Positions 1-64,000 of a stretch of DNA of 64,000 nt are shown piece after piece. This DNA comes from a virus (Duplodnaviria; Caudoviricetes), in IMG/VR virus record IMGVR_UViG_3300036985_003045. One strand, 5' to 3'. Positions within the stretch are counted from its first letter, which is position 1. Every line of letters starts with the position of its first letter. Under the pieces are notes generated by a model. That model did not search any database. It was given only the letters and a program-made list of their open reading frames with translations, and had not been told where the DNA came from. The position numbers and the translations under genes are program-made.

Positions 1-508
1 CCGAGAAGATACGAATATCCAGAATATCTTCAACAACTTCTCTACGTTGATTAGTTTTCAACTGCATGAATGGAACAAAAGATGCTGAACCTAGAATAAC
101 TACCTGTGTAAAGGTTTTATAGTTAAGTCTAAGTATCTGTTGTTCTAAAATCTTTTGGTAATCTTTATTAGCGGCTTCTTGATTTAATAAGACATCATTA
201 CAATATATCTCAAAGATTCCTGGTTTAATACCTCGAATAACTTTATATGTCTTATTACCAATAATGAATTCACATGTTACTAATAGTTGTTTGCCATTAA
301 TAGAGTTAACTAATTGACTTAGTTTAATATCTCTGAAAGGTTTACCAAATAAACAAAATGTAATGGCATCAAGTATGGTAGATTTACCATCACCGTTTTT
401 ACCCATAATTAGAGTAGTTCTTGACTTATCTAATAAGATTTTATTTTCAACATTTCCAGTTGATAAGAAGTTTTTGTAACTGATGTACTTAAAATGTAAT
501 GTTGACAT
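1..508 (-). CDS. gp46: Recombination endonuclease ATPase subunit gp46 (Rad50/SbcC-like), truncated by the window edge; not in the ORF track
   Basis: Manual translation from ATG at 508: MSTLHFKYISYKNFLSTGN...IMGKNGDGKSTILDAITFCLFGKPFR (Walker A); ATG overlaps the gp47 stop (TAATG). Confidence 0.93.
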   Translation of the reverse strand, partial: MSTLHFKYISYKNFLSTGNVENKILLDKSRTTLIMGKNGDGKSTILDAITFCLFGKPFRDIKLSQLVNSINGKQLLVTCEFIIGNKTYKVIRGIKPGIFEIYCNDVLLNQEAANKDYQKILEQQILRLNYKTFTQVVILGSASFVPFMQLKTNQRREVVEDILDIRIFS

Positions 509-1566
509 TATGCCATATCCAAATTTACCGCTTCAGTATAAAGTGATTGAATGTAAGATTTTATCTTTGATGTTTCTACATCAGTTTCTATAGATTCAAT
601 ATAATGGTTTAAAACAGATTGAGTATCTTCTAATTTAATATCATCAGATAGTTCACCTGAAGAGAAGTCTCCAATGTCCTCAATAATTTTAATTTCATGT
701 GCACCTTTATTATATAATTTAGTCAGGAATGTATCATATTTGTAATAATCAGTTTTGTTAACTACTACAAGTTTAACATAAGTGTCTTGAATATCTATAG
801 TACTTAAGTCAATTGGTTCTTGATTTAAATCATTATATTCTAATTTGACAAATAATTTATAAGGATTCTCAATAAACTCTAAATCTCGTGTAGCAAGATC
901 AAATATATGAAATCCTTTTGGATCGGCATAATCTTGCCAAGTTATTTCGTATGGAGTTCCAAGATAAGTAATATTATTCTTTGTAGACCTATGATGATAA
1001 TGACCTGAGAAGGTTTTATCATATCGATCAAACATCAAACTTGACATTCCTCCATGTGATTCTACACCTCTATACATTTGAAATCCGCCAATCTCGAAAT
1101 GACCCATGCAAATATCAGATAGCGAACTTCTAATCTCTTCATAAGATTCTTCATAATTGTCATTACAGATCCAAGGTATCATAGCTATACTAATACCTTT
1201 GATAGAAACTGTTTGAGCATATTCTATGAGATGAATATTATCATATTCTGCCAATAGCAAATTAGGAGTGTTTGGAGATAAGGTGTTTTTAAAATATATG
1301 TCATGATTACCAATTATCATATAGACAGTTATATTTCTGTCTTTTAATTCATTAAAGAAAAATAATTTACTTTGTTCTATTACATAATTATTAGTAAATT
1401 TACGGGTATCAAATGTATCACCTAAAATAATAACTGTGTCAATATTATTTTGGTCAAGATATGGAAAGAATACCTCATTATAAAATTTACGTTGATGGTC
1501 AATTATAATTGTAGAACCTGTTCTAGCACCAAAATGTTGGTCAGTAATTAAACAAACCTTATTCAT
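508..1566 (-). CDS. gp47: Recombination endonuclease nuclease subunit gp47 (Mre11/SbcD-like)
   Basis: Metallophosphoesterase motifs ITDQHFG, LGDTFD, GNHD, GHF, FSGHYH; adjacent to gp46. Confidence 0.93.
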   Translation of the reverse strand: MNKVCLITDQHFGARTGSTIIIDHQRKFYNEVFFPYLDQNNIDTVIILGDTFDTRKFTNNYVIEQSKLFFFNELKDRNITVYMIIGNHDIYFKNTLSPNTPNLLLAEYDNIHLIEYAQTVSIKGISIAMIPWICNDNYEESYEEIRSSLSDICMGHFEIGGFQMYRGVESHGGMSSLMFDRYDKTFSGHYHHRSTKNNITYLGTPYEITWQDYADPKGFHIFDLATRDLEFIENPYKLFVKLEYNDLNQEPIDLSTIDIQDTYVKLVVVNKTDYYKYDTFLTKLYNKGAHEIKIIEDIGDFSSGELSDDIKLEDTQSVLNHYIESIETDVETSKIKSYIQSLYTEAVNLDMA

Positions 1567-1756
1567 TCAACCTCCATCCTTCGATACTAGTTTGTTCAAA
1601 CGTTTTAAGTTGACACTTACATCCTTGAGCTATTGCATACTTGATTGTATGTTCTTTTTCAGAATTTTCTATAGTTTTCCAATCTTCCCATCTTTTAGAT
1701 TCTTCATCAAATAAACGATATTGCTTTATAACTTCATTCATAATATATGCTCTCAA
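1559..1756 (-). CDS. Hypothetical protein (65 aa; may start at a downstream Met)
   Basis: Fills the gap between gp55 and gp47 on the coding strand. Confidence 0.55.
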   Translation of the reverse strand: MRAYIMNEVIKQYRLFDEESKRWEDWKTIENSEKEHTIKYAIAQGCKCQLKTFEQTSIEGWRLNE

Positions 1757-1759
1757 TAA

Positions 1760-2299
1760 TTAATTATAAAAATCTTCTAAAGGTGAGTAAACTTCTTTTT
1801 TAATCTTTTCTTTTTTAGGTTTTTCAAATGATGAACCATCAAAGTTATTATACGCTTTCATGTATTCGATATAGTTATTTGTGAAGTCTCCTTGTTCATC
1901 ATGAGCTTGTAGTTCAGTAAGATCTAAAGCATTTGAGGTAAGTAGTTTGCTTCTAATGTATACTTGTCTTTTCTCTTTTGCTATTCTACGTAGAAATGCA
2001 AAATAAACAATTTGAGTAAAATAGGAAAAAGGATTATGTGTTTTATTCTCATCGAAATTATCAATAACCTTTAAACAATTTTCGACTCCATCAAGTATCA
2101 TATCCTCTTTAAATGAATATCCATTAAAGCTTCTAAGATTGGAGAAATTAGTAGCAATCTTAAATATACATCCACCAATATATTCAGAGATTCTAGGTTT
2201 GGGAATTCCCTTTGATTCACAATCCTTAACTAAAAGGATACGTTCTTGCATAGCTACAAAGAATTCTTCATTATTAATATAATTTAGTTTCTTACTCAT
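1760..2299 (-). CDS. gp55: Late-transcription sigma factor gp55
   Basis: YINNEEF...EYIGGCIFKIATNFS...FNGYSFKEDMILDGVENC...FDENKTHNPFSYFTQIVYFAFLRRIAKEK, typical gp55 sequence. Confidence 0.93.
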   Translation of the reverse strand: MSKKLNYINNEEFFVAMQERILLVKDCESKGIPKPRISEYIGGCIFKIATNFSNLRSFNGYSFKEDMILDGVENCLKVIDNFDENKTHNPFSYFTQIVYFAFLRRIAKEKRQVYIRSKLLTSNALDLTELQAHDEQGDFTNNYIEYMKAYNNFDGSSFEKPKKEKIKKEVYSPLEDFYN

Positions 2300-2329
2300 T
2301 TCTACTCCCTCAATTTATAATATAGAACT

Positions 2330-2358
2330 ATTATATCCTATGATTGATAAAAAGTACA
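2330..2358 (-). promoter_or_regulatory. sigma70-type promoter upstream of gp55 (TGTACT-N17-TATAAT)
   Basis: Minus strand TGTACT TTTTATCAATCATAGGA TATAAT, followed by GAGGGAG SD and ATG at 2299. Confidence 0.6.
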
Positions 2359-2382
2359 TTAAAATATATTTTTATTTTACTG

Positions 2383-2429
2383 TTTACAACTGTTTACTTT
2401 TGTGATATACTGGTTATACCAGGTTTTTC
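2383..2429 (+). promoter_or_regulatory. sigma70-type promoter (TTTACA-N17-TATACT, extended TG) with overlapping CTGGT-TAT-ACCAG palindrome; copy 1 of a 38-bp repeat
   Basis: 2392-2429 identical to 45647-45684. Confidence 0.65.
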
Positions 2430-2433
2430 TAGG

Positions 2434-2796
2434 TTAATGTATTGTTTCATTAGATAGATTAATACTAATTGTTTCTAAATCATATTCCTCTTCAGGTAAT
2501 ACTAATTGACCTATTTGAACATCTATAAGACGTTTATAGTATTCAATAGTAGATTCATTTAAAGGTTTAATGATTATGACATCATCCTTCCATACTGTAA
2601 AGATTTGTTCGTCAGTAAAAGAACACCATGGAGAACCGGCTAATACTTCTTTATTTTTACCTTCAAATTCAAAGTTGACGGTTTTCATTTGGATAGGGTA
2701 CATAATTGTAAATTTATGATCATCCTCACCTATTTTTACACTTATGATGTTATCTCCATTTACAAGTTTTAAGGTAATATATTCATGCTCTAACAT
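2434..2796 (-). CDS. Conserved T4-like hypothetical protein downstream of uvsW (possible Sm-like fold)
   Basis: 120 aa, LKLVNGDNII...PW pattern; overlaps the uvsW end; synteny. Confidence 0.6.
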   Translation of the reverse strand: MLEHEYITLKLVNGDNIISVKIGEDDHKFTIMYPIQMKTVNFEFEGKNKEVLAGSPWCSFTDEQIFTVWKDDVIIIKPLNESTIEYYKRLIDVQIGQLVLPEEEYDLETISINLSNETIH

Positions 2797-4280
2797 TTTA
2801 ACTCCACTTCAACGATGTTAACTAAAAATTGTTCTGTAATATATATCTTATATCTCTCAATGCCATGGGACAAAGTAGTATTTTTCCAAGACTTCCAGTG
2901 CAAATCATCAACTAAATCAAAAAGTCGGCATTCATTTTTACCATCATTTAAACGTAAACCTCTACCTATAGATTGCAGATTTCTTATTTTAGATTTTGAA
3001 GGATGGGCAAATATAATGTTTTCTATTGATGGCATATTAGTACCTGTACTCATAGTCGCGTACGAGGCTACTATTATAGCATTATTATATTTGCTACAAA
3101 CATTTCTAATCTCTTCACGATCTTTTGTATCAACTCCGCCATGAATATAAAAGACTGGTCTATCTTGATGTACTTTATTTTTTATATCTTCATATATGAC
3201 TTTGCCATGCTTTTGTACATAGTTAAAAAGTACAAGAGTATTGCCTGTAGTAGATATTGCTAAATTTCGTATAAATTTATTTCTGACAGGATTTGTAACT
3301 AACCAATCAAGTTCTTTGGTATATTCAGTACCTTTAAACATCCTACAAGTTTCTTCATCATATTTAAGAATAAGTTGTTTGATTTTTAAATTAACTACCG
3401 AACCTTCATCCATTAATTTTTTAGTTGTAGTTACCTGATATACCGGGCCAAATAATCCTTCAAGAGTTAGTTTATTAGTTTTAGAACTTTCATCAATAGT
3501 ACCTGTAGCTCCAATTCTGTATTTGGTATTAACACATTTTTCCATAATACCTGAAATAGAAGCTGCCTTGGCAAGATGGCATTCATCAACCATAGCCACA
3601 TCAAATTGCTGATAAAAGGATTTTTGTTTTATAGTAATTAATGATTGCCATGTAGAGATAAGAACGTTTTTTGTAAAATCTTTTGTAAATCCTGAATATA
3701 GTTTTTGTACATTATGTTCAACATTAAATCCATTTGCACTTGAATAATCAGCAAAATCTGAATACATTTGCTCAACAAGCATAGTATTAGGTACTATCAG
3801 AAGTAATTTTCTATTTGCATTTAAATGCCATCTCATTATAGCATACAAAATACCGGATTTACCTGAAGCGGTAGGACTTAATAATGTTACTCTATTTCTA
3901 TTAAGCGCTTTTAAAAGAGCATCTACCTGATAATCCCTAAGCGAAATTGGTAAACCTCGCGCAGATAAGTTAAGACTGTCGGCAAACAATTGAATATCTT
4001 GGGCAGAATATGTATTTGAATTCTCTATACCCGCACTAATAGTTAATTCATAATCATTTCTATTTGCAAATTCTTTAACATATTGTAATAAACCAGCATA
4101 GAGATTTTTAGTTTGAAGATTGTATAATCTAACATACCCATCCCATATACCTGCTTTATATGCCGGCATGAACTTATAACCTGAGATTCTAAACTTAAAG
4201 AAGTCAGATAGTTCTTGTTCTATAGAAGAATCTGAAAATATTCTAATATAGACTTCATTGTGTTTTTCTATTGTAATCAT
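2790..4280 (-). CDS. uvsW: UvsW SF2 DNA/RNA helicase
   Basis: LRDYQ, SPTASGKS (Walker A), VDECH, GATGT, QSIGRGLR motifs. Confidence 0.95.
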   Translation of the reverse strand: MITIEKHNEVYIRIFSDSSIEQELSDFFKFRISGYKFMPAYKAGIWDGYVRLYNLQTKNLYAGLLQYVKEFANRNDYELTISAGIENSNTYSAQDIQLFADSLNLSARGLPISLRDYQVDALLKALNRNRVTLLSPTASGKSGILYAIMRWHLNANRKLLLIVPNTMLVEQMYSDFADYSSANGFNVEHNVQKLYSGFTKDFTKNVLISTWQSLITIKQKSFYQQFDVAMVDECHLAKAASISGIMEKCVNTKYRIGATGTIDESSKTNKLTLEGLFGPVYQVTTTKKLMDEGSVVNLKIKQLILKYDEETCRMFKGTEYTKELDWLVTNPVRNKFIRNLAISTTGNTLVLFNYVQKHGKVIYEDIKNKVHQDRPVFYIHGGVDTKDREEIRNVCSKYNNAIIVASYATMSTGTNMPSIENIIFAHPSKSKIRNLQSIGRGLRLNDGKNECRLFDLVDDLHWKSWKNTTLSHGIERYKIYITEQFLVNIVEVELKC

Positions 4281-4720
4281 TAGTTGCCAGCTAAAAACTT
4301 TTTATGTTCTAGAACTGTTTTTAATTGCCAATCTCTAGCCTTGATTTGGCCTAGGATAGATTCAAGTAGGTAATTCATAGTTTGCAAATATTCTATTTTA
4401 ACTTTCATATTATTAAGATCAGTATCTCCATCAAGAAATTGATCCATCTCATTCTTCATAGGTTTGACACCTTGCCATTGTTCCCAATTCAGTATAGATA
4501 ATTCATCTCTAGAAAGTTCACCTCGATAATACCTAAACTTAGTCTTTTTTAGAACATTATAATCATTATTATATTTTGTAACTTTAAGTTTTGCCTGCAT
4601 TAAATATCTTATATACTTAGCATGCAACTTTGGAACTCGAATGGATTCATTCGAGATATGATTGTCATCCATTACAGAATCGTCATCCCATTCTGATAAA
4701 AGTTCATCAATTGTAGCCAT
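4280..4720 (-). CDS. uvsY: Recombination mediator UvsY
   Basis: ESIRVPKLHAKY...YYRGEL...IKARDWQLK; position next to uvsW. Confidence 0.9.
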   Translation of the reverse strand: MATIDELLSEWDDDSVMDDNHISNESIRVPKLHAKYIRYLMQAKLKVTKYNNDYNVLKKTKFRYYRGELSRDELSILNWEQWQGVKPMKNEMDQFLDGDTDLNNMKVKIEYLQTMNYLLESILGQIKARDWQLKTVLEHKKFLAGN

Positions 4721-4735
4721 AATATCCTCAAAAAA

Positions 4736-5266
4736 TTATATAAATTCGTATCTACTTATTTTAAATGTTACATTCCCAACTAAATATGATACGTCTGTAT
4801 TTGTAGATAGAAAATTCATTGAACTTAAATTCAATGGTAGAATATCTATAAACTTTACAGTTTTTACCGGTAGATTATTACTTCCTAATATCTGTAAAGT
4901 AGCATCAGAATATTCTTTACTTGTTCTACTATACCCTGTATCTTGTAAATTAATAAAATCAGTAAATTGATTATTATCTTCTGGAAAACCAAGTCCTATC
5001 ATCCAATCATATACAGCAATATAATTACTCATATTTTGATCTATAATAAACTGTATATTTAGATCTTCAAATGAAAGTATTTCCCCACTAAATGGCAAAG
5101 CCGATAAAGGAGTGTTTACTTCAAATGTTGGTAAAGACATACCTGGAAGAGTAACTTCTTGACAAAAGAATGATACTTCCGGTAATTTTGAAATAGAAAA
5201 ATTAAACCCATTACTTGATAGTGGATTTATATTTGTTGGAAACGGACATGTAGTTGTTATTGCCAT
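4736..5266 (-). CDS. gp3: Tail tube terminator / tail completion protein gp3
   Basis: NPLSSNGFNFSISKLPEVSFFCQEVTLPG...FEDLNIQFIIDQNMSNY...DWMIGLG; follows gp23. Confidence 0.85.
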   Translation of the reverse strand: MAITTTCPFPTNINPLSSNGFNFSISKLPEVSFFCQEVTLPGMSLPTFEVNTPLSALPFSGEILSFEDLNIQFIIDQNMSNYIAVYDWMIGLGFPEDNNQFTDFINLQDTGYSRTSKEYSDATLQILGSNNLPVKTVKFIDILPLNLSSMNFLSTNTDVSYLVGNVTFKISRYEFI

Positions 5267-5282
5267 TATAGTACCTCTGATC

Positions 5283-5290
5283 TATTTATA
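5283..5290 (-). promoter_or_regulatory. T4-type late promoter TATAAATA (gp3)
   Basis: Exact consensus just upstream of gp3. Confidence 0.8.
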
Positions 5291-5295
5291 ACAAT

Positions 5296-5321
5296 AAAAA
5301 AAGGAGTCCGAAGACTCCTTT
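5296..5321 (-). terminator. Rho-independent terminator after gp23 with cUUCGg tetraloop
   Basis: Minus strand AAGGAGTC-TTCG-GACTCCTTTTTTT. Confidence 0.92.
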
Positions 5322-5348
5322 CTTATCAAACGTATTTAAAACTAAAAC

Positions 5349-6752
5349 TTACATTAAGTTAGTAACTTTAACGATTCTGTAATAGTAATTTTTACGTGCT
5401 GTCATTGAATTGTCAGCATTTGAAGTAGCAGACATTGAAGCGTCATCAATATCAACCATTGGGTTAGCAACCATACCGTAACGAGTTTTAAAACCAATTT
5501 TAGGTTGGAAAGTTTGTGGATCAACCGCACGAACCATTTGCAATGGAACATATGGGCAATAGAACAAACCTGCATCAAATGCAGAAGTACCTTTATAACC
5601 TACAGTAAAGAATTGTAGACCTGCACCAGAAGGATTGTTACCACCTGTGTAAGGATCAACATAAACTTTATATTTGCCGTTTAAGATACCAGCAAAAGTA
5701 GTAGATGCTTCATCAACATTCAAACCAGTAGAAAGAGCAGGAGCATAATCTAATACACCAGCCATTGCTAAAGCAGAAGCAACATCTGAAGAACAGATGA
5801 TGAAGTTACCACGTCCACGACGTGTTTGTTGAGCGATAGCGTTAGCTTCTCTTTCAATTTGGAACAACAAACCTTTGAATTTTTCAACTGACCAACGACC
5901 ATTAGAGTCAACGTCAAGATCAAAAATACCAGCAGTAGCAGTACCAACAGCAGCACCTTGTTTAGCAACAGTGTAGATAGTACGAATTACTTCACGGTTG
6001 ATTTCAGCAAGAATTTCAGTAGAAAGAATTTTGCTCAATTCGCCTTCAGCGTCAAGACCATGAACTGATTTCAAGTCTTGTGCTAATTCGATAGAGTATT
6101 CAGCTTTCAATGCACGAGTTTTAGCAACAACTGAAGTTTTTTCAATTGAGAATGCCATTTCAGGAAATGCTTCACCTGAAGTAGAACCTAAAATTTCAGC
6201 ATTAGCAGTAGACAAACCTAAACCAGTTTGGTATGTACCAGTTGATAAACCAGTAGCGCCGGTAGGATCAGTACCAGTAGCGCCTGAAGTACCAGTAAAG
6301 CTAGTGTTAGCTTCGTTAAACAATGCTTCTGTTCCACTTGGACTAGTGTAACGAGATTTCATTGCAAAAATCAAACCAGTTGGTTGAGTCATTGGTTGAA
6401 CACCAGCAACATCATATGCAATCAACTGAGGCATAGCACGACGTACTAAGTTAATCAACACAGGATCAAAACCAGCTACACCACCAGTACCAGCAGCGCC
6501 AGCATTGTATGTACCAGTACCAGTAGTATTGACACCATAGTTGCCACCACCACCAATGTTAGTAGAAACTCCGCCTGTACCAGCTTCGAAAAGCATACCG
6601 TTAGCTTGGCTAGCAGCATTCATTTCACGTTGTTGGTTTTCTAGGATAACTGCTAAGTCACCACGACGAGTATAGTCTTTAATTGCAGGAGCGCCATCAG
6701 CGTCAATTACAGGAGCCCATTTTTCTAAAAGGGCAGAACGATTTAATTCCAT
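5349..6752 (-). CDS. gp23: Major capsid protein gp23
   Basis: FDPVLINLVRRAMPQLIAYDVAGVQPMTQPTGLIFAM, KTRALKAEYSIELAQDLK, FYCPYVPLQM, FQPKIGFKTRYG. Confidence 0.98.
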   Translation of the reverse strand: MELNRSALLEKWAPVIDADGAPAIKDYTRRGDLAVILENQQREMNAASQANGMLFEAGTGGVSTNIGGGGNYGVNTTGTGTYNAGAAGTGGVAGFDPVLINLVRRAMPQLIAYDVAGVQPMTQPTGLIFAMKSRYTSPSGTEALFNEANTSFTGTSGATGTDPTGATGLSTGTYQTGLGLSTANAEILGSTSGEAFPEMAFSIEKTSVVAKTRALKAEYSIELAQDLKSVHGLDAEGELSKILSTEILAEINREVIRTIYTVAKQGAAVGTATAGIFDLDVDSNGRWSVEKFKGLLFQIEREANAIAQQTRRGRGNFIICSSDVASALAMAGVLDYAPALSTGLNVDEASTTFAGILNGKYKVYVDPYTGGNNPSGAGLQFFTVGYKGTSAFDAGLFYCPYVPLQMVRAVDPQTFQPKIGFKTRYGMVANPMVDIDDASMSATSNADNSMTARKNYYYRIVKVTNLM

Positions 6753-6778
6753 CTTAAGTTTCCTTATTTTTATTAAAA

Positions 6779-7879
6779 TTATTGGTTATATTGTTGTAAT
6801 GCTTTAGCATACGCAGCAACAGTAGGATCAACATTAACATATTTGTTTTCTTTGATTTCATCTACTGGAGAATCAGTAACAAAAGATTCTACCAAAGCGC
6901 TTTGTTTGCCTGTGAAATAGTTTTCACGAATTGTTTGTACTTTTACTTTAAATGTATCTTCAGCATCATAAGATAATTCTTCTACTAATGCAATAAATTT
7001 TTCAGTTTCTGTATCAGTCAAACCTTCGCTAACCATACTTACAATTTCTTTACGAACTGATTCAGAAAGTGATTTCTTCAAATCAATATTTCTTTCAACT
7101 TGTTCATTTAACTTAGACTCTAGTACATCAATCTTAGTTTCCATTTCACCGATAACGTCGTACTTTTCTTCAGGAACATCAATATAATGTTCTTCAAAAA
7201 GGCCTTTCATACCAGTAATAAAGGATTCCATGATGTCAGACTTAAGTCCATTTTCAAGGGCTATTTCATTCTGTTCTATCCACTGCTCAACAACATAGTC
7301 GAGGTAACCATCAATTTTTTCAACCAGACCCTCAGTAATTGAATCTACTTGCTCAGCAAGTTTTTCTTCAAATTCTTCTTCTAAACGTGCAACTTCTTCT
7401 TTAACACGTACAACCACAGCAGACTCGAAAATAGTCGCTGCTTTTACTCTAAACTCTTCAGATAAAGATTCACCAAACATTAAAGCATCTACATCGGCAG
7501 AAACGTCAACTTGGACATCAAATTCTTCTTTAGTTAGTTTGTCAGTTGCTTTAGAGATGCCTTTTTGTCTTTTGTCTATCTTTCTTCCATGATATGCTGC
7601 ATTAGCAATATCACTCTTTTCTAAAGAACCTACCATATTAATTCCATGAGAAGCAAGTTTGCCAGATGCTTTCTTAACATAAGAACCTAAAGTCGCTTTT
7701 GATAATTCAAACAGTGCTTGTTCATCTTCATCTAAAGAATCAAATTCTTCTTCAGTGATGAAATCTTCATCTAATTCTTCAGTGATGAAATCTTCATCTA
7801 ATTCTTCTTCGTTTTCTAAAACTAATCCTGCCAATTTGGATTCTTCCATAATCTCAGCGATTTTGCTATCAATAGACAT
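6779..7879 (-). CDS. gp22: Prohead core scaffold gp22 with an extra basic module at aa ~56-120
   Basis: LSEEFRVKAATIFESAV, VEKIDGYLDYVVEQW...NEIALENGLK; acidic; between gp21 and gp23. Confidence 0.9.
   Translation of the reverse strand: MSIDSKIAEIMEESKLAGLVLENEEELDEDFITEELDEDFITEEEFDSLDEDEQALFELSKATLGSYVKKASGKLASHGINMVGSLEKSDIANAAYHGRKIDKRQKGISKATDKLTKEEFDVQVDVSADVDALMFGESLSEEFRVKAATIFESAVVVRVKEEVARLEEEFEEKLAEQVDSITEGLVEKIDGYLDYVVEQWIEQNEIALENGLKSDIMESFITGMKGLFEEHYIDVPEEKYDVIGEMETKIDVLESKLNEQVERNIDLKKSLSESVRKEIVSMVSEGLTDTETEKFIALVEELSYDAEDTFKVKVQTIRENYFTGKQSALVESFVTDSPVDEIKENKYVNVDPTVAAYAKALQQYNQ
7748..7807. repeat. 27-bp perfect tandem duplication in gp22 (EELDEDFIT x2)
   Basis: ttcttcagtgatgaaatcttcatctaa at 7748-7774 and 7775-7801, plus a partial third copy. 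Confidence 0.9.
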
Positions 7880-7909
7880 TTATATACTCCTAATTTTGAT
7901 ATATCTTAT

Positions 7910-7917
7910 TATTTATA
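7910..7917 (-). promoter_or_regulatory. Late promoter TATAAATA (gp22-gp23)
   Basis: Exact consensus in the gp21-gp22 intergenic region. Confidence 0.8.
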
Positions 7918-7929
7918 AAAATTAAACTT

Positions 7930-8580
7930 TTACTTAATGTTACGTAAAAAGTGTTGAAAGGCAAGTATTTTTTGCTCTTCTAAATTAATTGATGTTGCTT
8001 TTGTTATTGTTCTTCTAGCTTCATCAACATGTTTCTCAAACTTTCCATCAACATAAACCCAAGATGCACCTTCCATGATTCCTTGAACCCAAGCATCTGG
8101 AGCAGATGGATCACTTACTAAATCGCCTGCAGTACTTAACATAAAATCATTTTGTACTACATTAACACCTTCATTGTTCATTTTTAATGAACCTAAAGCG
8201 CGACTTGACGTACCAATTCTTCCACCACCTTTAAGAATACCTTCGGCAATTCTGCCCATAGGAGTATCAAGAATCTTTGCCTTTCCAATCCAATTATTAC
8301 CTTCTTTTCTTAAGTTAGTAATTAGATGTGAAATTCTGTCAAGATTAATTGAAGGCGATTCAGGATGTCCTAATTCGCCAAATGCAGAATTCTTTTCTAC
8401 TTTTTCTTTAATATATCGTTGAACTTCATTATCCATAATTGATTCTGGATACATTCTTCCATTACGATTCTTGATATTTGATTGAAGAAATACTCCTTCT
8501 ACATAAAGTTGTTTACCTTTACCCAGTTTTTCCTCTACAATCATATTTAATGATTCGTTAACTTCCCTAATTAGTTTCAT
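7930..8580 (-). CDS. gp21: Prohead protease gp21
   Basis: VEGVFLQSNIKNRNGRMYP, GELGHP, LDTPMG, SSRALGS, DLVSDPSAPDA. Confidence 0.96.
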   Translation of the reverse strand: MKLIREVNESLNMIVEEKLGKGKQLYVEGVFLQSNIKNRNGRMYPESIMDNEVQRYIKEKVEKNSAFGELGHPESPSINLDRISHLITNLRKEGNNWIGKAKILDTPMGRIAEGILKGGGRIGTSSRALGSLKMNNEGVNVVQNDFMLSTAGDLVSDPSAPDAWVQGIMEGASWVYVDGKFEKHVDEARRTITKATSINLEEQKILAFQHFLRNIK

Positions 8581-8581
8581 A

Positions 8582-9256
8582 TTAACTTCCGTATACTAAT
8601 TCGTTATCAAGAGCACCAAATTGAGTGGTCTCTATTTTGCCATAATAACCTGAATTCTTTCTAACTTTAATCCAAATTTCGCCTTGGACTGCCGCAGCAA
8701 GTTTATCTACAATAGTAACACTGATAGGATATGTTGCATTGATATTATCAGGTGGGAAATAAGTACCCATCATATCAATAAGGTTACCATTATCTGCAAG
8801 AGGAGTAACAATACGAATACCATTTCTATCTACTTTATATATAGCACCAGGTTCGCCTGCCCATTGCACAGCAGTAATAGAAACAGATGGAGTACCAATT
8901 ATAACTTGTGTAGCATATTGAATTTTATAAGTAGTACCTGCTATAGCTACAGCACCATTTGCAGATAATACAGCATTAGTTGCATCAGTAACTGAAGTGA
9001 TAAGACCAACATAAACACCGGCACTAGTATATACTTTAGCATTGACATGAACATTAGTATCAAAACTTGTTCCTACACCAACAATTGATGTAGCACCTGT
9101 ACCTATTGTTACAGTTCCTGCACCAACAATAATATTGGCATAAGGTAACAAATCTGTCGTTAAATTTATTATAGATGCTGCAGTATCTGAACCTGCAATT
9201 TTAATAATTGCCTCAGTTTCTGATGCTTTAATAATGGTTTTTGTTAATGCTGCCAT
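8582..9256 (-). CDS. Hypothetical head-cluster protein with an inserted beta-rich module
   Basis: 224 aa, in operon between the gp68-like gene and gp21. Confidence 0.6.
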   Translation of the reverse strand: MAALTKTIIKASETEAIIKIAGSDTAASIINLTTDLLPYANIIVGAGTVTIGTGATSIVGVGTSFDTNVHVNAKVYTSAGVYVGLITSVTDATNAVLSANGAVAIAGTTYKIQYATQVIIGTPSVSITAVQWAGEPGAIYKVDRNGIRIVTPLADNGNLIDMMGTYFPPDNINATYPISVTIVDKLAAAVQGEIWIKVRKNSGYYGKIETTQFGALDNELVYGS

Positions 9257-9258
9257 CT

Positions 9259-9816
9259 TTATTCCTTAATGATTACATCGAGTATTTTTAGGAAGTTATC
9301 CGAACTTTCTTTCATGAACTCGACAACCTCTACTTTATTTTCTAGTAAGTTATTTATATCTTGTTGGGTTTGAATATCTATTGCAATAACTGATTCATCT
9401 TCTAGAATGTAATGTATTTTACCATTAATAATAGAATCAAATTCATTCATTTCACGAATATTAGAAACAACTGGATCAATAGAAAAGGATTTGTCAGAAG
9501 CTATTTTAATATACTGTTCGACTATTTTATTCGTGACTTTGATATTATGTTCTTCTTTAATTATGTCGGCAATTTTTAATATATTTTCAGAAAAGAATTC
9601 TTCATGTAAATTATTGATAATATCTTTTGCTTGCTCTGAATATTTAATATAATTTTTTGCTTCTGACAAATTTTTAAATTGAGTTACTTCATTATTAATT
9701 AGTATATTATTATCATTAGTTCTCTGAATAGTATTACCAAAGTAATGGGCACACTCCTGTATACCCATACCTGATACCGTTTCTTTTAACTTTTTAGAAA
9801 ACTGTGAATAATACAT
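9259..9816 (-). CDS. Putative prohead core protein (gp68-like position)
   Basis: Synteny between the gp67-like gene and gp21; sequence not clearly recognised. Confidence 0.45.
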   Translation of the reverse strand: MYYSQFSKKLKETVSGMGIQECAHYFGNTIQRTNDNNILINNEVTQFKNLSEAKNYIKYSEQAKDIINNLHEEFFSENILKIADIIKEEHNIKVTNKIVEQYIKIASDKSFSIDPVVSNIREMNEFDSIINGKIHYILEDESVIAIDIQTQQDINNLLENKVEVVEFMKESSDNFLKILDVIIKE

Positions 9817-10658
9817 TAGTCTTTAGTCATTTTGTCGACTGCTTTACCAATACCTTTTTCGCGTTTAGAAGCAATTTGACCAGATTTTGACCATTTTTCG
9901 CCTTTACCTAGAGCTTCACCACTAATAATAGCATTTGTAGTGGCTTTCTTTACATAAGAACCTAGAGTCTTTTTAGACAATTCGTCTAGTTGTTCAAACT
10001 CTTCTGACATCATAAAATCTTCTAGTTCTTCAATTGAATAATCTTCAAGAGCGAATTCTTCTTTAGTCAATTTACCAATTGCTGTAGCAACACCTGCTTT
10101 TCTATTTTTTTCTTTTCTCATTGTCTTTTCATCACGAGAATAAGCAAACGCATCAGCATCGCCACGACCTGATTTGAAATTAGAAGCTGCAGTATGTTTC
10201 ATCAATTGATCATGAGCTTTATTTACATAAGAGCCTAGAGTCTTTTTGCTTATCTCATCAAGTTGTTCAAAGTCTTCAGACATCATAAAATCTTCTAGTT
10301 CTTCAATTGAATAATCTTCTAGAGTAAGTTCTTCTAATTCAACTTCTTCTCTAGTTAATTTTTTCTTTGCTTTTGCTTTTTCTTGATCGATAAAACTTTG
10401 AGTAGTTCCACCTTTAGCATGGTGTTTTATTAATTTATCTTTAAATTTTGGATGTTTAGGATCCCATGTTTCATATGCATCGCTTGAATCATATGATTCA
10501 TCAACTGAACCAAACATACCTTGAGCAACATCAACTCTCATACTATCTAAACGGTCAGATATTTTACTAGCCATTACAGAGTTAAAACTATCTTCAATTG
10601 CTAACGTATCGCCTTCAGCAATTGATAACACTAAATCTCTAATTGATTCTTTCAACAT
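9816..10658 (-). CDS. gp67-like prohead core protein extended by repeated acidic-linker/basic modules
   Basis: N-terminal ~50 aa (DLVLSIAEGD...FNSVMASKISDRLDSMRVDVAQGMF) resembles gp67-like proteins and follows gp20; internal duplication. Confidence 0.6.
   Translation of the reverse strand: MLKESIRDLVLSIAEGDTLAIEDSFNSVMASKISDRLDSMRVDVAQGMFGSVDESYDSSDAYETWDPKHPKFKDKLIKHHAKGGTTQSFIDQEKAKAKKKLTREEVELEELTLEDYSIEELEDFMMSEDFEQLDEISKKTLGSYVNKAHDQLMKHTAASNFKSGRGDADAFAYSRDEKTMRKEKNRKAGVATAIGKLTKEEFALEDYSIEELEDFMMSEEFEQLDELSKKTLGSYVKKATTNAIISGEALGKGEKWSKSGQIASKREKGIGKAVDKMTKD
10006..10319. repeat. 41-bp identical direct repeat within the gp67-like gene (EDYSIEELEDFMMS)
   Basis: gacatcataaaatcttctagttcttcaattgaataatcttc at 10006-10046 and 10279-10319. 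Confidence 0.9.
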
Positions 10659-10673
10659 TATTGGTATCCTTAA

Positions 10674-12161
10674 TTATTGGGCACTTTGTGCGTCTTCTGG
10701 TACAGGTGGAGGATTTGCTTTATTTTGAGCAGAAATTTCTTTTATATCTTCATCAGATTGCATTAATACATTCTTCTGAATCCATTCAATACTATAATAT
10801 TTGCCTACATACAAATCAATTTGCTGTAGAGTTACAATACGTTGATTAAGAACTTCACTTTCTTTTAATTCTGAAAAGTAATTATCTTTTTGGAAATCAA
10901 AATGAATACTTTGTTTCATATCGAACCATTCATCATCTCGAATGATACCTTTAGAAATCAATTGTATTCTCAATGCATCTACAAGTAGATTAGAAAACTT
11001 TTTACGTAATCGTGTAACAAATTTATTAAACTTAACTTCTTCACGAGTAATTTCAGTAGAACGACCTATACTAAAACCTTGAGAAGGTTGTAATCTTCCT
11101 AAAGGAACATTCAAAGCTTGATATAATTTACTTTGAAAGTATTGTACATCTTCTATTTGACCTAGAGTTTGTCCGCCTGGTAAAGTAGTGATTTCTGTAC
11201 CCTTGCCGCCTTCTCTTCTTGGCATCCAGAAATCTTCCATCATAGACAAATGTTTACGATCATCTCTTGTTTCACCAGTAGTAGCATCATAAACAATTTT
11301 ATTACGAAACTTATTCATAATATCATTTACATACTGTTCTGCTTTTAACTTAGGTAAGTTACCCACATCAATATAGAATATACGTCTTTCAGGTGCTCTA
11401 GATATCCGATATATTACTACAGCATCTTCAATCATTTTTAACTGATTGGTAGGTTTAACTGCTTTATGTAGATGACCTAAAGTCATCCCTGAATTAGGAT
11501 CTATTAAACCGCTCGGGCAATAGATAACTGAATCAAGAGATAGTTTAACACCTTGTGATGTTTGCTCACTAATTCCTTTATCATTATAGATGTAAAATTC
11601 ATCTATAGATTTAACAACATCAATACCTTTTTCATTACGTTGTTTCATTACGTTCTTGATCTTTCTTATTTTTCTTGGATCAATTTTACGTAATTCTGTA
11701 ATACCTTTTTTGATATTAGCAGGATCAATTAATACTTGATAGTATACTCTACCATCTATGTACCATTGACGGAAAATGTCTGGACCGAATTCTTCGAAAT
11801 CAAATAGTTTTAATACTTCTTCGAATTCATCGGTGATTTTTTTCTTAATACCATCTGAAACTTTTAAATTATCCAGATTAAGTTCAATAGATTTATCATC
11901 TTCAGTTATAATTGATTCATTAACAATATCTGTTATAGCAGAATCACAATCAGAATATTGAGCAACTTCTCGGTATCGACGGATAAGATCATTTTCATTC
12001 TTGACAATAGAATCCATATCAAGAACAAGACCATAATAATTCGCAGCACCTGATGCTGTTGTTATTACAGTACTACCGTCTTCCGAACTTGGTGGAACTA
12101 CACTAAGCGGATTTTCCTTGACGGATTTCTTCTTACCCAACTCGATACCAAAAATTTGCAT
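10674..12161 (-). CDS. gp20: Portal vertex protein gp20
   Basis: WYIDGR, IDPRKIRK, YRISRAPERRIFYIDVGNLPKLKAEQY, MEDFWMPRREGGKGTEITTLPGGQ. Confidence 0.98.
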   Translation of the reverse strand: MQIFGIELGKKKSVKENPLSVVPPSSEDGSTVITTASGAANYYGLVLDMDSIVKNENDLIRRYREVAQYSDCDSAITDIVNESIITEDDKSIELNLDNLKVSDGIKKKITDEFEEVLKLFDFEEFGPDIFRQWYIDGRVYYQVLIDPANIKKGITELRKIDPRKIRKIKNVMKQRNEKGIDVVKSIDEFYIYNDKGISEQTSQGVKLSLDSVIYCPSGLIDPNSGMTLGHLHKAVKPTNQLKMIEDAVVIYRISRAPERRIFYIDVGNLPKLKAEQYVNDIMNKFRNKIVYDATTGETRDDRKHLSMMEDFWMPRREGGKGTEITTLPGGQTLGQIEDVQYFQSKLYQALNVPLGRLQPSQGFSIGRSTEITREEVKFNKFVTRLRKKFSNLLVDALRIQLISKGIIRDDEWFDMKQSIHFDFQKDNYFSELKESEVLNQRIVTLQQIDLYVGKYYSIEWIQKNVLMQSDEDIKEISAQNKANPPPVPEDAQSAQ

Positions 12162-12191
12162 ATTTTATCTCAAAATTATAATGAAAAATGA

Positions 12192-12794
12192 TTAGAAACT
12201 AAATGGAATTGTTCCAACTGGAGTATCAATTGATATGTTAGTACCAAAAGAAGCACCATCAGTATCTGTACCAGTATTTGATGTAAAGTAGTTATATGTA
12301 AATTCTACATCAAAAGTTTCAAGTTGGTTTATTACATCAAAGTCTAATTGAATAGGACTAATAGTTGTTGGATATGCATCAGCAAATTTATATACTTTTA
12401 AAGTAGCACCATTACGATCTAATTGATGAACTTCTAAATCAACTTGATAATCAGAAGGATTTGTTTTACCTTCAGTAGCTGCATATCTTTGAATACCTGA
12501 CTGCCAAGATTCAAATGCATTACGTAAACCAAATGTTGTATCATTAATAAGTGTTACAGTCCATGGTTGGAAAGTACGTTCTCCTGCAATATTAACAACT
12601 CTACCTCTGTACGGAACTTCTACATTAGTTATAGTAGATCCAGGAAGTTGAGCTGCTTTACATAAGAATTGTGCTCTTGATCCTTCAAATGCGCCGGCTG
12701 ACACATAAGCCGGAAAATTTAAATATGCTCTAAATTGATTGGCTCTTGCTCCGCCTCCAATCAACTGAGATTTAAAATCTGATATATTTGCCAT
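12192..12794 (-). CDS. gp19: Tail tube protein gp19
   Basis: GGGARANQF, FLCKAAQLPGS, YRGRVVNIAGERTFQPWTVT, VHQLDRNG. Confidence 0.95.
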   Translation of the reverse strand: MANISDFKSQLIGGGARANQFRAYLNFPAYVSAGAFEGSRAQFLCKAAQLPGSTITNVEVPYRGRVVNIAGERTFQPWTVTLINDTTFGLRNAFESWQSGIQRYAATEGKTNPSDYQVDLEVHQLDRNGATLKVYKFADAYPTTISPIQLDFDVINQLETFDVEFTYNYFTSNTGTDTDGASFGTNISIDTPVGTIPFSF

Positions 12795-12824
12795 TTTTTA
12801 TTCCTTAGGTGTATGACTTTATAT

Positions 12825-12832
12825 TATTTATA
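12825..12832 (-). promoter_or_regulatory. Late promoter TATAAATA (gp19)
   Basis: Exact consensus between gp18 and gp19. Confidence 0.8.
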
Positions 12833-12840
12833 GTTAAAGC

Positions 12841-12862
12841 TGGGAGTGTATTTCAACTCCCA
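12841..12862 (-). terminator. Hairpin / probable weak terminator after gp18
   Basis: TGGGAGT-N8-ACTCCCA stem followed by only GCTTT. Confidence 0.55.
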
Positions 12863-12870
12863 AATACTAA

Positions 12871-14793
12871 TTAACCGCCAATTTCAGAGAAACTAATACC
12901 ACTTCTTACTGCTATAAAGTTTAAAGTAATATAGTTAATTGATCGTGCAGGTTTAACATAAATATCGCCTACAAATTCATTACGATCAATTACTTCACCG
13001 GTATTATTAGTATCATCACAAATTACTCTAAAATCAATAACACCACGACGACCTTTAACATCTCTCAAAAATGGTTCAACAATATTTTTGAATTGAGCTC
13101 TTGTAAATGCATCATTAAATTCGAATAATTGATATTTAGATGCAGTAGCAATTGCTTTTTCAAGAACAATAAACAATCTACGAACATTGATACGATCAAA
13201 TGCAGATGGTTTTGCCAATAATGTTTTATCACCAAATAATACAGTGCCTTGTCCAGGAAATGTAACTACTGGATTAACGCCATTTTTATATACAGAATCT
13301 CTATCTATTTTAGATAAATTAGCGGCAAGTTTAACAACATTTTTAACTTGACCTCTATTATAACCTGCAGGAGACCACCAAGCATCATTAGTATAATCAG
13401 TACGTGCAGTCATACCGGCGATATCACCATTTAGTGGTACCCAACGATATTTATCATTATAACGATCATATTGATACTTATAACCAGAATCCATAATACC
13501 ATAAGAAGATGATGTTAATCCATTTCTATAAGCATTAATTTTATCAGTCACAGTAGAACCTGAACCAATAATAGCATCGCCGGTAGATATATCTTGTGGA
13601 GATACAAATACAACACAATCTTTACGAACTTCTGCAATATTTTGAATTACATAATTTGCAGTAATAAAATTTGATTTACCTACTGGTATTAAGCTAATAT
13701 CATATTGACTATCGTTTAAATATAATTCCCAAGATGTTACTGCATACGCGCCATCAGAATCAACAAAGTCATCTAGAGCGCCTGAAAATGAATCATTCAA
13801 AGCTCCTTTTAAAGGAGCATATGAAGCACTTGCAACTACAGCAGTACCCCAAGCAGTACCTGTACCGGAAATATTTGCAGTATGATCCATCCACCAAATA
13901 TATTGTGAACGTGTATTAATTACTTCTTTATAATAGTTAATTGTACCATCATATTTTTTAGCATCTGATACTTTTGAAACATAAGCAAATTTTTCTAGAA
14001 TTGTACCTTTTATTCCAGAGAATACACCATCTTCATCAATAACAATAATATGTAATTCATCATAAAGAGCATTAGAATTAGCAACATAATCTGAAGTTCC
14101 AGGCGCAGAATCAAATTGAGCATTATATGCCCAGTCAGCTTTCAATGCAGTACCTGCAGGAACAGAAATTACGGATCCAGGAGCTTCTAAAGTTAATGAA
14201 GTATTAGATTCAATAGATTTAACAGTACCAATAATTACACCAGCATCTGTTTTAAGGATAGCTCCTACATGAAGTTCTGTAACAAACAGTGTACTTACAC
14301 CAACAACAGTAGTTCCACCAATAGGAACAATACTTGAAGATGTAACACTAGACAAAACTAAATTTTTAAATGTTAGTCTATCCGCCATTGAAACTTTCAA
14401 TGAATTACCTAAAATACCTGCATATTTTGCTGCCCATAAGCAGTCATATGTTGAGGTAACTAAATCATCATAAGCATCTACATTTTTAATTTTAACAGCA
14501 GTACCACCGGTACTGACGGCATTAACTGAAGCAAGAGAATCAATTCTAGATATGTATAGACTGTTTGTATATGACAAAAAGTTTGCTGCAGTAAAAAATG
14601 ATTCAAAAGTACTATCATTAGGTTTGCCAAATTGTTTTATTAATTCGACTTCTGATGATAATTGTACTGGGTATTCGATTGGACCCCACTGGAACTTACC
14701 TGCAAATGCTCCAGTAGATGATGAAACAGCTGGCACAATATTAGTAAAATCTTTCTCTACTATTGTAACTCCTGGCGATAGTGCATATGCCAT
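12871..14793 (-). CDS. gp18: Tail sheath protein gp18
   Basis: LSPGVTIVEKD, FQWGP, WWSPAGYNRG, GDKTLL..PSAFDRINVRRLF, KPARSINYITLNF. Confidence 0.97.
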   Translation of the reverse strand: MAYALSPGVTIVEKDFTNIVPAVSSSTGAFAGKFQWGPIEYPVQLSSEVELIKQFGKPNDSTFESFFTAANFLSYTNSLYISRIDSLASVNAVSTGGTAVKIKNVDAYDDLVTSTYDCLWAAKYAGILGNSLKVSMADRLTFKNLVLSSVTSSSIVPIGGTTVVGVSTLFVTELHVGAILKTDAGVIIGTVKSIESNTSLTLEAPGSVISVPAGTALKADWAYNAQFDSAPGTSDYVANSNALYDELHIIVIDEDGVFSGIKGTILEKFAYVSKVSDAKKYDGTINYYKEVINTRSQYIWWMDHTANISGTGTAWGTAVVASASYAPLKGALNDSFSGALDDFVDSDGAYAVTSWELYLNDSQYDISLIPVGKSNFITANYVIQNIAEVRKDCVVFVSPQDISTGDAIIGSGSTVTDKINAYRNGLTSSSYGIMDSGYKYQYDRYNDKYRWVPLNGDIAGMTARTDYTNDAWWSPAGYNRGQVKNVVKLAANLSKIDRDSVYKNGVNPVVTFPGQGTVLFGDKTLLAKPSAFDRINVRRLFIVLEKAIATASKYQLFEFNDAFTRAQFKNIVEPFLRDVKGRRGVIDFRVICDDTNNTGEVIDRNEFVGDIYVKPARSINYITLNFIAVRSGISFSEIGG

Positions 14794-14852
14794 TTAAATT
14801 CTCCTAAGAAATAATATTCTGGGTATACGATGAATCATTTGATTCATTGTAT

Positions 14853-14860
14853 TATTTATA
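14853..14860 (-). promoter_or_regulatory. Late promoter TATAAATA (gp18)
   Basis: Exact consensus upstream of gp18. Confidence 0.8.
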
Positions 14861-14872
14861 AAAACTAGTATT

Positions 14873-16474
14873 TCAGAAATTGAGAAGCATAATAGGTGCT
14901 TCTAATTCTATTTGTCCATCATCATAAAAACCGAATGGTGTTAATTCTTCTTCAATTAATCTCATTTGATTTTGATACATTATTTGTCTAAGTTCTACGT
15001 TATTTAATTCTTTAAAATATGGTTGAGTTGTTAACCATGAGAAAATAACGAGACCCATTACTAAATCATCCTTATAACTATCATCCGCTGCATATGAATC
15101 TTTAACTTCAATAAAAGTAGATAGTTCAGAAATAGTATCCATATCATTAATAAGCAATTTATTTTCTACTAATAATGATTTTAAATTGGCACAACCAATT
15201 CTTTTAGTTTTTTTATCAGTGTTTACACCTAAATATGGTCTGCCACCAAATCCACCTCCGGCAGATTGTCCTTTATCTAATCCCTTTGGTTTTTTATTTA
15301 TAATAATCATATTTTCATATTCTAACTCATGATGTAAAATATGTGCCACCTGTTCAGATATATTTATCTCAATTAAAACATGTGCATTATTATAATCTTT
15401 TGCTACTTTATATATTATATTTGGAAATAATAAAGGACTTATATGATTATCTTTATACTTAGCAACTTGTTTGTATGGTATTTCTGATATGTCAATCACT
15501 TGAATTACCGAATTATCACCACCGACACCTTTAGACGGATCAACTGTCATTACATAATTTCTGCCTCTTTCAGGTGCATCAAAAACATCTAATCCTTCTC
15601 TTGTATATTCAATAACACTTGGAGTTAGTTTAGATAAAGTATCAGGCGGTATCAAAGTTAAACTAGAACCTAAAAATGAACATTCAACTTCTTGGCAGTA
15701 CTTAAGATCACCTAATTGTCTTCGTTGTTCTTCTGCCCAAGCAGCATCTCTACCTGGAATTTCCCAATAAGGAATAAACAGCGGTATAAAGTCATTATGA
15801 CCTTTTTCTGCATCTGTCCAAAACTTCCAAAAATGATTATAACCAAGTGGAGTAGAACTTAGTAAAATTTTAGATGTTTGTCCTGAAGAAATTGTAGGAT
15901 AAACAGAAGTAAAAAACTCATCAGCTACTGTATTTGGAATAAAAGCAGTTTCATCAATATAAAGCATATTAACGGTTTTACCACGAATACCAGAACCTGT
16001 AGTAGCAGCGGTAAATACTTTTGACTTATTTTCTAATTCAATATCACCTTTATTCCAAGTTGTTACTCCACATTTTAACCAATCAGGTAATAACTCAAAC
16101 ATTAGTTGAAGTCTACTCATTACCTCTCTTGCTGCAGCAGATTTATTTGCAAGAATTGCTACATTTTTGGCATCATTAAAATTAACATACCAAAGAATAT
16201 ATGCTGCAGAAGTTTGAGTTTTACCCTGTTGACGACCTTCCATGAGAATAACTTTACGATTCTCATGTATTATCTTTACCTTTCTTTTTTGGCAATCATA
16301 AAGATTAAACGGTACAATACCGTGGTCAATTGAAATAATTTTACAATAACTATCTATAAAATAAATAGGATCTTGTGCACACTTAATATATTCTTGTACT
16401 TGTTCTTGAGTATATTGAACTTGTACATTTGCTGCTTTTAAATTAGGATTGCTATTATATGTTAATGATGCCAT
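14873..16474 (-). CDS. gp17: Terminase large subunit gp17
   Basis: YNSNPNLK, GRQQGKT (Walker A), LYIDETAFI, STPLGYNHF, DDLVMGL; uninterrupted. Confidence 0.96.
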   Translation of the reverse strand: MASLTYNSNPNLKAANVQVQYTQEQVQEYIKCAQDPIYFIDSYCKIISIDHGIVPFNLYDCQKRKVKIIHENRKVILMEGRQQGKTQTSAAYILWYVNFNDAKNVAILANKSAAAREVMSRLQLMFELLPDWLKCGVTTWNKGDIELENKSKVFTAATTGSGIRGKTVNMLYIDETAFIPNTVADEFFTSVYPTISSGQTSKILLSSTPLGYNHFWKFWTDAEKGHNDFIPLFIPYWEIPGRDAAWAEEQRRQLGDLKYCQEVECSFLGSSLTLIPPDTLSKLTPSVIEYTREGLDVFDAPERGRNYVMTVDPSKGVGGDNSVIQVIDISEIPYKQVAKYKDNHISPLLFPNIIYKVAKDYNNAHVLIEINISEQVAHILHHELEYENMIIINKKPKGLDKGQSAGGGFGGRPYLGVNTDKKTKRIGCANLKSLLVENKLLINDMDTISELSTFIEVKDSYAADDSYKDDLVMGLVIFSWLTTQPYFKELNNVELRQIMYQNQMRLIEEELTPFGFYDDGQIELEAPIMLLNF

Positions 16475-16489
16475 AATAAAACTAATCTA

Positions 16490-16684
16490 TTAAATAGATC
16501 GTCTTTCCTTATCAATTTTAACATTTACTTTAGTGATTGCTTTATTAGCACCGGTAATACGTGTACGCGCTTTATCCATATCACCTTTTTCAATTGCAGA
16601 CCGCCTTTCTACTTCATTTTTATCAAGATACTTATTTAATGTACTCTTTGATAATTCTGAAATTAATTCTTTATAACTTTTCAT
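16490..16684 (-). CDS. Putative internal head protein with T4 IP-like capsid-targeting sequence
   Basis: N-terminus MKSYKELISE resembles the T4 IP CTS (MKTYQEFIAE), followed by an LSKSTL module shared with gp22 and the gp67-like protein. Confidence 0.6.
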   Translation of the reverse strand: MKSYKELISELSKSTLNKYLDKNEVERRSAIEKGDMDKARTRITGANKAITKVNVKIDKERRSI

Positions 16685-17425
16685 TTAAAATTCCTCTAAC
16701 CAAGACTCTGATATAATACTACCATCTATAGGATCACCAATAGCAGTATAATTAGCAGTAGATTCATTAGTAACAATATCATTAATATTAGCTTTAACAG
16801 TAGTAATAATACCACTTGTACTATTTCCGCTAAATAAATTTAATTTCAAAGTGAAATTTAATGTATGAGTTACAAATCTTCTAGTAGTAAAATCTCCATC
16901 ATAATCATCTTGAACTGAAATGCTATTTAAAATAATAGGAATGTCTTGAATAACATTCATTTCAGGAACCGCATTAATTGATAATGTGTATTCAGGAGTA
17001 AATGTAGGTAAAATTTGTTCTATTATTTGTAATGCATCTTCTTGAGTTTTTGTCAAAATATACAATGAAATATCAAGATTATATGGAACAACAGAACTTA
17101 ATGTACTTAGAGAACTTAAACCATCACCACATTTTATTTGTTGCATTCTATTTGTTTTTCTTACAGAATCATAAGAATAACCGGTAATTTCAAAGGATAT
17201 TCTAGGCAATGACGTATAAGTATGATTTTCAAGAGTAGGATCAGAATCTATTCTTACTATCCATTTTTCCTTAGGTGCATATCCTACGGGAACTTTTAAG
17301 GTTTGAATTGTAGTTCCAGTAACAGAACCACCTTCTTTTCTTTCTATTTTAATATTAGAAAAAAGACTGCCAAAACCAATAATAGTTTTTCTTATAATTC
17401 CGTGATAAAATGGAGTTTCGTACAT
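16685..17425 (-). CDS. gp15: Tail sheath stabiliser / head-tail connector gp15
   Basis: FYHGIIRKTIIGFGSLFSNI, KVPVGYAPKEKW, LPRISFEI, QIIEQILPTFTP. Confidence 0.93.
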   Translation of the reverse strand: MYETPFYHGIIRKTIIGFGSLFSNIKIERKEGGSVTGTTIQTLKVPVGYAPKEKWIVRIDSDPTLENHTYTSLPRISFEITGYSYDSVRKTNRMQQIKCGDGLSSLSTLSSVVPYNLDISLYILTKTQEDALQIIEQILPTFTPEYTLSINAVPEMNVIQDIPIILNSISVQDDYDGDFTTRRFVTHTLNFTLKLNLFSGNSTSGIITTVKANINDIVTNESTANYTAIGDPIDGSIISESWLEEF

Positions 17426-18330
17426 TAAATATCTCCGAACGGATTATTAGTATTCCATACAACTGTAGATGCTTCATCTAAAAATGAGTTGTTATCACCA
17501 TATGAATCTGGTTTATCTATATTAACATTAACCACAGCTTCAATAAGTGCTCCAGTCCCATTTCCAATTATTTCAACAAAAGGTATTACTTTATAACCTG
17601 TACCAGGATTAGTGATAATAATATCAACAATTTTACCTGCATTACTTCCAGTTCCAATAACTGGCGTTGCAGTTGCTCCATATCCAGTAGAAGATGTAAA
17701 TTCAACTGTAGCAGTTGAATATGCTGATCCAGTATTTGTAATATTAATAGTTGTTACCTCACCAAAATTACTATCTGCGATATCAGTAGAGAATGTTTTT
17801 AATGATTCAAATACATCAATATCAGTATGACCGGTATCAATTCTTTCAGATGCATATTGGAACAATTCTACTTGAAGTTTATAAACATATAATTTGCCTA
17901 ATTGATAGAACGGATCTTGATGTTGTACAAATTTAATTTCAAATAAACCTTTTGACAATGGGAAATAAATTAAGTCACCTTCATTGGGTCTAGTAGGTAC
18001 AGTTGTTACACCATATCTGCCGACAAATTGTTCCCATCTTCTTCTAGCAACAACAAGCGTTGCTGATTGTTCTACCATCAGGCCAAATTTTTGGATCATG
18101 AATCCTTGGCCACCGAATGAATCAATATTTTCAAAATACATTTCAATTGGAAATGCAGTCTTAAATTGGGATAATCTATCTTCTCCTAAAATATTATCCT
18201 TTGCAACTAATGTTCTAGGGATATACATCACTTCATTTCCATACATACGAAGTGATTCAATGATCAGATCTTCTACAAGATATTGTTCGTTTTTAGTACC
18301 ATGTGTAAAATATACATTAGTTGTTGTCAT
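17425..18330 (-). CDS. gp14: Neck protein gp14 with C-terminal GxGY beta-repeat insertion
   Basis: EQYLVEDLIIESLRMYG, YIPRTLV, RPNEGDLIYFP, PFYQLGK. Confidence 0.92.
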   Translation of the reverse strand: MTTTNVYFTHGTKNEQYLVEDLIIESLRMYGNEVMYIPRTLVAKDNILGEDRLSQFKTAFPIEMYFENIDSFGGQGFMIQKFGLMVEQSATLVVARRRWEQFVGRYGVTTVPTRPNEGDLIYFPLSKGLFEIKFVQHQDPFYQLGKLYVYKLQVELFQYASERIDTGHTDIDVFESLKTFSTDIADSNFGEVTTINITNTGSAYSTATVEFTSSTGYGATATPVIGTGSNAGKIVDIIITNPGTGYKVIPFVEIIGNGTGALIEAVVNVNIDKPDSYGDNNSFLDEASTVVWNTNNPFGDI

Positions 18331-18333
18331 GAT

Positions 18334-19314
18334 TTATCCCATGAACCAACTTAATGGAGCAGATTTAGTCATTAGTTCATCTTCTAAATCTTTAATCTCA
18401 TCAATTGCTTCTCTATATAGAGAATCACCATCTAGTGTAACACCACCCGGTAATTGAATACCGGAAAACTTTTTGATATTAGTTGCCCACATCTTTTTAA
18501 ATAATGCAGTAGTATAATGTTTCAACCATAACTCTCCCCACATTCTAGGAGCAGTGACAGGATCTAAAGCACCATAACCATCAACCATTAGATATTGACC
18601 AATAAGAGCATCTGCTTGCCATTTAATATCAAGATATAGTTTGTTTGTAAATCTATTAAACCGAATATCAGGTTTGGCATTAAGTTCAAAATCAAGCATT
18701 GACAAATGACTCATTACAGTTTTATAATAGATCATCGAGGTAGATGTTACATCATATAAATCGTGCAAACGTAATTGGTATTGCAAGTCAAACATATTCT
18801 TAGATGAAGATGCCTGTGCCATAGGAATAACTCTAGTCACACCATACAATAAATCAGGAAGTGTAATATATCTATTATCAAATACACCTTTAACTACTGG
18901 AGAAGTTGAACTTAATGTAGCAGAAATTATATCATTTGAAATAGTTTCTCCAGCAAGGAAATTACCGGTTATATTAACTATAAGAAGAACATTTCCTGTA
19001 GATGTTCTTGATTCTGTTCTAGTACCTTCATCTAAAACTACAAATGCTGTAGCACCTGATGTTACTCCAGTAACTTTAGTTGCATCACCAAAAGATTCAG
19101 CATTATTAGTTGTAAGATTTAACACAGAAGCAGTAATCATATATTTGGCATATACTTGTTCAATACCTTCTGGATGATATAATCTCCAATATTCTACTGC
19201 TTCATCAATACGATCTTCTAGTTGATCATCATCAACATTTATCTCAAGCACTGGTGCACCTAGTGCTCTCAAGGCATATTGTTTTAGACCTTCCCTTGTA
19301 TTTACTGTTGCCAT
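18334..19314 (-). CDS. gp13: Neck protein gp13
   Basis: LKQYALRALGAPVLEINVDDDQLEDRIDEA, IQLPGGVTLDG. Confidence 0.93.
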   Translation of the reverse strand: MATVNTREGLKQYALRALGAPVLEINVDDDQLEDRIDEAVEYWRLYHPEGIEQVYAKYMITASVLNLTTNNAESFGDATKVTGVTSGATAFVVLDEGTRTESRTSTGNVLLIVNITGNFLAGETISNDIISATLSSTSPVVKGVFDNRYITLPDLLYGVTRVIPMAQASSSKNMFDLQYQLRLHDLYDVTSTSMIYYKTVMSHLSMLDFELNAKPDIRFNRFTNKLYLDIKWQADALIGQYLMVDGYGALDPVTAPRMWGELWLKHYTTALFKKMWATNIKKFSGIQLPGGVTLDGDSLYREAIDEIKDLEDELMTKSAPLSWFMG

Positions 19315-19343
19315 CTTACTATTCCAATAATTAGTTTTATATA

Positions 19344-19568
19344 CTATTTATTAAACACCACATTGAACATATTTTGGACTAATTCTTCTTCGTTGCTGAT
19401 GTCTGAATCTGCTACTAATGTGTAACCTTTATTTGTATATACAGGTAATGAAGAATCATCTGGATCATCAAGAATAATTTGATATTCAACGTATAACTGT
19501 TGAGGTATTTCGCCCATATCTATTCTATAAGAAATACTAATTAGTTTTTGTGTTTTTGTAATTGCCAT
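19344..19568 (-). CDS. Hypothetical protein downstream of tail fibre
   Basis: 74 aa, 1 nt after the fibre stop codon. Confidence 0.6.
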   Translation of the reverse strand: MAITKTQKLISISYRIDMGEIPQQLYVEYQIILDDPDDSSLPVYTNKGYTLVADSDISNEEELVQNMFNVVFNK

Positions 19569-19569
19569 T

Positions 19570-22500
19570 TTAATTTCCTTTGTTTATAAGTTCTTTCAGT
19601 TCATCAATTTGTACTTGTTGTTCTTTGATTGCTTCAATAAGAAGACCAACCATATTTCCATAAGCAACAGAATAATTAGTGTCTTCTGAACCGATTACAG
19701 CTTCTGGTAATACTTCTAGAACTTCTTGTGCGATAACACCTGTTTGTCTATCGCATTCCATATCTGTTCTGTCAAATGTATAACCATTAAGTTTCTTTAC
19801 TTTTTCTAGTGCATTATCAATTTTTAGTATATTAGTTTTATGTCTTTTATCTGAAAATGCAGTTATATTGCCACTAGCAACAACTGTTCCTTGTGCAGTT
19901 ACTGTAAATATAGCACCACCTCCACCATTACCTATTACAAGGGTATTTGATGCCCCTGTGGTGCCGTTATCCCAATTTAGATAAACTGCAGCCGTTGCAC
20001 CTGAATTAAAATGTAAGTTTGGTGTGTATCTAAATACACCATTCGGTGCTGCCCCTGTTAATTGAGATGCTGTTGTGGCAGTGGCAGCGTTGCCTGTGCA
20101 AGAAGCTGATGAACCTGTGACGCTTATGCCCCAAGAACCAGAAGCACTACCTCCAGTTAATGTAGGTGAGTATGAAGTATAATTTCCTGAGTCTAAAACA
20201 GTTCTCCAAGATTGCCAAGTGCCGCTATTTTTACCCCGAACGGCAATTTGACCTGTTCTGAAATCACCATTTATTTGATGTTGCCATGAAGCGTCGTGTG
20301 TTGAACAATAAACACCGCCATCTGTTTGCCCAAATAAAGAGTAACCTGTAGAATAACCTATTCCATTTGTGCCTTGTGTATCAACAGCAAAAGAAGATGA
20401 ACTGCTAGAGTTCTTAAATGCTATACCATCAATGTTATCTGCACTTGTAGCAGTAGCAGCATTACCATTATATTGCGATCCGTTACTGCTTATTTGGTAT
20501 GTTCCTCCATTTAGATAAATAGTGCCGTTGTTGTAGTAATTTAAATACATTACTTTACCAACACCACCATCAATATGTATATTACCATCTGTCGCTTGTA
20601 CGGTTGCGATATTAGCTACACCAGAACCAGCACCATTTCCACCAAGTTGTATTTTTGCTCCCCAAGTTGCATTGGGTTGAGTTAGGAAAGTAGCGTTTTG
20701 AGATGCTGTAGCAGTAGCAGCGTTGCCTGTACAAGAAGCTGAAGAACCTGTGACGTTACCTCCAGCAGTTATGTTTGTTCCTGAAATAGAGCCAGCAGAA
20801 GATATATTATTTCCTGCCATTGATAATGGAGAAAAGGTTGTTCCAGCAGTATCAATACTAGAAAATGCAATGCCTGTGCCTTCGTCAAATCGCATCATTT
20901 GACCAGTTAATGTAGTATTTACTCTAGGAAATGACCCACTACTATTGCTTCTGTTTCTTGCAATACCCCCAGCAGTCCAAGTTGCTGCTGGTTCTGAAGC
21001 CCATAAATATAAATAAGCATCTCCATTTGCGGCACCATTGTTACCTGCGGGTAGACCTACCTTTAGGTTTTGTCCATGTGTAAAATTGAATGAGCTATTT
21101 CCATAGCTTGTTACCGTACCACCTGATTGGTTTGTAGCTGTTGTAGCAGTCGCAGCGTTGCCTGTGCAAGATGCTGATGAACCAGTAGTATTTTGGTTAA
21201 GTGTTGGGAACGTGCAATTAGTCAGTGTTCCTGAAGATGGAGTACCTAATGCTCCACCTGTAGAATATTTACCATTAAAAGTATTCCAATCAGTTGAAGT
21301 TAAATATCCAGAAGCAGAAGTAGTTGCGGCAGGAATACCTATAGAAACTGCGCCAGAACCGTTATATGAAGTACCAGTTAAAGGAGCGCTAATAGTTAAA
21401 GCATTAAGATTAGATCCTAATGATATACCTGAAATTGTACTAGCAGCAAGTTTAGAAACTGCTATTGCTGCTGAAATACTAATATCTCCATTAACAATGG
21501 TACCTTCAGCAATCATTGTACTAGTTACAGTACCTGTATCTCCTGTAGTAATTATAGTTCCACTTACATCTGGAACTGATAATGTTCTAGTAGTTGCTGT
21601 AGTTATACTTGATAATTGAAACTGTAATTTTTTAGTACCATCTGTTTCATCAATGAAATATGTTGTGCTATCAGATAATGATTTATTTGTAAGAGTCTGT
21701 GCAGTGGTTTTATCAACTGTTGTTGCAGTGTCTATTGCAATTGTTACGCCGGCAGAACCATTATAGGTGGTACCTGATAATCCAGTGCCAATAGTTAATG
21801 CATTTAAATTTGAACCAAGAGATATACCTGAAATTGTGCTTGAAACTAACTTTGTAATTGCAATCGAACCTGCTAACATTGTATTAGTAACAGAACTTGT
21901 ATCACCTGTTGTTACAATTGTTCCAGTAACTGCCGGTATTGTAAGAATTGTTCCAGTACCAACTGCGGCAGTAGGAACTAATTGAACTGTACCAGAAGTA
22001 GATCCAGGAAGAGTTACACTGGATATACCTGTTAATGCAAGATTAGCACTTGCTCTATTTAAGGTGACTGAAGTTGTACCAATATAATTGGTAGAATTAC
22101 CTAATACTGTATTTGAAATAGTGCCTGTTAAATTTCCAGCAGTAGTATAGTATGATCCATGTTGCCCATCTAAATAATCTGAATTTAAATTAGATACAAG
22201 AGTAGTAGAAGTAACTGTTAATGGTGCAGTTCCAGTAGCAATTGTAGAAGTTAATGAACCAACTTTTAATGGAGCATATGTTACACTTGTAAAATCAAGA
22301 GTAGATCCTGTGGGTTCCCCAACCATTCCACTGAAAAGTTTCCAAATACCATTATCAGAAGCATCTCTAACTAATCCAGTATGTAAATGAGTTCCTGTAT
22401 TATAAGCTCCAACTATACCTAAATCAGTAATATCTGCAACATTATTATCACCAATGTAAATTAATGGATCATTAATAACTAATTCTGTTGCTGATAACTG

Positions 22501-23109
22501 AGTAGATCCACCACCAAAAGTAATACTACCAGTAACATATAAATTGTTTTCTATTGTAGTAGTACCTGTATGGGCAGTACTACCGATAGAAATAGCAGTT
22601 GCTGCTCCACCAATATTAATAGTTGTGGCAGTAGTGTTTAATAAATTAAAAGTGGTACTACCTGTGGTTAAACTGGTTGTAACTGCCGGAGAGGTAAGGG
22701 TTTTATTAGTAAGAGTCTGAATACCAGTAAGAGTTGCAACAGTAGAATCTATCGCAATAGTAACTGCAGAAGAACCATTATAGGAAGTACCTGATAAACC
22801 AGTACTAATAGTTAAGGCATTTGGATTTGATGCAGTAATTGTTGCAGATCCACCTAAACTAATAGATGATCCATTTACAGTAATTGAACTATTTGTTAAT
22901 TTGGCATTAGCAATCGAACCTGCTAACATTGTATTAGTAACAGAACCTGTATCACCAGTTGTTACTGCGGTTCCAGTTACAGCAGGCAGTGTTAAAGTAT
23001 TTGATCCTGCAGTAGCAGTTGCTAAAACAGTAATAGTACCAGATGTTGATCCAGTTAATTTAAGATTAGGTGTAATTGCCCCATTCTTTACTACAAACTC
23101 GTTTGCCAT
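19570..23109 (-). CDS. Tail fibre protein with C-terminal peptidase S74 intramolecular chaperone
   Basis: T/G/S-rich repeats; C-terminal SDKRHKTNI..IDNALEKV..LNGYTF...GVIAQEV..VLPEAV...VAYGNMVGLLIEAIKE. Confidence 0.88.
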   Translation of the reverse strand: MANEFVVKNGAITPNLKLTGSTSGTITVLATATAGSNTLTLPAVTGTAVTTGDTGSVTNTMLAGSIANAKLTNSSITVNGSSISLGGSATITASNPNALTISTGLSGTSYNGSSAVTIAIDSTVATLTGIQTLTNKTLTSPAVTTSLTTGSTTFNLLNTTATTINIGGAATAISIGSTAHTGTTTIENNLYVTGSITFGGGSTQLSATELVINDPLIYIGDNNVADITDLGIVGAYNTGTHLHTGLVRDASDNGIWKLFSGMVGEPTGSTLDFTSVTYAPLKVGSLTSTIATGTAPLTVTSTTLVSNLNSDYLDGQHGSYYTTAGNLTGTISNTVLGNSTNYIGTTSVTLNRASANLALTGISSVTLPGSTSGTVQLVPTAAVGTGTILTIPAVTGTIVTTGDTSSVTNTMLAGSIAITKLVSSTISGISLGSNLNALTIGTGLSGTTYNGSAGVTIAIDTATTVDKTTAQTLTNKSLSDSTTYFIDETDGTKKLQFQLSSITTATTRTLSVPDVSGTIITTGDTGTVTSTMIAEGTIVNGDISISAAIAVSKLAASTISGISLGSNLNALTISAPLTGTSYNGSGAVSIGIPAATTSASGYLTSTDWNTFNGKYSTGGALGTPSSGTLTNCTFPTLNQNTTGSSASCTGNAATATTATNQSGGTVTSYGNSSFNFTHGQNLKVGLPAGNNGAANGDAYLYLWASEPAATWTAGGIARNRSNSSGSFPRVNTTLTGQMMRFDEGTGIAFSSIDTAGTTFSPLSMAGNNISSAGSISGTNITAGGNVTGSSASCTGNAATATASQNATFLTQPNATWGAKIQLGGNGAGSGVANIATVQATDGNIHIDGGVGKVMYLNYYNNGTIYLNGGTYQISSNGSQYNGNAATATSADNIDGIAFKNSSSSSSFAVDTQGTNGIGYSTGYSLFGQTDGGVYCSTHDASWQHQINGDFRTGQIAVRGKNSGTWQSWRTVLDSGNYTSYSPTLTGGSASGSWGISVTGSSASCTGNAATATTASQLTGAAPNGVFRYTPNLHFNSGATAAVYLNWDNGTTGASNTLVIGNGGGGAIFTVTAQGTVVASGNITAFSDKRHKTNILKIDNALEKVKKLNGYTFDRTDMECDRQTGVIAQEVLEVLPEAVIGSEDTNYSVAYGNMVGLLIEAIKEQQVQIDELKELINKGN

Positions 23110-24542
23110 CTCATTTCCCTATCCACGAGATTAAAATTATACAACTATTGTTGTTCTTGATATATTTATAGTTGCTGAAGTTACTGATCCCATTGTTACT
23201 AGTAATCTAACATTACCTGTATTAATATCTGTAGCAAATGTTCCAAGTGAACCATTAGTATTCATCATACCGTATTCAGTCATAGTAGTAGTTGTGCCAT
23301 TATGAATAACAAGGATTTCTGAAACTTGATAATTTGTTCCTTGTGTTATTTGTACAATGTATTTTGCAGTTCTATAAGTAGCAATAGCAAATGTATCTAC
23401 TGCAGTTTGAGATATCGTTGCAACTGTTGTTTGGATTACATTTTCATTTGCAATTGTTGTAGAACCAGTTTTCTTATCAAATGCATTTAATGATTTATTT
23501 GATAATGTTTGAGCCCCAGTTAAAGTAACAACAGTAGAATCTATGGCAATAGTTACTGCAGAAGAACCATTATAGGAAGTACCTGATAAACCAGATCCGA
23601 TAGTTAATGTATTAAGATTAGATCCAAGTGTAATACCAGAAATAGTACTAGCAGCAAGTTTAGAAACTGCTATTGCTGCTGAAGCATTGATGTCTGTATT
23701 AACTATAGTACCATCTAAAATCATAGTAGATGTTACAGAACCTGTATCTCCACTTGTTATTATAGTACCAGTAACTGCAGGTATTGTAAGAACTGTTCCA
23801 GTACCAACTGCGGCAGTAGGTATTAATTGGACTGTCCCTGAAGTGCTCCCAGGTAATGTAACTGAACTTATACCAGTTAATGCAAGGTTAGCAGTTGTTC
23901 TATTAATATCAACTGATGTAGTACCAATAAACATTGTTTGAGAAGGAGAGGCATAATCAGTACCTGCAGTAGCAGCACTTATTGCTGTTCCATTTCCTTT
24001 CAATATTCCAGTAATAGAAGTTGTTAAGGTAATAGCAGGAGTAGAAGTACTTGTTGCTACTGTACCGGCAAAACCATTAGCAGATACAACAGAAACAGAA
24101 GTTACACTACCTGTACCACCCAATAAATTTGTACCAACACTACCGAGACTTGCAGTTAAATCGATATAAACACCACGATTAGTTCCACCATCTTCCCAAA
24201 TACGCAACTTGTTTTGATAGATGTCTATTCTCACCCCTGTCCCGCCAATGGTGCTATTGGTTTGAGGTTTTGACAATAGAATTTCACCTCCCTCATCGCC
24301 ACTAGAATATGAGCTAACAAGATTTCCTGTAGAAGTTACAGAAGAACCAGTAATAGCAGCAGGGGTAGTTCCACCAATAATACAGTTGTTTAATGTACCT
24401 CCTGAAATGGTACTTGTATTAATTGTAGGGGAGGTAAGGGTTTTATTAGTAAGAGTTTGAGAACCTGTTAATGTAGCAACAGTAGAATCTATTGCAATAG
24501 TTACTGCAGAAGAACCATTATAGGAAGTACCTGATAAACCAG
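22763..24542. repeat. 40-bp identical repeat in three copies shared by two fibre genes (22763-22802, 23555-23594, 24503-24542)
   Basis: actgcagaagaaccattataggaagtacctgataaaccag; encodes part of GLSGTSYNGSSAV. Confidence 0.9.
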
Positions 24543-24717
24543 TACCGATAGTTAACGCAGATGAAGTTACATTTAAAGATTTAATTACATTGGATGCATT
24601 TTTAAAATACAGTTTTTCATCTGTATAATTTAATGCTAATTCACCGTAAGCTAAATCAGTAGTTAATGGGACTTTAGAAGCAACAGAAGACTTCTTTAAT
24701 AGAACTGTATTTGCCAT
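23137..24717 (-). CDS. Tail fibre-like structural protein
   Basis: N-terminal LKKS...P...LAYGELALN (Mtd_N-like); shares repeats with the neighbouring fibre; C-terminal YRTAKYIVQ...EILVIHNG..TEYG domain. Confidence 0.78.
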   Translation of the reverse strand: MANTVLLKKSSVASKVPLTTDLAYGELALNYTDEKLYFKNASNVIKSLNVTSSALTIGTGLSGTSYNGSSAVTIAIDSTVATLTGSQTLTNKTLTSPTINTSTISGGTLNNCIIGGTTPAAITGSSVTSTGNLVSSYSSGDEGGEILLSKPQTNSTIGGTGVRIDIYQNKLRIWEDGGTNRGVYIDLTASLGSVGTNLLGGTGSVTSVSVVSANGFAGTVATSTSTPAITLTTSITGILKGNGTAISAATAGTDYASPSQTMFIGTTSVDINRTTANLALTGISSVTLPGSTSGTVQLIPTAAVGTGTVLTIPAVTGTIITSGDTGSVTSTMILDGTIVNTDINASAAIAVSKLAASTISGITLGSNLNTLTIGSGLSGTSYNGSSAVTIAIDSTVVTLTGAQTLSNKSLNAFDKKTGSTTIANENVIQTTVATISQTAVDTFAIATYRTAKYIVQITQGTNYQVSEILVIHNGTTTTMTEYGMMNTNGSLGTFATDINTGNVRLLVTMGSVTSATINISRTTIVV

Positions 24718-24740
24718 TGTGATTCCTAAAAAGGATTAAT

Positions 24741-24766
24741 AAAAAGGGGGAGTAATAACTCCCCTG
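24741..24766 (-). terminator. Rho-independent terminator between fibre genes
   Basis: Minus strand GGGGAGT-TATT-ACTCCCCC-TTTTT. Confidence 0.85.
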
Positions 24767-24776
24767 AATAATATTA

Positions 24777-27356
24777 TTAGTATGTACCGCCGTCGATATT
24801 AAATCCGTCTAAAGTAGATGTACCATTACCTGCTCCGGTAATATTAGTGCCAACATATATTGCTTTAGCAACTGATAAACCTCCACTTAATACAACTGGA
24901 GCAGTTCCAAGCGCAGAAGCGTCGGTAACAGAAGTAAATGTTACATTACCAGAAGCAGCAACAGTGGTACCACTAAAAGATGAAGTAGTAATTGTTTTAT
25001 TGCTTAATGCCTCAGAACCTGCAAGAGTTGATAAAGTTCCAGTTGTAGGTAATGTAACAGAAGTTATAGCAGTTGCTGCAAGAGTAATAGCAAAAGCGCC
25101 ACTAGTACTAAATGCACCAGCAGTAGAAATATTTCCACCTAGAGTAATTGTACTTGAATTAGCTACGCCAGTTCCACCTTTAGCAGAAGCTATTACTGTT
25201 CCTGACCAAACACCTGTTGTAATAGTACCTAATGTAGTAATAGAAGATTGACCTACATAAGTAGAAGCAATATCTATACTATCAGCATTAATAGTAATTC
25301 TACTTGCAGTACCAACTATATCAAGAACACCGGAAGTTAATGTTAAACCACCTCCAGCAACAGATGATTTTAATTGTAAATAATCAGCAGCAACTTCTAT
25401 GCCGCCAGTAGCAGAAGCTTGTACAAAGAATGTTGTACCAGTTTGACCTAAACCATCACCGGCAGTATATGCACCAGCACCAGAGAATTGTACCCAAGAT
25501 TGACTACTAAAACTTATTAAATAAGAATTTGATTGTACCCAACCTGTTTTAGCATATAGTGTACCTTCTTGAATGAATATAGATGCACCTAATAACTCAC
25601 TATATACATCAGCATCAGCAGATCTTGTTAACGTATAGTTAGCACCACTTTCAATATAATCGTAAATACCATTATCGGATGTTGTGATTTGTCCTAGTAG
25701 TAATAATCTATAAGTACTTTCTAATGCGCCATGACCATCAATATTCAACGCAGTCATAGAAGCAATTGTACCAGTCAATGGTACATTTCCAATTGCTAAT
25801 AAGTGTGCTGCTTGTTTCCAAGTTAAACCTGTTATTTTATTATCAACATAATCTCTTGTTACAGCGTCATTTCCAGTAGTTGGAGTTGCAAGATTTGTAA
25901 TTCTTGCTCCATTAACATCAACAGTACCTGTACCATTTGGATCTAATGAAATATTACCATTAGTATCAGTAGATGATATAGTATTACCATTAATATTAAT
26001 ATTATCAATAGCTAATTCAGTTAATCCAACAAGAGTTGTAGAGGTAGCACCTAAAGCAACAGAAGTAGAACCAAAGGTAACTGACGTATTAACAAGTGCA
26101 CTATTACCAATATTGGTAAATGTATTGGTAGACCCACTAATTGATTTATTTGTTAATGTATCTGTTGTTGCTTTACCAACTAATGTATCTGTAGCAGCAG
26201 GTAATGTTAATATACCTGAAGCAGCACCATTTGTTGTTAAAGTAGTTTGCCCACTAACACTACCATTAAAATTAATACCACCTGAAATACTAGGTGTAGT
26301 TGCTAATACAACTGTTGAACCAGTACCAGTATATGCAGTAATTGCATTACTATTAATACTAAAACTATTGCCTGTACCGGCAGTATTAAAGGTTTTATTT
26401 GTAAATGTATCGGTTGTTGCTTTACCAACTAATGTATCTGTAGCAGCAGGTAGAGTTAATGAATTAGAACCTGCAGTTGCAGTAGCTAAAACAGTAATAG
26501 TACCTGAAGATGAACCATTAAACTTTGCACCGGTAGCACCAATTGTTGGTAGTGTTAGTGTTTTATTTTGTAGTGTTTGAGTATCTGCTAAAGTAACAAC
26601 AGTAGTATCAATATCAAATGTAACAGTATTATTTGTTATTGTAGAAGTAAGGCCATTACCTCCTAAAAATATCAATGTATCTGATAATAAAGCAACTGCA
26701 TCTGTTCCAGTATCACCGGAAATATTTAAATTAGATGCTACAGATGCCGTAGTTACAGTTGTAAGTTGTCCTTGAGCATTAACGGTAATTACAGGAATTG
26801 CCGTGGCAGACCCATATGTATTAGCACTTACAGTAGTATTTGTAATAGAAATTGTAGTTGTATTACCACCATCGCTATTTGCAACTGTAATACCTGTACC
26901 GGCAGTAACTGCTCCGCCTACAGTATCGTAAATATATTCTGATAATGGAGTTGCATTATCACCAATATATGGATTAGTGATAATGGTTTTACCAGTACCA
27001 TTAGGTGTAAGAACAATATTACCATTAGTATCTGTAGAACTAATGGTATTTGTAGAACCTGTAAGGGTAATATTACCTACATTAATATTATTGATTTTAC
27101 TATTAGAATCAATAACTATAGCAGATGATGCAGTAAGAGTTCCAGGAGATTGATCCAGCATGTCGGTAAAATATTTACCGCCTATAACATAATGGTTTGT
27201 AGCATTTCCTGCTGTTTCTGTACCTATACCAATATAAAGTCTATCGCCGCCATTACTGCCATTATCGGTTAATGCTGAATACGCCATTTCGCCTGCGGCA
27301 AGAGCACTTGGATTCCCGCTGACTGTACTTCTTTTAATTCTTATGGTTGATGCCAT
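24777..27356 (-). CDS. Tail fibre-like structural protein (859 aa)
   Basis: N-terminal IRIKRS...P..LAAGEMAY (Mtd_N-like), T/G-rich repeats, C-terminal IDGGTY. Confidence 0.78.
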   Translation of the reverse strand: MASTIRIKRSTVSGNPSALAAGEMAYSALTDNGSNGGDRLYIGIGTETAGNATNHYVIGGKYFTDMLDQSPGTLTASSAIVIDSNSKINNINVGNITLTGSTNTISSTDTNGNIVLTPNGTGKTIITNPYIGDNATPLSEYIYDTVGGAVTAGTGITVANSDGGNTTTISITNTTVSANTYGSATAIPVITVNAQGQLTTVTTASVASNLNISGDTGTDAVALLSDTLIFLGGNGLTSTITNNTVTFDIDTTVVTLADTQTLQNKTLTLPTIGATGAKFNGSSSGTITVLATATAGSNSLTLPAATDTLVGKATTDTFTNKTFNTAGTGNSFSINSNAITAYTGTGSTVVLATTPSISGGINFNGSVSGQTTLTTNGAASGILTLPAATDTLVGKATTDTLTNKSISGSTNTFTNIGNSALVNTSVTFGSTSVALGATSTTLVGLTELAIDNININGNTISSTDTNGNISLDPNGTGTVDVNGARITNLATPTTGNDAVTRDYVDNKITGLTWKQAAHLLAIGNVPLTGTIASMTALNIDGHGALESTYRLLLLGQITTSDNGIYDYIESGANYTLTRSADADVYSELLGASIFIQEGTLYAKTGWVQSNSYLISFSSQSWVQFSGAGAYTAGDGLGQTGTTFFVQASATGGIEVAADYLQLKSSVAGGGLTLTSGVLDIVGTASRITINADSIDIASTYVGQSSITTLGTITTGVWSGTVIASAKGGTGVANSSTITLGGNISTAGAFSTSGAFAITLAATAITSVTLPTTGTLSTLAGSEALSNKTITTSSFSGTTVAASGNVTFTSVTDASALGTAPVVLSGGLSVAKAIYVGTNITGAGNGTSTLDGFNIDGGTY

Positions 27357-27372
27357 TTTTTAGTTATCTCCG

Positions 27373-27615
27373 TTAAAATTCGCCAGCTTCCATATCTTGT
27401 AAATCAAGATGTATGGTGGATGTCCATTTATTTGTAATAGAATTAAACACAAGCACAGAACCGTTTTGTATAATCGAGGTATCTACATTACCTATATCAG
27501 ATATAGAACTAAGTATTGCAGGGTTTGCTAAATTACTAGAAACGTATGGTCCCGTATCATATCCAACCGATGCAGTTAAATAGTTTTGGTCTACTATTGC
27601 TATAATATCTGCCAT
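27373..27615 (-). CDS. Hypothetical virion-associated protein
   Basis: LSSISDIGNVDTS..QNGSVLVFNSITNKW fibre-type motif. Confidence 0.6.
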   Translation of the reverse strand: MADIIAIVDQNYLTASVGYDTGPYVSSNLANPAILSSISDIGNVDTSIIQNGSVLVFNSITNKWTSTIHLDLQDMEAGEF

Positions 27616-27616
27616 A

Positions 27617-27955
27617 TTATATTTGGGTTATTTGTGGTGTTATTGTAGCTATGCCTTCAACTACTCTTGTTTTTATTCCAGTACTTGTTTGTGTTATCTC
27701 AATATCATAAAGGTATCTACCAGGAGGTATTGCTCCGGATTCAGATGAAGTTAATTGGATACGAACTTTACCTGCAACAGCATCATAAATTGTAGTATTA
27801 AAGTTAAAGGCAACAGATGAATTATACGATTTACGCATCTGTGATTTTGCTGTAAAACCAGTCAAATTTAGCGGTATAGTATTTGATGCTGCTACAGTAA
27901 TTATGTTACTGTAATCAGCACCTGCATCTACAAATAGATTAGCAACCGTTGCCAT
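27617..27955 (-). CDS. Conserved T4-like structural protein (BppU-like Ig fold)
   Basis: ANLFVDAGAD, LNLTGFTAKSQMRKSY, GRYLYDIEI, RVVEGIATITP. Confidence 0.65.
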   Translation of the reverse strand: MATVANLFVDAGADYSNIITVAASNTIPLNLTGFTAKSQMRKSYNSSVAFNFNTTIYDAVAGKVRIQLTSSESGAIPPGRYLYDIEITQTSTGIKTRVVEGIATITPQITQI

Positions 27956-27976
27956 TTAAATCCTCTTTTTTATTTA

Positions 27977-28432
27977 TTAAGCAATACGAATTAAACCAGT
28001 AGTACTGTTATTTGTAGGCATTGTTAAAGTAAATGTACCTGATGTGATACTTTGTGGTGAGAATGTAAATACACCAACAGCATTTTTACCTGCTACAGTT
28101 GAGTTATATATCAACAATGTATCAAAACCAGTAATAGTTACTCCTGTCCAAGTCATTGAACCTGAAGGAGTCCAATAAGTTGTGCCTAAAGTATTTGCTG
28201 GAGCAGAAGCATTTGCAATTGATACTCCTCCTGCAGTATAAGTACCAGTAGCAGAAACTTCACCTGAAGTTGTATAAGCGCCTGATGCTGAAGATAATGT
28301 AGCGGTTGCTAAGTATAATGCACCATAAAATGTATCTGCTGCAGCTTTACCACCTGTAGCAATAGAAAATGCATGAACTCCGTTCATTAAGTCAGTTTTG
28401 AAAGTATTGCATAAACCTGCAGTATTTGCCAT
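27977..28432 (-). CDS. Hypothetical virion structural protein
   Basis: 151 aa, T/G/A-rich beta-type sequence in the fibre cluster. Confidence 0.6.
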   Translation of the reverse strand: MANTAGLCNTFKTDLMNGVHAFSIATGGKAAADTFYGALYLATATLSSASGAYTTSGEVSATGTYTAGGVSIANASAPANTLGTTYWTPSGSMTWTGVTITGFDTLLIYNSTVAGKNAVGVFTFSPQSITSGTFTLTMPTNNSTTGLIRIA

Positions 28433-28450
28433 TTTTGTATTTCCTTAAAT

Positions 28451-28696
28451 TTAAAAAGTTGATTGTTCTACGCCAAGTTGTCCAAATGGATTATTTGTGT
28501 AAGTGTGAGCATTTGATTTTACTAATTCTTCATCTAAAAACCATTTTTCACTAAATAAAATATATGCAGATTCTACAATCCATTCAGTTTTATATGTTAA
28601 TGCTGCTTCTGGTATATTACCCTTTGAAGTATATATTAATGGTGCATCAGTTGGATTTGCATTTGCAATCGCAGCAGAATAGTCTATTTCATTCAT
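28451..28696 (-). CDS. Hypothetical protein
   Basis: 81 aa, in operon after a late promoter. Confidence 0.55.
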   Translation of the reverse strand: MNEIDYSAAIANANPTDAPLIYTSKGNIPEAALTYKTEWIVESAYILFSEKWFLDEELVKSNAHTYTNNPFGQLGVEQSTF

Positions 28697-28723
28697 AGTA
28701 TGTTCTCAGTAATTATCATATAG

Positions 28724-28731
28724 TATTTATA
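28724..28731 (-). promoter_or_regulatory. Late promoter TATAAATA
   Basis: Exact consensus upstream of the 81-aa gene. Confidence 0.75.
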
Positions 28732-28735
28732 AGTT

Positions 28736-29068
28736 TTAAATATGTGGTTTTGGATACAAATCTTTTATTGCTTTAATATTTTCTTTCCAAACATCAAAAC
28801 CTTGGTTATAAAGAACATCCAATTGTTCTGCAATTGTCGGATAATTTTCTTTTCTTAACTTTTTATATTTATTAAATTCATATTCATCTTGCAATCTTTG
28901 AATTTCATCATCAACTTGTTTTTTAGTTGGCTTCTTTTGGGTAGTATCCGACCATTCTATATTTTCATATGTTTGGTCTCCAGTAATAGACCAAATTGCA
29001 CCTGGTCTTAGTATTTGAAGTACATGAGTAACATCAAATACTTCAATTAGATCGTGTTTGTATATCAT
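28736..29068 (-). CDS. Putative tail-fibre assembly/accessory protein
   Basis: LRPGAIW...W......PT......Y...R...YPTIAEQLDVLY pattern typical of genes following fibre genes. Confidence 0.6.
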   Translation of the reverse strand: MIYKHDLIEVFDVTHVLQILRPGAIWSITGDQTYENIEWSDTTQKKPTKKQVDDEIQRLQDEYEFNKYKKLRKENYPTIAEQLDVLYNQGFDVWKENIKAIKDLYPKPHI

Positions 29069-31056
29069 TAATAGATTTCCTGTAAAAGAACTGTACTAGT
29101 TGCTACTTCATAATTATTCTGACCGGATGCAGTTATTGATCTATTCAAATAAAATGTCCGTGAAGCTACTCCTGCCGATTGTATCATTAATTTATATATA
29201 AGTGCATAACCAGAGGCACAATTAGGACTATCCATATACATATAATGATTAGTTCGTGGGGTTGAGTCATTATCATTATCATATCCTGGTAACCAAATAC
29301 CTGACCAATAACCTGTATCTGTCGTATTTCTTCCAATTTCTACATCAGCACCGCCAGCAATTTCTCTAAATAATCTAAAAACTGTATCATGATGTACTTC
29401 AAATGAAATATTAAATTGAACTAATATTTTACTTGATGCATAAGAAGTTGTTATAGCAGTGTTTAATACATTAATGATTGTTCCAAGATTACCAGCTGTT
29501 GCAAATACATAAGTTGCTTTAGTATCAACTTTATTAGATACTGTTTGTACAACCATCCCGGTAGCTTTTGCTGAATACCAATTAGTTCCATCAGATCTTA
29601 ATATTCTTTTAGTAGCACCAGGAGCAATAGTACCTATGCTATTTGCACCATTACCAACTATTAATCCATTATCTAAAATACTTGTTAGTCCAGTTCCACC
29701 TTTAGTTACCGGTAATGTACCTATAGTATCTGGTGAGGCTATATCAAGAACATCCCAAGAAGCAGTAGTACCATTAGTTTTTAAATATCTACCTGAAAAT
29801 GTAGTCTGAGGAGGTACATATGATGGAGTTATATATGTTAATGCTGTTCCAGTTGATGTTAATACTTGTCCATTTGTACCTATAGTAGTTCTTCCAGTTC
29901 CACCATCACCTGTAGTTAATGCAGTTACTAATGAAATACTTGTCGCGCTTATAGTAGTTACACCAATACTAGTAATACCGGATAATGATCCACCTGTAAT
30001 TGAAATATTATTTGAATTCTGTGTAGCAATTGATCCTAATCCAAGAGAAGTTCTAGCAGTTGCTCCTGATTCTATTTGCCAAGTAGTACCTGTACCTACA
30101 ATAAAACTTGATTCGGTAAATGCTAATGCTGCCAAAGTAGATAATTTAGCATTATAGGCTTGTACATGTGTACCTATAACCAATCCTAAATTTATCTTAG
30201 CATCTGTAGAATTAGTAGCTCCTGTTCCACCTTGGCCAATAGCTAACTCAGTTCCTAATACTAATTGAGGTATAGTTATGCTATAAGATCCACCACCATT
30301 TGAAAAAGTTAAATTTGAATTCAAGTGCCAAGTTTTATTTCCAGTACCACTATAGATATCACCATCATTTAAATATAAACTATAATTTGTAAGACCATTT
30401 TTAGCAGAACCATACAAACCTATATTAGAACCACTTGCGTGAGTATCACTTGAATATCCTTTAACTCCAATTGCTCTTCCTGAGGCACTACTTATATTTA
30501 CATGAGCTTCACCTATTAAACCAATACCTGTACATCCTCCACTAGTATATCCTATACCATAAGCACCTACGCCGTACGCTATAATATTAGCAGTTCCTGA
30601 AGGAGTTCCGGCATTAGCAATAGATAACGTAATTACATTTGTTCCAGTATTAATATTTGTTATGATAGCTTCACTAGCTACTCCAGTTGCAGAAACAACT
30701 TGACCAATATATATTCCTGTTACATCACTAAGTGTAATAGTAGTTCCACCGGATGAACCTGCAATAATAGTTTTAGCTAAAAAAGATCCTGTTTTCTCTG
30801 ATACTAAACCAATATTATGTGATTCATTTTTTTGAATACCAGACGCAACATCTGAAAATACAGTTACTGAATTTGGAAATCTTGTAGAATTTGCCTGACT
30901 ACCAATATATAAGTTTGTACCGCCTGTTTTTAATAGTCTTGTTTGTATATCAACATTTAAATTAATAAAGTTATTATCAACTTCAGCATTAGTCAATGTT
31001 GAATTTTTGACCGTTGCACCTGTTCCTGCAATTGATCGAGTAGTTATAGCAGCCAT
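29068..31056 (-). CDS. Tail fibre protein (662 aa)
   Basis: N-terminal ITTR...K.STLTNAEVDNNFINL; L.V..GGTG repeats; C-terminal VVQTVS...TTSYASSKILVQ receptor-type domain. Confidence 0.78.
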   Translation of the reverse strand: MAAITTRSIAGTGATVKNSTLTNAEVDNNFINLNVDIQTRLLKTGGTNLYIGSQANSTRFPNSVTVFSDVASGIQKNESHNIGLVSEKTGSFLAKTIIAGSSGGTTITLSDVTGIYIGQVVSATGVASEAIITNINTGTNVITLSIANAGTPSGTANIIAYGVGAYGIGYTSGGCTGIGLIGEAHVNISSASGRAIGVKGYSSDTHASGSNIGLYGSAKNGLTNYSLYLNDGDIYSGTGNKTWHLNSNLTFSNGGGSYSITIPQLVLGTELAIGQGGTGATNSTDAKINLGLVIGTHVQAYNAKLSTLAALAFTESSFIVGTGTTWQIESGATARTSLGLGSIATQNSNNISITGGSLSGITSIGVTTISATSISLVTALTTGDGGTGRTTIGTNGQVLTSTGTALTYITPSYVPPQTTFSGRYLKTNGTTASWDVLDIASPDTIGTLPVTKGGTGLTSILDNGLIVGNGANSIGTIAPGATKRILRSDGTNWYSAKATGMVVQTVSNKVDTKATYVFATAGNLGTIINVLNTAITTSYASSKILVQFNISFEVHHDTVFRLFREIAGGADVEIGRNTTDTGYWSGIWLPGYDNDNDSTPRTNHYMYMDSPNCASGYALIYKLMIQSAGVASRTFYLNRSITASGQNNYEVATSTVLLQEIY

Positions 31057-31092
31057 TAATTTATCCTGTTAACAGTATATTTGCTTATTTAC

Positions 31093-31332
31093 TTATTTAT
31101 TATTTATTAATGTTAGTAACATTTGTTTTATATCACTAATATCATTTTTCAATACCTGTATTTCATTATTTTGACGAGCAATCAAATCCCTTTGATATAA
31201 TTCCAAATTTCTTTTATTCATAAATTCATTATAACCATTATCCGAAGTGTTAATTATAGCACGGGACTCTACATCCCGTACTAAATCACTATTTCCTGTT
31301 ACTTTTAAATATTTCATATTATGCGCAAGCAA
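31093..31332 (-). CDS. Conserved T4-like hypothetical protein
   Basis: KVTGNSDLVRD..SRAIIN...EIQVLKNDISDIKQML; follows the DUF4815 gene. Confidence 0.65.
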   Translation of the reverse strand: MLAHNMKYLKVTGNSDLVRDVESRAIINTSDNGYNEFMNKRNLELYQRDLIARQNNEIQVLKNDISDIKQMLLTLINNK

Positions 31333-34300
31333 TAATTCTCAAATCTTTAATAGTTGGTACTGCACATGTATTTGTAGATTGCATTACTAACTTAACAGTA
31401 ACAGTATCAAATTGACCATTAGTTGAATGAATATTAACACTACCTTGAACAGTACTTTCATTAACTACAGACATTGTCAATGTAGATTGACCTGCAGTTG
31501 CGCCAGTACCATTAACAATATTTGTAATAACTGCTGCAGTACCAACACCTATACCTGTTACTAAAGCTCCAACTGAAACTCCTGTAGTTGTTGGAATTAC
31601 AATAGTACTTGCTCCAGATACTCCACTTATTGCATCAACCGTAATAATTTTATCAGTTTCTACATTATAATGATAATCTGTATATGTGAAATCACCTAAA
31701 TCATTTTTTATTACCGGTGTAGGAGGTTCTATTTTAATCCAATTTAAACCTTCAATATCACTTGATTTTACTGCTTTATAATATACAAATACATCAGAAC
31801 CTACAGGTACATTTGCAGCAAAATTTATTTTTAAAAATCCACAAACTTGATTAAGTATAATATTATTAGAAACATATTTACTAATAGTTGAACTTCCTGC
31901 AGGAGTAATTTCATCTTTGAACATTATTCTATTAACTAATGTAGTTCCAACTACTGAAATTTGGCTTACAAAATCTTTACCAATTACAAACATTTTTCCT
32001 GTGATACCATCATCAGTAATATGAGTTACAAGCAATGTACCATTATTATATGATGAAGTTGTTCCTGCAATAGTAACATATGATCCAATAGCAACTGCTT
32101 TTATATTATCTCTAAATGTTGCATTTGTACTACTAATAGAAGCGTGTCCATATAGCGTATCTGAAACTTTAGGACTAAAAGTTAAACCAGTTCCAGTAAA
32201 TACAGATACTTCATCAATTACAGCAACATTGGTAATACTTTCTGAAGGTTTATTAATTTTATTAGATACCAATATTGCACTAACCCTATGAGTATCAATA
32301 ATAGGAGATAAATTATCTTTTGTAGTTTTCATTTCTGCTGTAATAGTTAAAGGTTTTATTCCACCTAAACCAGCATTTGCTTCATTAACTTCAGATACTA
32401 TCATCCTTGGAGTATTAAAATAATTTAAATCATTTGAAACACATGGAACTGATGCGGCATCTAAAACATAAGGTGTTTGAGAACCATCAACAGATTTTCC
32501 AGATGCAGTTCTAATTTTATAATTAATACTAGTTTCAGGGAAATTTAAATTAGCAAATGAAGGTTGAATAACATCATATTGGATATTTTTAGATAATACC
32601 CATTCTTCAGTTGTACCTGAAGGTCCAGCATATCCAGAAGATGTAGCATTACCTCCAGCAGTAATTGTATATGAATCTGCATCGACATTTGATATGATTC
32701 TATCACCATTTAAATTAGCTGCGGTAATACCTTTTACAGTATTAACTATGCCACTAATTCTAACTGTGCTTCCTGAAGGCATACCATGATCTTGGTTCCA
32801 GATTCTAACAAGAGAAGATGCATTTGTTGTTTGAAAAGGATATGCATCAACTGAATCCGTTGTAATTTTAGTAGCTGGAATTACATCATTAATAAATTCA
32901 ACAGTACCTAATGCAGTTACATCAAATTTAGCTCTGTATACTGTAAATTTCATATCTTGCGTATCACACGGAGTCCATGATTGACCATTTTGTGATTTAT
33001 ACAATACACCTGCATAAGGTTGGTTGGTTACTGATTGAGAAGAATCTGGAATAGCATTACCCATTTCAGAAATCCAAACTCTATAAAGAATAGAATCACT
33101 TAGTAATACAATTGCATAATCCGTTAAATTTTGTACATACACTGGAGTTTTAAAAGTAAATGTGGTAGGTGTATCATATTTTGGATATGGTATTGGTACA
33201 ACACCCTCGCCTGTAACACTAACAATTGTTGAAGATAAATTAATTTTATCAGTCTCTAGTGTAACTTCACTACCAGGTAAAATAGTTGCACCTGGATATC
33301 CATTAACTGTATTACGGATTTGGAGAGTCACAGAAAGGCTAGGATCTTTTTTAGCAAAGAATATATCTACTTTTGTTAAGAAACAACCTCCAGGTTGATC
33401 TTTAATTGTAAAGGTTTGAGCAAGAGGATCATACCAACCCGTGCCTGTAACAACCCGTTCAGATGTTTCTGTAATAATCTGATTATCTTTTAAACGTTCT
33501 TGTACTAATATACCATTTCTTGTTGCAGTGTATGTTGCTTCCTTAGTTTGTAAAATTCCACTTGCTTCATATATATTACTGCCTCTAGAATCAAACGATC
33601 CTAGCGGAGTAGTAGTATCTTGAAGTTTAAATTCACGTTTACCTGTTCTAAATCTAACACTATCAGTATTAGGAATATCAAACAACAAACTAACACTACC
33701 ATTAAAACTAGTTGTTAATGAACTACCTAATACTTTAACTGTAGGTGTAGATGTTAATGTACCAGTAGCAAGACTTATATTTCCTTTTACAGTATCGCCA
33801 GATAAGAATGTAGTACCTTTAATATTAACTACAAATATTGATTTATGTCCAGTATCTGGATTATATTCTATATCAACTATAACCGCTGTTGCAGGACATC
33901 CTGCAGAATCTGGTGTTTGATATGAAGTAGCACCTCTTTGTGATACAAATATAATATCACCTTTTGTTAAACAAACTTGTGTATCACCATTTATTCTACG
34001 TTGAGTCCCTGAAGAATCTCCACCAACATTAGAAGTATGATCAAATATTCCACTAACAGAAGTTCCAAGATTTAGTTTTGTGGCAGGAGTACAATATTTA
34101 GATATATCTATATTTTCAAAAAATGGATAAAATCGTGTTCCTGGTTTTAAAGCTTTTGCTTGAATTAATACATTTCTAGATCTAATATATGGAATAACCG
34201 CAGTAGACACAATTCTGTCTTCTGTCAATTGAGTATCTACTCTAGCAACTAAGGTTGTATTAACACCTGTCCTAGATTGTCCTTTTGTAGTTGCAGTTGA

Positions 34301-37300
34301 AGTTGTAAGAGTATAAGAACCTGCATAAAGACTCCAATTACCACCTGTTGAAAAGTTTTCTCCTGTTAATCCTCGGGCTTGAGCTTGTTTAGCTAATTGT
34401 CCACCATAGGTATTAGTAATTACCGGTCTTCCAGACCATTGAGTTTGCCAAGCATTCCAAATAGTACCAAGAACGCCTGAATGTTCCGCTAATGCTTTAA
34501 TAGTATTATAATTACCTTCAACATTATTAATAATATCCGGCTTACGGTTTATTTCAAACCAATCATCTGATGATGGAGTTAATTCCATTTTGCCTAAGAA
34601 AGTAAAAATTGCAAATGGATTAATTCGTTCAGTTCTTGAACCTATAGTTTGTTCTGCAATTTTAACATGATCTACTACAGGTAATGTTATAATATCACCA
34701 TACATTTTATAACTGCTTGCCGTTCTAGCACCTTCAGTTTTATTTTTCTCAATTAAATTAATATTTTGCATTGTATAAAATGGTCGCAATTGATTATTTT
34801 CTTGATCAATTGCACATAAGTAATCAGGTGAGAACGTATTACCTACACCATGACCATTGAAACTATCTACAATAAATCCATTTTGGTATCTATCCAAACC
34901 TGAACTATCTGTTACTTTTAATGTAGTTGTTTCTTGTTCTAATAATGACAAAGCTGTATAATATTCTAAATTTTCAATACGTTTTTCTAGTTTACCTATA
35001 TCACGCATAGTATAGCGTTTATTTTCAGATTTTGTGAAAATAACATTATTAGTAGTAGTATCTAATGTATACGGAGCAATAGTTAATGAATACAACTCCA
35101 TACCAGTCGACAGAGCAATTGGTTGTAAAAGAGGTATATTTGGAGTACCTTTAACATTAACAAAATTACCTGTATAATTAAGATAGATTTTATCTAATCT
35201 AGGCAAATAATAATCATAATCTATATTTACATCAACTGCTCTTTTTGGTAAAAATGTAGTAGATGTCCATGAAGAACCATTATATGCTGGACGAAAATCA
35301 ATAGCATCTCTTAATGGGAATCCATCAAATGATGTAATTTCATTATATGATACTCCTGTATATGATTCAACAGTAAAATAATCTCCAGTACCATGTGCAA
35401 AATATTCAAAATATACTTGAACAGGAGCTGTAGGCGGAGAGAAAGATGATTTTAATGTTAAACGACTATAATCATAATGAGTTTCCCTTTGACCATCATC
35501 AAAATCATATCTATCTGAAATATCTATATCATAACCACCACTAGGAGCAGCAAATGTACCTGATTTCATGTTAATTGATAAAACTTTAAAAACATCAGCA
35601 TACCCTAGATTTAAAATCGAGGCTTGTCCTGTCGCAGCTGTAGTATATGATGTTTGAGTAATAGTTGCAGTCTTAGTTCTTCTAGTTGAAGTCGAACCAG
35701 TTTTATTAACTGCGGCAGATAAAACTGCACTTTGGGTATTATATGCACTATCTACATATATTGTTACTTGTGTTCCTGCAACAGTTATACCGGTAATTGG
35801 AACAACTGCTGATGGTGTAGATAATAGGTAATTTTCATACGCTGCAGAAGAAGCAAATTCGCCAGTATCTGTAGTATCAAATGTTACTTGACCGGCAGTT
35901 ATAGTTTTGGCAGCAAATCTTTCAAATACAGTATAATTAATATCAGATGAAGCTTTAATAAATGAATTTCGTAATGGGAAAATCAATCCTGAATTATTAG
36001 GTTCAACAATATCTGTAGACAATATTGAAAATACATTTCCCGTAAGAGCAGGCGAAAAAATTGAATCAATAGTTAATGACACATTGGATGCAATTGCAGT
36101 AACGCGTCTAACTTGTGAGGCACTAGAAATATAATCACCAATTTTTAATGATGAAAGAAAGTTTGTTCCACTACCAGCAATAGTTGTTGTTGAACCAGAT
36201 ATTGTTCCTGGTAATTTTTTTAAAATAGGACTAATATTAGCTGCAAATCCAGATGTACCAAATGATTTTGCATCTCCAGTTAAAGTTTTACCAACATTCA
36301 TAACAATATCAAATACAAATAATTTGTATATTGTAGTTGTTTGATATACTAAACCATTATCCCATTCAACACCTCTTACTTTGCAAGTACCGATTATAGA
36401 ACCGGCCTTATCAAGTTGATCATAAATGTTTATAGTTGTATTAACTTTATAATCTGGTATACCTAATAATTTTGTAACAAGAATATAATTACCAACTGTG
36501 GTAGGTGTTTTAGCATTATTTACAGAATTATATGTTCTTGCTTTATCTACATCTACAAATTCTGTAGATGGTTTTTGAATTTTATATCCATGAACATACG
36601 CTTTACCTGCTTCCATACCAATAGCAAGTTTTGCTTCATTACCAAAATTAGCATATGAAAGTGCTGCAGCATTTATACCACTATCACTTGTTATAATAAC
36701 ATTGGGATTAGACGTATATCCTGAACCTTGATTAATAACATCAATACCAATTAATTCGCCTTCACTATTAATTTTAGCTACGGCAGAAGCACCTGTACCA
36801 TTACCACCTGAAAAACTAATAGCAGGAGCAGTTAAATATCCAGAACCTTGTTGTGTTACTTGTATAGAAATTACAGAACCAAAGGAATCATATATACCTC
36901 TATTATAATTTGGCTTTGGTGTATATACCCATTGAACTCCAGTAGTTGTACCATCATATACTTTACCTACAATATGAGTTGGTCCTGTTGCCCCTGCTGA
37001 CGTGCCTGTATTTCTAGCGGTATACAATTTATCACTATTTAAAACAATATCACCTAATAAATACAATCTACCAGTTACCCAACTACTTCTGTCATTATTT
37101 CTATGTTCACGAACATCTATTCCAAAGGGAATAACAGTATAGTCTCCAGATTCATCATAAGTTCTTTCTGCTAGTGATTTTTCTAATTGTGCATAATCTG
37201 TACCGCTTTTTATGCTTATTATTCTACCGTTAATAACACGACCTAACTCAATAAAATTAGAATCAGTAGTTGTACCAATAGGTAGTTTTGTTAAAACTAA

Positions 37301-38020
37301 ATCTATACTATGCCTATGCGCACCAGGAGCAGCATAATTATAACTGTTTTGTGCATTATCTAATAACGACTCATCTTCATATTCACTAGTGATAGTTTCA
37401 TTAATAGTTAATCCAATTCTATAAGAAGGTATATTTGAATATTTGTCTAATATAACTGTTTGACTATCTGCTAAAACAAAAGATCCATTAATGTAATATA
37501 CACCTCTTGCTATAATACCGGCAGAACCCGTACCTACAGCATTTGTAGAGATAGATTGTACAGAATATGTTTCATCTACAAGTGATATTACTTCAGCATT
37601 ACCAAATGGAACAGAAGCTAAAGAAGTAGTATTAGATGTTATATACCGAACAAATAAAGTTGCTGGATCAGTATTATTATATTCAGTAGCATATACAACC
37701 TCTGCAGCAATACCACTTGTGGCACCTACAACTTGTTTACCTATAAAAGAAGCTATAAAATCATTTACATTAACTCCACTATAGGTAGGATCTATTTTTA
37801 CATAACTATATTTTGTGTCAATGGCAAATTCTCCAGGAATAACCATAGCGCCCTGCTTAAACATATGGTCGCCATGTCTTTTAACTTGAGTTTGGAGAAT
37901 TGTTTGAAGTTGTGTTAATTCTCTTGCTTGAACAGGATATCCTGGACGAAACAATATTTTATAGAATTTTTTATCTTCATTATAATCGTCGTAGTACGGT
38001 TCTGTATTAAAATCTAACAT
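31319..38020 (-). CDS. Large baseplate/tail structural protein (DUF4815 family)
   Basis: FNTEPYYDDY...FYKILFRPGYPVQARELTQLQTILQ; RYTMRDIGKLEKRIENLEYYTALSLLE; WYDPLAQTF; C-terminal VPTIKDLRIIA. Confidence 0.85.
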   Translation of the reverse strand: MLDFNTEPYYDDYNEDKKFYKILFRPGYPVQARELTQLQTILQTQVKRHGDHMFKQGAMVIPGEFAIDTKYSYVKIDPTYSGVNVNDFIASFIGKQVVGATSGIAAEVVYATEYNNTDPATLFVRYITSNTTSLASVPFGNAEVISLVDETYSVQSISTNAVGTGSAGIIARGVYYINGSFVLADSQTVILDKYSNIPSYRIGLTINETITSEYEDESLLDNAQNSYNYAAPGAHRHSIDLVLTKLPIGTTTDSNFIELGRVINGRIISIKSGTDYAQLEKSLAERTYDESGDYTVIPFGIDVREHRNNDRSSWVTGRLYLLGDIVLNSDKLYTARNTGTSAGATGPTHIVGKVYDGTTTGVQWVYTPKPNYNRGIYDSFGSVISIQVTQQGSGYLTAPAISFSGGNGTGASAVAKINSEGELIGIDVINQGSGYTSNPNVIITSDSGINAAALSYANFGNEAKLAIGMEAGKAYVHGYKIQKPSTEFVDVDKARTYNSVNNAKTPTTVGNYILVTKLLGIPDYKVNTTINIYDQLDKAGSIIGTCKVRGVEWDNGLVYQTTTIYKLFVFDIVMNVGKTLTGDAKSFGTSGFAANISPILKKLPGTISGSTTTIAGSGTNFLSSLKIGDYISSASQVRRVTAIASNVSLTIDSIFSPALTGNVFSILSTDIVEPNNSGLIFPLRNSFIKASSDINYTVFERFAAKTITAGQVTFDTTDTGEFASSAAYENYLLSTPSAVVPITGITVAGTQVTIYVDSAYNTQSAVLSAAVNKTGSTSTRRTKTATITQTSYTTAATGQASILNLGYADVFKVLSINMKSGTFAAPSGGYDIDISDRYDFDDGQRETHYDYSRLTLKSSFSPPTAPVQVYFEYFAHGTGDYFTVESYTGVSYNEITSFDGFPLRDAIDFRPAYNGSSWTSTTFLPKRAVDVNIDYDYYLPRLDKIYLNYTGNFVNVKGTPNIPLLQPIALSTGMELYSLTIAPYTLDTTTNNVIFTKSENKRYTMRDIGKLEKRIENLEYYTALSLLEQETTTLKVTDSSGLDRYQNGFIVDSFNGHGVGNTFSPDYLCAIDQENNQLRPFYTMQNINLIEKNKTEGARTASSYKMYGDIITLPVVDHVKIAEQTIGSRTERINPFAIFTFLGKMELTPSSDDWFEINRKPDIINNVEGNYNTIKALAEHSGVLGTIWNAWQTQWSGRPVITNTYGGQLAKQAQARGLTGENFSTGGNWSLYAGSYTLTTSTATTKGQSRTGVNTTLVARVDTQLTEDRIVSTAVIPYIRSRNVLIQAKALKPGTRFYPFFENIDISKYCTPATKLNLGTSVSGIFDHTSNVGGDSSGTQRRINGDTQVCLTKGDIIFVSQRGATSYQTPDSAGCPATAVIVDIEYNPDTGHKSIFVVNIKGTTFLSGDTVKGNISLATGTLTSTPTVKVLGSSLTTSFNGSVSLLFDIPNTDSVRFRTGKREFKLQDTTTPLGSFDSRGSNIYEASGILQTKEATYTATRNGILVQERLKDNQIITETSERVVTGTGWYDPLAQTFTIKDQPGGCFLTKVDIFFAKKDPSLSVTLQIRNTVNGYPGATILPGSEVTLETDKINLSSTIVSVTGEGVVPIPYPKYDTPTTFTFKTPVYVQNLTDYAIVLLSDSILYRVWISEMGNAIPDSSQSVTNQPYAGVLYKSQNGQSWTPCDTQDMKFTVYRAKFDVTALGTVEFINDVIPATKITTDSVDAYPFQTTNASSLVRIWNQDHGMPSGSTVRISGIVNTVKGITAANLNGDRIISNVDADSYTITAGGNATSSGYAGPSGTTEEWVLSKNIQYDVIQPSFANLNFPETSINYKIRTASGKSVDGSQTPYVLDAASVPCVSNDLNYFNTPRMIVSEVNEANAGLGGIKPLTITAEMKTTKDNLSPIIDTHRVSAILVSNKINKPSESITNVAVIDEVSVFTGTGLTFSPKVSDTLYGHASISSTNATFRDNIKAVAIGSYVTIAGTTSSYNNGTLLVTHITDDGITGKMFVIGKDFVSQISVVGTTLVNRIMFKDEITPAGSSTISKYVSNNIILNQVCGFLKINFAANVPVGSDVFVYYKAVKSSDIEGLNWIKIEPPTPVIKNDLGDFTYTDYHYNVETDKIITVDAISGVSGASTIVIPTTTGVSVGALVTGIGVGTAAVITNIVNGTGATAGQSTLTMSVVNESTVQGSVNIHSTNGQFDTVTVKLVMQSTNTCAVPTIKDLRIIACA

Positions 38021-38060
38021 GATTCTCTCTTTGTCCTAAAGGTATTGTTATCATTATTTA

Positions 38061-40622
38061 TTAGAATCCAATTATTGTTCTAAGAGTAACTGTTTGTTGA
38101 TCAGTAGGTGTAAATGCCTGTCTATTATCTATATACATTAAATCACCTGAATATTTATCAATAGTTGGTGGAGCAACATCAAGCATAGTAAATGTTTGTG
38201 TATTATTTGATACAAGGTACATAACTTTGCCAACATCCAATGTATAATTATCAAGTGATTGTAATAACATTGCACTACCTGTATTTGTTACAATTCTAAA
38301 TCTTGAATTAGTTGTAAATTCTGCAATTAAAGAATCTGCGGCAAATGTCGTAGTATTAGTATTAGCATAAACTACCCAACATGCGGTTTCAAATACAGTT
38401 GTTGCAATATACGTAGTACCATATCTATACATATTACGAATAATACCAATTTGTCTATAGTCATTATTAACCGTAAACCCTTGGTTTTTATAGTTTGATA
38501 TGTCACTAAAAAACATTAAACCACTTGCTTTTAATTCATTTAACGCGTTTTTACCATGACCTCCATATGGAGGTATAATTACTCGAGCAGTAGCACCGGT
38601 ACCAGTTCCAGATATAATAGCATTTGCCCAAGTATATCCATAACCTTGAGTTACTATATTTATTTTTGTAATTCTACCTGCAGTTACAGTTACTGTTGCA
38701 GTAGCGCCAGTACCATCTCCTATTATAGCAACAGTTGCTGAGGTATATCCATATCCACCTGAAACTACCGGAATATTCATCAATTTACCAAACACAGTCA
38801 ATAACTCTACATTTGCTTGTAGTGAATTAATATCACCAATTGATAATGAAGCAGTTAATTGTGCTCCTGTTCCATCACCTGATATATCTATAATAGCAAC
38901 AGAATAACCAATTCCACCGTCAATAATTTGTGCACCAATAATTTGTCCACCACTTATTATAGGTACTAATCTTGCTTTTGATATTGTAGTTGTTGCAGTT
39001 ATTAAACCATTTACACCTGCTACATCACTAATAGTAATAATAGGGGATTTAGAATAACCTGCTCCACATTTCATAGTTATAGACGCAGTAGCAGCTATAC
39101 CTGCATACGTTAGAGTTGCAGTTCCATTTGCGGCACTTCCACTTAAATGAGTTGGAGCAGTTGAACTTGAGGTGCCACCAATAGTTACTGTGTATAATCT
39201 ATTTGCATAAAATATTTGTTGGTTAGTTGTATATAATGTAGTTGCTGTCCATAAAGTACCAATAGTTACAGTAGGTACAGTTGTATATGATCCAATTCCG
39301 GTAACAACAACCATATTTAATGAACCATTTTGTATTACTGCGCTTGCAGTTCCTCCACCCGAACCTGAAATAGTAACAGACGGTGTATTAGTATATCCAG
39401 ATCCTATATTTGCAACATCAATAGTTGCAATATTTTTATTTAATGTAACTGTACTTAATTGACCTCCGCCATTTATTGTAACAGTTCCAGTAGCTAGTGC
39501 TCCAATAAATTGTAAAGCAGCAGTTCCATTTGATACTATACCACTAACATGTACTGGTCCTGATGTAGTAAATGTTCCTGGTATAACTGATTTATAATAG
39601 TTATTATTATAATTTATTAATTGATCTAAAACTACATTTGCACCAGATACCCATGCAGTTGAATTGCTAACTGGAGGTTCAATAGATATAGTTGGAGCAA
39701 CATATCCAGATCCTACTTCTGTTATATTTGCACCTAAAACATACAATGGATCTGCTTCTAGATAACCATCACCTATAACATTTAAAATTGCGCCGGTATA
39801 TCCTGAACCTCTAGCATCAATTTTAATTATCTGTATATTACCTTTAGAATAAAATTGCTGCTGTAATGCCGTAAGAATAGGCATATGAGAATTTGTAAGA
39901 AATTTGCTTCTAAGAGAAATAGGAATATTGTATATAAATTTCCAAATATAACCATCATTTGTAGTTATTGTTTCTGCACTAGCACCATAAGGTTGCTGAG
40001 TAGATTGTGCTTCATTATTATTGTCAATGCACATATATACATTAAAATTATCTCCTAAAACATAATAACTAGTATCTTCTAATCTTTGTATACCTTCTTG
40101 ACTTTTAATAACAACTGCTGCGGCCGTTGCGCCACTGCCTAGTCCATCAAAAGTTACTACCGGTGTTTCAGTATATCCGTATCCTTTGCTTGTTAGTGTG
40201 ATACTAGTAATTATACCGTCCAATACCGTTGCAGTTGCAGAAGCACCTTGACCTACTCCGGTTATAATTATTGTAGGTGCTACAACATAATCACTTCCGC
40301 CTGAAATTAAATCAATTCCTTGAACTTCAGTAGAATATGAATCATCATATTGATCATAAATTGTGCCGGATATCCAATCTATTTTTGGTATTATATATGC
40401 AACATCATTTGGACTAATTGCTTTTAATGAAATAATTTCATTTCGTGTATCATGTTCATATGATGCAGAATCTATAGGCAGGGGAGGATTATTTTCATCA
40501 CCCCAAGATAAAGTTTTACCCAAAAAGTAATAATAATTTGACCCTTTTGTTATAACATCATTATATACACTATCAGCTACCGAATTGTGTAAACTTGACT
40601 TTATTAATGCTGTTTCTGCCAT
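38061..40622 (-). CDS. gp8: Baseplate wedge subunit gp8 with large beta-repeat insertion
   Basis: YYYFLGKTLSW, YVLGDNFNVYMCIDNN, TNDGYIWKFIY, NDYRQIGIIRN, KYSGDLMYIDNR. Confidence 0.88.
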   Translation of the reverse strand: MAETALIKSSLHNSVADSVYNDVITKGSNYYYFLGKTLSWGDENNPPLPIDSASYEHDTRNEIISLKAISPNDVAYIIPKIDWISGTIYDQYDDSYSTEVQGIDLISGGSDYVVAPTIIITGVGQGASATATVLDGIITSITLTSKGYGYTETPVVTFDGLGSGATAAAVVIKSQEGIQRLEDTSYYVLGDNFNVYMCIDNNNEAQSTQQPYGASAETITTNDGYIWKFIYNIPISLRSKFLTNSHMPILTALQQQFYSKGNIQIIKIDARGSGYTGAILNVIGDGYLEADPLYVLGANITEVGSGYVAPTISIEPPVSNSTAWVSGANVVLDQLINYNNNYYKSVIPGTFTTSGPVHVSGIVSNGTAALQFIGALATGTVTINGGGQLSTVTLNKNIATIDVANIGSGYTNTPSVTISGSGGGTASAVIQNGSLNMVVVTGIGSYTTVPTVTIGTLWTATTLYTTNQQIFYANRLYTVTIGGTSSSTAPTHLSGSAANGTATLTYAGIAATASITMKCGAGYSKSPIITISDVAGVNGLITATTTISKARLVPIISGGQIIGAQIIDGGIGYSVAIIDISGDGTGAQLTASLSIGDINSLQANVELLTVFGKLMNIPVVSGGYGYTSATVAIIGDGTGATATVTVTAGRITKINIVTQGYGYTWANAIISGTGTGATARVIIPPYGGHGKNALNELKASGLMFFSDISNYKNQGFTVNNDYRQIGIIRNMYRYGTTYIATTVFETACWVVYANTNTTTFAADSLIAEFTTNSRFRIVTNTGSAMLLQSLDNYTLDVGKVMYLVSNNTQTFTMLDVAPPTIDKYSGDLMYIDNRQAFTPTDQQTVTLRTIIGF

Positions 40623-40652
40623 TATTTTTCTCTTTTTGAGTAATTTTTATTA

Positions 40653-41093
40653 TTAAGCAATTGTAATAGTCCAATTAATGGAAAGTGTATCAGTACTTGC
40701 TTTTGTTATTGCAGGAAAAGTTGTATGAGCTAACATTGTACCACTTGAACTTGCATTAAATAATCCTGCTTCTCTTAAAGTGCCAGTACCAGTTCCGCCT
40801 GCAAAAGTTGCAGTTGCCTGAACTGTATTACTAGAATTTGTATAAGTTGCTAATGCAACTCTTGCAATTTCAGTATTTAATGTTAAATCACCAACAGTTG
40901 GTGTTGTAGAAACAGAACCAACTGCCATATATGACATTACACCTTGGGAAGTTCCTTGCATTCTTGCCGCAATATGGTTTTTACCTATTGTAACAATTAA
41001 ATTTGGTACTTCCATATGTAATTTGACATTTCCCTTTTCGTCTATAAGAGTGATTTCAAGATCACCCTTAACTGAAAGTATATCACTAATCAT
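40653..41093 (-). CDS. Hypothetical baseplate/tail structural protein
   Basis: NLIVTIGKNHIAARM...MAVG...L.TEIARV...LREAGLFNA motif common in tail genes. Confidence 0.6.
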   Translation of the reverse strand: MISDILSVKGDLEITLIDEKGNVKLHMEVPNLIVTIGKNHIAARMQGTSQGVMSYMAVGSVSTTPTVGDLTLNTEIARVALATYTNSSNTVQATATFAGGTGTGTLREAGLFNASSSGTMLAHTTFPAITKASTDTLSINWTITIA

Positions 41094-41114
41094 TTATAAA
41101 ACTCCTAAAATTTA

Positions 41115-43367
41115 TTAAAAAATTGTTTTACCTTCTAAATATTCTGTAGAATCACTGAAATATACATCAGGACCGAATATATAAGCATTGTATGCAACAT
41201 AACCACTATCACTTGGTGTAGTAGTATCCGTTAATGTAGTATTTATTATCTCAGTATAAGCACCAAATTCAGAAGTTAAACCAAATCCACTTATAGAAAC
41301 AGTAACATATTTTGATATAGATCCTATACTGGTCAATGCAGAATTTGATACTAATGATTTAGACATAACCATTGAGACAGACGGTATTAAACCTAAACCT
41401 GTAGTAATACTTAAACCAATAAGAGACTTAGTTTCTGTCATGGAGGTACTTTCATTACCAAGTGCCGTAATTAAAGAACTTCCACTTAATTTCATTGTTT
41501 GACCGGTATCAAGTAGTCCATCTGATAAAGTTGAACTATTACCGGTCAATCCCTTTATCATGCTCTTTGATACAGTATTAACACTTAATGTTAAAGACTT
41601 CTCAATTAAGATAATATCAATCGCCTGTGAAGGTGCAACTGTATTAACACTTAATGTTAAAGAATTGCCGGTGTTATCAATATCAAATTTCTTATCAAGT
41701 TGACCAATAGAACTCGTTGCAGATTCGCCGGTATTTGCAATTGTAAAATGCTTTTCTAATAATCCAATATTTGATGATAGTTGTTTACCAGTTTGAGCAA
41801 TTTGGAACCATACACCCACTGATTCTTTATATGTAGCAACTTCTCTTCCTATTAACGCAACTTTAAATTGAACACCATTAGTTCCATCAAGTCGAGTAAC
41901 CCAGTCATTATTTATAGAAGATGTTACATAAGTAGCATTACCATTTTCATAATTTAATACTTTACTTAAATGTAACCAATGACTGTCACTCATTGTAATT
42001 TTATCATCAAACTTTAAATTTGAAGATTTAATTACTAGTTGAACAAATTCACTTAAATTAAATTCATTAGTGATAGAATATTCACCAAATAAAGCATTGC
42101 CAGTAGGATGAACTAATGTTTTAACAAATGATTCATATTTACTAAGTTGCTCATCTATTTTAAGAACATATGCAAACTTTTGAAAATATTTGCTATCTTG
42201 AATATAAATATTATCACTAATAAATCCATCATTAGTTTTAAAATATCCTGTGTATTTTGCTTCTGCTCCTATTGTAATATAAAGAACAGAAATATCTTCC
42301 TCATCAATTATAGTACTTGAATATGTTGTAGTGTTATTAAATGTTTGTATAACGTCCCCTACATATAATGCACCTAGTGCAGGAGTTGCTATATCTATAT
42401 TATAGTTTGGTCTTGTAATAACACCATAATCTATAAACTCATTGGTATTATCTCTAATTGTTGCATCCCACGCTACAGGACCTGAGCCAGAGAATGATAT
42501 TGTAAATGGTAATTGTGTAAAACTAATCTTACGTGCTTGATCTGAAGTTATATACGCATAAAAATTAGTTTCATAACCAACACCAAAGGATATAAATTCA
42601 GCAGTTTTAACCGCGCCAACACTATCTACAGACTTAATTTTTACAATAGATCCTATACCTTCACCAGAACTTATAGGATATACTTGTCCTGATTTAAAAC
42701 CCTTTCCACCCGAAAATACATTTATTTTAGTAGTTGTATATAATACATCTGCAACAAATTCATTTTCATAAAATATTTTATTATTTTCAGTTATAGTATT
42801 AAAATAATCTTTATCATAAAATAATTCTACTATTTGAGTATCACCACTAATATTAGGATCAATCGCTTTGAAACTTTTTATTGTTATTAAAAATGTGCTA
42901 GTAGATGTTATAACACTAACCTTATTACCTACAATAAGATCTGGGGTGCCTTTTGATATACGTACAAATATAGATTTGTCTTGAATCCATTTACCATCTG
43001 AAGGAATTAAAACACTATTATATGGATAATCTACAACAACATCTTTTTGAAATAAAATTCTGAATAATAATTTGAAAGCTGCTTCTGTACCTTTAGCACG
43101 ATATAGTTCACGTATATGTTGTAAAAGAAATCTTTCATCTATAGGTAGATTAGGTAGATTAATTGCAATTTCATGCTTGAAATATTGAATAAATGAATCT
43201 AAAGTGTTATCAATATCTTTTAAACTTTTGTAATCTGTGTTTACATTTGCCTCTAGAAATTCATAGTATGCTTCCAAAAATGCAACAAATGTCTGGTAAT
43301 CTCCCCGAATAAATTCAGGAAGTTGCCCAGCTACTAATGATGATAGTTTTGGTTTAATGTCTGACAT
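41115..43367 (-). CDS. gp7: Baseplate wedge initiator, gp7-like
   Basis: QLPEFIRGDY..FVAFLEAYYEFLE, IRELYRAKGT, IQDSKYFQKFAYV, VHPTG. Confidence 0.75.
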   Translation of the reverse strand: MSDIKPKLSSLVAGQLPEFIRGDYQTFVAFLEAYYEFLEANVNTDYKSLKDIDNTLDSFIQYFKHEIAINLPNLPIDERFLLQHIRELYRAKGTEAAFKLLFRILFQKDVVVDYPYNSVLIPSDGKWIQDKSIFVRISKGTPDLIVGNKVSVITSTSTFLITIKSFKAIDPNISGDTQIVELFYDKDYFNTITENNKIFYENEFVADVLYTTTKINVFSGGKGFKSGQVYPISSGEGIGSIVKIKSVDSVGAVKTAEFISFGVGYETNFYAYITSDQARKISFTQLPFTISFSGSGPVAWDATIRDNTNEFIDYGVITRPNYNIDIATPALGALYVGDVIQTFNNTTTYSSTIIDEEDISVLYITIGAEAKYTGYFKTNDGFISDNIYIQDSKYFQKFAYVLKIDEQLSKYESFVKTLVHPTGNALFGEYSITNEFNLSEFVQLVIKSSNLKFDDKITMSDSHWLHLSKVLNYENGNATYVTSSINNDWVTRLDGTNGVQFKVALIGREVATYKESVGVWFQIAQTGKQLSSNIGLLEKHFTIANTGESATSSIGQLDKKFDIDNTGNSLTLSVNTVAPSQAIDIILIEKSLTLSVNTVSKSMIKGLTGNSSTLSDGLLDTGQTMKLSGSSLITALGNESTSMTETKSLIGLSITTGLGLIPSVSMVMSKSLVSNSALTSIGSISKYVTVSISGFGLTSEFGAYTEIINTTLTDTTTPSDSGYVAYNAYIFGPDVYFSDSTEYLEGKTIF

Positions 43368-45202
43368 TATGTTCTACTCGAAGCAAAGATGTAGTTTGTA
43401 CCACCGGCAGTGTTACCATTAATTGTTTTATCGGATATTACAGTTACATTAACTTTAGCAGGATCAATTTGCACAATTTGAGTATATGCTGAAACTATAT
43501 CATTAGATTGAGGTTTAATAGAAAGTTCTAAAGTAGAACCTACAATCATTGATATATTTAGATTGTATATGTTAATAATACCTTTTTTATAATCTACACT
43601 TCCTATTTTAGAATTAACTACTGTTCTCACAGTTTTATTATAATAAAATAGAATCATATTACCTATACCGTCATCAACAAGATAATATACCTTTGTTGTA
43701 TCACCTGAAATATAAAATCCTGTACTTAAAATCATATCTTCAGGTACCCCTGAATAATATATTGGAGTAATTAAACTAACAGTGTATTGAGCAGAAATAT
43801 TGTACTTGGGATAAATCTTACGGCGTAAAGTTAATGTAGTAATATTATTTAGTATTGACGATTCAGCATTATCAATTAATTTACTTAATTTAGAATATCT
43901 TAAAATTCCTTCAAACTTCTGTAAATCATTTTGATTATAAGTTTCAATTTCATTTTTTATAATAGTTTGTAATTCAGAAATAGATCTTGTAGTTTCTAAC
44001 TCATTATAATAAACGGTAACATCTAATTCTACATTAATATATTCGGCATCTACAATTACTGGAGTAACGGTTGTAACCTTTTTAGGTTTAATAATATTAT
44101 GTAATAAATAATCTTTTTGTTGTTCAGTTAAGAAATCACCACTTTGAGGTTTAACGCAAATAAATATTTTACCATATATTGGAGGAGTTGCATCCTCTCC
44201 ACCCCAAATAGTAACAGAATCAATATCAGTCATTTCAGAATATATTAATGCTTTATAATCATCAATAGTTACTGCTCTATCTTGAGCAGAGTAAACTCTA
44301 GGTGCATTAAATTTAATTGAATCTAAATTTTCAGACGCGCTTCCATTAGATGAGTATGCAATAGTAGTTATACTGGGGATACTAAATCCTGAATATAAAG
44401 CATTTCCATTATATGTAAAAACTTTTGCATTATTAGCAGCATCTAAATTTGATACCATATAATCAATTTCAACCACATTTCCATTTTCTAAAGCAAATCC
44501 AATATTTCCATCACCAAAGGTTAATTCATATAAACCATCATCTATTTCTTTTACCCAATATACATGTGAAGTACCATTAACATTTAATATTGATTCTGCT
44601 AAAGTGTAAACAGTAACATCTGAACTATTAACAGACTTATAACATTTAACAACTATTGAACTAGTATCTACATTTGCATTTGGTATAATATATCTTGTGC
44701 CTGTATCTTTAGTATATTTGTATGTTAATGGAATACCTTCAAATAATTCTACACTAGCAAATTCGTAAACATTCCTAGTATTTTTTGCAGTACTATAAGC
44801 AAATCTATTATAAAATCTATATGATTTATTATTAACTATTGTAGAAAATGGTGAATAAGCAGGTAATGTAATAAGATTAGGAGATTCATTATCACCTGTA
44901 GAAGTCATACTTAACATAGCAGTAGAGCATGTAGCAGACTTTGGTGTATACCCCAAGGTTTTTGATAGTGAAACAACACTATTCCTTTTTCTTGCAGAAT
45001 CCAAAAACATTTCATTAATAGAAAGGTTGTTGTAAATAGCATTATAGTGTGTATTGTATGCTAAAATATCAAGTAATACAGATAAACCAGAACCATCAAA
45101 ATCATAATCCTGGAATGTTTCTTGACCTTTTAAAAATTCTTTTAAACTAGTTTTAATTGTATCAAAATCTAGTTCAGATACATTTATTTTTTTACTTGCC
45201 AT
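43367..45202 (-). CDS. gp6: Baseplate wedge subunit gp6
   Basis: SELDFDTIK, DYDFDGSGLSVLLDILAYNTHYNA, RAVTIDDY, WGGED..PPIYGKIFI. Confidence 0.94.
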   Translation of the reverse strand: MASKKINVSELDFDTIKTSLKEFLKGQETFQDYDFDGSGLSVLLDILAYNTHYNAIYNNLSINEMFLDSARKRNSVVSLSKTLGYTPKSATCSTAMLSMTSTGDNESPNLITLPAYSPFSTIVNNKSYRFYNRFAYSTAKNTRNVYEFASVELFEGIPLTYKYTKDTGTRYIIPNANVDTSSIVVKCYKSVNSSDVTVYTLAESILNVNGTSHVYWVKEIDDGLYELTFGDGNIGFALENGNVVEIDYMVSNLDAANNAKVFTYNGNALYSGFSIPSITTIAYSSNGSASENLDSIKFNAPRVYSAQDRAVTIDDYKALIYSEMTDIDSVTIWGGEDATPPIYGKIFICVKPQSGDFLTEQQKDYLLHNIIKPKKVTTVTPVIVDAEYINVELDVTVYYNELETTRSISELQTIIKNEIETYNQNDLQKFEGILRYSKLSKLIDNAESSILNNITTLTLRRKIYPKYNISAQYTVSLITPIYYSGVPEDMILSTGFYISGDTTKVYYLVDDGIGNMILFYYNKTVRTVVNSKIGSVDYKKGIINIYNLNISMIVGSTLELSIKPQSNDIVSAYTQIVQIDPAKVNVTVISDKTINGNTAGGTNYIFASSRT

Positions 45203-45607
45203 TTATCGAGTCCTTTCCAGTACTAAATCTAATTGTATTGGTCTTGTTGTATTTAAAATCGTGAAATAGATGGAAACATATACTGAATTATTATCAGGAG
45301 AAAGAGTCACAGTTATATCATTTAAATTTACTCTTGGTTCATGATTAATAATAAGATCTATTAAAACTGCTTTTAAAGTGTAGGTTAATAGAGGTGTTGA
45401 TAAATCAAATAATAATCTATGTACTGGAGAACCCAGTTCAGAATGAAATGGTCTTTCATAGTTTTGTGTTAAAACTAGATTTTTTACCGATGCTTTAACT
45501 GCATTTTCATCATACCTAATAGACACGTCACCTGTATTAGGATTAGCAGTAAAGTTTAAATCTAAATCTGAAAAAAGCCGAGTATTCCGTGACATTTTAA
45601 TTTCCAA
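45203..45607 (-). CDS. gp25: Baseplate wedge subunit gp25
   Basis: FSDLDLNF..NP, AVKASVKNLVLT..YERPFH, HEPRV. Confidence 0.92.
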   Translation of the reverse strand: MEIKMSRNTRLFSDLDLNFTANPNTGDVSIRYDENAVKASVKNLVLTQNYERPFHSELGSPVHRLLFDLSTPLLTYTLKAVLIDLIINHEPRVNLNDITVTLSPDNNSVYVSIYFTILNTTRPIQLDLVLERTR

Positions 45608-45637
45608 TTAATATGTATTATTTATTCACAAAAACAG

Positions 45638-45684
45638 TTTACAAACGTTTACTTTTGTGATATACTGGTTATACCAGGTTTTTC
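45638..45684 (+). promoter_or_regulatory. sigma70-type promoter (TTTACA-N17-TATACT) with palindrome; copy 2 of the 38-bp repeat
   Basis: 45647-45684 identical to 2392-2429. Confidence 0.65.
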
Positions 45685-45871
45685 AAGGATATTGTTTATC
45701 CCTTAAGTCTTTATTAATTAAATCATTAACTAATGTTTCAAATGTATAACCACTGGTTAATTTTACATACATGTTATCTGCTAGAAAAGAGGCCTTTTTA
45801 ACAGCATCTTCATAAACTCTTTCATCTACTCTTGGTCTAAAGTAATTTTGGTCTGATATCATAATATTCAC
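45683..45871 (-). CDS. Hypothetical protein (62 aa)
   Basis: Follows a late promoter; phage-like composition. Confidence 0.5.
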   Translation of the reverse strand: MNIMISDQNYFRPRVDERVYEDAVKKASFLADNMYVKLTSGYTFETLVNDLINKDLRDKQYP

Positions 45872-45887
45872 CTTTGTTAATCTTTTA

Positions 45888-45899
45888 TATTTATAAATA
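45888..45899. promoter_or_regulatory. Palindromic bidirectional late promoter TATTTATAAATA
   Basis: TATAAATA on + (45892-45899) and on - (45888-45895), with divergent ORFs on both sides. Confidence 0.7.
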
Positions 45900-45926
45900 T
45901 TATTTTAATAATTGTGAGAACTTAAC

Positions 45927-46493
45927 ATGGCAAATTGTAAAGGCGAATGTAATAAACAACTTCAAGGTTTAGCGGCAAGATTATCTCATGCCGAAGATAA
46001 TATTACAAATCATTTTATGGGAGTATCTACCTTAGTAGCAGGATTAGCCGCAAATCCTCTCACATTAGGAAGTGTTACTGCCCTTTTGCCTACATATAAT
46101 AGTTTACCTTCAGGTATGGAGGTACTACAATTATTAAAAGATGCCTTGCCAGATGTAGATGCTTTAGCTATAAAGAAATTAATGATGTCTGCAAGTGAAG
46201 CTGCTATGGATACTCTTGCAGCAACTATGGATGAAGTAGGTGCTGCTATGATTGCAACTGCTACTGCCGCTGTGTCAGCCGCTGAAGATGTTGTAACATC
46301 AACTGCAGATTCTTTAGCAGCAGCTATACAATCTGGAAATCAAATAGCAATAGATGCTGCACAAGCTGCCCATAATCTTGCTAATGTTAACTTAGGTACC
46401 TCTAAGTTATCCTTTGATTCAGTATCTGGTTTTATTGTAGGCCAAGCTAAAATTTCTAAATGCAAAACAAAAAGTTTCCTTTTAGGTGATTAA
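45927..46493 (+). CDS. Hypothetical Ala-rich helical protein, on the opposite strand to its neighbours
   Basis: 188 aa, late promoter 28 nt upstream, occupies non-overlapped space. Confidence 0.7.
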   Translation: MANCKGECNKQLQGLAARLSHAEDNITNHFMGVSTLVAGLAANPLTLGSVTALLPTYNSLPSGMEVLQLLKDALPDVDALAIKKLMMSASEAAMDTLAATMDEVGAAMIATATAAVSAAEDVVTSTADSLAAAIQSGNQIAIDAAQAAHNLANVNLGTSKLSFDSVSGFIVGQAKISKCKTKSFLLGD

Positions 46494-49265
46494 CTATACA
46501 TAAAAAGTAAGTAAACCATTTGAACCAGAGGCAGGTTTACCGGAAGAATTAACATTCTTATCATCAATATAAGTTGTACAAAGTTTCATACTTCCTTTCA
46601 TTGAATATGATAAATGAATCCATACACTATTGCCTTTGTTTCTATACTCTAATATAACTTGATTATAAGGTAAGATCTTTTCTAACTTAACAGCTAATTC
46701 ATAATGTTCAGTTATATCTCTTGAAGATAATTGAATATCACATGCCTCGCCTTTATTATGAAAAGATCCTCCAGTTTCATTTCTTAATCCTGAATTGATA
46801 TTCCATATACCATTAGGATCTTGTTGTCTACTTGGTCCTATTTCAGCATAAACTTTTTCTAATATGTTTATACATAATGCTGAAAGGTTTGCAACTAATT
46901 GCTGTTTAGAATACACTCCATCTGGTAAAGTAGTATTTTTCAATACTTTACCTTGAGCACTCGTTAACATACCAAGAGTAAAGTTATCACTTAACTTATA
47001 ACTAGTTGGGAAGTCTGTCATGTTATTAATTTCAGTAAGTTTTTCGGCAGATAATTGAGTTCCTGCTCCAGTTCCTCCAGTAGCAGGAGATGAATCACCG
47101 GAAGTTCCTGCTTCATTACCATTATTTTCATAATCAGAAGTTCCAACCATACCTACTCTAGCCTTTTGGCCAGAAGCAGTGTTCCAATCATCTTCTGTTT
47201 CAAATTTAAATACTCCATCAGTATGTCTAGCCGGAGGCATCAAATTTGGTCCACCTTGTTGATGCGCAGAATCTGTAGGAGGTACAACTAATACATGGTT
47301 TTCCGAAACACCTGCAGTAGAAAGACTAGTTTTTCTTTCCATAGGTTCACTATATTTTGGATCATAAATGTCAGGTTGACTACCACCAAACAAACCAAGT
47401 AAACCGGAAGTTAATGGAATTTTATTTAATACTGAATCAACTACAGTTTTAGGTAATGTATTTGGATTATATGTTCCCATAGGAGTTAAGTAAGTATTAA
47501 CTAAAGTATTTTCACTACTTCTACCTGATATTTGATTACCGGCAAAATCTACTGGGACCTGTGATGTTCCTAATTTAGTTAACGCAGTTATTGAAGGAAA
47601 TGTAGTACTAGGATTATTATTTTCAATTTTAGGTGCTATCATTCCTATTGTATCTCCTGAACCTAGAGATATATTACCGGAAGTTTGTAATTGATATGAT
47701 GCACCTTTCATTTCAATAGTTCTGGCAATATCAAATTTCATTGAATCTGCTTTAATTTCAAAAGCCTTTTCAGTTTCAAATTTAATACTACTTGACATTT
47801 TTAATAATGTTTCAGCAGTAGAGGCAGTATCACCACCTTCTAAACTAATAGATTTTGCAGTTTTTAATTTTAAGGCATCTGTTGATTCTAATGACATTGT
47901 ACCTATAGCACGATGGTTTGATGTCTTACCAACTTCTACATTATAATTACCTTCAACTAATACATTATAATCGCCACCTACTGCAACATTTAAATCTTGT
48001 GCTACACCAATATTAACATTATTATGAAATACCGCATCAACCTGTCCGCATACTTCAAGATTTGCATCTCCTTGACAAAGGATATTCATTGGACCTGAAA
48101 CGGTTAAGTTGCATGTTCCTTTAATGAATATATTACCATTGTTTTCAGTAATGTAATATCCATCACCTACTATATAATTTACTTGGGAACCATTGGGATC
48201 TATTTCAATAAAAGTACCTTTACGATGGTATAAATTAATACGTTCACCTTCAGGACTATCATCAAATTCTAGAACATGTCCTGATTCAGACTCCATAACT
48301 TTGTTGTATGGATAAATGGTATTATATGCAGATTCAGGTTGATCATATGAACCACCATTTGCTAATGGTATATTTTTTGCTCTAGTTGCATCTTTAAATT
48401 TGACATGTGTATCTTCAATATTACCTCTAGCCAATCTATTAGTATCTGGTTCATTCATGAAATCACGTAAAGGATACTTTCCTTCAGGATCACAGAATCC
48501 AGTTTTGGAGAAATTACCAGATCTATCTTCTGTATAAGCTTCTCTTCTAGATGCAGGCAAAGCATTTATTTCTGCTTGAGTTCTAGTAGGTGTAGTTGAT
48601 ATAGCATCTTTATTAGTAGGCGCTGGAGCAGATTTACCACCTAAAAAATATTCATAATATTTTCTTTTAGTAGGCCAACCGCCTTTATGTCCACCTACTT
48701 TGCCTAATGCTACTTCAAAGAAATTGGGTTCCCATTGTAACTTTTCCCAATCTGAAATATTCATTTTAAAATATTCTACAACTGCTTTTGCACCAAATTC
48801 AGCAGATTGTTGTATTAATTCAGGTTGATTTATTAAATCAACACCTAATCTACTGCCAATTGCTTTATAATTACCTTTTAAGGTTAATTGTATATACCCT
48901 CTACCATAATATTGACCATCAGCAGGACTAAGTCCTCTTTTAGTACCATAAATAAATCCAAAGAATTCTTGTTTAGAATATTTTTCAGGTTTATTATTCC
49001 ATAGATCTGCTTCTTCTTGTGTAATCTTAGGCCATACTACTCTAATTCTTGTAGCAGAATATACGTGATCTTCAGCGGAAGTATGCATCCATTTACTTTC
49101 TACGCCGGCAATACCAAGCATAGCACATTTAGCATATTTTGATTTGAATCCACCTTCCTCACACGCAGCAATTATTGCCTCAATACCTGCTACAGAACCT
49201 TGAGTTGCACCTGATCCAGCAGGAGGAGTTGAAGGTATAGGCGTTTTTTCTATTGCATCTGCCAT
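46494..49265 (-). CDS. gp5: gp5 C-terminal part: GH19 lysozyme/chitinase-like domain + beta-helix spike + M15 peptidase
   Basis: YYGRGYIQLT (GH19); YPYNKVMESESGHVLEFDDSPEGERINLYHRKGTFIEI and VxG octapeptide repeats (gp5); SFHNKGEACD and WIHLSY (M15 H-x6-D...H). Confidence 0.85.
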   Translation of the reverse strand: MADAIEKTPIPSTPPAGSGATQGSVAGIEAIIAACEEGGFKSKYAKCAMLGIAGVESKWMHTSAEDHVYSATRIRVVWPKITQEEADLWNNKPEKYSKQEFFGFIYGTKRGLSPADGQYYGRGYIQLTLKGNYKAIGSRLGVDLINQPELIQQSAEFGAKAVVEYFKMNISDWEKLQWEPNFFEVALGKVGGHKGGWPTKRKYYEYFLGGKSAPAPTNKDAISTTPTRTQAEINALPASRREAYTEDRSGNFSKTGFCDPEGKYPLRDFMNEPDTNRLARGNIEDTHVKFKDATRAKNIPLANGGSYDQPESAYNTIYPYNKVMESESGHVLEFDDSPEGERINLYHRKGTFIEIDPNGSQVNYIVGDGYYITENNGNIFIKGTCNLTVSGPMNILCQGDANLEVCGQVDAVFHNNVNIGVAQDLNVAVGGDYNVLVEGNYNVEVGKTSNHRAIGTMSLESTDALKLKTAKSISLEGGDTASTAETLLKMSSSIKFETEKAFEIKADSMKFDIARTIEMKGASYQLQTSGNISLGSGDTIGMIAPKIENNNPSTTFPSITALTKLGTSQVPVDFAGNQISGRSSENTLVNTYLTPMGTYNPNTLPKTVVDSVLNKIPLTSGLLGLFGGSQPDIYDPKYSEPMERKTSLSTAGVSENHVLVVPPTDSAHQQGGPNLMPPARHTDGVFKFETEDDWNTASGQKARVGMVGTSDYENNGNEAGTSGDSSPATGGTGAGTQLSAEKLTEINNMTDFPTSYKLSDNFTLGMLTSAQGKVLKNTTLPDGVYSKQQLVANLSALCINILEKVYAEIGPSRQQDPNGIWNINSGLRNETGGSFHNKGEACDIQLSSRDITEHYELAVKLEKILPYNQVILEYRNKGNSVWIHLSYSMKGSMKLCTTYIDDKNVNSSGKPASGSNGLLTFYV

Positions 49266-49274
49266 TATAAATCC

Positions 49275-49949
49275 TTAAAAGTTCTTATCAAAATAGGTTG
49301 TAATTTCTTCTGTAGTTCCAAATGTTTTAGGATTAACATCTGTAAACGGCAAATATTGTTCTTTTGTATAATTATCCGGCCGTTTTAATAAGACAGAATA
49401 TAATTCGGTAGTTTCATCATAAGTTGATGTGGCAATAGGTGTTATATTTGATTTAGGTGTTATATTATATGTCGTAGTTCCATTTTCAGATATAGCAGAT
49501 AATTCATATTTAGTTCCTGTAGATTGTACTATTGATGCGCCTGGAGTTTCATACGCAATTATTGCATCTACAGCATCAGTTAATATATCTCCCTTTGGGT
49601 TAACAAGTTCACCAGTATCATCTGTTGAAATAATATTATTAGTTGCATCATTAATAAATGATACAGTTTTAGTACTTGGTATACCACCTATTGTTCCAAG
49701 CATTATAGGTTGTTGATTATCAGAATCTAGGAATATACAAATTACCCAAGAACCTGGTACTACTCCTGTAGGAGACCAACCAAGACCTGATATAGAAGCA
49801 GAATTAATAGGCATCATAGGATATGCCCAAGGTAAATCATCAGTCGGTAATACTGTTTTGTCTTCTGTATGAAGACCTACAATACGAACTTGACATCTAC
49901 CTAATTTAAGCGGATCAATTCTATTCTCTACACAACCAAGATGAAACAT
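49275..49949 (-). CDS. gp5: gp5 N-terminal OB-fold part, encoded as a separate ORF
   Basis: GCVENRIDPLKLGRCQVRIVGLH...DDLPWA...GSWVICIFLD...QQPIMLGTIGG. Confidence 0.85.
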   Translation of the reverse strand: MFHLGCVENRIDPLKLGRCQVRIVGLHTEDKTVLPTDDLPWAYPMMPINSASISGLGWSPTGVVPGSWVICIFLDSDNQQPIMLGTIGGIPSTKTVSFINDATNNIISTDDTGELVNPKGDILTDAVDAIIAYETPGASIVQSTGTKYELSAISENGTTTYNITPKSNITPIATSTYDETTELYSVLLKRPDNYTKEQYLPFTDVNPKTFGTTEEITTYFDKNF

Positions 49950-51229
49950 TATTTGCTCCTATTCAAATCTATCAATAAACTTTCTTTTACTATTTCCATA
50001 GTACATTCATGTATGTTTCTATTAATATAATGATTAACTGCCGCTATGATATACGCACCTGAAAACATTTGATCTTGTGTTTCAGTATCTTCTTTTGTTA
50101 CGGGTTCAATCTTATATAAATTTAATACTATTCTTAGACCAACAGTATAATCTAATCTGCCTGGAACAACTATTTCTACTTTATTTGCATCTATTTGGGC
50201 AAATGAAGATACTCTATTCTGTATAATTGACGCATTTGTAACATCACCGTATTCATTGAAGTTGCCAGTATACTTTGACATAGACATAATAAATGAATTA
50301 TGCCGGTATATAGATTTATTAGAAGCTAATGGATATTTATTTAGATGATTATATGATTCAAATGATTCAATCATATCATAATTAGTATTATTATATTTCT
50401 TTGTGGTAATATCATATGTAAATAATCTTGAACCAAACATACCTCCTCTGGCTCTTTCTACATAATCATATGCAGTAGGAATAGAAATACTTCTAATACG
50501 TTTATAATCTTCTGTTACATTTCTAACAGTGGCAGTACCATATGATTTATTATCACGAATATAATTATCATATAAAAATCCTTGAAAGACTTTTGCATTA
50601 TATAATGATTCTAATGATACAAAGTTAAACCCATATCTATTTTCAAAAAACAAATAAGAACCTGATCCATTTTTATTAGTTGAAATTTCACTTACATTGT
50701 TGATATTTTTAATAGGTGACCAAAAGTTAGAAATAAATTTTGTTGAATTATTAGTTTCTTCAACATTTATTTCTTTAGTTACTTGTAATCCAACATCAGG
50801 ATCTTGTAATAGTGTTTTGATAATTTCTGAACACTTGCCTGAAAATGACTTACTTATCTTCTTATTAATATCAACAATAGCTTCTGTAGATATAAAATGC
50901 AAAGTATAGATAGTTGCTCTATTTCCAACCATTGTTCTATTTGACATTTTATAAATGTAAAATTTGCCGTCTATATTACCCTTTTCAAGAGTAGGAGTAG
51001 TTAATTTAAGTTCAAGAAACTCTTCTCCATTAAAAGGAAATACATTCATTAAATCCAGTGAATCTCGTATCTCTAAAGTTCCAGTTATAAAAGGCGAAAA
51101 TATATCTTCAAATATTTGTATTCCTATAACTTGGTTAGTAATATTCTGATAAAATTTCTGAGCAGTAGTTATCTGAACCAACTCAATATTAATATCACCG
51201 GCTTTTGAAATTTGTTCTGAAGAATTCAT
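49949..51229 (-). CDS. Probable baseplate hub protein (gp27-like)
   Basis: IFEDIFSPFITGTLEIRDSLDL...GEEFLEL, YLFFENRYGF, VVPG...VG; position between gp53 and gp5. Confidence 0.6.
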   Translation of the reverse strand: MNSSEQISKAGDINIELVQITTAQKFYQNITNQVIGIQIFEDIFSPFITGTLEIRDSLDLMNVFPFNGEEFLELKLTTPTLEKGNIDGKFYIYKMSNRTMVGNRATIYTLHFISTEAIVDINKKISKSFSGKCSEIIKTLLQDPDVGLQVTKEINVEETNNSTKFISNFWSPIKNINNVSEISTNKNGSGSYLFFENRYGFNFVSLESLYNAKVFQGFLYDNYIRDNKSYGTATVRNVTEDYKRIRSISIPTAYDYVERARGGMFGSRLFTYDITTKKYNNTNYDMIESFESYNHLNKYPLASNKSIYRHNSFIMSMSKYTGNFNEYGDVTNASIIQNRVSSFAQIDANKVEIVVPGRLDYTVGLRIVLNLYKIEPVTKEDTETQDQMFSGAYIIAAVNHYINRNIHECTMEIVKESLLIDLNRSK

Positions 51230-51720
51230 TATATTATTTTCTTAAATTCAGTTATTATTTGTTCAATGATGCTTTTTGGTACAACTTTTATTCTTCTTTT
51301 AGATTCATTAAGTAACTCTTCATATTGATAGTTAGTAATAGAAGAAGCGCCAACACTTGTAGAATCTACAATATATCCATTACTATCTTCATAATGATGT
51401 ATATTATGCATAGTAGTACCATATGAATTAATAATATGTTTTTCTAAATCATAATATGATAATGGGAAGTCATTAAGATAATCATATTTTTCATTGACTA
51501 ACATAATTATCCAATGATAGTTTGGATTATCATATAACTTTTCTGCTATATGTTCAGGTGTTTCATTATCTACTATATCATACTCATCATATACAGTTAT
51601 ATTTGCTAGTACATCTCTACGAAATCTGATATTACGAGTAATATCTCTTAAGTATATAGCAGTATCTTTACCTCCTATATCAAAATCATATATCATATTA
51701 GGAAAATTCTTAAAGTACAT
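51229..51720 (-). CDS. gp53: Baseplate wedge subunit gp53
   Basis: MYFKNFP, LysM-like ETPEHIAEKLY...HWIIMLVN, YEELLNESKRRIK. Confidence 0.9.
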   Translation of the reverse strand: MYFKNFPNMIYDFDIGGKDTAIYLRDITRNIRFRRDVLANITVYDEYDIVDNETPEHIAEKLYDNPNYHWIIMLVNEKYDYLNDFPLSYYDLEKHIINSYGTTMHNIHHYEDSNGYIVDSTSVGASSITNYQYEELLNESKRRIKVVPKSIIEQIITEFKKII

Positions 51721-52778
51721 TAGTAACCTCTATCTTGAATAGCTTCTTTTGTTGGAGATGTAAGTTCTTTAAATGACATAGTGATAGCAATTTGTGTAGG
51801 CATACCATTAGCAAATGTAGTAAAATTACCGTTTGGAGTATAATTTACACTTAATTCTGTCAATACACACGATGGATGTCTATGAATATATTGATTAAGT
51901 CCATTACCTGAGAAGTAACTTATATCAAACTCAGAGGGATAAACATATAAAAAATTATTTGTATCATTCTTATATTCAGGTAACATATGAAATTTCAACT
52001 GATAAATTATATTATATACATGTTCAGCTTCTTTTTCATCTCTTGGAAAGAAATTGTAATCAAAGGAAAAGGTTCTAAAGTCAACACCCTTGAATACCAT
52101 TTCTCTCTTTGGATTACCTGCCAAACCAGTTCTTGCAGATATAGTACCCATTTTTTGTAAAGCTTCAGATGCTGCAATAGATCCAGCATTGTTACCTAAT
52201 ATACTACCTGCGTTTTTAGTAGATTCAGGAATCATATTGGATAACTTTACATCTTTTAAAGATTTTAACAAACCAATAGCATCTTCACCTATTTGAGATA
52301 ATGCTTCAGTTGTTCCGGTGTCTTCTTCTGACCAAGAAGTAGCATATCTAATATTTAAAGTATTTGGCATGTGTAAAGCAATTGCAGTTTTTAATCTTTT
52401 TTGCTCTCTAGTAGTAGTTCCTGCTATATCACCCGCTACCCAAGCCGCAGCACCACCAATAGCAGTAGCACCTGTAGCAATACTTGCGAATCCACCTAAT
52501 ACGCCGGCAAAAAGACCTCCCATAGCAGTATTTAATGCTCCAGAAATAGCAGAATTTATATTAGAAATAGGTCTACCTATAAGTAATCCTCTATCTCTAG
52601 GAATATCCAAATCTTTCATATCATATGTTTGATTTGGTGGAGGTAAAAACTTAGATGCTGTAGCAACATTAATGTAAAGCACAACCATATTACCACCATA
52701 TTCTGGAGATTGAAGATCTGCCGGATATGATAAACTGGTAATATCGTACTTGTCATTTGTGTAATCTAAATATGACAT
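51720..52778 (-). CDS. gp48: Baseplate tail-tube cap gp48
   Basis: IALHMPNTL, NPKREMVFKGVDFRTFSFDYNFFP, YPSEFDI, CVLTELSVNYTP, FKEL. Confidence 0.88.
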   Translation of the reverse strand: MSYLDYTNDKYDITSLSYPADLQSPEYGGNMVVLYINVATASKFLPPPNQTYDMKDLDIPRDRGLLIGRPISNINSAISGALNTAMGGLFAGVLGGFASIATGATAIGGAAAWVAGDIAGTTTREQKRLKTAIALHMPNTLNIRYATSWSEEDTGTTEALSQIGEDAIGLLKSLKDVKLSNMIPESTKNAGSILGNNAGSIAASEALQKMGTISARTGLAGNPKREMVFKGVDFRTFSFDYNFFPRDEKEAEHVYNIIYQLKFHMLPEYKNDTNNFLYVYPSEFDISYFSGNGLNQYIHRHPSCVLTELSVNYTPNGNFTTFANGMPTQIAITMSFKELTSPTKEAIQDRGY

Positions 52779-52789
52779 TATTATGAACC

Positions 52790-52797
52790 TATAAATA
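52790..52797 (+). promoter_or_regulatory. Late promoter TATAAATA (gp4 operon)
   Basis: Exact consensus upstream of gp4. Confidence 0.75.
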
Positions 52798-52814
52798 TTA
52801 TGGTTTTATTTACT

Positions 52815-52822
52815 TATTTATA
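52815..52822 (-). promoter_or_regulatory. Late promoter TATAAATA (gp48 operon)
   Basis: Exact consensus; faces the + strand promoter at 52790. Confidence 0.75.
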
Positions 52823-52827
52823 TTAAA

Positions 52828-53277
52828 ATGGCGAAGTATCATCAGGGAATCTATAAACCAAAACATCCAAATAAATATATGGGTGATCCTACTAATGTAG
52901 TTTATAGATCCTCATGGGAATTAAAATTTATGAATTGGTGCGACCTTGCAACTTCAGTTGTTAATTGGCAATCAGAAGAAACTATTGTACCATATATATG
53001 TGCAACTGATAATAGGTGGCATAGATACTTTTTAGATTTCCGTATTCAAGTACGAAATAGAGAAGGTAAACTAAAAACTTACTTAGTTGAAATTAAACCG
53101 CACGGCCAAACTATGCCTCCAAAATATCCAGGAAGACAAACAAAAAGATACTTAAATGAATCTATGACATTTATGAAAAATCAATCAAAATGGGATGCTG
53201 CTAAAACTTATGCAACAGATCGTAATTGGGAATTTGTAATATTAACAGAACATCATCTTGGATTAACTAATAAATAG
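52828..53277 (+). CDS. gp4: Head completion nuclease gp4
   Basis: YKPKHPNKYMGDPTNVVYRSSWE, HRYFLDF, LVEIKP, NQSKWDAA, FVILTE. Confidence 0.93.
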   Translation: MAKYHQGIYKPKHPNKYMGDPTNVVYRSSWELKFMNWCDLATSVVNWQSEETIVPYICATDNRWHRYFLDFRIQVRNREGKLKTYLVEIKPHGQTMPPKYPGRQTKRYLNESMTFMKNQSKWDAAKTYATDRNWEFVILTEHHLGLTNK

Positions 53278-53280
53278 TAT

Positions 53281-53886
53281 ATGGCAAATATAAAAGAACC
53301 CACATTGTTAGATGTATTTGAGAAAAACAAATATAGTCTACCCCAAGCATCAAAGGCTAGCAAAAGTTGGTTTGATCAGCAGATATTGCTATTACATCAT
53401 CAACATATAAATGGAAGTAATGTATTAAAGACTGCTCCACAATTTACCTCGATAGGTAAAATAATGCCGGGAAAGTTATATTTGTACAGATATGATGCTA
53501 AACATAAATCGACATTACAATATTGGGATATGTTTCCTTTAGTATTTCCTTATGAGAAAACAAAGGATGGATTCTATGGTTTGAATTTTCATTATTTACC
53601 TTATCAATTAAGAATTAAACTTCTTGATAAGATGATGGTATTTGCAACTAATAAGAATATGGATGAAAATACTAGATTAAGATATTCTTGGCAATTGATA
53701 TCCGGTATATCGAAGTTTAAGTTTGCAGAACCATGTATTCATAGATATTTAAACTCGCATATACGTACTCAATGCAGAGAAATTACAGCCAACAATTGGG
53801 CAACTGCTATGATGTTACCAGTAGAAGGATTTGTAGGTGCTAACAAGGCTAAAGTTTGGCAAGAGTCAAAAAGGATGATGAATTAA
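53281..53886 (+). CDS. gp2: DNA end protector gp2
   Basis: YRYDAKHK..LQYWDMFPLVF, GLNFHYLP...R..LL, CIHRYL. Confidence 0.9.
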   Translation: MANIKEPTLLDVFEKNKYSLPQASKASKSWFDQQILLLHHQHINGSNVLKTAPQFTSIGKIMPGKLYLYRYDAKHKSTLQYWDMFPLVFPYEKTKDGFYGLNFHYLPYQLRIKLLDKMMVFATNKNMDENTRLRYSWQLISGISKFKFAEPCIHRYLNSHIRTQCREITANNWATAMMLPVEGFVGANKAKVWQESKRMMN

Positions 53887-54578
53887 TGAGTCTACTATCA
53901 GATTTTATATCGGAAGTAAAAGTATCTGGGTTAATGAGAACTGCACGATATTCAGTTATTATGCCATTAATTTTATCAGACACTAATGAAAACAAAGATC
54001 CAAAACTAGTTTCTATGTTTTGTGACCAAGTACAAATACCAGGATTAAATTATAATACTACTCCAAATCTAACATATGGTGAAACAAGAGAAGCACCTTA
54101 TCAAAGAATGTTTGATAACCTTTCTCTTTCATTTTATGTAGATAATGAAATGAAAGTAAAGAAATACTTTGATGATTGGCAATATAGTATACAAAATCCA
54201 GTTACAAGATCATTTAATTATTATGCAAATTATATAAAACCTATACAAATTGGTGTAGAAGATATTGCAAGTAAAACTAAATATATGGTTGAGTTAAGAG
54301 AATGCTATCCTAAAACAGTAGGTACTATTCAAATGGATTCAGCATCAAAGGACTTAATGAAACTATCAGTAACTTTAGCATATAAGTATTGGATACCGAT
54401 AGGTGGATATACATATGATGACACAGATTTATTAAATAAAACAAATGATGGATTATTTTCCGAAATTGCCGGCGTATTTAACGGAATTGCAAGTTCTCCT
54501 GTAGGAGGTTTACTAATGAATTATGGTTTAACCGGTTTACAAAATAAACTTACAACAATTGCTGGATATAACGCATAA
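53886..54578 (+). CDS. gp19-family tail-tube initiator (gp54-like); probable start at ATG 53886 rather than 53856
   Basis: GLMRTARYSV, FCDQVQIPG, YGETREAPY...F, FDDWQ, ECYPKTVG; ATG overlaps the gp2 stop. Confidence 0.75.
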   Translation: MSLLSDFISEVKVSGLMRTARYSVIMPLILSDTNENKDPKLVSMFCDQVQIPGLNYNTTPNLTYGETREAPYQRMFDNLSLSFYVDNEMKVKKYFDDWQYSIQNPVTRSFNYYANYIKPIQIGVEDIASKTKYMVELRECYPKTVGTIQMDSASKDLMKLSVTLAYKYWIPIGGYTYDDTDLLNKTNDGLFSEIAGVFNGIASSPVGGLLMNYGLTGLQNKLTTIAGYNA

Positions 54579-54586
54579 ATATTACT

Positions 54587-55021
54587 ATGAAAATGGATGA
54601 TAAATTATCAGAAATATTTGACTTGGAACCTATAGAATATACAAAGATTGCACCTCGTAATGATGATATAGTTCCTATTAAGCATGGAACTCAGGACGAA
54701 TATATCGAAAATGATTTCGATCACGTCCGCGGAAATATTAAGGAGTTGTTATCGACAGGGAGGTCGGCCCTTTATGATATGATCGAGGTAGCTAAACAAA
54801 GCGAACATCCTCGAGCATACGAAGTAGTTGGTACATTAATGAAGCAAGTTGCTGATATGAACCAACAATTGTTAGATGTACATGCACAGAAACAAAAACT
54901 GTCAGGTACAGAAAAGAAAAAAGAAGAACCCGCAAGTCAAGTTACAAACAACAATGCTATATTTGTTGGAAGTACTAACGACTTGGCAACAATGATTCAT
55001 AATATGCATAAAGGAGAATAA
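54587..55021 (+). CDS. gp16: Terminase small subunit gp16
   Basis: DFDHVRGNI..L...G..AL..M..VAKQSEHPRAYEVVGTLMK, TNNNAIFVGST.DL. Confidence 0.88.
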   Translation: MKMDDKLSEIFDLEPIEYTKIAPRNDDIVPIKHGTQDEYIENDFDHVRGNIKELLSTGRSALYDMIEVAKQSEHPRAYEVVGTLMKQVADMNQQLLDVHAQKQKLSGTEKKKEEPASQVTNNNAIFVGSTNDLATMIHNMHKGE

Positions 55022-55025
55022 TACA

Positions 55026-55739
55026 ATGGCATTGCCAGTTAATAGTACACCGATATATCAATTAACTATACCTTCAACAAATAAAGAAGTTAAGTATAGG
55101 TCATTTCTTGTAAAAGAAGAAAAGGCATTATTGATTGCTCAACAAAGTGAAGATCCAAATATAATGGTTAATACTTTGCAAGAAGTCATTAAGTCTTGTA
55201 TAAAAGATGATATTGATATTAATAAATTAGCAATGTTTGACCTTGAGTATATCTTTACTCAAATTAGGGCAAAGTCAGTAGGCGAAGAAGTTGAATTAGT
55301 TTTTAAATGTCAGCACTGTGATGATCCTAATGCCAAGGTAAAAGTTAAGTTTGATTTAACCCAACTTGAAGTAAAAAAAGATCCTACCCATACTAATAAA
55401 ATAGAGTTATTTAATAATGTAGGTATTGTATTAAAATACCCAAGTATTAATATAATTAAGAAATTAGAAGATATTAGTACAAATAATGTAGATGATATAT
55501 TTAAAATAATTATTGACTGTATTGATTACATTTATGATGATGAACAATTATATCATGCAACTGATACAACTCAAACAGAATTAAAAGAATTTTTAAATAA
55601 TTTAACAACAGAACAATTTGGCAAACTTCAGAAGTTCTTTGAAACTATGCCAAAGATTACAAAAGATATTGAATATACATGTCCTATATGTGGTGCCCAT
55701 AATGAAGCAACCTTGAGTGGTATACAATCTTTTTTCTAG
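55026..55739 (+). CDS. gp26: Baseplate hub assembly protein gp26
   Basis: MALP...P.Y.LTIPST...YRSFLVKEEKALLIA, FDLEYIFTQIRAKSVGE, CxxC pairs, FFETMPK, LSGIQSFF. Confidence 0.9.
   Translation: MALPVNSTPIYQLTIPSTNKEVKYRSFLVKEEKALLIAQQSEDPNIMVNTLQEVIKSCIKDDIDINKLAMFDLEYIFTQIRAKSVGEEVELVFKCQHCDDPNAKVKVKFDLTQLEVKKDPTHTNKIELFNNVGIVLKYPSINIIKKLEDISTNNVDDIFKIIIDCIDYIYDDEQLYHATDTTQTELKEFLNNLTTEQFGKLQKFFETMPKITKDIEYTCPICGAHNEATLSGIQSFF
55730..55736 (+). other. Candidate -1 programmed ribosomal frameshift site T TTT TTC
   Basis: X XXY YYZ heptamer on the last two gp26 codons; -1 frame is open into gp51. Confidence 0.6.
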
Positions 55740-55762
55740 TAAATCTCAGTCATGAATCATTG

Positions 55763-55924
55763 ATGAATTATTATAAAATGAATTTTGCTTTAATGCATCA
55801 CCACAAATATTCGTTGACTGAGATAGAAAATTTAATACCGTTTGAGAAAGAAATATATGTTGCTTTGTTAATAAACTATTTGGAAGAAGAAAAACAAAGG
55901 ATTCAGAGTAAACAAAATGGCTAA
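55763..55924 (+). CDS. gp51: Baseplate hub assembly catalyst gp51 (53 aa; not in the ORF track)
   Basis: Manual translation MNYYKMNFALMHHHKYSLTEIENLIPFEKEIYVALLINYLEEEKQRIQSKQNG. Confidence 0.82.
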   Translation: MNYYKMNFALMHHHKYSLTEIENLIPFEKEIYVALLINYLEEEKQRIQSKQNG

Positions 55925-57605
55925 TCGTCCTACACAAAGATCAATGCAAGATTTATTAGAGAAACAATTAGTTTCTCTCAATGAAATTCACAGTACTCTT
56001 GCCACTTCCAAACTGATTGAACTTGGACAATTAGTTGAAGAGAAGAAAGCTTTAGATGATGATAATATATTAGTAGATGAATTACGTGATATTCATCTTA
56101 TATCAAATGCTATTTTAGAGTCTTTAATAGAGATTAAAGATAAATTCTTAGCAATGCCTATCACAACCAATGAAGATAAGGCAGAAGCTGCAAAAGCGAA
56201 TGCTGCAATGCTTAAGGCATTACAAGATTTAGGCAAAGATAAAGATGAACCATTAAAGGATATTAAAGAAGGTTTATCTCTTGGTGGAATTATAGCTGGT
56301 ATTGGGATTGCTTTAGCTTCAATGGCAGGAGCAGTTTCAGGATTTGTCAAAAATTTAAAATTTTGGATTGATTTATTAACTCCTGAAAAACTATTCCAGA
56401 AATTTAAAAAGTTCGACAAAAATTTTGAAAAAGTAATTGCTGAAATAGTAAGTGGATTCAAATCAGTATTCTCAAAATCATTTAAATCTATATTCGAATC
56501 AAAACCATTACAATCATTTTTTGATACTTTTAATAAAATAATTGATTTTGTTAAAAAACCATTTGTAACAACATCACTAGATAAATTCAATAGATTTTTT
56601 GGTAATCAACGCAAGTCTTTATTAACTCGATTAATAGATCCTTTTATGGATGTTTTTAAAATTATAAAAGATTTAATATCTGGACCAGTAGGTAAAGTAA
56701 AAGGTATCTTCACAGGTATTGGAGATGCTCTTGGTACATTTACAAAAATGTTTAAGGGTGTATTTGGTATAGTTAGTAAATTATTCTTTGTTGTTGGTAT
56801 ACTTATGACTGCATGGGATACTGTTAAAGGTGCTATTGAAGGATATGAACAAGGTGGTATAATTGGAGCTATACAAGGCGCAGTAGAGGGACTTTTCAAA
56901 TCATTATTTGTTGCTCCTTTAGATATGTTACGTGAGGCTGTTGCTTGGATTGCTGGTAAACTTGGTTTTGAAAATGTACAAAAAGAATTAGAATCATTTA
57001 CTGTTAATGATGTATTTGAGGATATAATGGATTCTTTCTATGCTGTTATAGATTTAGTTAGTAATACATTAAAAAGTGTTGCTAACGGCTTTTTAACTTT
57101 AGTTAGTGATTTCTATGGACTGTTTGCTGGACTTGGTATTCCAGAGGTTACAATTCCATTACCTGATGTAATGGGCGGGGATAAAAAAATAGGACCTTTT
57201 TATCCATATAAAGCAATGTCTGAAGATATTGCATCTATGAAAATGGAAGTAGCAGAACCTAAAACTTTTAAAGAATTAAAATCAGATAGAAAAGCAAAAC
57301 GGGTTGAAGTAGAAAAAGTAAAAAATGAAAAAGATCTAGAAGAAAAACGTAAAGAAATTAATGCAAATATTTGGTCAAATGCAGAAGCAATAACACCTAA
57401 TTCGGCAAATATGGTAGCAGCAAAAACAACTGCTACAGAATCTGCTAGAGAAGATGCTACACAATCAGCAGGAAATACTGTGGTATCTGCACCTACAGTA
57501 AATACATCCAATAGCACAGTTAATAGTACTGCAGTTAGATTACCTGTAAGAAGTTCAGATAGTACATCATCTAGATACATCTCAAGTTGCTACGCAATTA
57601 ATTAA
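55917..57605 (+). CDS. Probable tape measure / baseplate hub protein (gp29-like)
   Basis: 562 aa, coiled-coil N-terminus, Phe/Gly-periodic helical middle, N/T/S-rich C-terminus; follows gp26-gp51. Confidence 0.6.
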   Translation: MANRPTQRSMQDLLEKQLVSLNEIHSTLATSKLIELGQLVEEKKALDDDNILVDELRDIHLISNAILESLIEIKDKFLAMPITTNEDKAEAAKANAAMLKALQDLGKDKDEPLKDIKEGLSLGGIIAGIGIALASMAGAVSGFVKNLKFWIDLLTPEKLFQKFKKFDKNFEKVIAEIVSGFKSVFSKSFKSIFESKPLQSFFDTFNKIIDFVKKPFVTTSLDKFNRFFGNQRKSLLTRLIDPFMDVFKIIKDLISGPVGKVKGIFTGIGDALGTFTKMFKGVFGIVSKLFFVVGILMTAWDTVKGAIEGYEQGGIIGAIQGAVEGLFKSLFVAPLDMLREAVAWIAGKLGFENVQKELESFTVNDVFEDIMDSFYAVIDLVSNTLKSVANGFLTLVSDFYGLFAGLGIPEVTIPLPDVMGGDKKIGPFYPYKAMSEDIASMKMEVAEPKTFKELKSDRKAKRVEVEKVKNEKDLEEKRKEINANIWSNAEAITPNSANMVAAKTTATESAREDATQSAGNTVVSAPTVNTSNSTVNSTAVRLPVRSSDSTSSRYISSCYAIN

Positions 57606-57629
57606 AAAAAGGGGACATAAAGTCCCCTT
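57604..57629 (-). terminator. Rho-independent terminator after gp32, between convergent genes
   Basis: Minus strand AAGGGGAC-TTTAT-GTCCCC-TTTTTTT. Confidence 0.85.
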
Positions 57630-57652
57630 AAATTACTACAGATAGTTAAAGA

Positions 57653-58561
57653 TTAATCTTCAGCAGCTAACTTAGCAAAGTAAGCCATAGTATCATCGTC
57701 ATCATCAGTTACTGATATAGTTACAGGTTTTGCAACTTGTGTTACTTTAGGAGCAGAAGGTACATCAAACTCTTCAGCAATTTGTTCAGCAGTCTTTGGT
57801 GTATAACTATCACCTGCTAAAACAGAATCTAACTTTTTCTTTAAAACATCATAATCTTTAAAACTACTTGGATATAACCATTCTTGTAAATTATGTCTCA
57901 TGTTCATAATATTCACAAGTGTATCATCATTTTCTGTTACTGGAATTGAATCAGAAAATGTAGATTCATCATAATTAGGATAACTAGCAACAGTACGTTG
58001 ACGAAGTTTAAAATTAGCTCCATCCCAAAGATCAAATACATTTATTGGTGTTTCATCTTCAAAAGTAGGTTTTGCTTTATCCATAATCTTATCGAAGATC
58101 TTCTTACCAAATTTAAACATGAAAACTTTACCTTCATTTTCAGGATTCTTTGGATCAGAAACGATTAATATATTTGCATAATAAGATAATCGACGTTTTT
58201 GTTTACGTGCAATTTCTTTATTAGCCTCTATACCGGAATTCCATAATTGAGAATTTAACTGTGAAACAGGATCTTCCAAGTTAATAGTATTCAGATTGTT
58301 TTCAATATACCATTTACCTGTAGGACCTTGAAAGCCATGTGAGAATACTTTAGCCCAAGGTAATTCATTTTCATCTCCATCAATACGTGGTAGAAAACGA
58401 ATAGTTGCAGTACCATTTCCTGCTTTATCTACAGTAAGTTTCCAAACTCGATTATCGTTTCTAGATTGAGATTGGGGATTTGAAATTTTATCGATTTCAG
58501 AAGTGATTTTAGCAAAATCAGTTGTGCGGGATTTGCGTAAAGCTGTAATATCAAGTGACAT
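57653..58561 (-). CDS. gp32: Single-stranded DNA-binding protein gp32
   Basis: DKAGNGTATIRFLP, HGFQGPTGKWYIEN, KFGKKIFDK, FDLWDGANFKL, YPNYDES, acidic tail DDDDDTMAYFAKLA. Confidence 0.96.
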   Translation of the reverse strand: MSLDITALRKSRTTDFAKITSEIDKISNPQSQSRNDNRVWKLTVDKAGNGTATIRFLPRIDGDENELPWAKVFSHGFQGPTGKWYIENNLNTINLEDPVSQLNSQLWNSGIEANKEIARKQKRRLSYYANILIVSDPKNPENEGKVFMFKFGKKIFDKIMDKAKPTFEDETPINVFDLWDGANFKLRQRTVASYPNYDESTFSDSIPVTENDDTLVNIMNMRHNLQEWLYPSSFKDYDVLKKKLDSVLAGDSYTPKTAEQIAEEFDVPSAPKVTQVAKPVTISVTDDDDDTMAYFAKLAAED

Positions 58562-58587
58562 AATTTTTCCTTGTTAGCGAAGTATGT

Positions 58588-59220
58588 TTATATTTGCGTA
58601 GTATATTGTAGTTGATTTAAATCTTCTACAAAGTTATTTATAATCGATGTTATCTTATCTCGATTATATTTTACAAACCGTTTAGATTTGTATATTCTGC
58701 GTATTTCCTTTTCCCACATAGTTTGCATATAACCTGACATATGCCAAGTATTAATTAAATCCATGTAGTCATTGAGGATACACACAGTTTCTAGAGAAAT
58801 TCTATTACTAATAAGAAGAGTTAATATACTTGGAGGTTGACAAAACTCAAACTCAAGTACTTCTTCCTTTGATAATTTATTTTTCTCTGAGTCTATTATA
58901 ATACAATTTAGGTCATCTGTAAATACTTGTGTGATACTTTCTTTACGTCTAAGCCAATTTGTATAATATGTTTCAGCATGTGATAATTCATATACAGGTG
59001 AATCATTACCATATGCAAAATTAGATACATAAAACTGAATAAGTTGTGGTTCCTTTGGATATTTTTTAGAGAGTTTATCAAATAACATCCTATCATTTCT
59101 TTTATCAAATAACTCTCTAGAATACTTTACTGCACCTCTATTTTTAAAGACGTCATATGAGTCTCTAGTATAATGTAATCTAATAGCTAAATAGAACTTA
59201 TATGCTGAGTACCCATCCAT
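58588..59220 (-). CDS. gp59: Helicase loader gp59
   Basis: MDGYSAYKFYLAIRLHY...YDVFK, ISLETVCIL; upstream of gp32. Confidence 0.85.
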   Translation of the reverse strand: MDGYSAYKFYLAIRLHYTRDSYDVFKNRGAVKYSRELFDKRNDRMLFDKLSKKYPKEPQLIQFYVSNFAYGNDSPVYELSHAETYYTNWLRRKESITQVFTDDLNCIIIDSEKNKLSKEEVLEFEFCQPPSILTLLISNRISLETVCILNDYMDLINTWHMSGYMQTMWEKEIRRIYKSKRFVKYNRDKITSIINNFVEDLNQLQYTTQI

Positions 59221-59435
59221 TAAAAATCTAAAAAAGCTTGCTTTGGTAAATAATTCATATCTACAAAATTCATTTCAAGTTTATCTTTCAAAGATTTATT
59301 AATTAACTTAGCAACATCTTCTGGCTCAATAAAATTTTCATTACAATATTCTAATAGAGCATCAACAACCCCAATATTTTTTTCATGTGCAATTACTTCT
59401 ATATGCAATGAAAAGTCACTTGCTGTTTCAAACAT
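59220..59435 (-). CDS. gp33: Late transcription coactivator gp33
   Basis: FS..IE.I..EK.I...DALLEYCNENFIEPEDVAKLINKSLKDKL. Confidence 0.85.
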   Translation of the reverse strand: MFETASDFSLHIEVIAHEKNIGVVDALLEYCNENFIEPEDVAKLINKSLKDKLEMNFVDMNYLPKQAFLDF

Positions 59436-59694
59436 GAAATTTCTCCAGGTAATATTTTACTAATTTAAGATTATCAACAACTTCACAATATTCATCAGTT
59501 TTATCTCGGTAGATTTTCCAATTGTTTACTATTTTCTTTTTACGATCAAGATTATTCTTAACAAGAAACTCTTCAAAAAAATCATCGAGGGAGTTAACTT
59601 CATTGGAAAGATTCTGTTTAATCTCCTTTAAAATATCGAATTTCCGGTGAGTTGCTGCATCTAAAATTTTATTGTAGTAAAGGTTATTCATCAC
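59428..59694 (-). CDS. Hypothetical protein
   Basis: 88 aa, overlaps neighbours in operon fashion. Confidence 0.6.
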   Translation of the reverse strand: MMNNLYYNKILDAATHRKFDILKEIKQNLSNEVNSLDDFFEEFLVKNNLDRKKKIVNNWKIYRDKTDEYCEVVDNLKLVKYYLEKFHV

Positions 59695-59923
59695 TAATTC
59701 CTAATAAAGTTTTTACTCTATTACGTGCTGTTTCATACCCTACTTCAAAAGAATCCCACACTTGTTCATCGGAAGTAGCCCAATCTCTTAAAGGTATTAA
59801 ATTGATTTCATCATCTTTTTTAGATGTTTTCCATACATCTTCTGTATACTGAAGTAACCATTCATCAAACTCAGTTCGGCCACAATCGCCCTCAATTATT
59901 TCATCAAATATATTTCTATTCAT
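59684..59923 (-). CDS. Hypothetical protein
   Basis: 79 aa, in operon. Confidence 0.55.
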   Translation of the reverse strand: MNRNIFDEIIEGDCGRTEFDEWLLQYTEDVWKTSKKDDEINLIPLRDWATSDEQVWDSFEVGYETARNRVKTLLGISDE

Positions 59924-59935
59924 AGTATAATCCTA

Positions 59936-60136
59936 TTAAAGTGCTTTATAATGTACAGGTCTTTCATATAGACCATCAGTTTCACGGAATACAGAAATAA
60001 GTCTACCACAATCAGTTGTAAATCTAGCAGTTTCTCCATAACCTATGTTTAATCCAAATGGCCAAAGATTTACTAAATCTTCTGATTCAAGTGCTTCATT
60101 TAATGTTAAGAACCAATTTTGTTTTACTTTTCTCAT
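59936..60136 (-). CDS. Hypothetical protein
   Basis: 66 aa, directly after a sigma70-type promoter. Confidence 0.6.
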   Translation of the reverse strand: MRKVKQNWFLTLNEALESEDLVNLWPFGLNIGYGETARFTTDCGRLISVFRETDGLYERPVHYKAL

Positions 60137-60181
60137 GATATAATAGACTCAGTTATTTAATTTATGAGTCTATTATATCAT
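60135..60181. repeat. Perfect 17-bp inverted repeat with 13-nt loop
   Basis: atgatataatagactca (60135-60151) / tgagtctattatatcat (60165-60181). Confidence 0.9.
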
Positions 60182-60200
60182 ACTTTATAGAAATGTAAAC
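60172..60200 (-). promoter_or_regulatory. T4-type early promoter GTTTAC-N17-TATAAT
   Basis: Minus strand GTTTAC ATTTCTATAAAGTATGA TATAAT. Confidence 0.75.
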
Positions 60201-60207
60201 AATTATT

Positions 60208-60648
60208 TTAAACTTTTTCAATCTTCATAATCTTATAGAAGTAATGTTTACCAATTTTAATACTTTTCTTAGGTCGTTTAGAATACCTATGTTTGAAAGA
60301 ATCAAAACTGTCTAGATTTCCAATTGGATTTCTAGCATTACCTCGGAGTATATTAGTTGCTAACTTAATAAACTCTTCTTTATCCTTAGCAGGTATACGT
60401 TTTTGTGTATACTGTTGCTTCACTATTTTACACGCGGGTTTGTGGAATATTTTTGTAGATCTAGTAACAATCGTTGCACCTACTGCAAGTTGGCCAGTCA
60501 GGGGTTCACCTCTTGCCTCTGAGTAAATTGTCTCAGCGACACATTTTATATCTTTATATGAAACATTGATCTTTTTATGTAGAGCAGTCTGAGCATATAT
60601 TGATGCAGACATAATATACAGACATAAGAGCATTGTGATTGCTCGCAT
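60208..60648 (-). CDS. SleB-like cell wall hydrolase (Hydrolase_2) with possible signal peptide
   Basis: CVAETIYSEARGEPLTGQLAVG, C-terminal IGKHYFY; hydrophobic N-terminus. Confidence 0.8.
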   Translation of the reverse strand: MRAITMLLCLYIMSASIYAQTALHKKINVSYKDIKCVAETIYSEARGEPLTGQLAVGATIVTRSTKIFHKPACKIVKQQYTQKRIPAKDKEEFIKLATNILRGNARNPIGNLDSFDSFKHRYSKRPKKSIKIGKHYFYKIMKIEKV

Positions 60649-60797
60649 GTGGTTCTCCTATTTTTTAGTGACATTATTAGAAGATGCCTAATAATGCTTC
60701 CCTAGTTCTTCGGTGGACTCATTGCCTAATTTGAACGTATTTGGGATTTGTACTTCAGTTTATCTTATATGCATATCCTATTTTGATGTTGTATTAC

Positions 60798-60805
60798 TAT
60801 TTATA
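60798..60805 (-). promoter_or_regulatory. Late promoter TATAAATA overlapping the exonuclease stop codon
   Basis: Exact consensus, ~150 nt upstream of the hydrolase ATG. Confidence 0.65.
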
Positions 60806-61451
60806 ACTTTTTTATGGCATAGTACTTATGCCGTTGATGCTTAAACTTCTTTAACCAAACTGCTTTGTCTTGAGTAAATACTTTTGCAGGATTATCATCA
60901 ATTCCCATTATAACAACTAACTTATCTATATTGATTCCAGTTAACTCTAGGAAGCATTGAGAATATGCTGCTGCTTGCATAAAGTATCCATCAATTTCGT
61001 CAATTTCTTTTACTCTTCTTGAAGTCTTCCAATCAATTACAGATATTTCACCTTCAAAATCAGCAATCAAATCTACTGTACCACCAACCCTTAATACATG
61101 TGAATATATTTTATTTTCGAGGCAATGTACATCACCAACTTTATCTATATAAGGTAACATTGAATTGAACATTTCTTTATCAAACATATCAACTTCTATA
61201 TCTTGACCAAGTAAATAGTCTTCACACAATTTGTGTATACGGGTACCTCGATTACAAGCTTTTCTAGATATAGCATCAGCTACATCATGACCTACTCTAT
61301 CACGCCATTCTTGTATATGTTTAGCACCGCCTAAACCTGTGACAGAAGTTACTGATGGATACTTTTCTCCAGTAGGAGTTAAATAAACTCTAGATCCATC
61401 AGTATTCTTCTGAACTAGTTTTGGAAAATTATATTCGTGAAACGTCCGCAT
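60801..61451 (-). CDS. PD-(D/E)xK exonuclease conserved in T4-like phages
   Basis: YPSVTSV, RGTRIHKLCEDYL, GGTVDLIADF...VIDWKTS, YFMQAAAY. Confidence 0.85.
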   Translation of the reverse strand: MRTFHEYNFPKLVQKNTDGSRVYLTPTGEKYPSVTSVTGLGGAKHIQEWRDRVGHDVADAISRKACNRGTRIHKLCEDYLLGQDIEVDMFDKEMFNSMLPYIDKVGDVHCLENKIYSHVLRVGGTVDLIADFEGEISVIDWKTSRRVKEIDEIDGYFMQAAAYSQCFLELTGINIDKLVVIMGIDDNPAKVFTQDKAVWLKKFKHQRHKYYAIKKL

Positions 61452-61456
61452 ATAAA

Positions 61457-61618
61457 TTAGACGGTATAGTTCATAGAAGGTGCATCGGTTATGAATGCTT
61501 TAAAACCTTCACCTAATTCTTCCATTTCAATTTCCAAAGACCAATCATAACCAGTATGACTTTTAAAGAATTTATATTGGTTTTCACTAACAATTTTAAA
61601 AATATCCCACTCTTTCAT
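61457..61618 (-). CDS. Hypothetical protein (53 aa; not in the ORF track)
   Basis: MKEWDIFKIVSENQYKFFKSHTGYDWSLEIEMEELGEGFKAFITDAPSMNYTV; GAGG SD and promoter upstream. Confidence 0.65.
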   Translation of the reverse strand: MKEWDIFKIVSENQYKFFKSHTGYDWSLEIEMEELGEGFKAFITDAPSMNYTV

Positions 61619-61652
61619 AATATATAACCTCATTTATTTAATGTATGGATCT

Positions 61653-61681
61653 ATTATATACTGTTTTCTGAGAATGTAAAC
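61653..61681 (-). promoter_or_regulatory. T4-type early promoter GTTTAC-N17-TATAAT
   Basis: Minus strand GTTTAC ATTCTCAGAAAACAGTA TATAAT. Confidence 0.75.
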
Positions 61682-61688
61682 ATTTATT

Positions 61689-62462
61689 TTAGTAACCTAA
61701 ATTTTCCTTTGCTATAATATATGATTTCACTAAAGAGGATCTAACAATATCAGCGGAAGTAAAATGAATACGACAAAATTCATCCATAGTCTCAGCGATT
61801 TTTAAGAATTGAGGCAAACCTGTCACTTCTGAAGATTTCTTCAATAAATCATTTTGGCTTAAATCACCGACAAAGATTATCTTTGATTGATGTCCAATTC
61901 TAGTCAAAATAGTATCTAACTCTTGAAAAGTACAATTTTGCATCTCATCTAATATAACAATAGAATTATCAAAACTCATGCCACGGATAGCGGTTGTGGT
62001 AGTGAATTCAATATAACTTTGTTCTTTTAATCTTTGATATGCATCGGCTCGTCCGAATAAGGTTGAACTGATTTGAATATAAGGATCTTCATAGATAGAT
62101 GTTTTTTCATCCAAACTGCCTTTTAAGAATCCTACATCTCTAGTTTGTACTGCCGAACGAACAATTAATACTCTATTAAAAGAGTTACTTTTGTCCATAC
62201 ATTCTTCAAGCGCTTTATATAATGCAATAAATGATTTACCTGTGCCGGCTGAGCCTGATAACATCATAAAATATTCACCTACTTTATAAGAATCAAAGAA
62301 TAATTCTTGATTTTTAGTAAGAGGTTTGAATGTCTTTAGATCTTCAATACGCATTTTTAATCTATTTGACTGTACTCCTTGTATAACTTTATCGTTAGTA
62401 GGTTGTTGGTATTTCGAAATATCCTCGAAATGAGTATCTACTATCTTTGGTCTACGAGCCAT
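61689..62462 (-). CDS. phoH: PhoH-family ATPase
   Basis: GSAGTGKS, RDVGFLKG, IRGMSFDNSIVILDEMQN, GDLSQND, DIVRS. Confidence 0.93.
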   Translation of the reverse strand: MARRPKIVDTHFEDISKYQQPTNDKVIQGVQSNRLKMRIEDLKTFKPLTKNQELFFDSYKVGEYFMMLSGSAGTGKSFIALYKALEECMDKSNSFNRVLIVRSAVQTRDVGFLKGSLDEKTSIYEDPYIQISSTLFGRADAYQRLKEQSYIEFTTTTAIRGMSFDNSIVILDEMQNCTFQELDTILTRIGHQSKIIFVGDLSQNDLLKKSSEVTGLPQFLKIAETMDEFCRIHFTSADIVRSSLVKSYIIAKENLGY

Positions 62463-62491
62463 AAAGTTCCTTATATAGTTGAGAAGAATTT

Positions 62492-62599
62492 TTATTTTTT
62501 ACCAGAAATTTTATTATGCTTTCTAGTAGAATTAGCTTTTTGTTTTTGTGATTGAGTTTTTGGTATTACAATTTTGCCTGTTTTCTTATTAATTGCCAT
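62492..62599 (-). CDS. Small basic hypothetical peptide (35 aa; not in the ORF track)
   Basis: MAINKKTGKIVIPKTQSQKQKANSTRKHNKISGKK; AGGA SD upstream. Confidence 0.5.
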   Translation of the reverse strand: MAINKKTGKIVIPKTQSQKQKANSTRKHNKISGKK

Positions 62600-62608
62600 A
62601 GTAAATTC

Positions 62609-62860
62609 CTATAATTGCGAAGAGGTTTTATCTAATTGACTTCCTGGAGTCCTTGCATGAATCTGTTGTAATACGTCCTTGAAGCCAGTATCCATTTTTC
62701 TAGTTGCTGTAAGCTTTGTTGGATCTCCTAATGAAGGCGCGGTTAAAATTATATATTCTATATGTGGATTATCTAATAGATACTGTTGTTTAGAACCATA
62801 AGACATAGACATCTCAACTATCTCACCGGTTTCTTTATTTCTAAAATCGTATAAAGGCAT
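62609..62860 (-). CDS. FmdB-like small protein conserved in T4-like phages (cysteines absent)
   Basis: MPLYDFRNKETGE...NPH...GFKDVLQQI. Confidence 0.65.
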   Translation of the reverse strand: MPLYDFRNKETGEIVEMSMSYGSKQQYLLDNPHIEYIILTAPSLGDPTKLTATRKMDTGFKDVLQQIHARTPGSQLDKTSSQL

Positions 62861-63064
62861 TTATAAAGTCCACTTAATTCCATTACCCAAATTAATAGTA
62901 GTTTTTGGTTTGCGTTTCTTTTTGCCACCAACACTACCCAAATTTACAGTTACATTCTTTGCAAGTTTTACTGATACTGAACCTGAAAGACCATTGCTTT
63001 CAGACATTGCTATATTAATAGCACCCTTTTTATTTGATTTTCTTTTTCTAAAACTTAAACCCAT
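62861..63064 (-). CDS. DUF4236-like basic protein
   Basis: MGLSFRKRKS...IN...SNGLSGSVSV...G.GI. Confidence 0.55.
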   Translation of the reverse strand: MGLSFRKRKSNKKGAINIAMSESNGLSGSVSVKLAKNVTVNLGSVGGKKKRKPKTTINLGNGIKWTL

Positions 63065-63146
63065 TATAGTTCTCCTTTTTACAAAATAATGTATATCAGT
63101 GTAGTAGTTTATATATTAAGCTTTGCCGGAGTTAGTTCAGTAAACC

Positions 63147-63311
63147 TTATCTATTCCTTAATCTCATTAATATATCATTTACAATTTCATCATTTTCAAT
63201 CATATTATATAATAGTTCTGTAGATATGGCAATATATTCTTCTTGCTCTTCATAAGTTAATATATCGTGTTTTTGTATTTCTGACAATTCTTCATATCGT
63301 TTTATATTCAT
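63147..63311 (-). CDS. Hypothetical protein (54 aa; not in the ORF track)
   Basis: MNIKRYEELSEIQKHDILTYEEQEEYIAISTELLYNMIENDEIVNDILMRLRNR; ATGA overlap with the upstream gene. Confidence 0.6.
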   Translation of the reverse strand: MNIKRYEELSEIQKHDILTYEEQEEYIAISTELLYNMIENDEIVNDILMRLRNR

Positions 63312-63559
63312 TTTTCATCATCCAATAAGGTGTAACAAGGAAATAGTTTAGGTAATTCCAATACAACATTATAGTTTTTGTATTTCAATGATTCATTTAA
63401 TTCCATTGAACGAACTTCACATTCATATTTACCACCCCGCCATTCTCTTTCAAGTTTAGCTTGTTTGAGTGATTCTTCTTCATTGTCAAATGCACCAACC
63501 ACATAACTATGTGATTCTCTATCACCGAAACGATAGGCTGTTACTACATAAATTAACAT
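63308..63559 (-). CDS. Hypothetical protein
   Basis: 83 aa, YVVTAYRFGDRESHSYVVG. Confidence 0.6.
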   Translation of the reverse strand: MLIYVVTAYRFGDRESHSYVVGAFDNEEESLKQAKLEREWRGGKYECEVRSMELNESLKYKNYNVVLELPKLFPCYTLLDDEK

Positions 63560-64000
63560 TGTATTACCTCTATAAAATCTGGTATGGGTCTAAGTTTCCA
63601 GTTATGTAAGTGTTGTTTAGAACCATTATAATAATTCTTATAAGATTCTATTGAATCACCACTAACAATATATTCTTCTGGCATTGCTGGAGTAGGTTCA
63701 GTGAATTTACCTAATTTGATATTAATTGGAGCATATGACAAAGCTTCATATAATCCAGAATGCATCACTTTATGTACTTTACCATAGCGATATGTGTATT
63801 CTTTAGTTAACTTATACAAAAGACTTCGTAACCACATATAATTATCGTAAGAATTCCTAACCCAGATTGCACTTGGATGATTCAGGTGTGTTGCTTTGTA
63901 TAGAATATCATTACGTTTGTCTGGAAGAATCCAAGATGTAGTTTTACGACCAGTATCAGATATGCCTGTTAATAATACACCATCCAATACTCTATGTGCT
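63553..64000 (-). CDS. DenV-related pyrimidine dimer glycosylase-like protein; 5' part lies beyond the window
   Basis: Frame open to the edge (AHRVLDG...); YKATHLNHPSAIWVR, YTYRYGKVH, PTPAMP, SYKNYY. Confidence 0.72.
   Translation of the reverse strand, partial: AHRVLDGVLLTGISDTGRKTTSWILPDKRNDILYKATHLNHPSAIWVRNSYDNYMWLRSLLYKLTKEYTYRYGKVHKVMHSGLYEALSYAPINIKLGKFTEPTPAMPEEYIVSGDSIESYKNYYNGSKQHLHNWKLRPIPDFIEVIQC

Follow-up and report, generated by a model that had tools for sequence, protein, structure and literature searches.

To our knowledge, most of what is known of internal head proteins comes from phage T4 and a few giant phages, and the analysis described here bears on what takes their place in the T4-like phages that abound in marine and fresh waters. 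The T4 internal proteins are small and basic, number ~1000 per head, and are incorporated via the scaffold core; after a single trim by gp21 following an [LI]xE tripeptide they stay with the DNA and are ejected (PMC8442874; PMC9026906). They have been described as diverse, fast-evolving anti-restriction proteins that share only their targeting sequence (PMC3012670). For the T4 prohead core proteins gp67 and gp68, degradation into small fragments has been reported (PMC9958956). In the giant phages phiKZ, 201phi2-1, and SPN3US, many internal head proteins are substrates of a gp21-related protease, which cleaves after the Glu of a short motif, and the propeptides contain several sites for clearance while the mature parts remain in the head (PMC9026906; PMC5694885). 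The presence of multiple protease sites has been tied to clearance of peptides from the head (PMC5694885).

Basic modules in the head genes of a T4-like marine phage

The window analyzed here, by which is meant the whole stretch of 64,000 nucleotides from a T4-like marine phage, encodes four copies of a basic module: one in the scaffolding protein gp22, two in a gp67-like protein, and one in a stand-alone ORF of 64 aa. A preliminary description of this DNA had reported four such copies and their positions, and all four were found to translate on the minus strand, on which all features discussed below reside, just as it had written. They were recovered by searching the 351 window ORFs with an independent HMM, which was derived from 139 modules found in other phages and contained no window sequence (E values of 3.2e-26 for gp22, 1.6e-25 and 8.3e-23 for modules 1 and 2 of the gp67-like protein, and 2.7e-5 for the 64-aa ORF). 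Each copy directly follows an [LI]-x-E tripeptide (LFE, LDE, LDE, and ISE, respectively), as had been claimed, and the acidic linkers described ahead of the embedded copies are real in both gp22 and the gp67-like protein. The window modules carry a net charge of +7 to +8 and contain no [LI]xE, and in a theoretical digest of the window proteins they were the sole long basic fragments left. The range under which the modules were originally listed, 7520-16684, also spans unrelated genes, namely gp21, two ORFs, gp20, gp19, gp18, and gp17.

The gp22 head scaffolding protein (366 aa; 6779..7879) matches Pfam T4_CASP (1.5e-68) and phrog_237 (5e-81), the match to T4_CASP (PF25623; 231 bits, with the gathering score set at 27) extending over aa 126-360 and leaving the module outside of the domain. 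The N-terminal 125 aa constitute an extension that T4 gp22 does not have. This extension begins with an acidic tract (aa 1-55; 7715..7879) holding 8 [LI]xE sites against 3.4 expected, within which a 27-nt sequence is perfectly duplicated in tandem (7748-7801). A putative gp21 cleavage site, LFE (7706..7714), which agrees with the T4 gp21 motif L/I-X-E (PMC9026906), lies ahead of the basic module itself (aa 59-120; 7520..7705; net charge +7). Over its entire length gp22 contains 23 [LI]xE tripeptides against 8.8 expected, none of them within the module. The enzyme presumed to process the modules is the gp21 prohead protease of the window (Peptidase_S77; 7930..8580; PF03420, 1.9e-38; phrog_207, 3.2e-71), which is 39% identical to T4 gp21. 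In the gp23 major capsid protein (5349..6752; Pfam Gp23, 1.5e-141), three of the four [LI]xE sites are located within the first 56 residues, including an LFE ahead of AGTGG. By analogy with T4, where the gp23 propeptide has 65 residues (PMC9958956), these 56 residues are a probable propeptide. The tripeptide LFE is common to this region and to the site before the gp22 module.

The gp67-like prohead core protein (280 aa; 9816..10658) occupies the slot between portal gp20 and protease gp21. It matches phrog_5709 (8.8e-14) and, weakly, phrog_1064, the T4 gp67 family (1.4e-3 over aa 8-73); a second family member (P0001) scored 3.2e-3 and T4 gp67 itself 1.7e-30 against the latter profile, and BLAST of the window protein against T4 gp67 gave no match. 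Its 955 homologues are unnamed or "hypothetical" except for one with the UniRef label "Prohead core protein". An N-terminal domain is followed by a degenerate basic block (aa 74-110; 10329..10439), which ends in KKLTREE and, based on a weak partial HMM match to the C-terminal module motif at aa 95-109, is probably the remnant of a third module. Two leader-plus-module units complete the protein. The first consists of an acidic leader ending in LDE (aa 111-135; 10254..10328) and module 1 (aa 136-202; 10053..10253; net charge +7), the second of a leader that is near-identical to the first over 24 aa and likewise ends in LDE (aa 203-226; 9981..10052) and module 2 (aa 227-280; 9819..9980; net charge +8), which forms the C terminus. 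A 120-nt DNA repeat (D1; 9943-10062 and 10216-10335; 87% identical) covers the leader and the first module motif of each unit; unlike these repeated parts, the middles of the two modules do not align.

The 64-aa gene (16490..16684) sits between gp15 and gp17, with gp15-like and gp14-like neighbors. It encodes a 10-aa leader, MKSYKELISE, and, at aa 11-64, a divergent module of net charge +7 that retains the Tyr, Arg, Gly, and Ala residues that are invariant in the family. The leader ends in [LI]xE and is identical at 6 of 10 positions, including Tyr4, Ile8, and Glu10, to the capsid targeting sequence of T4 IPII and IPIII (MKTYQEFIAE). The ORF itself has a single homologue (91% identical). Across the family, 37 of 120 small homologues begin with a short leader that ends in [LIV]xE right before the module, and some of these leaders resemble the T4 targeting sequence. 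The leaders of the embedded copies are internal and acidic, unlike the N-terminal, targeting-type leader of the 64-aa ORF.

The module family and its protease motifs

The module family comprises 6,746 cluster representatives, with 1 to 11 copies per protein; Caulobacter phage Cr30 and P-TIM68 are among its carriers. A unit consists of an acidic leader, consensus EEVEQ[IL]DE, and a basic two-helix hairpin of ~60 aa that has conserved motifs at its N-terminal (LSKKTLGSYVKKA) and C-terminal (KRxKGIxKAxxKLTK) ends and a variable tip in between. Structure prediction, which the preliminary description had recommended, gave a confident helical hairpin for the gp22 module (AlphaFold2; 76-aa segment; pLDDT 88; helices 3-39 and 43-68), in which the two conserved motifs are predicted to pack together and helix 1 continues uninterrupted across the putative cut site. 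The fold is generic, and structure comparison of the predicted hairpin produced no informative match. Between their conserved ends, the middles are hypervariable, hydrophilic, and of low complexity, approximately half of their residues being Ala, Lys, Asp, Ser, or Gly. The sole profile match for the module is phrog_5709, of "unknown function". None of 98 modules and none of 8 multi-copy proteins reached curated Pfam cut-offs over the module regions, the best match being to DUF7443 (~20 bits against a cut-off of 27). The literature searched yielded neither a description of the module family nor a virion proteome for any module-carrying phage.

Whether the module always follows [LI]xE, a question raised in the preliminary description, was addressed with 561 unique modules from 150 diverse proteins, collected by a profile search that read every protein. 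The residue before the module (P1) was Glu in all 561 and the residue three before it (P3) was L/I/V/M in 560, and the same P1/P3 motif was found in all 143 further modules that were retrieved using a search pattern without the leader. Because conservation involves the whole leader, beyond P3 and P1 and including an Asp at P2 in 430 of the 561 modules, the [LIV]xE motif may be kept partly for structural reasons.

Within the variable middles the motif is avoided: [LI]xE was observed once against 48 expected (z -6.7) and [LIV]xE 8 times against 72 expected, while the observed-to-expected ratios of control tripeptides were 0.85 for [LI]xD, 0.77 for [LI]xQ, and 0.96 for both Ex[LI] and KxE. Outside of the modules, the same proteins were enriched 1.69-fold in [LI]xE (z +16). 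When T4 was used for calibration, the only [LI]xE in each of IPI, IPII, and IPIII was that of the known targeting-sequence cut, and the mature parts contained none. Avoidance of the site inside the modules together with its enrichment around them is the pattern expected of peptides that are excised and survive the protease, and the proposal that these scaffold proteins act as polyproteins fits these sequence statistics.

Proposed fate of the modules and alternative explanations

On balance, we lean toward the explanation that the modules are cassettes akin to the T4 internal proteins, which are built into prohead core proteins and from which the protease excises basic peptides that stay with the DNA. 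Because the copies start right after the cutting motif and hold none inside, the scaffold probably carries into the capsid basic peptides that are ready to be cut out. The units would enter the prohead within gp22 and the gp67-like protein as scaffold components, making separate targeting unnecessary, and the 64-aa gene would provide one lone unit behind its own leader. Once the shell is assembled, an S77 protease of the gp21 type would cleave each [LIV]xE behind its Glu; the acidic scaffold would be broken into many short peptides that exit the head, and the hairpins, since they hold no such site, would be released intact. The resulting peptides of 6-9 kDa, with net charges of +3 to +8, would most likely remain with the incoming DNA, as IPII and IPIII of T4 do, where they could act as counter-ions or condensing proteins, and they may enter the host with the DNA. 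It speaks against this scheme that a single cut would leave an acidic tail on some of the released units and, thus, only a modest net charge, as in fragment 59-141 of gp22 in the theoretical digest (+1).

Comparison with related phages shows that the location of the modules is recurrent and that their presence is variable. Dozens of T4-like head clusters have modules in N-terminal extensions of gp22 or in the protein encoded in the portal-protease slot, and copy numbers differ between relatives, from none to 3 for gp22 and up to 5 for the slot protein. Many relatives have a gp22 without the module, and the module profile did not match T4 gp22, gp67, or gp68. The preliminary description would have been refuted had the module been a fixed component of gp22 and gp67 in all relatives, and these results show that it is not. 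In one relative (G002), gp22 DNA is 95-99% identical outside of the cassette (94.8% at third codon positions), while cassette DNA shows random-level identity and an unrelated basic insert stands in place of the module. Hence, the gp22 cassette alone has been replaced in an otherwise near-identical relative, which upholds the earlier claim that the modules are diversifying. In the gp67-like protein of the same relative, module 2 has kept its ends while its middle has strongly diverged.

The strongest alternative, although in our view an unlikely one, is that the hairpins serve assembly only, by binding acidic tracts in the gp22 and gp67-like proteins, the inner shell, or the portal, and thereby holding the core together or setting its size, until cleavage dissolves the core and the peptides exit. 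The P22 scaffolding protein binds coat protein via a basic helix hairpin that is similar to the modules. The carriers are indeed scaffold or core proteins in which strongly acidic tracts adjoin the basic modules, T4 gp68 also couples an acidic half with a basic half, and T4 head assembly is slower when IPIII is lost, while the T4 internal proteins copurify with gp22 (PMC9026906). However, peptides destined to be discarded need no site avoidance, which is nevertheless pronounced inside the modules and accompanied by enrichment elsewhere in the scaffold. Furthermore, the absence of the module from many relatives' gp22, its copy number of 1 to 11 per protein, and the unrelated cassette in a near-identical phage are hard to square with a precise structural contact.

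The cassette replacement by recombination in an otherwise nearly identical gene and the hypervariable middles between conserved ends might instead suggest that the hairpins are injected as specific effectors, whose variable tips are diversifying surfaces directed against host defense or toward host takeover, in the manner of IPI*, which inhibits GmrSD. The diverse, fast-evolving anti-restriction set of T4 internal proteins, with only a targeting sequence in common, would offer a precedent (PMC3012670). This possibility was judged to be more doubtful than a role in assembly, because the middles are hydrophilic and of low complexity, the hairpin fold is generic, the very high copy number expected per head suits a bulk role, and no defense-related gene or domain was seen among the neighbors and domains of module genes that were examined. 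Given the amino acid composition of the middles and the copy number, which is likely high, a general DNA-associated internal peptide is a better fit than a specific inhibitor like IPI*, and an anti-defense role for the modules is speculative. Similarly doubtful is a broader version in which scaffold and core proteins across many T4-like phages would contain a payload slot, swappable by recombination and made up of an invariant protease site plus any site-free basic peptide, from which thousands of fast-exchanged anti-defense or host-takeover peptides would be loaded into the capsid and injected with the DNA, the scaffold thus being at once a polyprotein precursor of effectors.

The module is not confined to head-gene clusters, as the preliminary description had wondered: in 43 of 84 fetched loci, duplicates counted, the carrier lies elsewhere. 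Recurring neighbors of these carriers are cytidylyltransferase, DUF7207, and a ferritin-like protein (PHROGs label "DNA binding protein"), and large carriers outside of head clusters sit amid replication and nucleotide-metabolism genes. Peptidase_S77 is nevertheless encoded in 8 of 10 contigs with such a carrier, including that of siphovirus S-SKS1, which ties the module to the protease there as well; the two contigs without it are fragments, 22% and 31% complete. The location and neighbors of these carriers, together with conservation of the entire leader, might indicate that the modules are unprocessed, with [LIV]-D-E merely starting a conserved helical nucleic-acid-binding repeat and the large carriers acting on intracellular DNA and not in the capsid, but this is improbable, as it leaves unexplained the avoidance of [LI]xE inside the modules and its enrichment outside, the modules in gp22 and the portal-protease-slot protein, the co-occurrence with an S77 protease even in a siphovirus, and the T4-like leader on the 64-aa gene.

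Significance and comparison with known head proteins

The present analysis defines a very large family that was without a name or annotation, and statistics alone point to excised, protease-resistant peptides as its products. If this is confirmed, scaffold proteins can be polyprotein carriers of capsid cargo, the balance of site avoidance and enrichment becomes a predictive rule for which head-protein segments are retained or discarded, and a natural swappable slot becomes available for peptide packaging into capsids. The module family would also serve as a marker for annotating thousands of "hypothetical" phage proteins.

Like the modules, the coat-binding helix-turn-helix of the P22 scaffolding protein is a small two-helix hairpin with a positive charge. 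It is single, C-terminal, and essential, and is recycled, not cleaved. In contrast, the modules precede the scaffold domain or belong to a separate core protein, and each has a protease motif ahead of it. A single constant C-terminal hairpin of the P22 type was rejected as a model for the module, which is present in 0-3 copies in gp22, missing in many relatives, and replaced in G002. The giant-phage head and ejection proteins differ in being large individual proteins with long propeptides and not tandem small basic hairpins in a scaffold.

T4 gp67 and gp68 share with the gp67-like protein the slot between portal gp20 and protease gp21 and are substrates of gp21, the presumed enzyme for the window modules; the N terminus of the window protein bears a weak similarity to phrog_1064, and gp68 has an acidic half and, after an LNE tripeptide, a very basic C-terminal half. 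Unlike the window protein, gp67 and gp68 do not match the module profile, and gp67 has a poly-acidic tail where the window protein has basic modules. The T4 internal proteins resemble the window modules in their basic mature part without an internal [LI]xE, and their targeting sequence and the 64-aa ORF leader agree in 6 of 10 residues. They have no sequence homology to the module and are encoded by separate genes, whereas the modules are mostly tandem cassettes in gp22 or the gp67-like protein, each with its own leader and site. Finally, while the T4 internal proteins are mutually unrelated, the modules share one conserved hairpin framework.

The module and its carriers in the window

The window derives from a low-GC (about 31%) T4-like myophage. 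By DNA similarity, the named phages closest to it are marine cyanophages, pelagiphages and Methylophilales phages. A run of minus-strand genes encodes gp14-like and gp15-like proteins, a 64-aa ORF, gp17, gp18, gp19 and the portal gp20, followed by a 280-aa gp67-like protein (9816-10658), a 185-aa ORF, a 224-aa ORF, the gp21 Peptidase_S77 (7930-8580), the gp22 scaffold (6779-7879) and the gp23 capsid protein. The four stretches assigned to a basic module in the preliminary description translated exactly as given there, behind LFE in gp22, LDE at both copies in the gp67-like protein and ISE in the 64-aa ORF. That they belong to one family was borne out by a profile that drew solely on other phages (139 modules, none of them from the window), against which the three embedded copies scored 1.6e-25, 8.3e-23 and 3.2e-26, and the 64-aa ORF, among 351 window ORFs, 2.7e-5.

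The consensus unit starts with an acidic leader, EEVEQ[IL]DE, continues with the motif LSKKTLGSYVKKA and about 30 variable residues, and ends with KRxKGIxKAxxKLTK. Whole modules span 42-108 aa, and the median net charge is +8 per module and +4 per whole tandem unit. AlphaFold2 predicted a two-helix hairpin (98-sequence alignment, pLDDT 88), with the conserved motifs packed together where the hairpin opens and the variable stretch at its tip. Besides the family's own members, fold searches of PDB and BFVD returned generic two-helix matches only (all E > 0.01). The module profile found nothing significant among solved structures in the PDB, none of the 98 modules reached any Pfam family threshold, and the only matching library family was phrog_5709, of 'unknown function'. 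The two acidic leaders of the gp67-like protein are near-identical and form part of a 120-nt direct repeat (87% identical), and the middles of its two modules do not align with each other.

The 64-aa ORF occupies the site of T4 gene 16, between the gp15-like and gp17 genes. Its leader, MKSYKELISE, shares 6 of 10 residues with MKTYQEFIAE of the T4 internal proteins IPII and IPIII, including Tyr4, which matters for targeting in T4, and Ile8 and Glu10, which matter for processing (PMC9026906). It has a single detectable homologue, 91% identical. Elsewhere, 37 of 120 small matches were stand-alone module proteins with a short leader ending in [LIV]xE; a few of these leaders resemble the T4 targeting sequence, and some of the proteins may be fragments or have mis-called starts. 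The interval from the gp15-like gene to gp17 (16490-17425, minus strand) lacks a small-terminase (gp16) gene, its slot being held by the 64-aa module gene.

Among the neighboring minus-strand genes, the 185-aa ORF (9259-9816) is acidic (net charge -11), is enriched in [LI]xE (10 versus 4.1 expected) and is weakly similar to T4 gp22 (E 0.001). It probably encodes a second scaffold-like core protein at the position of T4 gp68. The 224-aa ORF (8582-9256), between gp21 and the 185-aa ORF, is conserved in relatives at an equivalent position; it had no Pfam match and only a weak one to a PHROG with the label tail fibre, lacks [LI]xE tripeptides altogether and may be a protease-resistant head component. 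In gp23 (5349-6752), three of four [LI]xE tripeptides lie within the first 56 residues, the third being an LFE before AGTGG, identical to the tripeptide that precedes the gp22 module.

Distribution and genomic contexts

A profile search of all 1.84 billion cluster representatives identified 6,746 module-bearing proteins at E <= 1e-3 and 3,781 at E <= 1e-10, with carriers of up to 1,440 aa and up to 11 matched stretches, and a pattern scan of IMG/VR yielded 353 confirmed loci. By tblastn of isolate genomes, the only carriers were P-TIM68, Caulobacter phage Cr30 (with four copies in a 682-aa protein), the siphovirus S-SKS1 and one single-cell marine virus. Because isolate matches are so few, the evidence comes mostly from metagenomic contigs.

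Three types of carrier were seen in the fetched loci: a protein encoded between portal and protease, often with a gp67-like N-terminus; gp22 extended at its N-terminus, in every case upstream of the T4_CASP domain; and a large charged protein whose gene lies elsewhere. Recurring neighbors of the large carriers, in non-head loci L013-L087 and in L002 and L003, are a cytidylyltransferase gene upstream and, nearby, genes for DUF7207 and a ferritin-like protein (PHROG 'DNA binding protein'). Peptidase_S77 was present in 8 of 10 searched contigs with a large carrier elsewhere, including S-SKS1; the remaining two are partial, at 22% and 31% completeness. In three relatives the portal ORF is about twice its normal length (910-978 aa versus about 500; L046:2-2731, L072:2432-5332 and L084:2897-5830), which could reflect a fusion, an intein or an insertion.

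Protease sites at and within the modules

T4 gp21 cleaves after the Glu of L/I-X-E (PMC9026906). Across the family, modules follow such a tripeptide, with a slightly wider third position: when the 150 best representatives were examined for unique full-length modules (561 in all), the residue directly before the module (P1) was Glu in 561 and the residue three before it (P3) was L, I, V or M in 560. The rule was also obeyed by 143 of 143 modules at the IMG/VR loci, the search pattern for which had left out the leader.

Within modules, sites were counted in the variable middles, which are free of positional-conservation bias, against expectations from shuffles. A single [LI]xE was observed versus 48.0 ± 7.1 expected (ratio 0.02), and [LIV]xE occurred 8 times versus 72.2 (0.11). 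Other patterns lay much closer to expectation: [LI]xD, 90 versus 105.8 (0.85); [LI]xQ, 31 versus 40.4 (0.77); Ex[LI], 46 versus 47.9 (0.96); [LI]E, 59 versus 49.7 (1.19); and KxE, 89 versus 92.9 (0.96). Outside the modules, these proteins carried a 1.69-fold excess of [LI]xE (z +16). Window gp22 has 23 such tripeptides versus 8.8 expected, its module holding none, and a theoretical digest of the window proteins left the modules as the sole long basic products (gp22 aa 59-141; gp67-like protein aa 136-211 and 227-280; 64-aa ORF aa 11-64). On a small scale, T4 IPI, IPII and IPIII follow the same logic, the single [LI]xE of each lying at the known cut and leaving the mature part free of the motif; the presence of several sites has been associated with clearing of peptides from the head (PMC5694885).

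We take this pattern to reflect selection both for excision of the module at its boundary and for its intact survival once the protease is active; such survival would imply a role after maturation. Cutting at the boundary is probable, and survival of the intact peptide is likely too, if a little less so. In the T4 targeting sequence, a Glu-to-Asp change at P1 has been reported to block cleavage. The processing reading has weak points: the whole leader is conserved, beyond P3 and P1; the AlphaFold2 model puts the putative cut site within a helix; and an acidic tail would stay on some released units. A complex prediction for gp21 with the gp22 leader and module, made without control runs, scored 0.00 and argues neither for nor against.

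Cassette exchange and possible fates of the peptides

The preliminary description had allowed for the module being a normal, constant component of gp22 and gp67 in all relatives. It is not: the T4 proteins and gp22 of many relatives lack it, and copy number varies between related clusters. In the near-identical relative G002, gp22 (L090:5027-6121) matches window gp22 at 235 of 244 residues in aa 121-366, with third codon positions 94.8% identical, whereas in aa 60-115 DNA identity is only 32-45%, the random level. Here the cassette is replaced by an unrelated basic stretch of 70 aa (net charge +5, without [LIV]xE) that follows the same ALFE-LS junction. The alternative cassette recurs in gp22 of another phage (L046:5599-6897), upstream of a canonical module; thus, more than one payload family uses the slot. 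In the gp67-like protein of G002, the middle of the second module has diverged and two additional inserts are present. Given the swaps and the changes in copy number, what is conserved is the slot itself, a site followed by a basic peptide without that site, and comparison of these sequences indicates that its payload is exchanged by recombination. The acidic N-terminus of window gp22 carries a perfect 27-nt tandem duplication (7748-7801), encoding LDEDFITEE twice; G002 has this unit once, flanked differently, so repeat number is a further source of variation in this tract.

We weighed several roles for the module. A purely electrostatic role in assembly seems unlikely, being at odds with site avoidance within modules and with cassette swapping. 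Swapping would suit specific injected effectors, but the low-complexity middles and generic fold make these somewhat less likely still. An unprocessed intracellular DNA-binding repeat is improbable in view of the site statistics and the head-gene context. We lean, by a small measure, towards a chain in which core proteins would carry internal-protein-like peptides in cis and the S77 protease would free them to remain with the DNA as T4 internal proteins do; retention in the head, taken by itself, is favored to a similarly modest degree.

None of T4 gp22, gp67, gp68, gp21, gp24 and IPI-III was picked up by the module profile. The basic tail of T4 gp68 was considered as a module homologue and dropped for want of such a match, leaving analogy alone. 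The searched literature had nothing relevant on the module motif, no description of scaffold or core proteins with basic repeats in tandem, and no usable data on the virion proteomes of P-TIM68 or Cr30. Relative to that literature, four features appear new: the arrangement of hairpin cassettes in tandem within scaffold and gp67-slot proteins, where every cassette brings an internal leader and site of its own; the extent of the unannotated module family; the near-complete avoidance of the site within modules; and cassette swapping among near-identical phages. As a type, the system is already known, that of gp21-processed internal head proteins.

What the first reader, a model, noticed from the sequence alone, without database searches (positions are those of the whole stretch)
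55706..55924. Candidate -1 programmed frameshift fusing gp26 to gp51, like lambda G/GT tail chaperones
Seen: gp26 ends CAA TCT TTT TTC TAG, which puts a canonical X XXY YYZ heptamer (T TTT TTC, 55730-55736) on its last two codons. The -1 frame is open from 55706 and reads F-L-V-N-L-S-H-E-S-L straight into the gp51 ATG at 55763. No clear SD precedes that ATG. The next gene is the tape-measure-like gp29. The fusion would be about 299 aa. Established: many long-tailed phages make a G/GT chaperone pair by -1 frameshift immediately upstream of the tape measure gene; to my knowledge T4 gp26/gp51 are described as separate proteins. Inference: gp26/gp51 here are a frameshifted tail-assembly chaperone pair.
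Basis: partly seen in the sequence, partly recalled or inferred. Interest (0 to 1): 0.8.

Follow-up and report, generated by a model that had tools for sequence, protein, structure and literature searches.

The report
Frameshift joining phage gp26 to gp51
This freshwater T4-like phage very probably makes a short and a long form of its tail-assembly chaperone from one gene, by ribosomes slipping back one base on TTTTTTC; the signal is real and conserved in every relative examined, but the idea was published for T4-like phages in 2022.

Summary
gp26 (55026-55739, Pfam PF12322) ends TCT TTT TTC TAG. That places T_TTT_TTC (55730-55736) in X_XXY_YYZ phase. The -1 frame is open from 55706 into the 53-codon 'gp51' ORF, and a tape-measure-like gene follows.

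The signal is not chance. In 96 related loci (77 distinct junctions, including cyanophages, pelagiphage, Vibrio, Pseudomonas and rhizobial phages):
- the six T's are invariant and in phase, and only Z varies;
- gp51 is always in the -1 frame;
- codon periodicity switches frame at the heptamer;
- there is no conserved start codon.

The 299-aa fusion is colinear with full-length T4 gp51, which is itself a gp26 paralogue plus a C-terminal extension. T4 has two PF12322 genes and a non-slippery FF. Four complete genomes of the frameshift type have one each.

The window's clade has a covarying 14-bp stem 6 nt after the heptamer. Most other clades instead have GGAGG 10 nt upstream. The predicted gp26 N-domain resembles tail assembly chaperones such as that of HK97.

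Vladimirov, Gautam & Davidson (Virology 2022) identified gp26/gp51 as the short and long chaperones of T4-like phages. This scan also found the same junction earlier on other genomes. Public records still annotate two separate genes. No fusion protein has been observed here.

The parts
55026..55739 (+). gp26, the short chaperone form (TAC-N), 237 aa, with Cys4 zinc-ribbon motifs (CxxC at residues 95-98 and 222-225)
   Evidence: PF12322 T4_baseplate, E 7e-65. phrog_150 'baseplate hub', E 2e-70. An AAGGAG Shine-Dalgarno lies before the ATG.
55730..55736 (+). Slippery heptamer T_TTT_TTC (X_XXY_YYZ) on the last two sense codons of gp26
   Evidence: Positions 1-6 are invariant in 77 of 77 distinct junctions. 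Position 7 is T in 47, C in 29 and A in 1.
55737..55739 (+). 0-frame stop codon TAG immediately 3' of the heptamer; it also forms the first half of the 6-nt spacer (55737-55742)
   Evidence: In the relatives the stop lies 0-9 codons after the heptamer.
55743..55756 (+). 5' arm of a long-range stem, a candidate frameshift stimulator, starting 6 nt after the heptamer
   Evidence: The RNA fold of 55737-55830 gives -21.2 kcal/mol, z -3.56, with 0 of 200 shuffles as stable. Across 14 clade members 91% of cells are paired, against 25-43% when the partners are slid. Five pairs show compensatory changes, and 0 of 500 shuffles reach the observed covariation.
55810..55824 (+). 3' arm of the same stem, with one bulged T at 55814
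55736..55924 (+). -1 frame extension (TAC-C, the 'gp51' part): 62 codons plus TAA, read after the slip. It includes the ORF usually annotated as gp51 (ATG 55763).
   Evidence: phrog_634 'baseplate hub assembly catalyst', E 6e-25, and phrog_150 positions 243-276 of 282. It aligns with T4 gp51 residues 202-249.
55917..57605 (+). Tape-measure-like gene (562 aa). Its ATG overlaps the gp51 stop (ATGGCTAA).
   Evidence: phrog_58, phrog_991 and phrog_305 tape-measure families, E 9e-8 to 4e-3. BLASTP to T4 gp29 is not significant.
53856..54578 (+). Tail tube protein (gp19-like), upstream in the same gene string
   Evidence: PF23849 Phage_TTP_2, E 2e-8; phrog_45, E 8e-34.

Best explanation
gp26 and 'gp51' are one recoded gene. 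Most ribosomes stop at TAG 55737 and make the 237-aa short form (gp26, TAC-N). A minority slip back one base while the two tRNA-Phe sit on UUU UUC of U_UUU_UUC. They then read CUA GUA AAU... in the -1 frame and make a 299-aa long form (TAC-NC) that carries the gp51 domain at its C-terminus. This long form is the equivalent of full-length T4 gp51.

The adjacent stop codon and a 14-bp long-range stem starting 6 nt downstream probably raise the slip rate in this clade. Other clades instead have a GGAGG 10 nt upstream, as in dnaX.

By analogy with lambda G/GT and T4 genetics, the two forms would act together as assembly chaperones for the tape-measure/hub complex and would not end up in the virion.

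Shown: the sequence anatomy, its conservation, the switch of coding frame at the heptamer, colinearity with T4 gp51, stem covariation, and a predicted chaperone-like fold.
Inferred: that slipping occurs, its rate, the role of the stem, and the chaperone function.
For: (1) Anatomy is as described.

(2) All 96 loci keep TTTTTT in phase, with gp51 in the -1 frame. These are 80 IMG/VR loci, 15 named phages and metagenome contigs, with gp26 identity down to about 20-55%.

(3) Selection acts at the nucleotide level.
- The wobble base X is T in 77/77 junctions, across five different codons for four amino acids.
- The first Phe codon is TTT in 77/77, against a background of 65%. Z is free to vary.
- Column entropy is 0 at X, against 1.3-1.95 bits at neighbouring wobble sites.

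(4) Codon periodicity switches from the 0 frame to the -1 frame exactly at the heptamer. Mean entropy by codon position is 0.91/0.64/1.36 for +9..+47.

(5) Independent initiation has no conserved start.
- 74/77 junctions have no ATG, GTG or TTG in the -1 frame upstream of the heptamer.
- In 5 junctions a -1 stop directly abuts the T run.
- The first ATG is 16 codons into the conserved region in 48/77.

(6) Homology with T4 gp51.
- T4 gp51 matches PF12322 over residues 1-201 (E 4e-52) and phrog_150 over residues 3-248.
- The fusion matches phrog_150 over residues 1-282 (E 2e-79).
- The fusion aligns to T4 gp51 straight across the junction.

(7) T4 has 2 PF12322 genes. P-SSM2, Melnitz-2, phiN3 and Vibrio D482 have 1 each.

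(8) T4 gp26 keeps FF but encodes it as GAG TTC TTT, which is not slippery.

(9) The stem shows covariation.

(10) Fold searches point to tail assembly chaperones.
- The VIA wide search puts 3fgx (Z 8.1), the HK97 tail assembly chaperone 2ob9 (Z 7.7) and YqbN 3klu (Z 6.6) on top; the next hit scores 4.9.
- Foldseek on the N-domain model returns tail-assembly-chaperone entries in PDB, BFVD and AFDB.

(11) T4 gp26 and gp51 are hub assembly chaperones, and gp51 is absent from the particle (PMC3004832).
Against: - No protein, ribosome-profiling or reporter data exist for this phage or, as far as I could find, for any relative, so the fusion is inferred.
- The window has an in-frame ATG at 55763, so a free 53-aa gp51 could also be made.
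- A run of U's could also shift frame by RNA polymerase slippage, which would give the same protein.
- The stem is not conserved outside the window's clade, and its arms lie in coding sequence.
- The fold matches have moderate scores (Z under about 8; Foldseek PDB E 0.3-0.6).
- The model of the junction and the gp51 part has low confidence (pLDDT 41-67).
Confidence: 0.85

Rival explanations
1. Transcriptional slippage. RNA polymerase adds one extra U in the T run, so a fraction of mRNAs encode the same 299-aa fusion in a single frame. The ribosome does not slip.
For: Most freshwater relatives have a run of 8 T's (T + TTT TTT + T of the stop), a length at which polymerase slippage becomes plausible (general knowledge). 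The protein product would be identical, so the homology evidence does not discriminate.
Against: The window and all cyanophage-type loci have only 6 T's followed by C (29/77 junctions), which is short for polymerase slippage. What is invariant is exactly positions 1-6 of X_XXY_YYZ in phase, with Z free. That is the ribosomal rule, not a length rule. Stimulators typical of ribosomal shifting flank the site: a stem 6 nt downstream and GGAGG 10 nt upstream. The one RNA-library contig across the run has T6, but contigs hide minor variants.
Confidence: 0.08
2. There is no fusion. gp51 is a free 53-54 aa protein started at ATG 55763 or TTG 55760, perhaps by re-initiation after the gp26 stop. The T run merely encodes the conserved Phe-Phe.
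For: The window has an in-frame ATG 24 nt after the gp26 stop. All 15 public records examined annotate two genes or leave gp51 unannotated.
Against: No Shine-Dalgarno precedes the ATG. The ATG position is not conserved: that residue is M, S, F, Y, G, E, T, A, H, V, L, R or Q in relatives. In 48/77 junctions the first ATG lies 16 codons inside the conserved coding region. The 10 codons before the window's ATG are under -1 frame purifying selection and align with internal residues of T4 gp51. The invariant wobble T at X is unexplained by Phe-Phe coding. T4 encodes the same FF as TTC TTT.
Confidence: 0.05
3. Artefact or decay: a sequencing or assembly indel in a homopolymer, or a broken fused gene.
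For: Homopolymer runs are error-prone in some sequencing chemistries.
Against: The same arrangement is seen in 96 loci from independent studies and in isolate genomes. The T6 run is identical in three DNA metagenomes. None of the top 120 of 4092 homologues is an in-frame fusion.
Confidence: 0.01

Closest known systems
T4-like phage tail assembly chaperones TAC-N (gp26) and TAC-NC (gp51): Vladimirov, Gautam & Davidson, Virology 2022, 566:9-15 (PMID 34826709)
   Same: Same protein family (PF12322) and same short/long logic. Citing papers report that the study found poly-T -1 slippery signals in the TAC-N genes of T4-like phages. They also report that some T4-like phages instead carry a short gene plus a separate long fused gene (PMC12846349; PMC10274946). 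My results reproduce both points.
   Different: I could not read the paper itself, so I cannot say whether it covers this freshwater clade, the covarying downstream stem, or the GGAGG 10 nt upstream. This window is an uncultured, unannotated member.
Lambda gpG/gpGT and the conserved -1 frameshift of tail assembly chaperone genes (Levin, Hendrix & Casjens 1993; Xu, Hendrix & Duda 2004)
   Same: There are two overlapping ORFs just upstream of the tape measure gene. A slippery heptamer lies near the end of the first ORF. The long form shares the whole short form. The predicted N-domain fold is like the HK97 chaperone 2ob9.
   Different: There is no sequence-level match to any Pfam chaperone family. 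gp26 is about twice the size of gpG and has an extra Cys4 zinc-ribbon domain. The heptamer is U_UUU_UUC rather than G_GGA_AAG. The small terminase gene sits between the tube gene and gp26.
T4 gp26 and gp51 (hub assembly chaperones; Leiman et al. 2010, PMC3004832)
   Same: Homologous proteins. The fusion is colinear with T4 gp51, including across the junction.
   Different: In T4 the two forms are separate, divergently transcribed paralogous genes. The FF of T4 gp26 is encoded by the non-slippery TTC TTT.
E. coli dnaX -1 frameshift (upstream Shine-Dalgarno-like element plus downstream stem-loop)
   Same: The stimulator layout is the same. A structure starts 6 nt 3' of the heptamer in the window's clade. 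GGAGG lies 10 nt 5' of the heptamer in 50 of 71 relatives, and GAG is used at that Glu in 50 of 54 cases against a 27% background.
   Different: The window itself lacks the upstream element (it reads TTG AGT GGT). The slippery sequence is different and the gene is unrelated.

Membership tests
G/GT-type tail assembly chaperone pair made by -1 frameshift | Second ORF in the -1 frame, overlapping the 3' end of the first ORF, with the -1 frame open across the junction | tested here: met
   The -1 frame is open 55706-55921, and the same holds in 96 of 96 loci.
G/GT-type tail assembly chaperone pair made by -1 frameshift | X_XXY_YYZ slippery heptamer in 0-frame phase, conserved in relatives | tested here: met
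   T_TTT_TTC at 55730-55736. Positions 1-6 are invariant in 77 distinct junctions.
G/GT-type tail assembly chaperone pair made by -1 frameshift | Located between the tail tube gene and the tape measure gene | tested here: met
   The order is tube (53856-54578), small terminase-like (54587-55021), gp26, gp51, tape-measure-like (55917-57605). The tape-measure call rests on PHROG hits only (E 9e-8).
G/GT-type tail assembly chaperone pair made by -1 frameshift | Chaperone (gpG-like) sequence family or fold | tested here: inconclusive
   No Pfam chaperone family matches. At fold level, the HK97 chaperone 2ob9 scores Z 7.7, and 3fgx and 3klu are also top hits. Foldseek PDB gives E 0.3-0.6. BFVD and AFDB entries named tail assembly chaperone give TM 0.5-0.6, E 6e-3 to 7e-2. 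The results are consistent but the scores are moderate.
G/GT-type tail assembly chaperone pair made by -1 frameshift | Long fusion product made at a low ratio; both forms absent from virions; binding to the tape measure and tube | not testable with these tools
   This needs mass spectrometry or reporter and binding assays. For T4, gp51 is reported absent from the particle (PMC3004832).
T4 gp26/gp51 family (PF12322; TAC-N/TAC-NC of T4-like phages) | PF12322 domain above the gathering score | tested here: met
   E 7e-65, 219 bits against a cut-off of 24.5.
T4 gp26/gp51 family (PF12322; TAC-N/TAC-NC of T4-like phages) | Long form = PF12322 body plus a C-terminal extension homologous to the T4 gp51 C-terminus | tested here: met
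   The fusion matches phrog_150 over residues 1-282 (E 2e-79) and phrog_634 over residues 201-298. BLASTP to T4 gp51 runs across the junction, E 4e-7.
T4 gp26/gp51 family (PF12322; TAC-N/TAC-NC of T4-like phages) | One PF12322 gene where the frameshift is used, two where it is not | tested here: met
   T4 has 2 copies. P-SSM2, Melnitz-2, phiN3 and Vibrio D482 have 1 each. The window has 1. The window's whole genome is not held.
dnaX-like stimulators of -1 frameshifting | Shine-Dalgarno-like element about 10 nt upstream of the heptamer | tested here: not met
   The window reads TTG AGT GGT at that place. It is present in 50 of 71 relatives from other clades.
dnaX-like stimulators of -1 frameshifting | Stable RNA structure 5-9 nt downstream of the heptamer | tested here: met
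   The stem 55743-55756 / 55810-55824 has z -3.56 and shows covariation. Its function is inferred.

The most novel reading that the evidence does not exclude
Different clades of T4-like phages tune the same frameshift with interchangeable stimulators. Most use an upstream anti-Shine-Dalgarno-pairing GGAGG 10 nt before the heptamer. The window's freshwater clade has lost this element. It uses instead a 14-bp long-range stem, with a stop codon abutting the heptamer, that encloses the first 20 or so codons of the gp51 part. If the 2022 paper did not describe these elements, this would be a new and testable layer of regulation of the short:long chaperone ratio.
Probability: 0.35. Interest if true: 0.45.

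Novelty: new member of a known kind. Interest (0 to 1): 0.3.

Why it matters
The finding closes a long-standing apparent exception: T4-like phages do have the near-universal two-form tail assembly chaperone, and most of them make it by frameshifting. That point was already made in print in 2022. The practical value here is for annotation. All 15 GenBank/RefSeq records I inspected list gp26 and a tiny 'baseplate hub assembly catalyst' as separate genes, or miss the second one. About 540 phage records carry this junction. The comparison also offers natural material for studying how -1 frameshift stimulators are exchanged during evolution.

Tried and rejected
gp26 plus the tape-measure-like protein gave no verdict, which is no evidence either way.
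- Structure and sequence searches that found nothing. Foldseek of the full-length model against PDB gave nothing significant. A profile search of the N-domain against PDB sequences gave nothing. BLASTP of the 562-aa ORF against T4 gp29 was not significant (E 0.12), so the tape-measure assignment rests on PHROGs, size and position.
- Own genome. The window's own assembly is not held, so the PF12322 copy number could be checked only in the window and in relatives.
- Literature. Direct searches for gp26/gp51 plus frameshift found no paper. The 2022 paper surfaced only through an earlier scan note and citing papers, and it is not readable here.
- Stem in the wider set. A consensus fold over all 71 junctions gave no common structure; the stem is specific to one clade.
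- Sequencing reads. Read laying used assembler contigs only, so it cannot exclude a minor U7 transcript.

Full report
OBSERVATION. The window is 32% GC and its best DNA holders are lake and sediment metagenomes. It carries T4-like late genes in one string. The order is a tail tube gene (53856-54578), a small-terminase-like gene (54587-55021) and gp26 (55026-55739). A short ORF follows (ATG 55763 to TAA 55924), then a 562-aa tape-measure-like gene (55917-57605).

gp26 ends GGT ATA CAA TCT TTT TTC TAG. The heptamer T_TTT_TTC therefore lies at 55730-55736 in correct X_XXY_YYZ phase. The -1 frame is open from 55706 and reads FFLVNLSHESLMNYYK... into the short ORF. No AGGA, GGAG or GAGG precedes ATG 55763, whereas gp26 itself has AAGGAG. 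The fusion would be 299 aa.

IS IT CHANCE? T runs of 6 or more are common here (47 on this strand), so the run alone proves little. I therefore collected relatives:
- 80 IMG/VR loci with gp26 identity of 54-97%;
- six metagenome contigs;
- 15 named phages: P-SSM2, P-SSM4, S-RSM4, S-WAM1, S-SRM01, S-H34, S-SZBM1, ACG-2014d, Pelagibacter phage Mosig, Methylophilales phage Melnitz-2, Pseudomonas phage Astolliot, Sinorhizobium phiN3, Rhizobium RHph_I1_18, Vibrio D482 and Paraglaciecola GD1.

In all 96 loci (77 distinct junctions) the gp51 homologue is in the -1 frame. A TTTTTT sits in the same phase 0-9 codons before the gp26 stop.

The pattern of invariance is the ribosomal heptamer rule. The wobble base X is T in 77/77 junctions, although the codon varies (AGT, TCT, AAT, GAT, GCT). 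The first Phe codon is TTT in 77/77, against a 65% background. Z is T, C or A. Column entropy at X is 0, against 1.3-1.95 bits at neighbouring wobble sites.

Codon periodicity switches from the gp26 frame to the -1 frame exactly at the heptamer. A peptide FF-[L/R]-[V/I]-x-L-x-H-x-x-L is conserved before the position of the window's ATG.

That ATG is not conserved:
- in 48/77 junctions the first ATG lies 16 codons into the conserved region;
- in 74/77 no start codon exists in the -1 frame upstream of the heptamer;
- in five junctions a -1 stop abuts the T run.

Gene callers often leave this stretch uncalled, or start at the internal Met.

HOMOLOGY ARGUMENT. In T4, genes 26 and 51 are separate and divergent. 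T4 gp51 (249 aa) matches the gp26 family PF12322 over residues 1-201 (E 4e-52) and phrog_150 over nearly its whole length. It is therefore a gp26 paralogue with a C-terminal extension of about 48 aa.

The window's short ORF matches that extension: phrog_634, and phrog_150 positions 243-276. The -1 fusion matches phrog_150 end to end (E 2e-79). It also aligns with T4 gp51 straight across the junction.

Complete genomes behave in complementary fashion. T4 has two PF12322 genes, while P-SSM2, Melnitz-2, phiN3 and Vibrio D482 have one each. T4 gp26 still ends ...KEFFELL but encodes FF as GAG TTC TTT, which is not slippery. None of the top 120 of 4092 homologues of the fusion is an in-frame fusion. 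T4-type full-length gp51 occurs in about 1380 phage records, and the short -1 type in about 540.

STIMULATORS. In the window, a stem (55743-55756 with 55810-55824, one bulge) begins 6 nt after the heptamer. The 94-nt fold has z -3.56. Across 14 members of the window's clade, 91% of cells are paired, against 25-43% when the partners are slid. Five pairs show compensatory double changes, and 0 of 500 shuffles reach the observed covariation. The stem is absent from the wider set.

Most other clades instead carry GGAGG or GAGG ending 10 nt before the heptamer (50 of 71). The Glu codon there is GAG in 50 of 54 cases, against a 27% background, and the preceding Leu codon ends in G in 73%, against 28%. 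Junctions without this motif have more stable downstream folds: median z -3.15 against -0.7. That comparison is not corrected for relatedness. The stop codon directly after the heptamer may also help; this rests on the general 'shifty stop' literature, not on a test here.

RIBOSOME OR POLYMERASE? An extra U added by RNA polymerase would give the same protein. I favour ribosomal slipping for three reasons:
- 29/77 junctions, including this one, have only T6 followed by C;
- the invariant part is exactly positions 1-6 in phase;
- the flanking elements are those known to act on ribosomes.

Contigs from three DNA runs and one RNA library all show T6, but contigs cannot reveal minor species.

FUNCTION. 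An AlphaFold model of the fusion (pLDDT 82, low at the junction and in the gp51 part) was searched against about 48,000 solved chains. The best matches all fall on residues 1-94: 3fgx (Z 8.1), the HK97 tail assembly chaperone 2ob9 (Z 7.7) and YqbN 3klu (Z 6.6). The next hit scores 4.9.

A separate N-domain model again ranks 2ob9, 5ir0 and 3fgx first in PDB, but weakly (E 0.3-0.6). In BFVD and AFDB it finds entries named tail assembly chaperone, XkdN-like, or gpE/gp41/gp14, with TM 0.5-0.6. These scores are moderate but consistent.

T4 literature lists gp26 and gp51 as hub assembly chaperones, with gp51 absent from the particle (PMC3004832). The G/GT-like reading therefore fits in mechanism, in gene position and probably in ancestry. 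Binding to the tape measure is inferred only.

IS IT KNOWN? My direct literature searches found nothing. The paper is not held here, but two citing papers confirm its content:
- short TAC-N and long TAC-NC forms, and poly-T -1 slippery signals in the TAC-N genes of T4-like phages (PMC12846349);
- some T4-like phages carry a short gene plus a separate fused long gene instead of frameshifting (PMC10274946).

The core idea is thus published. This scan has also met the same junction repeatedly on other genomes. Public records still annotate two genes, apart from hints such as 'tape measure protein assembly chaperone' for gp51 of Acinetobacter phage Berthold.

VERDICT. It is a new, unannotated member of a known kind. 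The clade-specific stem and the upstream GGAGG may be new details, but I cannot check them against the 2022 paper.

Noticed in passing
window 55917-55924: The ATG of the tape-measure-like gene overlaps the stop of the gp51 frame (ATGGCTAA). This suggests translational coupling of the tape measure to the -1 frame product as well as to whatever reads through this stretch.
   Followed up: no
L099, L102, L103, L104 (gene tables); L093, L095: Gene callers and GenBank submitters often leave the gp51 stretch as an 'intergenic' gap of about 175 nt, or start it at an internal Met (48 aa in L100 and L101). This is consistent with it having no start of its own.
   Followed up: partly
L102:2091-2921 (minus strand): In one relative with 75% gp26 identity, a 276-aa gene on the opposite strand, with no Pfam hit, is inserted between the gp51 part and the tape-measure gene. 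That relative also lacks the downstream stem.
   Followed up: no
L081:3806-4429 (T4 gp26); T4 gp26 weakly matches phrog_1140 'baseplate hub distal subunit' (gp28; E 9e-4). The N-domain model also hits a 103-aa 'putative baseplate hub distal subunit' in BFVD. gp28 may therefore share the chaperone-like N-domain.
   Followed up: no
rank 9, ranks 2 and 5 (PDB 5ir0): ORF19 of the Vibrio cholerae PICI-like element (unknown function) ranks among the best structural matches, next to the HK97 tail assembly chaperone. It may be a satellite-encoded chaperone-like protein.
   Followed up: no
The piece may therefore hold two T4-like genomes or a duplicated tail module. The assembly is not held, so I could not check.
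   Followed up: no
window 53281-53886 and 53856-54578: The gp2-like ORF (PF26869 in relatives) and the tail tube ORF as listed (TTG start) overlap by 31 nt. The true tube start is probably a later codon.
   Followed up: no
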